Positions 1 through 30,589 of a DNA stretch of 30,589 nucleotides are shown piece after piece. A model generated the notes under the pieces. The model saw nothing but the letters and a program-made list of their open reading frames with translations. It did not search any database and was not told the DNA's origin. The DNA is from Fibrobacteria bacterium (lineage in GTDB: Bacteria > Fibrobacterota > Fibrobacteria > UBA11236), in contig JAYTSD010000047.1 of the NCBI GenBank assembly GCA_043745805.1, positions 1 through 30,589 on the forward strand, in the 5' to 3' direction. The position numbers and the translations under genes were made by a program. How positions within the stretch are numbered: position 1 is the first letter of the stretch; each line of letters opens with the position of its first letter.

Positions 1-459
1 ATTACGTAAAGAAAATGAAGAACTGAAGAAGGCTTTAGGGGAAGCGACGCTAGATATTAAGATTTTAAAAAAAAAGTTGGACACGGATGCAAAACGACAT
101 GGGCAGAATTGGAAGGTTATTCCGGAGAGTTTAAAGTGAGTCGTAACCACATCCTAAAACTTTAAGGTATCTCAAAAGGTACTCTTTATTATCAGAAAAA
201 AGGATATCCCGTAACTCGTAAATCTTGTGAGCGAATAGATATAAAAATAATGAAACGAGAAAATCTACTTCTACAGAAGCCAAATATATCACGCGCCGAA
301 AGGATTCATACTAGGAAAATAGAAGTAAGCAAATCTAATAGTCGGTGGGCTAGTGACATTACTAGTTTTAAACTTTGGAATAATGTCAAGTTGCGATTTA
401 CCTATATCCTAGATTGCTGTGACCGGAATATTTGGAGAAGATTTTTCAAAAGCAACTGA
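1..459 (+). mobile_element. Degenerate IS3-family insertion sequence remnant (OrfA C-terminus plus broken OrfB)
   Basis: Frame from position 2 reads LRKENEELKKALGEATLDIKILKK...* (stop 137-139), resembling the IS3 OrfA coiled-coil end. A9G slippery run at 67-76. The -1 frame reads ...ILKL*GISKGTLYYQ (premature TAA 163-165), then RWASDITSF...TYILDCCDR (first two acidic residues of the DDE core), and is truncated before the catalytic Glu. Confidence 0.85.
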
Positions 460-593
460 AGGATTGGGAGGTAATAAATTGTAACCTACCTACATATTCG
501 TCACATTCGGGATTAGGAATGATGTCGCCAAATGACTTTTTTAAACTTAAATTAGCAGTATAGCTGGTTCGAATTTAAGCCGATAAGAGCATA

Positions 594-630
594 GGGGAAG
601 GCTTCCCCCTTCATACATTTTTTTAGTTTT
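594..630 (+). terminator. Short GC hairpin followed by a T-rich tract
   Basis: GGGGAA-GGC-TTCCCC stem-loop, then a T-rich run. Confidence 0.35.
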
Positions 631-635
631 ATCTT

Positions 636-998
636 ATGGAAAATCCGATACAGCTTCCCGAATCCGATGCCGATTTGCTTGCACAATGCGAAGTCGATAC
701 TTTTCGCGCGAGTGGTAAAGGCGGGCAGCATATTAATAAAACGGATAGTGCGGTGCGTTTGCGCCATATGCCTACGGGCTTGGTGGTGATGTGTCAGGAA
801 GAGCGTAGTCAATTTCAAAACAAAGCGATTGCTTTGCATAAGCTTCGGCAAAAAGTGGAACGATTAAATTTTAAACCGGCACCGCGCATTGCCACTAAAA
901 CTTCTAAAAGTACGAAACGCAAAAGCAAGGTGAAGAAAATTCGTCATTCTGCGAAAAAGCAAAGTCGTCGCGGGGATTTTCTCGATGCGGATGGGTAA
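636..998 (+). CDS. arfB: Peptidyl-tRNA hydrolase of the RF-1 domain family, ArfB/YaeJ-like ribosome rescue factor
   Basis: [21 protein letters not shown] (GGQ motif), RSQFQNK, and a basic C-terminal tail ([29 protein letters not shown]). Confidence 0.85.
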
Positions 999-1262
999 CA
1001 TTTAATATACGTCACTTGCGCGTTAAGTTTTTGGTCCTTTTCCTGATCTTTTTCCATAATAGTGTTTCCCAAGCCTAAAATAGTTTTCAATAAAATGTTA
1101 TTTAAATGTTGGTAGATGGCTTTTTATCAACATGAATCCAACAACAAACCAACATCATGCGCTTATTTCTGTTGGTAAAATAGGGATAAGTATTTTCTTC
1201 GAAAACCTAATGATCTTTGCAAATGGAAAGGACATAATTGCCTTTATGAAAGTGGATAAAGG

Positions 1263-1949
1263 GTGGTTAAAGTGATGATATCTAATGAATTGGATTATAT
1301 CTATGCTGCAGATTGGCAAAATGTTATTCCCAAGAAAACCAGTCCTGACCTAGCGTTTTGGTGGGGAATGGCTCATCGCATTGGACATCCCGTCTTGGAG
1401 TTGGGTTGTGGGCTTGGCCGTCTATCCACATTTTTAGCTAAATCCGGTTGCTGTAGCACGGGTTTGGATGTGTCAATACCTACGCTATGCGAAGCAAAAA
1501 AAATCGCTCAACAAGCAGATACCTATGTGGATTGGGTACTTTCCGATTTACAAACTTTTGAATTGGATAGGCAATTCGCTTTAATAATATTGGCAAACAA
1601 CTCACTATGCCAATTTTTAAATCCCCAAGAATTAGAGAGATGTTTGCTGCAAGTTCGCAAGCATTTATGGTCGGAGGGTCGCTTAATTATTGAAGCGGTT
1701 TCCCCCTCGGCCCAGCTTTTTGCAAAACAAAAGGGGTTACATCGTTCAGTAATGGAATATCGTGATGAAAACTGGAATGGTGTGGAAGTGCCTATTGAAG
1801 AACGTGAGATGCGACTTTATTTCAATGAAGAAATTGAATCGATTTTAGAACGTAATGGGTTTTTTGTGGAAATGTGTTACGGAGATTTTGATGCTTCCCC
1901 TTATCAAGAGCATTCACCCAAACAGATTTTAGTGTGTGGCTTGCGTTAA
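1263..1949 (+). CDS. Class I SAM-dependent methyltransferase (start may be ATG 1275)
   Basis: Motif I VLELGCGLGR, GLDVS, C-terminal YGDFDASPY. Confidence 0.85.
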   Translation: MVKVMISNELDYIYAADWQNVIPKKTSPDLAFWWGMAHRIGHPVLELGCGLGRLSTFLAKSGCCSTGLDVSIPTLCEAKKIAQQADTYVDWVLSDLQTFELDRQFALIILANNSLCQFLNPQELERCLLQVRKHLWSEGRLIIEAVSPSAQLFAKQKGLHRSVMEYRDENWNGVEVPIEEREMRLYFNEEIESILERNGFFVEMCYGDFDASPYQEHSPKQILVCGLR

Positions 1950-2090
1950 GGTCACTGAGGCTGTCGAAGTCAACTAAGTGTTGCCTCCTTTTCTCACCTG
2001 CTCGCATTTTGTAAGCGGTAATTGCGCGCTGAGTATTGCTCTTTAACATAAAACCCCTTATATACTTAGTAGGTGATATAAGGAGGAATT

Positions 2091-3761
2091 ATGTTTTCAA
2101 TAAAAACACACAGGGATAAATTTGCTAAAGGTGGTTTCTTTAAATCCAATCCTTTACTACGCGTTTTTTATTTTGGAATAACCCTATTTTTGTTTCCAAT
2201 GAGTTCAAGGGCCGACTTTACTTACCCTAATTGTAAAACTTTAGTAGAAGCGAATTTTCGTTTAGACACTTTAGCTATGAATAAAACGGATAATTCACTC
2301 CGAGAGCCCTTAAAAATGGCATTTGATATGGATGCTCAGGGCAATGTAGATGTTTACTTTGTGCAAAGACGAGGTTTAGTACGTCGCTATAATGGTCTTA
2401 GTAAATCGGTTGATAATATAGGTGATTTTACAGATTTAGTTTTGCCCTATGTGGAGGGTGATGGAGGTAGCGATGGTGTTACGGGCATTGCCTTAGATCC
2501 TAATTTTAAAAATAATCATTGGGTTTACCTTCATTTTGGTCTCGGTACGGAATGGAGAGTATCGCGGTTTACTCTTAAAGCAAAAACTTTAGATGTGACG
2601 ACAGAAAAAAATTTGATACGCATTGTAACTAACGGGACCACCGCGCATACGGCGGGTGCCTTAGCTTTTGATTGGGAGGGAAATCTCTGGATTGGAACGG
2701 CACAAAATTATGTAGATCCCTCGTCCATCAATACCAATGATTTACGAGGAAAAATTCTTCGTATCAAACCGAAACTGATTAGTGATGTAGAGGTAATAAC
2801 GGATTGGGGTCCAGGAAAAACTTATGAAATTCCTAAAGGGAATTTATTTCCGCAAGAGGATCCTGCTAATGTGGGAAAAACTAAGCCGGAAATTTATGTG
2901 ATGGGCGCGCGTAATCCTTATACTATCACTTTAGATTCCGTAACCAAAGCCGTAACTTGGGGGGATATAGGTCCCGATGAGGGAGGTGCTACGGAGGAAG
3001 ATAATTACACGACTATTCCAGGTAATTTCGGCTACCCCTATTGGGCGGGAGATAATATTAATCGTGGGAAAGGGGGCATTGATCCAGCGGCGCCAATTTT
3101 TGCCTATAAAAATGGAACTGGCCTCACAAATCTCCCCACTGCTCGCCCTGCAGCCTATGCTTATAATAGAGATGCAGCTATCACCGGACCCGTTTATCGC
3201 TATAACGTAAACATTCATAATACTGAAAAAATGCCACCTCATCTCAATGGATTATGGTTTATTTCTGATTTTAATAAGGGTTGGGTAAAGGCGGCTATCT
3301 TGGACGGTACCGGCAAGGTTACGGGTATCCCGCAACCCATTTTTGCTAATTTTCAAAAAACCATTGAACACCCATTAGATTTTCAAGTAGGGCCTGATGG
3401 CGCTTTTTATATAGTGAATTACCAAACACATTTATCGTCATGGCGGCATTTTGACATTGGGTCGGGTTTGGTTAAAATTACTTATGTGGGTGAAACGTGT
3501 TCACCTATTGGTGCTAGAATTAATACCCCAGTTAAGCCAAAGTTTTCGCAATCCAATATTCAAATACAAAACAATATTATTGCTGTTGATTTTGCTGAAC
3601 ATTATTCTTTGGTAGTAAGTAATTTAAATGGGCAAAAAATAACGCGTCATGAAGGCATGGGTCATTTAGAATATTCGCTTAAGGAATTGAAAACGGGAGT
3701 TTACTTTTTATCTGTGTTTGCGCAGAGTGGAAGTATTACCCATAAATTCATAAAGAAATAA
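2091..3761 (+). CDS. Secreted PQQ-dependent glucose/sorbosone dehydrogenase-like beta-propeller protein with T9SS-type C-terminal domain
   Basis: SD AGGAGG; signal peptide; GIALDPNF, HTAGALAF, DLRGKILRI, GARNPY, GDIGPD, GNFGYPY, GPDGAFY motifs; C-terminus ...NLNGQ...LKTGVYFLSV...THKFIKK resembles a type-A T9SS CTD. Confidence 0.85.
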   Translation: MFSIKTHRDKFAKGGFFKSNPLLRVFYFGITLFLFPMSSRADFTYPNCKTLVEANFRLDTLAMNKTDNSLREPLKMAFDMDAQGNVDVYFVQRRGLVRRYNGLSKSVDNIGDFTDLVLPYVEGDGGSDGVTGIALDPNFKNNHWVYLHFGLGTEWRVSRFTLKAKTLDVTTEKNLIRIVTNGTTAHTAGALAFDWEGNLWIGTAQNYVDPSSINTNDLRGKILRIKPKLISDVEVITDWGPGKTYEIPKGNLFPQEDPANVGKTKPEIYVMGARNPYTITLDSVTKAVTWGDIGPDEGGATEEDNYTTIPGNFGYPYWAGDNINRGKGGIDPAAPIFAYKNGTGLTNLPTARPAAYAYNRDAAITGPVYRYNVNIHNTEKMPPHLNGLWFISDFNKGWVKAAILDGTGKVTGIPQPIFANFQKTIEHPLDFQVGPDGAFYIVNYQTHLSSWRHFDIGSGLVKITYVGETCSPIGARINTPVKPKFSQSNIQIQNNIIAVDFAEHYSLVVSNLNGQKITRHEGMGHLEYSLKELKTGVYFLSVFAQSGSITHKFIKK

Positions 3762-3766
3762 AAAAA

Positions 3767-3800
3767 TTAGTAGGGGCACAAAATGTTGTGCTCCTACTAA
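3767..3800. terminator. Bidirectional terminator-like hairpin between convergent genes
   Basis: TTAGTAGGGGCACAA-AATG-TTGTGCTCCTACTAA, 15-bp stem with one G-U, preceded by an A-run (U-tail on the minus strand). Confidence 0.75.
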
Positions 3801-4546
3801 CCCTCGCCTTTTAAAGTCGCCAAACCATATTCACGATTCATCCGCGCGATATTGGTGGTAGAGATTTCCTTAGGGCAAGCCGATTCGCATTCCAAATGAT
3901 TGGAGCAATTACCAAAGCCCATTTCATCCATTTTGGCGACCATGCTCAGCACTCGCCTTTCTTTTTCCGGTTGACCTTGTGGCAATAAGGCTAAATGTGA
4001 AACCTTAGCACTCACAAAAAGCATAGCCGAAGCATTAGGACAAGCCGCTACGCAAGCGCCGCAACCGATACATTGCGCGGCATCCATAGCTAAATCGGAT
4101 TTGGTTTTAGAAATAGCAATGCAATTGGCGTCTTGAGCGCCACCCACATTGGCGGATATAAAGCCACCTGCGGCGATAATTTGATCAAAGCTACTTCTAT
4201 CCACTGCTAAATCTTTTAATACGGGAAAGGCTTTGGCGCGCCAAGGCTCTACCACAATGGTTTCGCCGTCTTTAAAGCTGCGCATATAGAGTTGGCAAGC
4301 GGTAGTTCCCTTTTCAGGACCATGCGGTTGGCCATTGATCACCAAGCTGCAAGTGCCACAAATGCCTTCGCGGCAATCATGTTCAAACACAATCGGTTCT
4401 TCATTTCCGCGAATCAAATCATTATTGACTTCGTCTAACATTTCCAAAAAGGACATATCCGGTAAAATATTTTTGGCGGCATATTCTTTTAGCGCGCCTT
4501 TTTCTTTGCCGTTTTTTTGACGCCATACTTTGAGTTTTAAATTCAT
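3797..4546 (-). CDS. sdhB: Succinate dehydrogenase/fumarate reductase iron-sulfur subunit
   Basis: [24 protein letters not shown] and [13 protein letters not shown]e-S motifs. Confidence 0.95.
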
Positions 4547-4591
4547 AGTTGCCTCTCGTTTGCTACTGTAACTTTTAGGTTACTTATTCCG

Positions 4592-6505
4592 TTATTTATA
4601 ACTGCGTTGAGTGAGATGTACATTGTCGAAAGTCAAAGCTTCTTTGTGCAATTTCGAAGTTTTGTCTAAGCCTTGGAATTCCCAAGCGGCTGCATGGCAA
4701 AAGTTTTCATCATCGCGCAAGGCTTCATTTTCGTCGGTTTGGCTTTCTTCGCGGAAATGGCCGCCACAGCTTTCTTTGCGGGTTAAGGCATCGAGAGCAA
4801 GGAGTTCACCAAATTCTAAGAAGTCGGCAATGCGTCCCGCTTCTTCTAAATTTTGATTGAAGTCGCCAGAACCGCCAGTCACATTTACATTCTGCCAAAA
4901 TTCTTCACGTAACTTAGGGATTTCCACTAAGGCTTTTTTGAGGCCGGTTTCATTGCGGGCCATGCCGCAATAATTCCACATAATTTTGCCTAGCTCACGA
5001 TGAAATTCCATCGCAGGCTTTTTGCCTTTAATGCTCAAGAGTTTATCAATTTGCTGGCGCGCATTATTTTCCGCATCTTTAAACGCATCGTGATCGGTAG
5101 TTACTTTAGCGAGCGGCGCACTGGATAAATAATTTCCTAAGGTATAAGGAATCACAAAATAGCCATCGGCCAAGCCCTGCATTAAAGCGCTAGCGCCTAA
5201 GCGATTGGCGCCATGATCGGAAAAGTTGGCTTCACCTAAAACATGCAAGCCAGGAATGCTACTCATTAAATTATAATCAACCCATAAGCCACCCATGGTA
5301 TAATGCACAGCGGGGTAAATGCGCATAGGCGTTTGATAAGGATTATCATCGGTAATTTTATTGTACATCTGAAAAAGATTGCCGTATTTTTCACGAATGC
5401 GATTTTCACCCAAGCGCGAAATGGAATCACGGAAGTCGAGATAAACTGCCAAACCGCTTTCACCGACGCCTAGGCCATTATCGCATTGCTCTTTAGCATT
5501 GCGAGAAGCTACATCGCGCGGCACTAAATTTCCAAAGCTCGGGTATTTTTCTTCAAGAAAATAATTGCGTTCGCTATCGGGAATTGAGGCCGGAGCGCGT
5601 TTGTCGTCTGCTTTGCGTGGCACCCATACGCGTCCATCATTGCGCAAGCTTTCGGACATCAAAGTTAGTTTGCTTTGATGATCGCCACTTACTGGAATAC
5701 AAGTAGGATGAATTTGTGTGAAACAAGGATTTGCAAAATAGGCGCCGCGTTTGTGTGCGCGCCAGGTAGCGGTGACGTTACATCCAGCGGCATTGGTGGA
5801 TAAATAAAAGACGCGACCATAGCCCCCGGTACAAAGTAACACGGCATCCGCAGCATGGCGTTCTAATTGTCCATTCTCTAAATTACGCACAATAATACCG
5901 CGTGCTTTGCCGTCGATGGTAACCAGATCCAGCATTTCGCGACGGGTATGTAATTTTACGGAGCCTGCGCCCACTTGACGCATCAAGGAAGAATAAGCGC
6001 CGAGTAAAAGTTGTTGACCCGTTTGACCGCGAGCATAAAAGGTACGTGACACTTGTGCGCCACCAAAAGAGCGATTGTCTAAAAGACCACCGTATTCACG
6101 AGCGAAGGGAACGCCTTGTGCTACGCATTGATCGATAATGCTATTGCTGATTTCGGCGAGGCGATGCACATTGGCTTCGCGAGCGCGAAAGTCGCCGCCT
6201 TTGACCGTATCATAGAAGAGACGGTGTACGCTATCGCCATCATTGGGATAATTCTTTGCCGCATTAATGCCACCTTGTGCGGCAATACTATGTGCACGGC
6301 GCGGACTATCTTGCGAAGTAAAGGTATGCACATCATAGCCAAGCTCCGCTAAGGAAGCAGAAGCTGAACTGCCTGCTAAGCCAGTACCTACTACGATAAT
6401 TTTAAATTTTCGTTTATTGGCGGGGTTAATCAATTTGGCGTGGAATTTATAATCGGTCCACATTTGCTCTATCGAGCCGCCGGGAATTTTGGAATCCAGG
6501 GCCAT
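4592..6505 (-). CDS. sdhA: Succinate dehydrogenase/fumarate reductase flavoprotein subunit
   Basis: [21 protein letters not shown] (FAD-binding His), [31 protein letters not shown]. Confidence 0.95.
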
Positions 6506-6631
6506 ATCGCTGCATTCTCCTGCTTGACTTGGCCCATCAGTATCAAAAGGCCGGCGGAAAAGATAGTTTTTTTGCCAATATTGAGAGGAATTCGAGTGGA
6601 AATAGTGTGCAAATTGATGAGGAAAAAAGGC

Positions 6632-7345
6632 TTATAAGCCTAAAAATTGAATCCCTAAACCGCATAGGCAAATGGTGAAGCCTGCCAAGGCCTGACTATA
6701 GCGTTCAAATTTTTGCATAGGCAAAAAACTAAGTCCATGCAAAGAAATTAAAACCATGGTGACCATGGTGATCAAGGTGACGAATGCGAAAACAAAAGTG
6801 ACGGCAACAGTGGTTTGCCAATGATTTTTTACCGAAGGGTATAAAAGTAAAGGGATTAACGGTTCGCAAGGTCCAAAAATAAAAATGGTAAAAAGTATCC
6901 ACGGCGTCATTTGTGAGTTACCCTCTTTTGCATGGGCATGACTATGCATATGCTGATGATTGTGTGTATGGGTATGTAAACCGGAATCTGCATGACTATG
7001 TGCATGCGAATGCGTTTTTTGACGCAAAGCTTTTTTTAAACCCCATAAACCATAAACCAAACCAAAAGCAATCAAAGCCCATCCCGCTAAGTTACCTCGC
7101 CAACTATCCAAGCCCACAAATTTATGCAAGGTAAGGCCAGCACCTAATCCGATTAACCCTAATAAAAAAGCGCTCGATACATGGCCGATACCACAAAGCA
7201 AAGTGATGCAAATAGATTTGCGAGTACTCCAATTCCCTGCCTTAGCCATAGCGATAAAAGGCAAATAATGATCCGGCCCCAGTACAGTATGCACCAGAGC
7301 AAGGGAAGCGGCGCTTCCCGTTAATAGGGCGGACTCAAATAGCAT
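6632..7345 (-). CDS. His-rich nickel/cobalt permease-like membrane protein (UreH/NicO/RcnA-like)
   Basis: HTVLGPDH motif in TM1, CGIGHV, long His loop (HSHAHSHADSGLHTHTHNHQHMHSHAH), GPCEP, about 6 TM segments. Start reassigned to ATG 7345 to avoid overlap with the divergent gene. Confidence 0.8.
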   Translation of the reverse strand: MLFESALLTGSAASLALVHTVLGPDHYLPFIAMAKAGNWSTRKSICITLLCGIGHVSSAFLLGLIGLGAGLTLHKFVGLDSWRGNLAGWALIAFGLVYGLWGLKKALRQKTHSHAHSHADSGLHTHTHNHQHMHSHAHAKEGNSQMTPWILFTIFIFGPCEPLIPLLLYPSVKNHWQTTVAVTFVFAFVTLITMVTMVLISLHGLSFLPMQKFERYSQALAGFTICLCGLGIQFLGL

Positions 7346-7403
7346 GAACTCTATACTAGAAAATTCCCTACCGAAATTCCATTTTTCGCGTATATTTATC
7401 CCA

Positions 7404-7916
7404 ATGAATAAGGCCATGCAAATCTTTCGTAAAGCCCTACGCCTGCGAGGGTATTTGGCTTTTGCTTTTTTACTTTGGTCTATTGTTCCGCATTTTCAAC
7501 TTATTACGCATACGCATACTGGCGGAGAAAAGGGACATTTTCATGCCGATTTATCCAAAGGGGATATCGCCAATGCAAACCTTATTTTCAACACACTCGA
7601 AGGTGTAGCTTCTTCGCCCGAAGAAAAAAATCAGGACATAAATACCAAAGAGAACAATAATAAACGTGAGAATACTAAAGCATCTGCGAATCTTAAAACA
7701 ATTTTTGCGGGAGTAGGATTAAATGCCGAAGGCAAGTCGAAACCGCATAGCCATTATAGCGAAGAGGCGAATTTAGCAAGCTTAGCTTCTCAGTTTGATA
7801 ATGCATCTCCTGAATTAGACATTATTGCTTATCTAGAAGAGTATTATCAAACACCTTCTGTATTTGGATATTCGCATTTTCAGGCGCGCGCGCCTCCGCT
7901 TCTTTCTCTCTCTTAA
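7404..7916 (+). CDS. Exported His-rich leader protein ending in RAPP (putative translation-arrest regulator, DUF2946/CruR-like architecture)
   Basis: Basic/hydrophobic N-terminus (RKALRLRGYLAFAFLLWSIVP), HTHTGGEKGHFH, low-complexity linker, HSHY, C-terminal FQARAPPLLSLS*; lies directly upstream of a TonB receptor. Confidence 0.75.
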   Translation: MNKAMQIFRKALRLRGYLAFAFLLWSIVPHFQLITHTHTGGEKGHFHADLSKGDIANANLIFNTLEGVASSPEEKNQDINTKENNNKRENTKASANLKTIFAGVGLNAEGKSKPHSHYSEEANLASLASQFDNASPELDIIAYLEEYYQTPSVFGYSHFQARAPPLLSLS

Positions 7917-8019
7917 ATTCCGTCCTTAAATATCACTAAGCCTAAGGTTAGCCTTGGGTAACATCGACGTTTCAATCCATTACCATGGTTTGATGAAAAA
8001 TTTATTAGAAAGAAAGTTT

Positions 8020-10104
8020 ATGCAAACATTTTGGAAATACACGCTTTTATTAAGCGGCATAATGCCTTCAGTATGGGGTCAGGCAATCGACTCAACTGAG
8101 ACGGCGAATACAGCGAAGTCGTCATTATATGTTCCCGACACTTTAGAGTTACCTCAAGCCAATGCGAAAGCAAGAAAGGCCATTACTTCTTCGAATAGCC
8201 AAATAATTCGCGATCGCGATTTGTCTTTGCGCGTAATGACCGATCCAAGCGATGTGATAAAAGTAACTCCGGGTTTATTTACCGGACAACATGCAGGCGG
8301 TGGCAAAGCGAATCAATATTTTATTCGCGGCTTTGACGCGGATCATGGAACGGACTTGTCCTTGTGGTTTGATGGCATGCCGATTAACAATATAAGCCAT
8401 GGCCATGGACAAGGTTATGCGGATTTGCATTTCATCATTCCCGAATTGGTGGAACAAGTGCAAGTGAATAAAGGTCCTTATGCCATTGAGTATGGAGACT
8501 TAGCCACTGCAGGATCCGTAAGCATGAAAACCCGCAAGCGCTTTACGGAAAATGAATTGTATGTTACGGGAGGTATGGATAATACTTCTCGAGTACTCAG
8601 CATACTTACTCTGAACACACCTGCAAAGCCGATTTTAGCGGCGGAAGTATTTCGCTCTGATGGCCCGTTCAAAAATCCCGAAAATTTGGAGCGCTATAAT
8701 TTATTTTTAAAAACACCTATCACTGAAAACGCTAATTCTTCCTTGGATTTGACTTTGATGGCTTATGGCAGTGGTTGGAATGGCTCGGGGCAAGTGGCAC
8801 AGCGCGCTATTGATTCCGGTTGGATAAATCGTTTTGGATCGCTGGATCCTTCCGAAGGGGGTAGCTCGCAACGTCAAAGTGTTTCTTTGAATTATTTTTC
8901 CGCGCCCAGCGTAAATGAAGAATTTCAAGCGACGGCTTATTTAATTAATTATCGACTTTCACTTTATTCGGATTTTACTTTCTTTGCTGATGATTCTATC
9001 AATGGCGATGAGATTAATCAGCGGGATGATAGAACCGTGACGGGTTTCCAAGCGACCTATGAGCATAAACATAATTTAATGGGCTTGCCTGCGGAGGCCT
9101 TATTTGGCTTAGCTTCGCGCAATGATTTAATTCATACCAATTTGGATCATGCTAAAGAACGGAAACTATTAAATAAAAAAGTGGATGCGGAAACACGCGA
9201 AGGAAGTTACAGCACTTTTGTAAAGGAATCGATTACGCCTTTACCTTGGTTGTATTTAGAATTAGGTTTGCGTGGCGATCATTTTAGTTTTAATGTAACA
9301 GATAAGTTACTTGAAACTGGCGATAGCTCCATTACGGGTGTAAAAGATGCTTCCATTTTCAGTCCTAAAGTGAACGTCGTGGTAACGCCTATTCCCGGAA
9401 CCGATATTTATTTTAATTACGGTGAAGGCTTTCATTCTAATGATGCACGCGGGGTTACGACTACTATTGATCCCGCTCGTCCTTTAACCAAGGGTGTGGG
9501 ATATGAAGTGGGTACACGTACGCAATTATTTCAGCGTTGGGATTTAGCCGCTTCGCTTTGGCGTTTAGACATGGATGGCGAATTTGTTTGGGTGGGTGAC
9601 GGCGGTGGTACGGCAGAAAGCTTTGCTTCCAAAAGAATCGGTGTTGATTTCGAAACACGATTACAAATTTTATCTTGGTTGTGGGCGGATTTCGATATGA
9701 CTAAATGTACTGCCGATTATACGCATAATGCAGGAAATGGTACTGCTGTGGCTTTAGCGCCGCGACTCACCATGGCTGGTGGATTATCTATGCGTCATGC
9801 TTCGGGTGTGTATGGAAGTTTGCGTATGCAACATTTGGACGATCGGCCCGCGGATGAAGCGGGGAGCTTTATTGCGTATGGTTTCACTGTGTTTGATTTG
9901 GCTGTCGGATATCGTTATAAGAATTGGGAACTCATTGCAACTATAAGTAATCTATTTAATACTAAATGGTATAATGCTCAATTTGAAAATGATTCGCGGA
10001 TCAAAAATCCTCAAGGTGTAATAGAAGCGGCAACCGTTACCGATATGCATGTGGTTCCGGGAACGCCTTTTCATTTGCAAGGCGGGTTGAAGCTGTATTT
10101 TTAA
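8020..10104 (+). CDS. TonB-dependent outer membrane receptor, probably for a metal
   Basis: Signal peptide from ATG 8020; plug QHAGGGKANQYFIRGFDADHGTD...HGHGQGYADLHF, VNKGPY; NLFN; terminal GLKLYF. Confidence 0.92.
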   Translation: MQTFWKYTLLLSGIMPSVWGQAIDSTETANTAKSSLYVPDTLELPQANAKARKAITSSNSQIIRDRDLSLRVMTDPSDVIKVTPGLFTGQHAGGGKANQYFIRGFDADHGTDLSLWFDGMPINNISHGHGQGYADLHFIIPELVEQVQVNKGPYAIEYGDLATAGSVSMKTRKRFTENELYVTGGMDNTSRVLSILTLNTPAKPILAAEVFRSDGPFKNPENLERYNLFLKTPITENANSSLDLTLMAYGSGWNGSGQVAQRAIDSGWINRFGSLDPSEGGSSQRQSVSLNYFSAPSVNEEFQATAYLINYRLSLYSDFTFFADDSINGDEINQRDDRTVTGFQATYEHKHNLMGLPAEALFGLASRNDLIHTNLDHAKERKLLNKKVDAETREGSYSTFVKESITPLPWLYLELGLRGDHFSFNVTDKLLETGDSSITGVKDASIFSPKVNVVVTPIPGTDIYFNYGEGFHSNDARGVTTTIDPARPLTKGVGYEVGTRTQLFQRWDLAASLWRLDMDGEFVWVGDGGGTAESFASKRIGVDFETRLQILSWLWADFDMTKCTADYTHNAGNGTAVALAPRLTMAGGLSMRHASGVYGSLRMQHLDDRPADEAGSFIAYGFTVFDLAVGYRYKNWELIATISNLFNTKWYNAQFENDSRIKNPQGVIEAATVTDMHVVPGTPFHLQGGLKLYF

Positions 10105-10116
10105 TTTGTCTCTCCT

Positions 10117-10153
10117 TTGTCTCAATAAATCGCTTATCGAATTGTTGAGACAA
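10117..10153 (+). terminator. Hairpin downstream of the TonB receptor gene
   Basis: TTGTCTCAATAAATCG ... CGAATTGTTGAGACAA imperfect inverted repeat. Confidence 0.5.
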
Positions 10154-10265
10154 TTAAATCATACCTATAAGTTCGAACTACTTGTTTTCGTAACTTTCCT
10201 CTAAACCAATTACCCTTTATTCGCAACATTTTCTTATCTTATGTCGCGAAGTTCAAATGAACTTC

Positions 10266-10467
10266 TGCTTATAGGGAGCTTTCCTTACGAGGAAAGCATA
10301 ACGAGGAATTCCGTTTAAATCGGAAGCGAGCTCGTCGCTGTAAGCGGATCGAAACCCCGCACTGTGTTTACGCAGTAGCCACTGTTCTACAAAGAATGGG
10401 AAGGTGGGGAAGTAGTAGGAAACATTTATGTTTCCAATCCGCAAGCCAGAAGACTCACCTGCAAGTA
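10266..10467 (+). ncRNA. Cobalamin (B12) riboswitch
   Basis: AGGAAttccgtttAAATcggaa, GCTGTAA, GCCACTG...GGGAAGG and B12 box GCAAGCCAGAAGAC; P1 pairs 10266-10275 with 10458-10467; located upstream of metE. Confidence 0.92.
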
Positions 10468-10547
10468 TACCAATCATCTTCGAGGACAAGATGGATGGGT
10501 GGACAACTACAGCGTTTATCGCCATTGTTGCGCATTCCTTCTTCATG

Positions 10548-10569
10548 TTCTCCTAACTTAACAGGAGAA
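10548..10569 (+). promoter_or_regulatory. SD-sequestering hairpin (riboswitch expression platform) of metE
   Basis: TTCTCCT-aacttaac-AGGAGAA, 7-bp stem containing the SD, 3 nt before ATG 10573. Confidence 0.75.
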
Positions 10570-10572
10570 TTC

Positions 10573-12855
10573 ATGCCTATTAAAACTCATAATCTCGGCT
10601 ATCCGCGTATTGGAAAAAACCGTGAACTCAAAAAAGCCATTGAAGCTTATTGGGGGAGCCGTTTACCTGCGGTGGAATTACAACAAATCATCGCTACTTT
10701 GCGACAGCGAAATTGGTTAAAGCAAAAGGAAGCAGGAATTGAATTAATTCCTTCCAATGATTTTACCTTATATGATCAAGTACTCGATCATATTTGCTTA
10801 TTGGGTTGTCAGCCGGAACGCTTCGTAAAAAAAAGTTTAGTGTTTGGCATGGATGATTATTTCTCCATGGCACGAGGTTCAGCGAATGCAGAGGCGATGG
10901 AAATGACTAAATGGTTTGATACCAATTATCATTATCTAGTTCCTGAATTAAAAAAAAATCAAACCTTTCAATTAGCATCTACCAAACCTGTGGATGAATT
11001 TTATGAAGCTTTAGCCTTGGGAATTAAAACTAAGCCCGTGCTACTTGGGCCGGTGTCTTTTTTGCGTTTGGCAAAATGTGTTGGGACGTCCTTTGATAAA
11101 CTGACTTTGTTACCCAAACTAATACCTATTTATGCTTTACTCTTACAAGAGTTGAAGCGGATTGGAGTTGAATGGGTGCAAATCGATGAACCTATTTTAG
11201 CTATGGATTTAAACAACGAGGAACAGGAAGCTTTTATAAGTACCTACAAAATATTAGCAAGTTCAGCCCCCTCGATTATTTTGTGTAGTTATTTTGGAGC
11301 TTATGGATCTAACTTATCATTAGCACTTTCATTACCTGTAAATGCTTTACATTTGGATTTATGTAGAGGCGAAGAAGATTTTGATTTTGCATTAGAAAAT
11401 TTATCTTCTAGGTGCTTATTATCCTTGGGTCTAGTAGATGGTCGAAATATTTGGAAAAATAACTTTGCGCATTCCTTAGCACTTATCGAAAAAGCCAAAG
11501 AAAAATTAGGGGAAGCAAGGCTTTGGATTGCTCCTTCTTGTTCACTACTTCATTCTCCTTTATCACTGGCCATGGAAGACAAGCCCTCAGGTATTCCCCA
11601 CGAATTATCCCGCTGGATGTCTTTTGCAGAAGAGAAATTAATCGAAGTTAAAACTTTAGCGCATTTGGCCAGTGTGAGTAACAGCAAAGATACTCTTGAA
11701 TACCAAAATAATCAGGACGATATCGGGCATCGTAAAGATCATGCCGCTTTGAAAATTAGGAGCGTGCAAGAGAAATGTGAAAATGTTAAAACGGAGCATT
11801 TGCGCAGAAAATCAGTTTTTAGTCAAAGAAAAGTTGTTCAACAAAATAAATTACAATTACCGAATTTTCCGACAACTACAATCGGATCTTTTCCGCAAAC
11901 TGAAGCGGTGCGTCAAGCGCGAGCAAATGCAAAGAATGGATCATGGTCTATGCTGCAGTACCGTAATTTTCTAAAAGCGGAAACTATACGGGTGGTTAAG
12001 TTGCAGGAGGATTTAGGTTTAGATGTGCTGGTACATGGCGAATTTGAACGTAATGATATGGTGGAATATTTTGGAGAGAAATTACATGGCTTTACTTTCA
12101 GCGCGAATGGCTGGGTGCAGAGTTATGGAACACGCTGCGTGAAACCACCTATTATTTTTGGTGATGTTTGTCGCCGTGAGGCCATGACAGTGGAATGGTC
12201 ATCTTTTGCGCAAGCAGCTACTACAAAACCCATGAAAGGTATGTTAACTGGACCGGTTACTATTTTGAAATGGAGTTTCGTGCGCGACGATCAGCCTTTG
12301 GATGTTACAGCTAGGCAAATAGCTTGGGCTATCCGTGAAGAAGTATTGGACTTAGAAACGGCAGGGTTACCCATAATTCAAATTGATGAGCCTGCTTTGC
12401 GTGAAGGAATGCCTTTACGACCAGACGCTGCAAAGATTTATCTTAAATGGGCTGTGGAAGCATTTCAATTATCTGCTTCAGGTGTTCGTGACGAAACCCA
12501 AATCCATACACATATGTGTTACTGTGACTTTCATGAAATCCTAGATTCTGTGGCTGCTATGGATGCAGATGTTATTTCACTGGAAGCTGCACGTTCACGT
12601 ATGGAGTTGCTAGAAGCATTTGTGCATTTCGACTATCCCAATGGGGTTGGTCCAGGTATTTGGGATATTCATTCTCCGCGTATTCCAACAGTTATTGAAA
12701 TGGAAAAGCTATTACTAAAGGCAAGTGAAAGAGTTGAGAAAGGTAACTTATGGGTTAACCCAGACTGTGGCCTTAAAACTCGAGGCTGGCCGGAAGTACT
12801 TCAGGCTCTTGAACATATGGTGACGGCTGCGAAACTTCTGCGAAAGGTTTTTTAA
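10573..12855 (+). CDS. metE: Cobalamin-independent methionine synthase
   Basis: True start MPIKTHNLGYPRIG at 10573; MTKWFDTNYHY, PTTTIGSFPQT, HGEFERNDMVEYF; Zn ligands in HTHMCY and NPDCGLKTR. Confidence 0.97.
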   Translation: MPIKTHNLGYPRIGKNRELKKAIEAYWGSRLPAVELQQIIATLRQRNWLKQKEAGIELIPSNDFTLYDQVLDHICLLGCQPERFVKKSLVFGMDDYFSMARGSANAEAMEMTKWFDTNYHYLVPELKKNQTFQLASTKPVDEFYEALALGIKTKPVLLGPVSFLRLAKCVGTSFDKLTLLPKLIPIYALLLQELKRIGVEWVQIDEPILAMDLNNEEQEAFISTYKILASSAPSIILCSYFGAYGSNLSLALSLPVNALHLDLCRGEEDFDFALENLSSRCLLSLGLVDGRNIWKNNFAHSLALIEKAKEKLGEARLWIAPSCSLLHSPLSLAMEDKPSGIPHELSRWMSFAEEKLIEVKTLAHLASVSNSKDTLEYQNNQDDIGHRKDHAALKIRSVQEKCENVKTEHLRRKSVFSQRKVVQQNKLQLPNFPTTTIGSFPQTEAVRQARANAKNGSWSMLQYRNFLKAETIRVVKLQEDLGLDVLVHGEFERNDMVEYFGEKLHGFTFSANGWVQSYGTRCVKPPIIFGDVCRREAMTVEWSSFAQAATTKPMKGMLTGPVTILKWSFVRDDQPLDVTARQIAWAIREEVLDLETAGLPIIQIDEPALREGMPLRPDAAKIYLKWAVEAFQLSASGVRDETQIHTHMCYCDFHEILDSVAAMDADVISLEAARSRMELLEAFVHFDYPNGVGPGIWDIHSPRIPTVIEMEKLLLKASERVEKGNLWVNPDCGLKTRGWPEVLQALEHMVTAAKLLRKVF

Positions 12856-12867
12856 GGCGGGGCGCTT

Positions 12868-12930
12868 AATTAAAGGCCTGGCTATATCTAATCGAAATAT
12901 GATTCGACTAGTTTCTAGCCAAGCTTAATT
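12868..12930. terminator. Long imperfect hairpin between convergent genes
   Basis: AATTAA..TGGCTA..TCGAA-atatga-TTCGA..TAGCCA..TTAATT. Confidence 0.45.
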
Positions 12931-13755
12931 TTATTTTGAAAACTTAATTTCCACTCCCAAATCCCAATCAAAGCGGGTATTTTTACCTAAGGCAATTTCT
13001 AAGGATTGGGTAACGGATAGATTTTTTGAAAAATAATCCACTGCTAACCCTAAATTTTGATGCATTCTTCCTTGACCTTCTAATTTTCCAAAAGCATATT
13101 GTCCATTGAATTGCAATTCCGGCCTTAAGGATAAAGCGGGTAGAGATTTTCCCATTGCCAAGCGATAGAGAAATTCATGATCTTCATGGGGTTGAACATA
13201 AAGTGGTGAAAGCGTCTCCATGGGCATAGCCATCATATTGCTTTCATGTTCATGCGCAAAAATTACCGAGCGAAAACCTAAACCTATTGAACTCTCTAAA
13301 ATATGGCCTTGATAGAGATAATTGATAAAAGGCACAAGCATCCAATGATCGGTGCCGATGCCATCCTCTTCATCGCCAAAGGGCAATTCCAACTGTGAAC
13401 CGAGAACAATAATGTTTTGCGAGGACAAATGTTGTTCGCGAGAAATAGAAAGTAAGGGATTACCCGTACCGATTTTATTCTCGTCCATTATATGCAAGCG
13501 AACCACCGGGATGCTTGCTCCGAAAACCCATTGTTGCAGGCCTAAATATTCTAGGCGTGGAATAGCTTCGGAATAGTAACCGTTATTTTCCAGCGAAAAT
13601 TCTACTTGATGTAATGCTAGGCTAGTGCGAAAAAATTTGACTTCAGCGTCGGGACGCGGGCAAAAATTTAATCCACAATGGGCATACATGTTTTGTTGAA
13701 ATAGCCCTAAGTATAGAGCCATAAAGAACATATTTAATAAATACATACGTAACAT
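12931..13755 (-). CDS. Putative outer-membrane beta-barrel protein with metal-binding motifs
   Basis: SD GGAG before ATG 13755; signal peptide ending ...MYA, mature start HCGLNFCP; GTGNP...GSQLELPFG motif typical of small transporter-like barrels; loop HEHESNMMAMPM...HEDHE; amphipathic C-terminal strand LGVEIKF. Confidence 0.65.
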   Translation of the reverse strand: MLRMYLLNMFFMALYLGLFQQNMYAHCGLNFCPRPDAEVKFFRTSLALHQVEFSLENNGYYSEAIPRLEYLGLQQWVFGASIPVVRLHIMDENKIGTGNPLLSISREQHLSSQNIIVLGSQLELPFGDEEDGIGTDHWMLVPFINYLYQGHILESSIGLGFRSVIFAHEHESNMMAMPMETLSPLYVQPHEDHEFLYRLAMGKSLPALSLRPELQFNGQYAFGKLEGQGRMHQNLGLAVDYFSKNLSVTQSLEIALGKNTRFDWDLGVEIKFSK

Positions 13756-13959
13756 AAAACTCCGAATAAAAAGTGGTGAGTGCAATATGCAGAACTTGGC
13801 TTATTCAAGCCCGTCCAGAACTATATTGTCAAGTGAGAATGTTGTTAAAGATTAATATATGGCCCACCAACGGAAAACTGTAAATTTTTTCCGTGAGCAA
13901 AACCTAACTGGGTTCGGATATGATCGTAACTTTAATGTTACTATATCAAAATGGAGAGA

Positions 13960-14442
13960 TTATGCGAGTATGGGGACTTTTTCAGGAGGGGGAGGGGTTA
14001 ATCCTATATAGCGAGGATTAAAATCAAAATGCTTTAATAATTTAGAATGCACACCATTCGTGAAAAAATCTTCCAGGGGAACATGCGGCTCAAATTTGGG
14101 AGCAGAAGTGAAGGCATCTTGTTGATGTGAATCACAACGATCGACAGCTAGCCAGCAATCCCCGACATTGCGCGCAATTTGATTTTCATGGCCATTTTCA
14201 GGAGCGCCAAAACCTTTTTTAAAACAACAACATTTCAATTTGCATTGCAAAGCATTTTTACACGCGCATTGATGATGGGCGCAAGGAAAATCTTCGTTGA
14301 TATGTGCTATTTGGAATAATTGGGAAACGGGAGCGATAATTTGCGCAGAAAAAGCCAGATATAGTAAAATTAGACCGGAGCCAATTAACTTCAGGGTTAA
14401 GCGGCCAAGTCTGGAATTTGTCCTAAACCGTACAGTGTTCAT
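13960..14442 (-). CDS. Exported Cys/His-rich protein with C-terminal polyproline (putative leader/arrest regulator)
   Basis: N-terminal hydrophobic segment, FPCAHHQCACKNALQCKLKCCCF, CWLAVDRCDSH, C-terminal TPPPPEKVPILA*. Start reassigned to ATG 14442. Confidence 0.7.
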   Translation of the reverse strand: MNTVRFRTNSRLGRLTLKLIGSGLILLYLAFSAQIIAPVSQLFQIAHINEDFPCAHHQCACKNALQCKLKCCCFKKGFGAPENGHENQIARNVGDCWLAVDRCDSHQQDAFTSAPKFEPHVPLEDFFTNGVHSKLLKHFDFNPRYIGLTPPPPEKVPILA

Positions 14443-14592
14443 ATCAATAATGCTAATAGTAATAAAATGTAAATCCCGAACACCATATAAAATCTCGAAA
14501 AATCTAAAATCAAAACGCATTTTCCAATCTATTCTCTATATTTAGGGGATAATATTTCTCTAGCCAACTTGGCTAATTATCAAAGGACAATT

Positions 14593-15045
14593 ATGAAAAT
14601 ATTTAGCTTAATTAAAAAATCTTTTTTTGCGAAAATCATTGTGACCTTAACGATTTCCTTGAGTGCTTTCGCCGTTATGAATTGTGATAGTTCAAAGGAT
14701 CAGAATGCCACTTTGAAAATTATTTCCCCTGCGCAAAATGCAGAGGTATACGGCTCAGATTTTGAGTTAAAGGTTAAAACCACCAACTTTACTTATGCAG
14801 TTGGGGCTGTGGAAAAAATTTCAGCTGCACAATCTTCCATAAAAGGGGGACATGTTCATGTATTTATGGATACACCAGTTTCTGAAGTAAATGAACTTTT
14901 AACCATGCATGAAGATAGCGTAAGAATTTTTGTTGAAGGTGATGGTTGGCATTATATTATAGTTACCGGAGCGGATTCTTCACATACGCCTGTGACAACA
15001 ATGAGGGATTCCGTTAAATTCCATGTAAATTTCCCAGCTAATTAG
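14593..15045 (+). CDS. Lipoprotein with Ig-like fold and GHxH motif (DUF4399-like, putative metal binding)
   Basis: SD AAGGA and ATG 14593; lipobox-like AVMN-C; LKIISPAQNAEV; GHVHVFMD...WHYIIVTGADSSHTP. Confidence 0.65.
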   Translation: MKIFSLIKKSFFAKIIVTLTISLSAFAVMNCDSSKDQNATLKIISPAQNAEVYGSDFELKVKTTNFTYAVGAVEKISAAQSSIKGGHVHVFMDTPVSEVNELLTMHEDSVRIFVEGDGWHYIIVTGADSSHTPVTTMRDSVKFHVNFPAN

Positions 15046-15077
15046 CCGCAAACCCTATTTATGAAATATCCTGTTCA

Positions 15078-15488
15078 TTAATAGGGTAACTTGGAGCGTA
15101 CTAGATTAAATACTAAAGCTCCAAGCAATGCACCTGCCAAGGTGAAAAAAGCAAAATATTCGCCCACACCTATTTGTGCATAAATGGGGCCTGGACAAGT
15201 TCCAGCAAAAAACCAACCTAATCCGAAAATAAATCCACCGATAAATTTGCCTTTATCCATTTTCTTTTCCGGTATAAAAGGAGTTTGCCCTGCGAAGGTT
15301 TTTATTGCGAATTTGCGAATAATATAAAGCGAGATTGCGCCGACAGCTACTGCTGAACCGATAATCAAATAAAGATCGGGTTCGCGAAAATAAAACATAT
15401 TGCGGATTTTAAACCAAGAAATAACTTGGGCTTTGGTAAGTAAAATTCCAAAAAAGATTCCCATTAATAATAGTTTAAGTTTTTTCAT
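15078..15488 (-). CDS. YeeE/YedE-family sulfur transport protein (second half-size subunit)
   Basis: GGFIFGLGWFFAGTCPGP motif, 4 TM segments. Confidence 0.88.
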   Translation of the reverse strand: MKKLKLLLMGIFFGILLTKAQVISWFKIRNMFYFREPDLYLIIGSAVAVGAISLYIIRKFAIKTFAGQTPFIPEKKMDKGKFIGGFIFGLGWFFAGTCPGPIYAQIGVGEYFAFFTLAGALLGALVFNLVRSKLPY

Positions 15489-15500
15489 TATTTGTTTCCT

Positions 15501-15983
15501 CTATCTTAATAGCAAAGTGATTGCGGCTGCGACTAAGCCTCCGGCAAAGAATCCTAGCACGGCCACTAAGCTTGCTAATTGTAAAGAAGACAATCCGAAA
15601 ATAGCATGTCCTGAAGTGCATCCTTCGGCATAACGAGTTCCAAAACCTATAAGGAATCCGCCCGCGAGTAATTTTGCTGCACCTGAAAGTGAATGATAAC
15701 TTTCAGGAAACAGAAATATTGGAACGCGAGAAAGAAAATGGGCGACAATAAAACCTCCCAAAATTAACCCTATAGCAAAAATAATTTTCCAACTTTCTTT
15801 ACGGTTTCCAGCATCATTGCGCAATTTTGGAGTAAACGTGGAGAATACCGTAACACATAAGTTCTGGAAAGTGCTGGAAATTCCTAAAGCTTTATTGGAA
15901 AGCAGTAATAATAAGGGAACCGTTAAACCGATTAAGGGGCCAGTAACATACCATGGCCAGGGATCTAAAATACTATCAAACAT
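15501..15983 (-). CDS. YeeE/YedE-family thiosulfate/sulfur transport protein (first half-size subunit)
   Basis: WPWYVTGPLIG, LGISS, GFGTRYAEGCTSGHAIFG. Confidence 0.9.
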   Translation of the reverse strand: MFDSILDPWPWYVTGPLIGLTVPLLLLLSNKALGISSTFQNLCVTVFSTFTPKLRNDAGNRKESWKIIFAIGLILGGFIVAHFLSRVPIFLFPESYHSLSGAAKLLAGGFLIGFGTRYAEGCTSGHAIFGLSSLQLASLVAVLGFFAGGLVAAAITLLLR

Positions 15984-16252
15984 TGGTTTTCATCTCGTTG
16001 GGTTTAAGCATTTGATCCAAGTCATTAATAGCAAAGATAAAATTGTTTTAAAACTTCAAAAATTCTCATGCTTGATATGTTGTATACCGCTTCAAATCGG
16101 CATTTGTGACCTTTTTGTAAAGGACCTACTAAATTTGTATGGAAACATTTTTTATGAATTCCACTTGTCTAGCAACTATCCTTCAAGTAAAACCGCTTCA
16201 TCTTGGTCGCGTAAATAATGATTTGAAGCATCTTTAGGAGATAGTATGCGAG

Positions 16253-16714
16253 TTACTTAAACTCTAAGGAATAATGATCGAAAACCATATCTTGTTTATA
16301 CTGCAAAGAATCATAAACACTTTTTGCGGTGACATTATCTTTTTGTGTGGAAAGACTGAGGCGTTTCGCTTGCGTGTTCAAGGCTAAATCTTTGGCCATA
16401 TTCATTAAATGTTGCGCAATCCCTAAACGACGAAAAGCTTTATTCACAAATAAATCATTGAGTATCCAAATTCTCCGCATGGACACGGAAGAGAAAGAAG
16501 GATAAAGCTGCACAAATCCAGCTGGAGTGTCCCCTTGCATGGCGAAATAAATTACGGAATCTTTTTGTTTCAAGCGTTCACCAATAAAAAGGGTGACATC
16601 AGTTAAATCGGATTTTTGCCCATAAAAAATTCGGTATTCATTGAATAAATAAGCAAGCGAGGGAAGATTTGCTTCGCTTCCTGTTTGATACAAAATAAGG
16701 TTTGCAGTGTTCAT
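16253..16714 (-). CDS. GNAT-family N-acetyltransferase
   Basis: LFNEYRIFY, GFVQLYPSFSSVSM, ILNDLFV...RRLGIA, AKSVYDSL. Start likely ATG 16714 (track gives 16738). Confidence 0.9.
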   Translation of the reverse strand: MNTANLILYQTGSEANLPSLAYLFNEYRIFYGQKSDLTDVTLFIGERLKQKDSVIYFAMQGDTPAGFVQLYPSFSSVSMRRIWILNDLFVNKAFRRLGIAQHLMNMAKDLALNTQAKRLSLSTQKDNVTAKSVYDSLQYKQDMVFDHYSLEFK

Positions 16715-16948
16715 AAGCAAAATATAATTGCTTCGCATATTAAACTTACCTAAGCCAGACTTTTCTGTGCAGAATCATCGAAAATACTTTTCTAAAAAAC
16801 AATAATAGCCTATTTTCTTATTTAATTCTTACTTAAGAAATTGACCTATAGGCATTGAAAGAGCATAATAAAGCGAAGTCTTGAATCGGGGAAAAATGAA
16901 AATCGATTTGCATATTGAGTTGAATGTTAAGTCTTTAGGAAATACTCC

Positions 16949-19012
16949 ATGAATAGCACATTAACCTTAGGATATTTAGGTGCTGCATTTGCCTTGCTTT
17001 ATGCTTTTTACAAAAGCCGATGGATTAAAGCACAAGTGGTTACCGATGAAAAATTAATTCGTATTAGTGGTTACGTAGCTAAAGGGGCCATGGCCTTTTT
17101 ATTTCGTGAATATAAAGTTCTTATCCCTTTTGTGGCTGTGGCCGCGTGCTTATTAGGCTTAGGTAACAAAGGTGTATTACGCTTTGAAGGATTAACTTTT
17201 ATTTTGGGCGCGATGTGTTCTGCCTTAGCGGGATTTTTTGGAATGCGCGTAGCGACGCAAGCTAATTCTCGCACCACCACGGCAGCTCGGATAGGATTGA
17301 ATGAGGCCTTACAAGTGGCTTTTGCGGGCGGCAGTGTCATGGGCATGTGTGTGGTTGGTTTGGCGCTGCTCGGCGTGATGTTGGTGCTGACCATTACCAT
17401 CTCCATTTTTGGGCAAGCGGTTCCTAATATTGCCGGACAGGTTTTACCCTTGCTTTCGGGCTTTGCTTTGGGCGCTTCCTGTATCGCTTTATTTGCGCGG
17501 GTGGGAGGCGGTATATTTACTAAGGCGGCAGATGTTGGTGCGGATTTAGTGGGTAAGGTGGAGGCGGGTATTCCCGAAGATGACCCGCGAAACCCAGCCA
17601 CCATTGCGGATAATGTGGGTGATAATGTTGGCGATGTTGCGGGTATGGGCGCTGATCTTTTTGAGTCGTATGTGGCTTCTTTATTAGGCTGTATGATTTT
17701 AGGCATTGCGGCCAATGCTACGGATATAGTAAGAATAAAACTAGTAACGTTGCCGTTACTGCTTTCGGTGTCGGGTGTTTTTGCTTCGATGTTGGGTATG
17801 TACTTTGTGAAATGCAAACCCGGTGGCTCTCCTCAGGCGGCATTAAATAAAGGTACTTTTATTGCGGCGGCTTTGGCGAGCGCCATGGCGATTCCTATTT
17901 GCAAACTCACTTTGGACGGTCAAACTTTTAATAATGGATCAACCGCTAGCGATTTAATTTGGTCTTCGATTTTAGGTGTGGTGACTGGAACTGTGATTGG
18001 CTTAATCACAGAATATTTTACTGGCGTAGGTAAGCCTCCTGTGAATGCCATTGTAAAGGCTTCGGAAACCGGTGCCGCAACTAATATTATTACGGGTATG
18101 GGCGTGGGTATGTTATCCACCATATTGCCTGTGCTCTGCATGTGTGCAGCCATTTTAATTAGTTATCATCTCGCCGGTTTATTTGGAGTGGCCATTGCGG
18201 CTATTGGCATGCAGGTAACCTTGGGGATACAGTTAGCAGTGGATGCTTTTGGTCCGGTGGCCGATAATGCTGGCGGCTTAGCGGAAATGGCAGAATTTCC
18301 TCCCTCGGTGCGACAAAATACCGATAAACTGGATGCGGTGGGTAACACTACGGCAGCCATTGGAAAAGGCTTTGCTATTGGTTCAGCGGCCCTTACCTCC
18401 ATCATTCTCTTTGGGGCTTTTAAAGAAGAAACGGGTATGACTGTGATTGAAATCACGAATCCCAAAGTACTGGTGGGGATTTTATTGGGGGGCACTATTC
18501 CTTATTTATTTTCTTCATTGGCCATGATGGCCGTAGGCCGCGCGGCCTTTGCCATGGTAGAAGAAGTGCGACGACAATTTCGTACCATTCCAGGTTTATT
18601 GGAAGATAAGGCCGAACCGGATTATGAACGTTGCGTGGAAATTAGTACCGCCGCGGCGTTAAAAGAAATGATGTTACCTGGGCTTTTGGCCATTTTAACG
18701 CCGGTTTTAGTGGGTTTTTTAGGCGGCATGGAAATGCTTATGGGTCTTTTGGCGGGAGTGACAACAAGCGGTGTGGCATTGGCTATATTTATGTCTAATA
18801 CAGGTGGGGCTTGGGATAATGCTAAAAAAATGATTGAAAGCGGAATTGGTGGTGGCAAAGGCTCAGATGCGCATAAAGCTTCAGTAGTCGGTGATACCGT
18901 CGGTGATCCTTTTAAAGATACCGCAGGCCCTTCGTTAAATATTTTAATCAAATTAATGGGTGTTATGTGTGTTGTGATTGCACCAATGCTCAAACACTTC
19001 TGGGGTAAATGA
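16949..19012 (+). CDS. hppA: Membrane-bound ion-translocating pyrophosphatase, K+-dependent, probably Na+-pumping
   Basis: [36 protein letters not shown] (Ala marks K+ dependence); Glu in GADLFES as in Na+-PPases. Confidence 0.95.
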
Positions 19013-19797
19013 TGAGTTATCAAAACCGTTTATACCAAATTTTATATCCTAATCAAGCCTTAGTGGCGTCGCAATTATCTCCGGAAGCTTTTGCGCGACA
19101 TTATTTAATTGGATCGATCCGCCATTATAATGGAAAATTGGTATTCGCTGAAATCGATATAAATTTTCGCCATCCGTATTTTGATATCGATGAGTGTTTG
19201 GAAAAAATGGTACCGCATGAAGACGGTTCGCCCAAGCATACGAAATTTATTTGTTCCTATCGCGTGATGGAGCATATGGATTTTGATTTTATTCAAAGCC
19301 TGTATTTAGCAACTTCGGAAGCTCAAATTTTGGAATTGAAACCGCAGATTTATACCCATACCCATGCCGCAGGATTTTTACGCACCTTTGCGGAAATCGC
19401 TCCTTTGTCTATGCTCGTACTGTCTCCTTATGACATGATTGAGTTTGGTAAATTTATCACGGCACCGCATAACCCCAAGGGCGCGCCCAAATTATTTTAT
19501 TCGCAAATTGAATTAAATGTGGAAGAATTTTTAGGTAATTTCGAAAAAAATCCCTTTGCGCAAGCGCCTTTTAATTTTCTGCATCCTTCTAAGTTACGTG
19601 ACGCTATGTTGGAAATGAAAATTAAAAAAGCCAAGAAAACCAAAGGCCTATCGCTTTTTTGCCCACTGGAACAAATATCTTTTAAGAAAATCCGCCATGG
19701 TTTTATGTTTGCTTCGCAAGAGAAAACTCGTTTTTTCCCCATGCCCACATTGCATGATATTGAAACCAGTTATTTCAAATTCTGGCAAGGCATGTAA
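19009..19797 (+). CDS. Soluble hypothetical protein translationally coupled to hppA
   Basis: 262-aa ORF with ATGA overlap on the hppA stop; no TM segment or recognisable motif. Confidence 0.8.
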
Positions 19798-19809
19798 TTT
19801 TATATGCGG

Positions 19810-19843
19810 AACTTCGATCAAATAAAGGTTTGCTCGAAGTTTA
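19810..19843 (+). terminator. Hairpin closing the hppA operon
   Basis: AACTTCGAtCAAA-taaagg-TTTGcTCGAAGTT followed by T. Confidence 0.55.
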
Positions 19844-19978
19844 TAAACTCAGAAAAGTGAAAACAAATACCCTGCATAATTTGCCTACTTGTTAGAAATA
19901 ATCCGGCAATAATTACTCTCTCAATTTGATCATTGACTTATTTCCCGCTATTTTTCGATTTCATTTCAGTACCTCAAA

Positions 19979-19995
19979 TTGGATCGAGAATTGCT
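19979..19995 (+). promoter_or_regulatory. Sigma-54 (-24/-12) promoter of flgB
   Basis: TTGGATCGAGAATTGCT: GG-N10-GC spacing matching TGGCAC-N5-TTGC; SD AGGAG follows. Confidence 0.7.
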
Positions 19996-20021
19996 CTTAG
20001 GAAAAGCAAACAGGAGCGCTT

Positions 20022-20438
20022 ATGAATTCAATACGCGACTATTTATTTGGTGGATACACTCGCCAGTTGCTTTATAAAAGTTTGGATGCCGGAGCGTTGC
20101 GTAGCAAAGCCATTTCCGAAAATTTAGCCAATGTGGACACGCCTGGGTATAAGCGTAAAGAGGTGAATTTTGAAGAACAGTTACAGGACATTTTCAAAAA
20201 AAAGCTGGCCGGAACAACCGATCAGCCTGGACAAATGGATATTAGTTTAGGTGCGGATTTGCAAAAAGTAAAACCGTTTGCTTATGAGCCAGTGGATGAT
20301 AGTCAGCCCAGTGGTGTGAATAATGTGGATGTGGATATGGAAGCGGCCAAGATGGCGGAAAATCAAATTCTTTATAATTTTGGAATTAAGTTCGCCAGTT
20401 TCGACAAAATGAATTCGGCGATATTAGGCCGCGGATAA
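20022..20438 (+). CDS. flgB: Flagellar basal-body rod protein FlgB
   Basis: RSKAISENLANVDTPGYKRKEVNFE, NNVDVDMEAAKMAENQILY. Confidence 0.95.
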   Translation: MNSIRDYLFGGYTRQLLYKSLDAGALRSKAISENLANVDTPGYKRKEVNFEEQLQDIFKKKLAGTTDQPGQMDISLGADLQKVKPFAYEPVDDSQPSGVNNVDVDMEAAKMAENQILYNFGIKFASFDKMNSAILGRG

Positions 20439-20464
20439 AATTTAGACTGAAGGTGAGTTCGAGA

Positions 20465-20977
20465 TTACATATCCCAACGAATGCCTAAAGCAATAGTCAT
20501 ATCGACTACGGTACCCGTCCAGAGACTTAACATAGGCGCTACCTCACTAAACACATCGAAGGGCGCATGCGGAATATAATATTGTAGGCCAATAGGGAAT
20601 CGTAAAGCGCCGCGAGTTTTGTGCGATACCCGATAAGGGCCGAAAAAAAAGCTTTCTCTTTTTCCAAATTCCATGCGAAATCCTGGTCCATAATACAGCA
20701 AAAGTTTGCCCGCATCTTTTCGCAAGGGAAATAATCCGTCGAGTTTAAAAACATAATCGATTTGTGCCACAAAAGGATTTACCACATTGTATTCCAAAGC
20801 ACCTTGAATAGCGGAGTTGGAATCTAAATTTTGCCATACACTTAACCCAGAGGGACTACCTAAAGTTACTCCAATGCCAAAATCATGCGATGCAGCTTGC
20901 AAAGCAGAGGGAATACTCAATAGAAATAATCCTAAGAGAAAAATCTTTGTTTTATTAGATCTCAATTGTTTTTTCAT
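20465..20977 (-). CDS. Small outer-membrane beta-barrel protein (DUF3996-like)
   Basis: Signal peptide; FGIGVTLGSPSGLS, LYYGPG, LRFPIGLQY, PFDVFSEVAP, terminal GIRW. Confidence 0.7.
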   Translation of the reverse strand: MKKQLRSNKTKIFLLGLFLLSIPSALQAASHDFGIGVTLGSPSGLSVWQNLDSNSAIQGALEYNVVNPFVAQIDYVFKLDGLFPLRKDAGKLLLYYGPGFRMEFGKRESFFFGPYRVSHKTRGALRFPIGLQYYIPHAPFDVFSEVAPMLSLWTGTVVDMTIALGIRWDM

Positions 20978-21807
20978 TTCGTGCCTGTTTTGCGTGACAT
21001 CAAGGCCCCACTTAAAAAGTTTAAATCATTTTCGGCATTGTCGAATAAGTCATCGATATTTTCTTTGGCTATGCCTGCGCCGCGGGTAAATTCCAAACAC
21101 CATGAGTCATTATAACCTTGTTCTTTTATTTGGTTAATGGTTTGCAAGGAAATAGGTTTATTTTCATTGAGTCCAGCCCATTGATTTTTAATTTCCGATT
21201 GCACGCCCATTTGACCTACGGTTTCTAAACCATTTAAGCACAATTCTTTTAATTCTGTCGCAGACAATAAAAAAGGACGACAGACAAATTTCATTTTATG
21301 CGGAACGAGTAAACTTTTGAGTGCATTGTAGCTCGCAGCATTGCGGGGCTGTTGGGCGGGGTCAATATCATAAATGACCATTGCATTTTTGGATATGTCC
21401 TTAGCCCAATTATTCATAAGTTGTAAGGCGGAGATTAAATCTGTTTCCGTGGCAGCCGATGCTGCGGAGGAGGAACGTGAAAATTTTAAAACATCCGGTT
21501 CAAAATGATCATAGGCTTCAAATAAAACTTCTTTGATCTTTTTTGATTTCTGAGAATTATCGGTGGGTAAAGTAAAATGCAAAGAGGAAATACGAATATC
21601 TAATTCCAAAGCTTTTTCGCGAATCAAATCCCATTCGGAGCGAGAAGCTAATTGCAAATGATTAAACCAAATTTCTACGCCGATATAACCAGCTTCCGCG
21701 ATATAATTCATCCAGTCGGAAACCAATAGCGTGGGGCCTTTGCCATTGTTACGATTTTTTTCCAATAACAACGTTGAGAGATAAATAGGAGTATGGGATA
21801 TTGCCAT
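20974..21807 (-). CDS. Xylose-isomerase-like TIM barrel protein (sugar phosphate isomerase/epimerase-like, divergent)
   Basis: AEAGYIGVEIW near the N-terminus, GYNDSWCLEF near the C-terminus; 4-nt overlap with the next gene. Confidence 0.6.
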   Translation of the reverse strand: MAISHTPIYLSTLLLEKNRNNGKGPTLLVSDWMNYIAEAGYIGVEIWFNHLQLASRSEWDLIREKALELDIRISSLHFTLPTDNSQKSKKIKEVLFEAYDHFEPDVLKFSRSSSAASAATETDLISALQLMNNWAKDISKNAMVIYDIDPAQQPRNAASYNALKSLLVPHKMKFVCRPFLLSATELKELCLNGLETVGQMGVQSEIKNQWAGLNENKPISLQTINQIKEQGYNDSWCLEFTRGAGIAKENIDDLFDNAENDLNFLSGALMSRKTGTK

Positions 21808-21878
21808 AACAATAAGTTAGTTTTTTTTTCTGGTAGGACTCCATTTTTCTAAATGAAAATTAGAATATGGAATATGCT

Positions 21879-23894
21879 TTAGGTTTTCATTTTTATGCGT
21901 ACAGGTAATATTATAAATGGGATTCCCATATGATAAAGGCGACGCTGTACGGCGAAAACGACATTGTTATGAAATAGGCGTGTTACAAAAGTGTCTTCTG
22001 CAAAAACGAGTTGTCCCATAAAAAAGATGGCTTGAGGAAAACGTTCTAAGATTTCCGGTGCAATTTTTAAACTGCCTGATACTGGATCATGACTTAAGCC
22101 TTGTACATATTCCGCATAATAACCATGTCGACGTATGAATTGCACATATTGTTCTAGGCCCTCTTTAACATGCGCTTCGAGATGTTGCACTTCGTCGGAA
22201 CCTTTAAAATTACCAGCGTCGATAATACCGACCTCTAAGAAAATAAAATTTTTGAATACGCCACCAAAAAGACGGATGATAGCGAATAAAGAATGCAAGC
22301 CTAATCCATTAAAACCATTTACCATGAGAACCGCGGTTTTGGCTTTGGGATCGAATTTGGGTACTTCTTCATTTTCACTTTGAATGAGTGAGAATTTTGC
22401 GCCTTGCGTGGAATTTGCGACTTGCACCAAATTATCCATGCGTTTCAACGCTTTTTTAACACGGTTATAATAACGCTTAATCCAAGTGGATAAAAGAATT
22501 AGGGCTCCAGTTACCAATAAGGTAATCCACCCTCCATCATGAAATTTTAAAATGGTTACGGAGATAAGGATAAAGGTTGATAATCCAAGGCCCAAGCCAT
22601 TTATGGATATTTTTCTTTTCCATGATTTTAATTGCTTGCGCATTTTCCACCAATAGCTCACCATGCCTAATTGGGATAAAACGAAAGTAATAAATACAGT
22701 AATACTATATAGCACTACTAAATATTTTACTGAGCCATGCGTTAGTATCATGGTCCCTAAACTGGCCAGCGTCATGATAATAATACCGTTTTGAGAAACT
22801 AATCGGTCGCTCAATAAAGTGAAGCGGGTAGGAAACCAGCGGTCAATAGCCATATTCGCCAGTACTCGAGGTCCGCCTAAAAAACCAGCTTGTGCAGCCG
22901 CATATAAAATTAAAGCTTCAGAAAATAAAGTAATCCACACAAAACCTTTACCCCAAGGGGATGGCCAGCTTTGCGTAATAGTTTCGAATAAAACCGCATT
23001 TAAAGTTTTACCCGGTACATGATGGACATCAAAAAGTAAATAGGCCAACATTAAACCGAATACGGTAACCGCTAAAGAGACTGCCATATATAACATGGTG
23101 CGCTTGCCGGTACGCACTCTAGGCTCGCGTAAAATAGGCAGACCATTGCTTACCGCTTCAATGCCGGTATAAGTTCCTGCTCCCATGCTATAAGATTTAA
23201 GCATAAGAAAAACCATTCCTAATAAACCTAATTCGCTATGGGTTTTTTGTACGTCAATGGCGGTGTGATGAAAGAGTTCGGGGAAATTTAAAATGTGCGA
23301 ACCAATGGCGTAGACTATTACAAAGGCATGGTTGAGAATAAAAATTAAAAATATAGGAACCAGTGGAACCACGGATTCTTTGGCGCCGCGCAAATTAAGC
23401 AATCCCAATAATATTAATGTGACCACGCTAAATTGCAGTTTATAAATACCCCATTCCACCGGCACAAAACTAAAGAATGCATCCGAAGCACTGGCTACGG
23501 ATATGGTAATGGTAAGCACATAATCAATTAGTAAAGCGCAGCCCGAAATCATACCTAAATAAGGGTTGAGTAATTTACTGGCCACTAAATATCCACCGCC
23601 GCCGGTGGGGAAAAGTTCAATGATTTGGGTGTAACTTGCGCTGATAATAAGTACGGTTAGTGCCGATCCTAAGGCCACCAAAATACTGAGATGCGTATGT
23701 TGACCTAAAGCTAAGAAGGCTTCCTCTGGTCCATAACTGGAAGATGATAATCCATCGGATCCTAAACCCACCCATGCAAAAAATGCAATCAGGGAAAGGC
23801 TGTGAAAAACTTCATTATCTTTAAAGTTTAGAGCTTTACCGATAAATATATTTTTGATTTTTTCGACCAAGGTCGGCTTACGTTCTTTAACCAT
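21879..23894 (-). CDS. APC-superfamily permease, KimA/YdaO-like (possible K+ importer)
   Basis: SDGLSSSSYGPEE, GGGGYLVA, LLIDYVLTITISV, TGIEAVSNG; about 12 TM segments plus a cytoplasmic C-terminal domain. Confidence 0.85.
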   Translation of the reverse strand: MVKERKPTLVEKIKNIFIGKALNFKDNEVFHSLSLIAFFAWVGLGSDGLSSSSYGPEEAFLALGQHTHLSILVALGSALTVLIISASYTQIIELFPTGGGGYLVASKLLNPYLGMISGCALLIDYVLTITISVASASDAFFSFVPVEWGIYKLQFSVVTLILLGLLNLRGAKESVVPLVPIFLIFILNHAFVIVYAIGSHILNFPELFHHTAIDVQKTHSELGLLGMVFLMLKSYSMGAGTYTGIEAVSNGLPILREPRVRTGKRTMLYMAVSLAVTVFGLMLAYLLFDVHHVPGKTLNAVLFETITQSWPSPWGKGFVWITLFSEALILYAAAQAGFLGGPRVLANMAIDRWFPTRFTLLSDRLVSQNGIIIMTLASLGTMILTHGSVKYLVVLYSITVFITFVLSQLGMVSYWWKMRKQLKSWKRKISINGLGLGLSTFILISVTILKFHDGGWITLLVTGALILLSTWIKRYYNRVKKALKRMDNLVQVANSTQGAKFSLIQSENEEVPKFDPKAKTAVLMVNGFNGLGLHSLFAIIRLFGGVFKNFIFLEVGIIDAGNFKGSDEVQHLEAHVKEGLEQYVQFIRRHGYYAEYVQGLSHDPVSGSLKIAPEILERFPQAIFFMGQLVFAEDTFVTRLFHNNVVFAVQRRLYHMGIPFIILPVRIKMKT

Positions 23895-24061
23895 GCGCAC
23901 AAAACTAAGTTTGCTATTGTTATATGGCTACTTTATGTCAGTAAACTTTTGGTAAGACCGCATTTTATTAGAGATTTTTGCTTATCCCTTGAAAAATCAG
24001 GCAACTTTTTGCAAACCTTAAAGTGTATAATGGCAGTTCAATTTGAATCGAGGAGACGTCC

Positions 24062-25399
24062 ATGGCGCGTAATGTTTTAGCCGATGAATTGATGAAATTT
24101 ATTCAGGTGAGTCCCACGGCGTTCCATGCAGTGGCTAGTAGTAGTCAAGTCCTACGTAAATGGGGCGCTCAGGAATTAGTAGAAGGAGAGGCGTGGAATC
24201 TCGAAGCGGGCCGTGCTTATTTTTTGACTCGTCAACAAAGTTCGCTCATAGCATTTCAGCTTCCTGCGACGGCACGAGAGTCGTGTCCCTTTACTATTGC
24301 CGCCGCGCATACCGATAGTCCCGCACTCAAACTCAAGCCACGCAGTGGCGAAACACTGGCTAATTATCAGCAATGGGGCGTGGAAATTTATGGCGGTGTA
24401 TTATTAAACTCTTGGCTAGATAGAGATTTATGTATAGCAGGAAAGCTCTCATGGCATGATGGTTTTCGCATGCATACCACACTTATTCATTTAGAAGAAA
24501 TTAAATTTCGCATTCCGCAATTGGCTATTCATTTAGATCGCAATGTAAATGAAAATGGATTAATTCTAAATCCTCAGCGACATATGCAGCCGGTACTAGG
24601 TTTGTCCGAGGGACAAAATCAAACTTTGCGGCAATTATTATTAGAAAAGGCGCAAACCGCTTTTCCAAGTTTTGGAACACAAGCTGCTTTGGCTTTAGGT
24701 TTGGTTCCCAATGCTTTTGCCGGATTAAGCTTCGATTTATTTTTTGTGGATACGCAACCTCCAAGTTACGGTGGCCTAAATGATGAATTTATTTATGCGC
24801 CGCGTTTGGATAATTTAGCGATGACACATGCCGCTTTAAAAGCCTTTTGCTTAAAGACCTCGCCGGTTTCCACCATTCCGGTTATTGCACTTTTTGATCA
24901 TGAGGAAGTGGGAAGCCAAAGTGTTCAGGGAGCGCATTCCAACTTTTTACCTTCTATCTTGGAGCGCATTACTTTGGCTTTAGGATTCACAAGACAGGAT
25001 TTTCTTGCCAACTTAACCCAATCCTTTATGATTTCCGCTGATATGGCACACGCTTTACATCCTAATTATCCAGAAAAACATGAACCGCAACATTTTCCAC
25101 TTTTAAATCAAGGGCCGGTGCTTAAAGCGAATGCCAATATGCGCTATGCTAGTCAAGGTGAAAGCTCCGCCTATTTTCAAAGCCTATGCCGACGCGCCGA
25201 AGTGCCTCTGCAAAATTTTATTAATCGCGCCGATTTAGCCTGTGGCAGCACGGTGGGACCTGTGCTTGCGGGCAACCTAGGCATTCCTACGGTAGACATT
25301 GGTAACCCTATGCTCTCAATGCATTCCATTAGGGAAATGGCGGGGTCGGTGGATCATGGACTAATGATTAAAGTACTACAAGAGTTTTTGGGACAATAG
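24062..25399 (+). CDS. apeB: M18-family aspartyl aminopeptidase
   Basis: AHTDSP, RLDNL, FDHEEVGS, SADMAHALHPNY, CGSTVGP, MHSIRE. Confidence 0.93.
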   Translation: MARNVLADELMKFIQVSPTAFHAVASSSQVLRKWGAQELVEGEAWNLEAGRAYFLTRQQSSLIAFQLPATARESCPFTIAAAHTDSPALKLKPRSGETLANYQQWGVEIYGGVLLNSWLDRDLCIAGKLSWHDGFRMHTTLIHLEEIKFRIPQLAIHLDRNVNENGLILNPQRHMQPVLGLSEGQNQTLRQLLLEKAQTAFPSFGTQAALALGLVPNAFAGLSFDLFFVDTQPPSYGGLNDEFIYAPRLDNLAMTHAALKAFCLKTSPVSTIPVIALFDHEEVGSQSVQGAHSNFLPSILERITLALGFTRQDFLANLTQSFMISADMAHALHPNYPEKHEPQHFPLLNQGPVLKANANMRYASQGESSAYFQSLCRRAEVPLQNFINRADLACGSTVGPVLAGNLGIPTVDIGNPMLSMHSIREMAGSVDHGLMIKVLQEFLGQ

Positions 25400-25410
25400 C
25401 TTTAAGCTTC

Positions 25411-26871
25411 ATGCTTTTTAATTCCTTAAATTTTTTGGTTTTTTTTCTGGTAGTGACCATGGGGTATTTTGCATTACCACATGCTTGGCGTTGGCTTTGG
25501 TTATTGGTGGCCAGTTGTTATTTCTATATGGCCTTTGTACCGATTTACATACTCATTATTGCTTTTACTATTGTGGCGGACTATTTCGCGGGGCGTGCGA
25601 TTGAAAAGGCGCAAGGTAAAAGCCGCAAACGAATTTTAGGTATTAGTTTAGTCGCTAATATTGGCGTATTAGTTTTTTACAAATATTATAATTTTTTAAA
25701 TGATTCCGTAACTAGTATGTTAACATGGGTACATTTTGAAAACCCCATTCCCGCTTTAAAAATTCTGTTACCTATTGGCTTGTCCTTTCATACCTTTCAA
25801 GCTATGAGTTATACCTTTGAAGTTTATTATGGACGACAAAAAGCTGAAAAACATTTTGGACTGTATGCGCTTTATGTTTTGTTTTATCCGCAAATGGTGG
25901 CCGGCCCAATTGAGCGACCACAAAATCTTTTGGCGCAATTCCGCGAGCAACATTTTTTTGAATACCGTCGTGTTATTGAAGGCTTGCAATTAATGTTTTG
26001 GGGATTATTTAAAAAAGTAGTGATAGCGGATCGATTGGCGATTGCTGTCTCGGCGGTTTTCGATCAGCCGACGTATTATCAGGGCCCATCATTACTTGTG
26101 GGAATTATTTTTTTCAGCTTTCAAATTTATTGCGATTTTTCCGGATACTCGGACATGGCCCGTGGAGCCGCTAAGGTTATGGGTTTCCATCTGATGCAAA
26201 ACTTTAATCGGCCTTATGCCGCAGCCTCTCCTGCTGAGTTTTGGAGGCGATGGCATATTTCTCTTTCGACTTGGTTTAGGGATTATGTGTATATCCCTTT
26301 AGGTGGGAATCGTGGAAAAAAATGGGCGACAAATCTTTTTCTAGTATTTTTGCTAAGTGGGATTTGGCATGGTGCGGCATGGACTTTTGTGTTTTGGGGC
26401 GCATGGCATGGAGTTTATTTAATCAATGCGCGCTTAACCGGACCTTGGCGCAAAAGGTTAGCGATAAACCTTGGTTTAGCAAATTTTCCTAAAATACTTT
26501 TGTCTTTTAAAGTCGGATGCAACTTTATTATAGTGAGTTTAGGTTGGGTATTTTTTCGTGCGCATTCTCTAAAAGACGCCCAATATATTTTCACCCATCT
26601 TATTGTGGATTGGAAAGAATTTGGGTTAAGGCTTATGCATCATCAACCCTGGGACTTACGTTTAAATTTAGCGCCTTGGGAATTGGGCATTGCGGTTATT
26701 GCCTTGATTATGTTGGAATCGGTGCAAAGCTTACATAGCCGTTTAAATTTATTTCTTTGGTTACAAAGACGCCCACTTATTTTTAGATGGAGCTTGTACT
26801 ATGCGGCCATCATTGGCTTTTTGTTTTTTGGACAATTCCATAATCGTCAATTCATATATTTTCAGTTTTAA
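25411..26871 (+). CDS. MBOAT-family O-acyltransferase (AlgI/DltB/PatA-like)
   Basis: MLFNS start, LPIGLSFHTFQ, FWRRWHISLSTWFRDYVYIPLGG, SGIWHGA, terminal FIYFQF. Confidence 0.93.
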   Translation: MLFNSLNFLVFFLVVTMGYFALPHAWRWLWLLVASCYFYMAFVPIYILIIAFTIVADYFAGRAIEKAQGKSRKRILGISLVANIGVLVFYKYYNFLNDSVTSMLTWVHFENPIPALKILLPIGLSFHTFQAMSYTFEVYYGRQKAEKHFGLYALYVLFYPQMVAGPIERPQNLLAQFREQHFFEYRRVIEGLQLMFWGLFKKVVIADRLAIAVSAVFDQPTYYQGPSLLVGIIFFSFQIYCDFSGYSDMARGAAKVMGFHLMQNFNRPYAAASPAEFWRRWHISLSTWFRDYVYIPLGGNRGKKWATNLFLVFLLSGIWHGAAWTFVFWGAWHGVYLINARLTGPWRKRLAINLGLANFPKILLSFKVGCNFIIVSLGWVFFRAHSLKDAQYIFTHLIVDWKEFGLRLMHHQPWDLRLNLAPWELGIAVIALIMLESVQSLHSRLNLFLWLQRRPLIFRWSLYYAAIIGFLFFGQFHNRQFIYFQF

Positions 26872-26890
26872 TTAATCGAAACCGGAAGTA

Positions 26891-27847
26891 ATGCAAAAGT
26901 TTTTTATCAAAACCATTTTATTTCTCATCCCTTTATTCTTGATGACCAAGGCTCTTGAATATGGGATCGATACAGGTTTAAGGCATAGTCATATTGAAAA
27001 TGCTGAAGAATGGAATGCGATTTTCGAAAAGAAAGTTCATGCGAATTTATTAATACAAGGCACTTCAAGAGCATGGCGGCATATTTCCCCTCGGATTATA
27101 GATTCTGTTTTAGGAGTAGAGTCTTTAAATTTGGGAATGGATGGCTATGGTTTCGCCATGCAATATCATCGTTTGCAAATGCTATTGCAAAATAACCCTG
27201 AGCCTAAATATATTATTCAAAGTATTGAATCTTCTGAGTGGCGTAGGCGGAACGATTTATATATGCGGGGTCAATTTATTCCTTTTTTAAATCAACCTTT
27301 AATGCGCGAAGCAGTAAAAGGTTATGAAGGCGAATTTTCATGGTTAGATTATCATGTGCCATTGCTTAAGTATCGTGATGAAAGTGCGCGCGCGCAATTG
27401 GGGTTGTTTTATTATTTAGGTTGGGCAAAAGATTTCAGTTGGCGATACAAAGGTTATGCAGGAATTGAAAAACCATGGGACAGCGCATTTTCGCGATTCA
27501 AAAACTCCTTTCCTCGTGGCATGTCCGACTCAATTGATCAACAAACTAAAAATGATTTCACAAAATTTTTGCAAGACTGTCGAGAGAAAAAAATAGCGGT
27601 CGTTTTGGTTTACACACCGGAGTACATTGAAGGTCAAAGACTACATTTAAATCGAGATAGTATTATTACTCTATTCCACGGTATTGCTAATCAATACGAA
27701 GCCAAGTTTTTGGATTATTCACAGGATACCATTTGCTTACATAAAGAGTACTTTACCAATTCACTGCATCTCAATAAAACCGGATCCGAAATTTTTACGG
27801 TGAAATTGGCTGAGGATTTAAAAACAAAGCTGCATTGGGGTTTATGA
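26891..27847 (+). CDS. Membrane-anchored SGNH/DltD-like periplasmic acyl-transfer partner
   Basis: N-terminal TM; IQGTSRA (nucleophile Ser block), NLGMDG, FTNSLHLN (catalytic His block); follows the MBOAT gene. Confidence 0.75.
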   Translation: MQKFFIKTILFLIPLFLMTKALEYGIDTGLRHSHIENAEEWNAIFEKKVHANLLIQGTSRAWRHISPRIIDSVLGVESLNLGMDGYGFAMQYHRLQMLLQNNPEPKYIIQSIESSEWRRRNDLYMRGQFIPFLNQPLMREAVKGYEGEFSWLDYHVPLLKYRDESARAQLGLFYYLGWAKDFSWRYKGYAGIEKPWDSAFSRFKNSFPRGMSDSIDQQTKNDFTKFLQDCREKKIAVVLVYTPEYIEGQRLHLNRDSIITLFHGIANQYEAKFLDYSQDTICLHKEYFTNSLHLNKTGSEIFTVKLAEDLKTKLHWGL

Positions 27848-27889
27848 TTATTATATTTAATACTCGCTTTGCTCGTAGGATTAAAGGTA

Positions 27890-29074
27890 ATGCAGCTTTT
27901 TCGATTTTTAGTTTTTCTTGGTTTTGTTTGTACGGCTGTAGTAGAAGCGCAAGATGTATTTGATGTTTTCTTAGGTCCAAGACAATTCGCTATGGGCGGT
28001 GCAGGTGTAGCCTTAATTGATAGAGGGCGCAGTCAAAATTTCAATCCAGCTTTACCAGCGCTTAGTTTTCCGGAAGATCGAATAGGATTGGCGTTACATC
28101 CCACTTTGAGAGAATCTTTTCAAGGAGCAATTCGATTTAAAGAAGGTGGTTTCCCTCAAGTTAATTTATACAAAAGTGATGAACCCTTTGCGGCATCATT
28201 TTTAGGATTGCCAGCGATTTATTTTCCGAAGCTTGGATATTTTGGAATTGATAAGCACTCAGTCGGCACTGAATGGGGTAGGGATATAGAATATCGAGAA
28301 TCCGGTTATTCTTTAACCCTTTCTTTAGCAAATGATTTTATGGAAAAAAAACCAATTGCAAATGATTCCACATTTAAATGGACTGGCGGCATCAGTCTCA
28401 AACGCTTTAACACTAGTTATAATGTTTTGTATCCAGATACAGTTGTCATAGCTCAATTTAAAAATTTTGTTTACGATATTGGTTGGGCATGGAGTTTCTC
28501 GCATATTTCTTACATACCGGGCCTCCAAGCAAATATTGGTTTTGCCTTACTAAATCTAGGTGCTACCTATTCCAATGATAAGGACACTTATTCTCAATGG
28601 AAAAATTCACTTAACCATGAATACAGAATTGGTTGGTCTCTTGAGGAGCGGCCATTTAAAAAAATAATTTTAGTCAATCGAAAATGGACTCCAATAAAAA
28701 TATTGGCGACACAAGAATTTAAAAAATATTTTTATTCCTATGATGAATTTGGAAATCCACGTCCTTTTTATACCGCTTTTTTTAAGGATTTTGATAAAGA
28801 TCCTAGTGATTACTGGGATGAAACTGAAATCAATATGGGTGCAGAAATTACTTTGATGAGTTTAGTGAGTTTTAGATATGGAAGAGGGCATAGCAGTTTT
28901 AATTGGTTGCACCCGACTTGGTCTTTCGGCTATGGGATTTCTTCCGGCCCCATATTTAAAAACTTTTTCTTTAACTACGATTACGCACGCGTGCTCAATT
29001 TGGGCGCAGGAAGAGACGTTGGATCGGCCTCCTCTCCAAGAGAGTATGGGTTTCAAATGGGGTATTTATTTTGA
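27890..29074 (+). CDS. PorV/PorQ (FadL-like) outer-membrane barrel, T9SS-associated
   Basis: Signal peptide from ATG 27890; GPRQFAMGGAGVA...FNPA; NLG; GAE..FRYG; terminal GYLF. Confidence 0.7.
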   Translation: MQLFRFLVFLGFVCTAVVEAQDVFDVFLGPRQFAMGGAGVALIDRGRSQNFNPALPALSFPEDRIGLALHPTLRESFQGAIRFKEGGFPQVNLYKSDEPFAASFLGLPAIYFPKLGYFGIDKHSVGTEWGRDIEYRESGYSLTLSLANDFMEKKPIANDSTFKWTGGISLKRFNTSYNVLYPDTVVIAQFKNFVYDIGWAWSFSHISYIPGLQANIGFALLNLGATYSNDKDTYSQWKNSLNHEYRIGWSLEERPFKKIILVNRKWTPIKILATQEFKKYFYSYDEFGNPRPFYTAFFKDFDKDPSDYWDETEINMGAEITLMSLVSFRYGRGHSSFNWLHPTWSFGYGISSGPIFKNFFFNYDYARVLNLGAGRDVGSASSPREYGFQMGYLF

Positions 29075-29145
29075 AATACCAAAGCCTGTGATTAATAATG
29101 AAACCTTGAGTAAAATATTTTCCCATTTAATTTTGAAAGCCTAAA

Positions 29146-29238
29146 ATGAAGTTAGAACAAAAGTTTGCATTGCTGTTTATATGCGGTTTTTTGTTGATGG
29201 GATGCACTAAAAATCTGATTTGTAATCAAAATGTATGA
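29146..29238 (+). other. 30-aa ORF consisting mostly of a lipoprotein signal peptide (small lipoprotein or gene remnant)
   Basis: MKLEQKFALLFICGFLLMG-CTKNLICNQNV*; lipobox LMGC. Confidence 0.35.
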
Positions 29239-29754
29239 AGACAAATTCTGAAAAAGTATTTCTATTGATTATCTAGATAATGAAGTGATTTTTATTTCAT
29301 GTAAAACTCAGTAAGGGAATTAATTTTTTGTTCTCTTTCTAGGCGCAGGCCGCTGCTGTAATATTACAGTAATAAATTTGATTTTATATTCGTATTTGGA
29401 AGTATAAAGTTTAGTAGAGTTAAAATGTATCTCCACCGATACTATTTAATACGATTGCCATAAATACTTGTAGCCCTCAATCGAAAAATCGAAATTATAA
29501 TCATTGTATTAGTGTGTGTTATTTCAAAACCTATGTTTGAATTTATTTTTAATCCCAAACCTATGAAAATAAATATTAATACCCTACATTTAAATAATTT
29601 TAAATGTACATTCCCGTTCGGTGTTTAATTAGAAATTGATTTGAAGGTCAATATGATTTTGCGGTTTCGCAAAGTTGTTAATGCTTTCCATTTGAGTTTT
29701 GAAATATGCAATATAAAGTTGTGAGCGTAGTTAATGTTAAATAAGGGACGGAAT

Positions 29755-30589
29755 ATGAAAACTAAGAGTAATTTAAAAGCAACCTCTATGTTTTGGATCA
29801 ATAAATACGCTATCCTAATCAGCTTTTTATTGATGACAATGGCCTATACTAGTTTTGCTTCTAAAGTTTTATTAGTAGTAGGGAATTTAACACTAGGAGC
29901 AGGAGATGCTGCTGCTGTCATTGCATTGCAAGCATTAGGTGATACCGTAACTACGGTTAAAGATAATTTGTCGGTAGTAGGGGATGCTACTTCAAAAGAC
30001 CTTGTTATTATCTCTTCAACTGTAACGATAGCGAACGTTGCAGGGCGATTTAAAAATATTACTCAGCCATTAATGATTTATGAAAGCGGAATTTATTCTA
30101 CCAATTATAATATTACAAACAAAAATCAAACTGGTGGTTTAACGCAAATTGCAATGGTGCCTTCTAAAGCTAGTCATCCTATGTCAGCAGGATTAACAGG
30201 AGCAATCACCGTTTATAACGCAACAACTGATGCAATCACATGGGGAGTGCCTGGGCTAGGAGCAACTAAAATTGCTACTCTAACCACAGACACGACTAAA
30301 TGTGCAATATTTGCATTTGATATAGGGGCAAATATGGCACTAGTTGCTAGTCCTGCTGACCCTGCTTTAGGTCGACGGGTGGGTTTTTTCTATTTCGATA
30401 TTGGGGCTTCCATTGCTACGGCGCAAGGTAAGCAACTTTTTAATGCTGCCGTAAACTGGGCCAAGAATGGTTCCGGAAGTACCGCACCAACCATTACCAC
30501 ACAACCCACAGCCACAACAACGGTAACCGCAGGTGCCACAATAAGTTTAAGCGTAGTGGCCACAGGTAATCCTGTTCCCACTTATCAAT
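29755..30589 (+). CDS. Secreted multidomain protein (5' part; runs off the window) with an N-terminal alpha/beta domain followed by an Ig-like domain
   Basis: Open frame from ATG 29755 to the window end: MKTKSNLK...AYTSFA|SKVLLVVG...DLVIISSTV...HPMSAGLTG...GKQLFNAAVNWA, then APTITTQP...ATISLSVVATGNPVPTYQ (I-set-like Ig repeat start). Not in the ORF track. Confidence 0.85.
   Translation, partial: MKTKSNLKATSMFWINKYAILISFLLMTMAYTSFASKVLLVVGNLTLGAGDAAAVIALQALGDTVTTVKDNLSVVGDATSKDLVIISSTVTIANVAGRFKNITQPLMIYESGIYSTNYNITNKNQTGGLTQIAMVPSKASHPMSAGLTGAITVYNATTDAITWGVPGLGATKIATLTTDTTKCAIFAFDIGANMALVASPADPALGRRVGFFYFDIGASIATAQGKQLFNAAVNWAKNGSGSTAPTITTQPTATTTVTAGATISLSVVATGNPVPTYQ

Follow-up and report, generated by a model that had tools for sequence, protein, structure and literature searches.

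In the window, the whole 30,589-nucleotide stretch of DNA that was analyzed, an ORF lying directly ahead of a TonB-dependent receptor (TBDR) gene is probably a cis-acting, metal-sensing arrest-peptide leader and not an ordinary structural gene. By analogy with regulators of this kind, it is most likely that a small membrane-anchored leader protein switches the TBDR on or off in response to a metal. Control of the TBDR in cis by an arrest peptide is likely in our estimation, while the proposal that the ligand is a metal bound by the leader's His motifs is one we favor with more reserve.

The longest frame of the leader ORF runs from 7344 to 7916 on the forward strand (190 aa), and an in-frame ATG at 7404, the point from which homologues align, gives a product of 170 aa. 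An ATG at 7416 with AAGG upstream is a further possible start. The leader comprises the following features:

7404 to 7916, forward strand: leader ORF, 170 aa plus stop, with no Pfam or NCBIfam match
7455 to 7505, forward strand: hydrophobic N-terminal segment (residues 18–34) with 5 K/R before it, export signal or signal-anchor
7488 to 7544, forward strand: N-terminal His cluster (P29, H30, H36-x-H38, H45-x-H47)
7545 to 7745, forward strand: linker (residues 48–114), variable in length and probably disordered (pLDDT <50 at residues 90–106)
7746 to 7754, forward strand: third HxH motif (H115-S-H117), 47 residues before R162
7887 to 7898, forward strand: RAPP candidate arrest motif (R162 A163 P164 P165), codons CGC GCG CCT CCG

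A sequence-only reading had reported His clusters and an absence of Cys in the 170-aa ORF, and both were borne out: it has 0 Cys and 8 His, laid out as H36-T-H38-TGGEKG-H45-F-H47 and H115-S-H117-Y. The C-terminus reads QARAPPLLSLS, and RAPP indeed lies at 7887–7898, where it had been placed, with five codons (LLSLS) between it and the TAA at 7914–7916. The 3.95-Mb genome has 8714 mechanically called ORFs of 60 aa or more, in which RAPP occurred seven times and RGPP five times; only two of these ORFs carried R(A/G)PP within their last 16 residues, one being the leader and the other, on a different contig, a CxxC-type leader that precedes a ZnuA/ABC-3 operon. Both precede metal-uptake genes.

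A profile search of 1.84 billion representative proteins gave 65 matches, with 64 short clusters making up an unnamed family for which no Pfam or NCBIfam match was found. The motif on which the sequence-only reading was built is conserved in these homologues: of the 64 short clusters, 56 have R(A/G)PP close to the C-terminus, 1–16 residues from the end (1–7 in 55 members and 16 in one). The first His of the last HxH lies 47 residues from the Arg in 46 of the 56, 46 residues in nine and 45 in one. The linker between the N-terminal cluster and the last HxH, in contrast, is free in length, ranging from 28 to 80 residues (54 members). Across 55 aligned sequences with 17–49% identity to the window's leader, P29, H38, H45, H47, H115 and H117 were invariant and H36 was present in at least 90%; P29, H36, H38, H45 and H47 were all invariant in a 12-sequence alignment. 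His clusters that are kept beside a varying linker are what the sequence-only reading had led us to look for. Cys was absent from 26 of the 56 members, and no Cys column was conserved. In a search of 296 genomes of the phylum, His-type leaders turned up only in a single family of Fibrobacteria. A word-based protein search with the leader returned only two close relatives, both as proteins only, and a search for related loci at the DNA level found no relative in genome contigs or metagenome contigs.

These figures bear on whether the leader protein could instead be a stable, membrane-anchored periplasmic metal-binding accessory protein or chaperone in which R(A/G)PP has no regulatory role. The N-terminal His cluster, together with the His-rich linker of some members (e.g., G018), would suit a metallochaperone, and 150–180 aa is above the typical length of a leader. 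However, the R and both prolines hardly vary, the motif ends within a few residues of the stop in all but one of the 56 members, and an HxH-to-Arg distance of 45–47 residues beside a freely varying linker is hard to square with a folded periplasmic protein. RAPP and RGPP are, moreover, rare in the genome's ORFs and reportedly avoided in proteomes, according to passages of PMC12992588. We regard a chaperone as very unlikely.

The leader had previously been likened to CruR (Bordetella pertussis Bp2923; DUF2946, PF11162), a copper-responsive upstream regulator of the TBDR BfrG, in an account that agrees with the passages of PMC9426467 on that protein. The proposed HMM search against DUF2946, with membership set at the gathering score of 23.7 bits, matched neither the window leader nor any of the family (0/55 members) at E values up to 1, and a six-frame search of genome G000 gave 0 matches. 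The conserved CxxC of DUF2946 is absent from the window leader. Since there was no HMM match, we treat the His-type leaders as a separate family. When 55 His-type leaders were compared with 15 CxxC-type leaders of the same phylum by hhalign, the CxxC side being a local alignment of the phylum's leaders and not the Pfam seed, the probability was 4.9% over 15 columns; because this is not significant, homology with CruR is without support. A word-based search with a local CxxC leader for a broader DUF2946 set gave no matches.

The likeness to CruR lies in the layout. In both cases, the leader is the first gene ahead of a TBDR with a long spacer, has an N-terminal export signal (a candidate one in the window leader) and a poorly structured body, carries RAPP 2–7 residues before the stop, and has a C-rich, G-poor RNA tract by the arrest site. 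Both also keep a set distance between a two-residue ligand motif and RAPP: in CruR, 45 residues separate CxxC from RAPP and function requires that spacing (as described in passages of PMC9426467), and the window leader has 44 intervening residues, a spacing of the same kind. In CxxC-type leaders of the same phylum, the distance from the first Cys to the Arg was 47–49 residues in 23 of 30 loci examined. Unlike CruR, the window leader has HxH instead of CxxC and no Cys, and the His-type leaders have an extra invariant His cluster after the membrane helix, followed by the 28- to 80-residue variable linker; their length is 150–180 aa, compared to 145 for CruR. RAPP-dependent arrest of CruR has been demonstrated in vitro, and the relevant passages of the same source (PMC12992588) give ApdA, ApdP and CruR as the only proteins for which translation arrest at RAPP has been shown.

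Downstream of the leader and divergent from it lie the following:

8020 to 10104, forward strand: TBDR gene, 694 aa from ATG 8020, with Pfam Plug and barrel
7917 to 8019, forward strand: leader–TBDR intergenic region of 103 nt (81–188 nt in nine relatives)
6632 to 7345, reverse strand: divergent gene for a membrane protein with a His-rich loop, of the DsbD_2/NicO kind (DsbD_2 E 1e-5, 26 bits)

That the leader stands directly upstream of a TBDR proved correct, since the next ORF, 103 nt away, matches both Plug (E 6.8e-17) and barrel (E 2.5e-25). Its start is likely ATG 8020, with the in-frame ATG 7993 as an alternative. The adjacency also extends to relatives: an orthologous TBDR (at least 50% identity) was present in 12 of 32 family genomes and the leader was directly upstream in all 12, although the compared genomes are kin, so such counts overstate independence. 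The receptors downstream of the leader in relatives are 49–70% identical, and the spacer measured 81–188 nt in 10 of these loci, window included. One of the compared genomes, G021, is unpublished. In G023, leader and receptor are both degenerate (SGPP and a missing third HxH in the former, an internal stop and two frames in the latter), and in G277 the leader is decayed and the TBDR orthologue absent. No such leader accompanies a TBDR of 33% identity from a Comamonadaceae genome. Invariant His residues of the plug include H91, H109, H127, H129 and H137. Among solved structures, only the plug regions of CntO, FoxA and BtuB were matched (E ~1e-7 to 1e-8), and because these matches cover only plug regions, we make no substrate call for the receptor.

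The neighboring genes give a hint that the metal is Ni/Co or Zn. The divergent gene at 6632–7345, whose Atlas neighbors are DsbD_2/NicO, has a weak RcnA-like match (18.4 bits vs. a cut-off of 195) and is possibly a Ni/Co-type transporter, which we take as context only; in G004 and G008, homologues with 45–46% identity are likewise divergent from the leader. A CbiM-type ECF transporter is divergent from the leader in G278, and an operon of a CxxC leader, a porin-like gene and ZnuA-ABC-3 in G005. The neighbor genes indicate different metals in different genomes. For the metal itself, Ni/Co is a tentative choice and Zn a still weaker one, with the remainder of our expectation on others. Fur-family genes by the G024 and G018 loci were considered as a metal clue and dropped, being PerR-like in appearance. 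Also rejected was a cobalamin or siderophore receptor under a nearby B12 riboswitch, since that riboswitch (10256–10476) comes after the TBDR and belongs to metE.

The hydrophobic stretch of the leader, LAFAFLLWSIVPHFQLI, has a 17-residue Kyte–Doolittle mean of 1.79 and follows a basic N-terminus (5 K/R); a hydrophobic 17-mer with a mean of at least 1.6 was present in 34 of the 56 family members. No obvious signal-peptidase site was seen by eye in the leader, which makes a signal-anchor and a cleaved signal equally likely. An AlphaFold2 model, weak overall (pLDDT 66.6, pTM 0.39), predicts a helix at residues 2–27 (block pLDDT 88–95) and strands at 31–36 and 115–120 that span both HxH-bearing segments.

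A candidate export signal together with the arrest motif of ApdA and ApdP would also be expected of a leader that monitors export or membrane-insertion capacity (Sec/YidC/SRP) without sensing a metal, like SecM, MifM, ApdA and ApdP, and release by pulling force in translocation is described in PMC12992588, in its passages on the class, as the established mode. ApdA, ApdP and SecM (RAPP/RAGP) do share with the leader an arrest tetrapeptide near the C-terminus and a mode of control in which the stalled ribosome acts on the following gene by opening a structure that masks its RBS, which is only predicted here. However, they precede sec genes and sense translocation, whereas the His-type leader precedes a TBDR, not a gene for a Sec or YidC component, and has conserved metal-ligand residues: six His are invariant or nearly so, and the spacing of one pair of them to the arrest point is constant. 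The neighbors, in addition, are metal transporters. A pure export monitor therefore seems to us highly improbable.

At the RNA level, two further elements were delimited:

7899 to 7919, forward strand: pyrimidine tract CUUCUUUCUCUCUCUUAAAUU, the last five codons plus stop, candidate anti-Shine–Dalgarno element within a C-rich, G-poor tract
7999 to 8016, forward strand: purine-rich Shine–Dalgarno-like region of the TBDR, AAUUUAUUAGAAAGAAAG, predicted to be masked by pairing

The predicted pairs are 7902–7907 with 8011–8016, 7909–7911 with 8007–8009, and 7914–7919 with 7999–8004. Pairing probability is 0.90–0.97 at positions 7902–7917, and 0.90–0.96 at the nine paired positions of the helix 7902–7911:8007–8016; the 211-nt fold as a whole has a z-score of −1.38, with 20 of 200 shuffles as good. 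Of the whole leader transcript, the tract after the RAPP codons complements the TBDR RBS best. The arrest window is likewise the best RBS complement in G004, as it is in the window, with a fraction of 0.002 of other positions as good, and it falls within the best 5–12% in four further loci; in the remaining 4 of 10 loci (G016, G001, G280 and G278) its pairing with the RBS does not exceed background. Over these 10 loci, which are not independent, Fisher's p was 2e-4, and some pairing with the RBS is expected anyway, since the Pro–Pro codons CCUCC are complementary to GGAGG. Runs of purines resembling a Shine–Dalgarno sequence precede the TBDR start in 10/10 loci. The first Pro codon of the motif was CCT in 7 of 10 loci vs. 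1.74 expected. This CCU bias is common to His-type and Cys-type leaders.

No known RNA family was found in the window's leader–TBDR spacer, and no Rfam riboswitch in the loci of 11 relatives or in the second-leader locus L066 of the same genome. A promoter scan found fewer sigma-70-like sites than in shuffles (7 vs. 10), none usefully upstream of the leader, and the only inverted repeat in 7280–7430 was inside the divergent gene.

The same sensor could have a purely transcriptional, CruR-like output, in which the stalled ribosome would keep Rho away from a rut site or from the polymerase, Rho would terminate within the 103-nt spacer once the stall is released, and the SD-masking helix would be incidental. 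Passages of PMC9426467 describe such an output for CruR, whose rut site lies where C exceeds G. Scanned in 60-nt segments, the leader and spacer together reach their highest C-minus-G (C 0.37, G 0.13) in one that opens 3 nt ahead of the Arg codon, and in 8 of 10 loci the maximum starts 3 to 102 nt upstream of that codon. Rho is encoded in the genome (661 bits vs. a cut-off of 509), the spacers are long at 81–188 nt, and no intrinsic terminator was found in the leader–TBDR spacer. On the other hand, C-richness follows in part from Pro and Ala codons, a rut site is a candidate that sequence alone cannot verify, and the tract next to the arrest site ranks first of all as a complement of the TBDR RBS in two loci, the window and G004. 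We judge an output through transcription alone to be quite possible, if short of probable. As the main output in the window, SD unmasking and Rho stand roughly even, and both may act.

Beside the observed family conservation, we infer the stall, metal-ligand and output steps of an arrest-peptide mechanism as follows. The ribosome would stall at R162-A-P-P165; if the CruR toeprints are a guide, Pro164 would then occupy the P site and Pro165 the A site. The stalled ribosome would keep the TBDR expressed by one or both of two routes: a) by sitting on the pyrimidine tract at 7899–7911, it would free the TBDR Shine–Dalgarno sequence at 8007–8016, as in the SecM/CutF type, or b) by covering the C-rich, G-poor tract, it would hold Rho off the transcript, as in the CruR type. 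The nascent chain would sense a divalent metal through its invariant histidines. During the stall, HxH 115–117, 47 residues from the Arg, would be just out of the exit tunnel or at the translocon exit and could then join the His cluster behind the membrane helix. Metal-dependent folding or binding would relieve the stall and allow the leader to be completed, after which the mask would re-form or Rho would terminate, turning the uptake receptor off once metal is sufficient.

The reverse polarity, in which metal prolongs the stall and the receptor is induced and not repressed, has a precedent in Rhodobacter CutF, where Cu binding delays export, stalls translation and opens an SD-masking stem-loop (passages of PMC9973294; bioRxiv 10.1101/2025.02.05.636593). 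In CutF, however, metal promotes the stall to induce a detoxification enzyme; here the downstream gene encodes an uptake receptor, and it would be counter-productive to induce this when metal is in excess. Among leaders ahead of a TBDR, only CruR has been studied, and it is relieved by metal (passages of PMC9426467). The motif of the His-type leaders, R(A/G)PP, matches that of CruR and differs from the proline repeat of the CutF type. We think the CutF polarity unlikely.

A fuller version of the metal-relieved switch, which we find doubtful as a whole, would join these elements in a lineage-restricted, His-based sensor of Ni/Co (or Zn) in the periplasm. HxH 115–117, at the outer translocon face, would be zipped by the metal to the HxH-x6-HxH cluster anchored at the membrane surface, and the resulting pull would free the arrest; the CCU-CCN arrest codons would double as the RBS mask, an anti-Shine–Dalgarno mimic kept against codon bias. 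If true, sensor, force transducer and RNA switch would lie within about 30 nt.

The concept as such has already been described, in CruR, in CutF with its His-only clusters and in RAPP/RGPP uORFs before TBDRs. For the set around Rhodobacter capsulatus CutF, passages of PMC9973294 give 29 SSN clusters, including the His-only clusters 14 and 17, and suggest Ni/Co sensing for His-only leaders. CutF shares with the present leader a nascent exported metal sensor, a C-terminal proline motif and an SD-masking RNA structure opened by a stalled ribosome (predicted only, here). As described there, the His-only clusters sit upstream of HupE/UreJ genes, whereas the His-type leaders precede TBDRs, and the survey kept proteins of <150 aa, whereas nearly all motif-bearing His-type members are longer; the two were set apart by the text description in parts of that source, and the His-type family may overlap with clusters 14 and 17. 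RAPP/RGPP uORFs upstream of TBDRs are described in passages of PMC12992588 as a class of small proteins in Gram-negatives with a signal sequence and a C-terminal RAPP/RGPP, encoded before TBDR genes. The window locus fits this class, which is set by the motif and the downstream annotation; the passages that define it contain no His-only family, no spacing rule and no such lineage.

CruR and CutF had established copper sensing by a nascent exported peptide and ribosome stalling. The His-type family would represent a natural ligand swap, with the 44- to 45-residue ruler kept, His pairs in place of Cys pairs and an uptake receptor downstream. The findings also provide a label for 64 protein clusters without a Pfam or NCBIfam match, point to metal uptake as a candidate function of a TBDR subfamily whose plug is His-rich (SHGHGQG...DLHF), and offer the CCU bias at the first Pro codon as a new, testable observation. 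If the proposal is true, the two-residue motif would set the metal specificity of this switch class, the class would reach beyond copper, and the family would be a clean system for how a ligand ~47 residues from the peptidyl-transferase center relieves RAPP arrest.

The longest reading frame at the leader locus gives, from its ATG at 7404, a 170-aa protein, and it is at this ATG that the alignment begins with the two closest relatives (45-48% identity) as well as with more distant ones. The features of the window that bear on the analysis are as follows:

6632-7345, - strand: membrane protein with a His-rich loop, divergent from the leader (26 bits for DsbD_2, weak matches of the RcnA/NicO kind, protein-atlas neighbours DsbD_2/NicO)
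7344-7916, + strand: longest frame of the leader ORF
7887-7898, + strand: RAPP, codons CGC GCG CCT CCG
7914-7916, + strand: leader stop codon
10256-10476, + strand: cobalamin riboswitch RF00174 (86.9 bits), directly 3' of the TonB-dependent receptor (TBDR) gene and 5' of metE
about 10573-12855, after the riboswitch: metE (cobalamin-independent methionine synthase)

The leader has a basic N terminus (5 K/R), the hydrophobic stretch LAFAFLLWSIVPHFQLI, an N-terminal His cluster (P29-H30-F, then H36-T-H38-TGGEKG-H45-F-H47), a polar, low-complexity linker followed by H115-S-H117-Y, and the C terminus Q-A-R162-A-P-P165-LLSLS-stop. As the sequence-only reading had stated, it contains no cysteine at all, and it had no match in Pfam or NCBIfam. 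The RAPP codons also form a GC-only palindrome, AGGCGCGCGCGCCT (window 7882-7895), which the terminator scan marked as a 5-bp hairpin with a pyrimidine run behind it and which is present in the minimum free energy fold. Across a gap of 103 nt lies the TBDR, identified by its Pfam Plug and barrel domains. Its start is likely ATG 8020, from which the peptide MQTFWKY... resembles MKPFWKK... of the orthologue in the related genome G016; an alternative in-frame ATG lies at 7993. Within the plug (window 8290-8430, residues 91-137), invariant histidines occur in the unusual motifs QHAGGGKANQYF, DxDHGTD, SHGHGQG and DLHF, and the plug histidines of this subfamily may form a direct metal site. Among solved structures, we found no close or informative relative of the TBDR.

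To assess how unusual the C-terminal motif is, we counted it over 8714 mechanically called ORFs of at least 60 aa in the 3.95-Mb, 40% GC genome (G000). Together they contained 7 instances of RAPP and 5 of RGPP, and only two of the ORFs carried R[AG]PP inside the last 16 residues, namely, the window leader and a 109-aa leader of the CxxC type at 13567-13896 (- strand) of contig C39 (L066:4568-4897). The latter has an N-terminal membrane segment, HQH...CQLC and the end LARAPPFKNI*, with a first-Cys-to-Arg distance of 47. It scored 18.8 bits against DUF2946, under the cut-off of 23.7. In the operon that it heads, it is followed by genes for an exported protein of 356 aa that Pfam does not recognize, for a binding protein of the ZnuA family and for an ABC-3 permease.

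In a six-frame search, the leader was detected in 10 of 41 related genomes. Besides G000 itself, these were 9 of the 24 genomes that belong to its family; none of the 16 from outside this family had a match. All nine relatives have a C-terminal R[AG]PP except that of G023, which has SGPP, and each is followed on the same strand by an ORF of ~700 aa. We then searched a profile built from a 12-sequence alignment (A2) against 1.84 billion cluster representatives (E up to 1e-3), which returned 65 proteins; one repetitive protein of 4157 aa was put aside and the 64 short ones were kept. Of the latter, 56 carried R[AG]PP among their last 20 residues (20 RAPP, 36 RGPP), followed by 1-7 residues after PP in 55 members and 16 in one. 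The distance from the last HxH to the Arg was 47 residues in 46 members, 46 in 9 and 45 in 1, while that from the N-terminal His cluster to the last HxH ranged from 28 to 80 (median 62, n = 54). The eight motif-less matches comprised P0015 (SGPP), P0041 (RDPP), P0028, which stops just before the motif, and P0035, P0043, P0053, P0055 and P0059, which are fragments or have divergent ends. Leaving out these eight, the 4157-aa protein and the N-terminally truncated P0050 and P0061 gave an alignment (A3) of 55 of the 66 protein ids, in which P29, H38, H45, H47, H115, H117, R162, P164 and P165 are invariant, with H36 and N123 conserved to at least 90%. Since sequences were selected for the motif, the invariance of R and PP is owed to that selection; the invariance of the histidines is not. 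The expectation that RAPP and the His clusters would be kept while the linker varied was thus borne out, with the motifs and the 45- to 47-residue spacing fixed and the linker at 28-80 residues.

We also analyzed how tightly the leader is linked to its receptor. The cluster representatives carry no taxonomy, and the family may also occur beyond the phylum. The distribution figures refer to the 296 genomes of the phylum, of which 14 matched the A3 query, namely, G000 itself, 13 of the 31 other genomes of the window's family and none of the 264 remaining ones. TBDR orthologues (at least 50% identity) were found in 12 of 32 family genomes and the leader was directly upstream in 12 of 12, these linkage and the distribution counts each including one row from the unpublished genome G021; the adjacency proposed from the sequence alone thus holds in every family genome with the orthologous receptor. 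The TBDR is much better conserved than the leader (49-70% vs. about 25-31% identity). In G023 (L029/L075), the leader reads SGPP at the motif and is missing the third HxH, and its TBDR is interrupted by an internal stop and split over two frames; in G277 (L065), which is without an orthologous TBDR, the leader is reduced to its N-terminal part with …ARGPKPG… in the motif's place. These are signs of joint decay of leader and TBDR, though assembly errors could also account for them. The G018 leader (L064 about 4120-4660, - strand) is intact, with the end RGPPRG and a spacing of 47; its very His-rich linker contains an extreme His-Pro/His-Ser run, HSHSHPHSHSHPHPHPHEH, and HSH is kept 47 residues before RGPP. 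In G014 (L012 7651-11081), the leader is intact (RAPP, spacing 46), and the TBDR that comes about 840 nt after it is no orthologue of the one in the window. Within these ~840 nt lies a small ORF bearing a lipoprotein-like signal (…LALAGC…).

The closest published parallel is CruR of Bordetella pertussis. PMC9426467 describes a 145-aa exported DUF2946 protein with 45 residues between CxxC and RAPP, a spacing that regulation needs; stalling at RAPP prevents Rho termination before the TBDR gene bfrG, and copper relieves the stall. According to PMC12992588, CruR arrest in vitro depends on RAPP, the toeprint suggests that the two Pro codons occupy the P and A sites, and TBDR genes are preceded by an excess of RAPP/RGPP uORFs with signal sequences. 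The window leader shares this ruler, with 44 residues between HxH and RAPP, and among the CxxC-type leaders of the phylum the first-Cys-to-Arg distance was 47-49 in 23 of 30 PF11162-matching loci, the 23 that have such an ORF. Both types also carry two histidines immediately behind the membrane segment. Comparisons by sequence profile, among them the DUF2946 search put forward in the sequence-only reading, gave no support for homology: PF11162 matched 0 of the 55 His-type members at E up to 1 and had no match at the leader locus in a six-frame search of G000, and between A3 and an alignment of 15 CxxC leaders from the phylum (A4), hhalign matched only 15 columns, which surround the first HxH, with a probability of 4.9%. 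The His-type family is CruR-like by architecture and falls outside DUF2946 as defined by this profile; it may be a very divergent DUF2946 branch or convergent. PMC9973294, a survey filtered for proteins under 150 aa only, describes clusters resembling Rhodobacter capsulatus CutF with only His-rich motifs upstream of HupE/UreJ genes, and suggests Ni/Co sensing. The principle is already published for CruR (PMC9426467), CutF (PMC9973294 and a 2025 preprint) and TonB-related RAPP/RGPP uORFs (PMC12992588). Within the covered parts of this literature on CruR/DUF2946, CutF and RAPP/RGPP arrest, we found no description of a His-only RAPP/RGPP family before TBDRs, of the 47-residue ruler of His-type leaders or of the CCU bias presented below.

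How might a stall be coupled to the receptor? In the predicted fold of 7850-8060, positions 7902-7907 pair with 8011-8016, 7909-7911 with 8007-8009 and 7914-7919 with 7999-8004, at pairing probabilities of 0.90-0.97 for positions 7902-7917, and therefore the pyrimidine tract coding the last five residues is predicted to mask the purine-rich AGAAAGAAAG just before ATG 8020. The fold as a whole is unexceptional (z-score -1.38). A stalled ribosome covers about 12-15 nt downstream of the P site, and one with Pro164 in the P site (7893-7895) would reach into the pyrimidine tract, which is the logic of SecM and CutF. We scanned each leader transcript for its best duplex with its own TBDR ribosome-binding site (RBS), taking the background from blocks that each spanned 17 consecutive starts. 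The arrest block gave the best duplex in the window and G004 (0.002 of other positions equally good), ranked at 0.05-0.12 in G005, G024, G008 and G021 and was unremarkable (0.35-0.63) in G016, G001, G280 and G278; Fisher's combined p over the 10 loci was 2e-4, which is overstated because the loci are related. The first Pro codon (window 7893-7895) was CCT in 7 of 10 His-type loci vs. 1.74 expected if Pro codons were used as in the neighbouring TBDR genes (simulated p 8.5e-5, likewise overstated by kinship of the loci), and it is also CCT in 13 of 17 CxxC-type leaders; the combined set includes genomes in which CCT is rare. In G016, the motif is CCT CCT, yet CCT is otherwise absent among 47 Pro codons. 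As CCUCC is the complement of GGAGG, this bias could reflect an anti-Shine-Dalgarno element or, instead, a tRNA-specific requirement of the arrest.

A Rho-dependent route is the other candidate output. The terminator scan found no intrinsic terminator in the leader-TBDR spacer, and Rho is encoded in G000. In the leader plus spacer of the window, C exceeds G most strongly in a 60-nt segment that begins 3 nt 5' of the Arg codon, with C at 0.37 and G at 0.13 (overall, 0.20 and 0.19); in 8 of 10 loci, the start of this maximum lies 3 to 102 nt 5' of that codon. RBS masking and the Rho route would be non-exclusive, and we prefer neither.

As to the metal, the leader of the window, like those of G004 and G008, is divergent from a gene for a NicO/DsbD_2-like, His-rich membrane protein. 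In G278 the divergent neighbour is a CbiM-type ECF transporter (CbiM-PDGLE, ATPase), for which the best NCBIfam models name the cobalt transporter CbiM, all below cut-off. In G005 it is a CxxC leader-porin-like-ZnuA-ABC-3 operon, the same operon as found elsewhere in G000; the CxxC leader of G005 has CQLC, the end SRGPPSA* and a spacing of 47. Two arrest-peptide cassettes with different ligand motifs, the His-type leader-TBDR unit and this CxxC-type one, thus lie back to back in G005 (L010), at 6982-7449 (- strand) and about 7566-7862 (+ strand). The TBDR has metE beside it both in the window and in G016, yet in G016 metE is convergent, accompanied by a LysR gene and without a riboswitch; elsewhere, hldE or unrelated genes take this place. 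The earlier suggestion of Ni/Co/Zn sensing finds hints toward Ni/Co or Zn in the neighbouring genes, but the clues are indirect and differ between genomes; on this mixed picture we place Ni/Co somewhat above Zn, with neither established.

An AlphaFold2 model from A3, of low overall confidence (pLDDT 66.6, pTM 0.39), has a confident N-terminal helix (residues 2-27) and two short strands, 31-36 and 115-120 (block pLDDT about 80), which bear H36/H38 and H115/H117. We infer that these strands may pair and make a joint His site. The ribosomal tunnel holds about 30-40 residues, and a residue ~49 positions from the P site would lie just outside the ribosome or, if threaded, near the periplasmic exit of SecYEG. 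In the threaded case, the HxH at 115-117 would neighbour the His cluster tethered to the membrane surface. In engineered constructs, SecM arrest is released by metal-dependent folding near the tunnel exit (ADR1a zinc finger). For the polarity of the switch, that of CutF is the rival reading. Because the TBDR is an uptake receptor and a stall means ON in both output models, relief of the stall by metal would be the economical polarity, and this proposed polarity is the one known from CruR.

Follow-up and report, generated by a model that had tools for sequence, protein, structure and literature searches.

The minus strand of a 30,589-nt stretch of Fibrobacteria bacterium DNA (contig JAYTSD010000047.1, assembly GCA_043745805.1; hereafter the window) carries at 13960-14442 a gene for a small Cys/His-rich protein, which is followed by an outer-membrane β-barrel gene at 12931-13755. 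We regard the small protein, with a probability of about 0.55, as a variant without RAPP of the metal-sensing arrest leaders of the CutF/CruR type, one that would control a metal channel and would belong to a family not described so far. Leader and barrel open reading frames are genuine genes and not chance frames, because the leader has family matches, the barrel has homologues and the barrel fold is predicted with confidence.

The leader protein and its family

The leader gene was delineated by ORF translation, by 77 family matches and by alignment A1. The first-pass annotation had described an exported protein of 160 aa, rich in Cys and His and ending in PPPPEKVPILA, and this product is indeed encoded on the minus strand at 13960-14442; its sequence includes CAHHQCACKNALQCKLKCCC, and the PPPP run is found where it had been placed (13984-13995), 7-10 residues from the end of the protein. 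The length of 160 aa corresponds to the start MNTV, while translation from an alternative ATG at 14520, in the same frame, would yield 186 aa; a clear Shine-Dalgarno sequence is absent at both. Residues 11-32 (14347-14412) form a hydrophobic segment with an Arg/Lys-rich N-terminal side, modelled by AF2 as a helix with pLDDT >90, that may be either a signal anchor or a signal peptide. This segment is followed by the cluster C54-x2-H57-x-C59-x-C61-x5-C67-x3-C71C72C73 (14224-14283), presumed to be a metal-binding head. Further downstream are Cys103 (14134-14136; invariant in A1), located 52 residues before Lys155, and His120 of a (L-x-P)-H-(L/V)-P motif (14083-14085), positioned in an anchored alignment 35 residues before the same Lys. 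The tail PPPP-E-K-V-P-I (13969-13995), delimited with an anchored logo and followed only by codons for L and A and by the stop codon (13960-13962), is a candidate ribosome-arrest motif. Beyond the membrane helix, AF2 predicted no globular fold for the leader (pTM 0.30, pLDDT <50 at residues 87-115); the last 20 residues have a pLDDT of 71-87.

A word-seeded protein search with the leader returned only the leader itself, and no Pfam or NCBIfam entry matched it. Among 1.84 billion cluster representatives, the leader has 77 matches at E<=1e-3, and these are spread patchily across several phyla; a profile of the family recovers the window leader at E=1.3e-37. Members, mostly 136-178 aa long, have in common an N-terminal membrane segment, a cluster of seven Cys and one His, one further Cys, a PHLP motif and a C-terminal tail. 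A hydrophobic 15-mer precedes the Cys cluster in 70 of 74 members, with a net-positive N-flank in 61, and a median of 131 residues separates this segment from the C-terminus. The first-pass annotation had asked for an alignment of homologs to check the Cys cluster, and its motif occurs in 73 of 76 family matches; in A1, C54, C59 and C71-73 are invariant and H57, C61 and C67 are conserved in at least 90%. When 39 members were compared with Pfam and NCBIfam, only chance-level matches were obtained, such as one at E 0.029 to NF047658 'HYC_CC_PP', which was not found in this genome. PF11162 matched none of the 39 members at E<=0.1, nor the window leader at E<=0.01, nor anything in the whole genome at E<=1; the profile is blind to this lineage, because a leader with CxxC and RAPP on contig C39 was missed as well.

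The family tail has the consensus [DE]PP[DE]-K-[VI]-P-[IL]. The first-pass annotation had proposed PPPPEKVP as an undescribed arrest motif, and this stands in part. Among 65 anchored sequences, K is conserved in 97%, V or I in 100%, P in 100% and I in 86%, with a value of 0.78 for P at position -2, but the PPPP run is not a conserved element: the closest relatives of the window leader (genomes G013 and G011) have the tails LFKIPI and LFKVPI, without PP, and PP occurs in the last 15 residues of 50 out of 76 members. EF-P-type polyproline stalling therefore cannot be the conserved core, which, judged from the alignments, is K[VI]P[IL] and not the PPPP run. Tail codons vary synonymously across 20 loci, and it is the peptide of the tail that is conserved. 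In most members the tail is separated from the stop codon by 0-8 variable residues, with a maximum of 13.

Spacing upstream of the tail is also fixed. The distance from the separate Cys to the tail Lys is 50-53 residues in 42 of 46 members, and a His occurs at position -35 in 77% of 65 ungapped anchored sequences, the His-to-Lys distance being exactly 35 in 24 of the 30 members whose motif was found by regular expression. Between His and tail, the sequence is not conserved at positions -32 to -5, although these 28 residues are fixed in length with almost no indels. The distance from the Cys cluster to the tail is variable (70-96). A second tail class, PPPR, was found in about 17 distant members that have the same Cys head, and the Cys-to-tail distance is 51-54 in 10 of 16 of these. 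Conversely, the 52/35 spacing is found again in the paralogues P0081 and P0082, whose Cys head differs and whose tails are PPEKIPIA or VPDKIPIA (hhalign probability 91%).

The same genome encodes two RAPP-tailed leaders located before outer-membrane genes, with sensor-to-RAPP distances of 44 and 43 residues, and the KVPI tail described here occupies the position that RAPP has in these proteins. No homology was detected by hhalign between the leader family and the RAPP leader of the window, P0004 (probability 7.5%). A scan of the genome yielded 9699 stop-to-stop frames of at least 70 aa, 20 of which end in K[VI]P[ILV], R[AG]PP or PPPR; only three of these 20 also have a hydrophobic segment, more than 100 aa and at least seven Cys plus His, two of them in the window and one on contig C39.

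The outer-membrane barrel and the gene neighbourhood

The gene following the leader (12931-13755, minus strand) encodes a 274-aa outer-membrane β-barrel, predicted by AF2, Foldseek and comparison of homologues to be a 12-strand channel of the COG4313/FapF type. Its frame is open from a TTG at 13785; a GGAG (13760-13763) lies 4 nt before the ATG at 13755, which is the likely start, and the intergenic region between leader and barrel is therefore 204 nt (13756-13959), in agreement with the spacer of about 200 nt noted earlier. The structure prediction that the first-pass annotation had asked for returned a confident barrel (pLDDT 82.7, pTM 0.79) with Foldseek matches to FapF (5o65; TM 0.67-0.68, E 2e-10) and to a COG4313 channel (4rl8; TM 0.66, E 1.6e-7). 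The model has the 12 strands of a plugged barrel, and the N-terminal segment, with pLDDT <50, is a possible plug. The two features that had been read from the sequence of the barrel are present: the mature protein starts with HCGLNFCP (13657-13680; alignment A3) after a 25-residue signal peptide, and a loop rich in His, Met and acidic residues, HEHESNMMAMPMETLSPLYVQPHEDHE, extends from H168 to E194 (13174-13254). The latter is modelled at low confidence (pLDDT <50 at 171-177) between strands 153-165 and 193-203, and the loop is also His/Met-rich in homologues, for instance GMDHAGMNHGAMD. The N-terminal Cys motif is A-x-CGL-x-x-CP in the clade of the window barrel and CDxCGC or SCGSASCP in other clades.

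The window barrel, which also carries the conserved motifs QLExPFGD and PHEDxE, matched no family at E<=1, PF13557 included. Among barrels found at the same position in other loci and scanned for PF13557, five of seven match (L034, L037, L030, L044 and L039) and two do not (L036 and L017); the L039 barrel was linked to that of the window by jackhmmer at 1.4e-26 after iteration, the pairwise similarity being weak (E 0.004). Because of CGLxxCP, the His/Met loop, QLExPFGD and PHEDxE, the suggested substrate is a metal rather than hydrophobic molecules or amyloid subunits. The barrel most likely serves as a pore through which a thiophilic metal passes independently of TonB, and copper would be the most likely candidate as a first guess. 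Homologues of the barrel occur in 13 of 41 related genomes, and nine of these 13 have the barrel without the leader, which fits an optional regulatory add-on.

Loci were scanned with alignment subset A2, A1 being too diverse to serve as query. In all 21 loci a same-strand gene is found 3' of the leader. This next gene encodes a barrel with a Cys motif in 14 loci, a TonB receptor in one and other products in three, including a MacB-type ABC transporter; in three more of the 21 loci a barrel occurs further down the same cluster. In three relatives, the barrel gene is located 3.3 kb downstream of the leader with three other genes in between. The neighbourhood analysis called for by the first-pass annotation yielded a consistent picture, the product of the downstream gene being regularly an outer-membrane barrel with a Cys motif or another transport protein; with tail and Cys cluster conserved too, none of the outcomes that could have refuted the first-pass proposal by computation was observed. 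A metal context is provided by NicO-like permeases, TonB receptors and cupredoxins encoded near the module. In the window, a divergent plus-strand gene (14593-15045) encodes a lipoprotein with a GGHVHVF motif and is a conserved neighbour of the module: its product is 36% identical (E 6e-28) to that of L013:5928-6389 in the relative G013, where the lipoprotein gene comes after a paralogous leader with a KIPI tail.

The 204-nt spacer was inspected for regulatory elements. A consensus scan detected no terminator-like site within it, and a promoter-like match at 13848-13820 is no commoner than in shuffled sequences. Rfam returned no family in the spacer, its sole match being a metE cobalamin riboswitch, and the fold of the spacer is unremarkable (z-score -1.5 to -1.8). 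Downstream of the barrel gene, a hairpin at 12904-12922 (minus strand) resembles a terminator by pattern match in the same kind of scan and is the likely end of the transcription unit.

A candidate metal-responsive mechanism and its alternatives

The leader would act in cis, like CutF and CruR, as a metal sensor that is exported co-translationally. Its membrane segment would target the growing polypeptide to the Sec translocon, so that the head with seven Cys and one His would already be periplasmic while the ribosome is on the last codons, where the tail [DE]PP[DE]-K-[VI]-P-[IL] would slow or arrest elongation. At that point the His at -35 would be near the tunnel exit and the Cys at -52 just outside. 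Binding of metal to the exposed Cys and His ligands would alter the dwell time of the ribosome, which in turn would set the amount of the downstream outer-membrane channel. Two routes of coupling are proposed: Rho might be denied access to the 204-nt spacer, as in CruR, or the ribosome-binding site of the barrel gene might be opened, as in CutF.

Masking of the ribosome-binding site was assessed in 11 loci by folding the RNA between the seventh-last codon of the leader and the start codon of the next gene, with the tail and post-stop region shuffled as control; the mean probability that the Shine-Dalgarno window pairs with that region was 0.42 vs 0.34 in shuffled sequences. Masking exceeded that of the shuffles in three of the 11 loci (L027, L030 and L031), whereas the window was equalled or surpassed by 14 of 25 shuffles, so that the CutF model of masking gained no support beyond base composition. 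As to Rho, the spacers have a median C/G of 1.23 vs 1.12 in the leader coding sequences, which is not clearly C-rich and G-poor and is uninformative as a Rho-utilisation signature.

A broader proposal, possible but doubtful at this stage, is that K[VI]P[IL] following an acidic or Pro-containing stretch defines a new class of ribosome-arrest motif. The arrest would be tuned by metal binding to ligands of the nascent chain whose distances to the peptidyl-transferase centre are fixed. With the His at the tunnel exit, the Cys at the ribosome-translocon junction and the Cys7His head in the periplasm, the ribosome-translocon complex would itself be the ruler of a sensor that detects metal across the membrane. 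Head, tail (K[VI]P[IL], PPPR or RAPP) and cargo of this sensor would be exchangeable, and together they would turn on metal pores of the COG4313 type that work without TonB. No precedent for K[VI]P[IL] was found among the published arrest motifs covered by the available literature passages and by a motif word search.

Several observations speak against an arrest leader, among them the tails without PP, the missing precedent for K[VI]P[IL], the results on masking and on spacer composition, the promoter-like match in the spacer and the distant barrel gene in the three relatives. In loci L025 and L028 the leader gene is located 3' of a TonB receptor gene and not at the head of the cluster, and the seven-Cys cluster, more elaborate than the CXXC or CXXXC motifs in CruR and CutF, would suit a stable metal-cluster protein. 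Such a protein, membrane-anchored or periplasmic and acting as a chaperone or redox partner, might pass a thiophilic metal to or from the Cys-bearing N-terminus of the barrel, with K[VI]P[IL] as a docking peptide and the 35/52 spacing reflecting a small fold missed by AF2. This explanation, which we consider rather unlikely, would account for the strong conservation of the elaborate Cys7His cluster, for the barrels having N-terminal Cys motifs of their own (CGLxxCP, CDxCGC, SCGSASCP), for the adjacency of both genes in 14 of 21 loci and for the pLDDT of 71-87 in the last 20 leader residues. It is at odds with the pTM of 0.30 and the lack of a predicted globular fold, and a stretch of 28 residues between His motif and tail that is unconserved yet fixed in length would be unusual for a folded domain. 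Furthermore, the same tail and spacing head operons encoding a TonB receptor, a MacB ABC transporter or a lipoprotein with a cytochrome c, the leader gene is always upstream, most relatives with the barrel have no leader protein, and a second, unrelated Pro-rich tail (PPPR) occurs at the same distance.

The tail might otherwise be a C-terminal degradation or sorting tag, recognised for instance by a tail-specific protease, on a protein that has some other function in the periplasm and does not regulate the barrel, the gene order then reflecting only a shared metal regulon. Its location at or near the extreme C-terminus with non-polar end residues, the promoter-like site in the spacer and the many relatives with the barrel alone agree with this, but the 0-8 (at most 13) variable residues after the motif do not indicate a strict carboxy-terminal tag, the rigid spacing to the upstream His and Cys is left unexplained, and same-strand adjacency is consistent, with gaps of 64-204 nt and no terminator-like site in the window spacer; it is considered improbable. 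A precursor of a secreted, modified Cys-rich peptide, of the RiPP or metallophore-like kind, would likewise be small and Cys-rich with a hydrophobic N-terminal leader, yet neither its length of 140-170 aa nor the conservation of its C-terminal half matches the layout of a core peptide, and no radical SAM enzyme, cyclodehydratase or peptidase-ABC exporter was found among the scanned neighbours in the window and the 21 loci. This reading, to which we give very little credence, was rejected because such maturation enzymes are absent nearby. An anti-sigma function was also rejected, there being no sigma factor nearby and no cytoplasmic domain in the leader.

Comparison with known arrest leaders and channels

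Metal-sensing stalling leaders of the CruR/CutF type are a recently recognised form of gene control from outside the cytoplasm and have so far been associated with tails of the RAPP or polyproline kind and with the DUF2946 family. If the leader described here is of this kind, it would add a third, unrelated tail with sharply defined spacing, and hence clear mutational predictions, would mean that sensor heads, tails and cargo genes can be swapped and would extend the mechanism to phyla in which it is scarcely known. Uncharacterised COG4313-like barrels with Cys-bearing N-termini would also gain a likely role in metal transport together with a regulatory input. Should the tail not stall the ribosome, the family would still comprise conserved periplasmic proteins with a Cys cluster that have gone unannotated and are associated with metal channels.

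The first-pass annotation had likened the architecture to the RAPP leader and to CutF, and the likeness to CruR and CutF holds, fixed sensor-to-tail spacing included. For CruR (Bp2923 of Bordetella pertussis, DUF2946/PF11162), PMC9426467 describes, as in the leader family, a small upstream ORF with an export-type N-terminus, a metal motif with Cys and, a few residues ahead of the stop codon, a conserved motif that contains Pro. The spacing between CXXC and RAPP varies there by no more than 1-2 residues and is required for function, both systems have a long intergenic region (162 nt for CruR, 204 nt in the window), and the downstream gene encodes an outer-membrane transporter in both; arrest of CruR was demonstrated in vitro by toeprint (PMC12992588). 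On the other hand, PF11162 does not match the leader family, and, compared with CruR, the leader has a cluster of seven Cys and one His plus a separate Cys and His instead of CXXC, the tail [DE]PP[DE]K[VI]P[IL] instead of RAPP, spacings of 52 and 35 instead of about 45, and a COG4313-like barrel instead of a TonB-dependent transporter as cargo.

CutF of Rhodobacter capsulatus shares with the leader a signal of the Sec type, a Cys motif and a C-terminus rich in proline, as described in the excerpts of PMC9973294 consulted. According to these, CutF-like proteins have a signal or an Nin-Cout segment, PP in the last 15 residues and a same-strand, typically metal-related neighbour within 1000 nt, all of which is found for the window leader (204 nt), and are <150 aa long, a limit that the leader exceeds with 160 aa (186 aa from the upstream ATG). 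In the window, PPPP is followed by E and K, as would be expected of EF-P-sensitive stretches. Differences lie in the family core K[VI]P[IL], PP being lost in close relatives, in the stem-loop masking of the ribosome-binding site, which in leader loci is not above shuffled controls, and in the cargo, as PF13557-type barrels are not among the neighbour classes named for CutF-like proteins in the excerpts. Stalling of CutF has been reported in a preprint (bioRxiv 10.1101/2025.02.05.636593), although its tail alone gave no strong stalling in LepB fusions according to the excerpts of PMC9973294, and the protein was reported to be undetectable or quickly degraded once exported.

Arrest peptides that monitor Sec or YidC (SecM, VemP, MifM, ApdA/ApdP and the RQH family) are treated in PMC10987492 and PMC7897499, and three of the four features used to search for them in the sections available are found in the leader, namely an N-terminal localisation signal, a C-terminal motif conserved in homologues and a spacer of more than 30 residues (PMC10987492). 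They differ from the leader, as far as these sections describe them, in that its downstream gene is not sec or yidC and its motif is unlike the RAPP-like, KYxIW, NSP-stop, NAP-stop and DGMK-stop motifs. The window barrel, finally, is distinguished from the COG4313 channel Pput2725 (PDB 4RL8; Phenol_MetA_deg, PF13557) and from FapF (PDB 5O65) by CGLxxCP, the His/Met loop, QLExPFGD and PHEDxE and by the absence of a PF13557 match at E<=1, but resembles both in its predicted 12-strand barrel, with TM values of 0.66-0.68.

The leader gene, its partner and its family

The leader gene (13960-14442, minus strand) encodes 160 aa when read from MNTV, or 26 residues more if the in-frame ATG at 14520 were used. 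At its N-terminus, a stretch rich in Arg and Lys leads into a hydrophobic helix (residues 11-32), after which comes a dense Cys cluster, C54-x2-H-x-C-x-C-x5-C-x3-CCC73, while the less striking C-terminal half ends in PPPPEKVPILA, with PPPP at 13984-13995 as reported by the first-pass annotation. When AF2 was run with the family alignment, only the membrane helix was modelled with confidence (pTM 0.30; pLDDT <50 for residues 87-115). The spacer to the barrel gene (minus strand, ending at 12931) is 204 nt, counted to the start ATG at 13755, which lies in a frame open from TTG 13785 and is preceded 4 nt upstream by GGAG and followed by a typical 25-residue signal peptide. The mature barrel protein begins with HCGLNFCP and carries a His/Met/acid-rich loop at residues 168-194. 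Based on pattern matches only, a terminator-like hairpin is located 3' of the barrel gene and none occurs between the two genes.

No match to the window leader was found in Pfam or NCBIfam, and a word-seeded search returned only the leader itself. When 1.84 billion cluster representatives were searched exhaustively with phmmer, 77 homologues were detected at E<=1e-3, nearly all of 136-230 aa. None of 39 aligned members scored above chance against DUF2946 or another Pfam/NCBIfam model, and each of the 30 nearest ESM-Atlas clusters carries the name "hypothetical protein" and no Pfam family; by these sequence criteria, the leader represents an unannotated protein family. An export-type N-terminus occurs in 70 of 74 members. 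In the 39-member alignment C54, C59, C71-73 and C103 are invariant and H57, C61, C67 and P157 are at least 90% conserved, so that the Cys cluster proved conserved, a point the first-pass annotation had raised. Distribution is patchy, with the leader in 4 of 41 close relatives and, across the 296 genomes of the phylum, in five (one of these matches, the fifth, being weak); outside the phylum, members occur on metagenome contigs and in genomes of Planctomycetota and Omnitrophota. The literature searched gave nothing relevant to the family, some members of which may be in the PMC9973294 protein list; the searched papers contained no occurrence of DPPDKVPI, PPEKVPI, DKIPI or EKVPI, only unrelated acronyms for KVPI or KIPI, and only unrelated papers for COG4313 together with copper.

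A conserved tail at a fixed distance

K[VI]P lies inside the last 12 residues in 45 of 76 family matches and PP inside the last 15 in 50. When 65 non-redundant sequences were anchored on the Lys, gaps being disallowed, the tail frequencies were K 0.97, V/I 1.00, P 1.00 and I 0.86, with P upstream at -2 (0.78) and -3 (0.57) and D/E at -1 and -4. This strong conservation of K[VI]P[IL] agrees with the tail conservation anticipated earlier. The PPPP run that the first-pass annotation had noted is not the core: the window's closest relatives end in ALFKIPI, VLFKVPI and APQKVPI. In the same 65 sequences no conservation was found from -32 to -5, and N-terminal of this stretch lies an L-x-P-H-L-P motif whose His is exactly at -35 in 77%. 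The invariant single Cys precedes the Lys by 50-53 residues in 42 of 46 members; of the 30 members in which the His motif was found by regular expression, 24 have a His to Lys distance of exactly 35 residues. In the window leader the distances to Lys155 are 52 residues for Cys103 and 35 for His120. The CCC cluster differs, its distance to the tail varying from 70 to 96. The tail is the best-conserved part of the leader and forms one end of a ruler. Over 20 loci its codons vary synonymously (CCT/CCC/CCG/CCA, GAC/GAT, AAA/AAG, GTC/GTT/GTG and ATC/ATA/ATT), and selection therefore targets the peptide sequence rather than an RNA element.

Comparison of more distant members suggests that head, tail and cargo are exchangeable parts. 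Ca. 17 more distant members keep the Cys head and end in PPPR plus 0-11 residues, the Cys-to-tail distance being 51-54 in 10 of 16. This subfamily (P0037, P0040, P0049, P0052, P0054, P0057 and others; loci L019 and L022) is mostly longer, with 150-230 aa, and the loci seen are from Planctomycetota, adjoining DUF1559 and DUF4198 genes. Paralogous leaders of two relatives, P0081 (G013; L013 6483-6986, minus strand) and P0082 (G009; L014 6538-7023, minus strand), match the family profile with 91% probability (E 9e-7); they have a different head, CCCxH...CxxxCC, yet they keep the 52/35 spacing and end in PPEKIPIA or VPDKIPIA. Their gene heads a pair encoding a lipoprotein with a GGHVH motif and a cytochrome c, the lipoprotein being 36% identical to the product of window gene 14593-15045, which is divergent from the leader.

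Two more leader-like genes of the same genome end in RAPP. P0004 (7344-7916, plus strand) is a His-rich membrane-anchored ORF with the end RAPPLLSLS and an HSH 44 residues before RAPP; it has no match in Pfam or NCBIfam and lies directly upstream of a TonB-dependent receptor gene (7954-10104, plus strand). Its homologue in metagenome locus L042 (30% identity, E 4e-21) has an RGPP tail with the same 44-residue spacing and stands divergent, back to back with a KVPI-family gene. The other, on contig C39 (13567-13896, minus strand), encodes 109 aa with a membrane segment, HQH, CQLC 43 residues before RAPP and the tail RAPPFKNI; downstream, to about 10654, are genes for a 356-aa outer-membrane protein, a ZnuA-like binding protein and an ABC permease. 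These genes lend support to the arrest-leader reading given below, since the KVPI tail of the window leader takes the position that RAPP has in them. The PF11162 search misses all these genes, including the C39 gene in the genome search, so that a failed DUF2946 match says little on mechanism in this lineage.

Other features of the window were a NicO/DsbD_2-like metal permease gene (6632-7417, minus strand) divergent from P0004, a split YeeE/YedE-type gene pair for sulphur or selenium transport (15078-15983, minus strand) adjoining the lipoprotein gene, and a cobalamin riboswitch (RF00174; 10256-10476, plus strand; 86.9 bits) before metE (10396/10573-12855), because of which the extra 5' stretch that the listed metE ORF includes is probably untranslated.

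The barrel and other downstream genes

A same-strand ORF follows the leader in all 21 distinct loci examined (L040 duplicates L017; L025 and L026 have a leader in common). In 14 (the window, L017, L024, L027, L028, L029, L030, L032, L034, L035, L036, L037, L039 and L044) the next gene encodes an outer-membrane barrel of ca. 270-340 aa with Cys at the mature N-terminus, in motifs such as CGLxxCP, CDxCGC and SCGSASCP, with gaps of 64-204 nt where measured, a neighbourhood in line with the one expected by the first-pass annotation. In L013-L015, from three relatives, the barrel lies 3.3 kb further, after DUF4266, a beta-propeller lipoprotein and DUF3570. Elsewhere the leader precedes a TonB-dependent receptor (L031), DUF4418 and a MacB-type ABC transporter (L016, where cupredoxin genes lie directly upstream), a beta-propeller-like protein (L042) or an ORF without known family (L026). 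NicO-like permeases and TonB receptors recur near leader loci. The barrel often occurs without leader: 13 of 41 relatives have the barrel (counting unpublished genome G021, on which no conclusion depends by itself) and 4 of 41 the leader. Behind the leader-barrel pair of metagenome locus L029 lie a cobalamin riboswitch (6634-6866) and cobU/cobT/cobS-like genes, which may adjoin the pair by chance or may hint at cobalt.

Structure prediction for the window barrel gave a confident barrel model (AF2; pLDDT 82.7, pTM 0.79), the top structural matches being FapF (5o65, TM 0.67-0.68) and the Pseudomonas putida COG4313 channel (4rl8, TM 0.66). The protein has no Pfam match even at E<=1, and five of seven barrels at the same position in other loci match Phenol_MetA_deg (PF13557). 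The clade has in common GxGNPLL, QLExPFGD, DHxMLxP, PHEDxE and a His/Met-rich loop (in the G009 barrel, GMDHAGMNHGAMD), whose Met/His/Asp repeats may resemble copper-binding repeats of CopA and CopB.

A putative arrest leader compared with CruR and CutF

The leader most likely acts as a metal-sensing arrest leader gating the barrel, a reading that follows from its CruR/CutF anatomy, the fixed ligand-tail distance and three of the four features used in a published search for arrest peptides (PMC10987492), which the family shares. Metal sensing by the nascent leader would affect arrest near the stop codon and thereby raise or lower barrel expression. RBS masking of the barrel by the upstream region was not indicated, predicted pairing being no better than in shuffled controls, and no clear Rho-type base bias was seen in the spacer. 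Copper is favoured as the metal, as a guess drawn from a head rich in thiolates, the barrel's His/Met loop and the cupredoxin genes of locus L016; because of the NicO-type neighbours it may also be nickel or cobalt.

The main rival explanation casts the leader as a stable protein with a Cys cluster, working with the barrel as chaperone or redox partner and docking through its tail; this would account for the elaborate Cys cluster and for Cys motifs on the barrels themselves. It is considered less likely, since such a partner fits poorly with a stretch before the tail that is fixed in length yet sequence-free, a leader for which no fold is predicted, varied cargo genes, a strictly upstream position and another type of tail at an unchanged distance.

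The likeness to CutF and the RAPP leader proposed from the window alone extends to the family, in which the full anatomy can be recognised: as in CruR and CutF, an export-type N-terminus and candidate metal ligands are combined with a conserved Pro-containing motif right before the stop. Stalling of CutF is reported in a preprint (bioRxiv 10.1101/2025.02.05.636593), and arrest of CruR has been demonstrated in vitro by toeprint (PMC12992588). The 204-nt spacer is closer to the 162 nt of CruR than to the short stem-loop of CutF, and CruR and the leader family are alike in their fixed ligand-to-tail distance, which in CruR, according to PMC9426467, is conserved to 1-2 residues, regulation being lost at +5.
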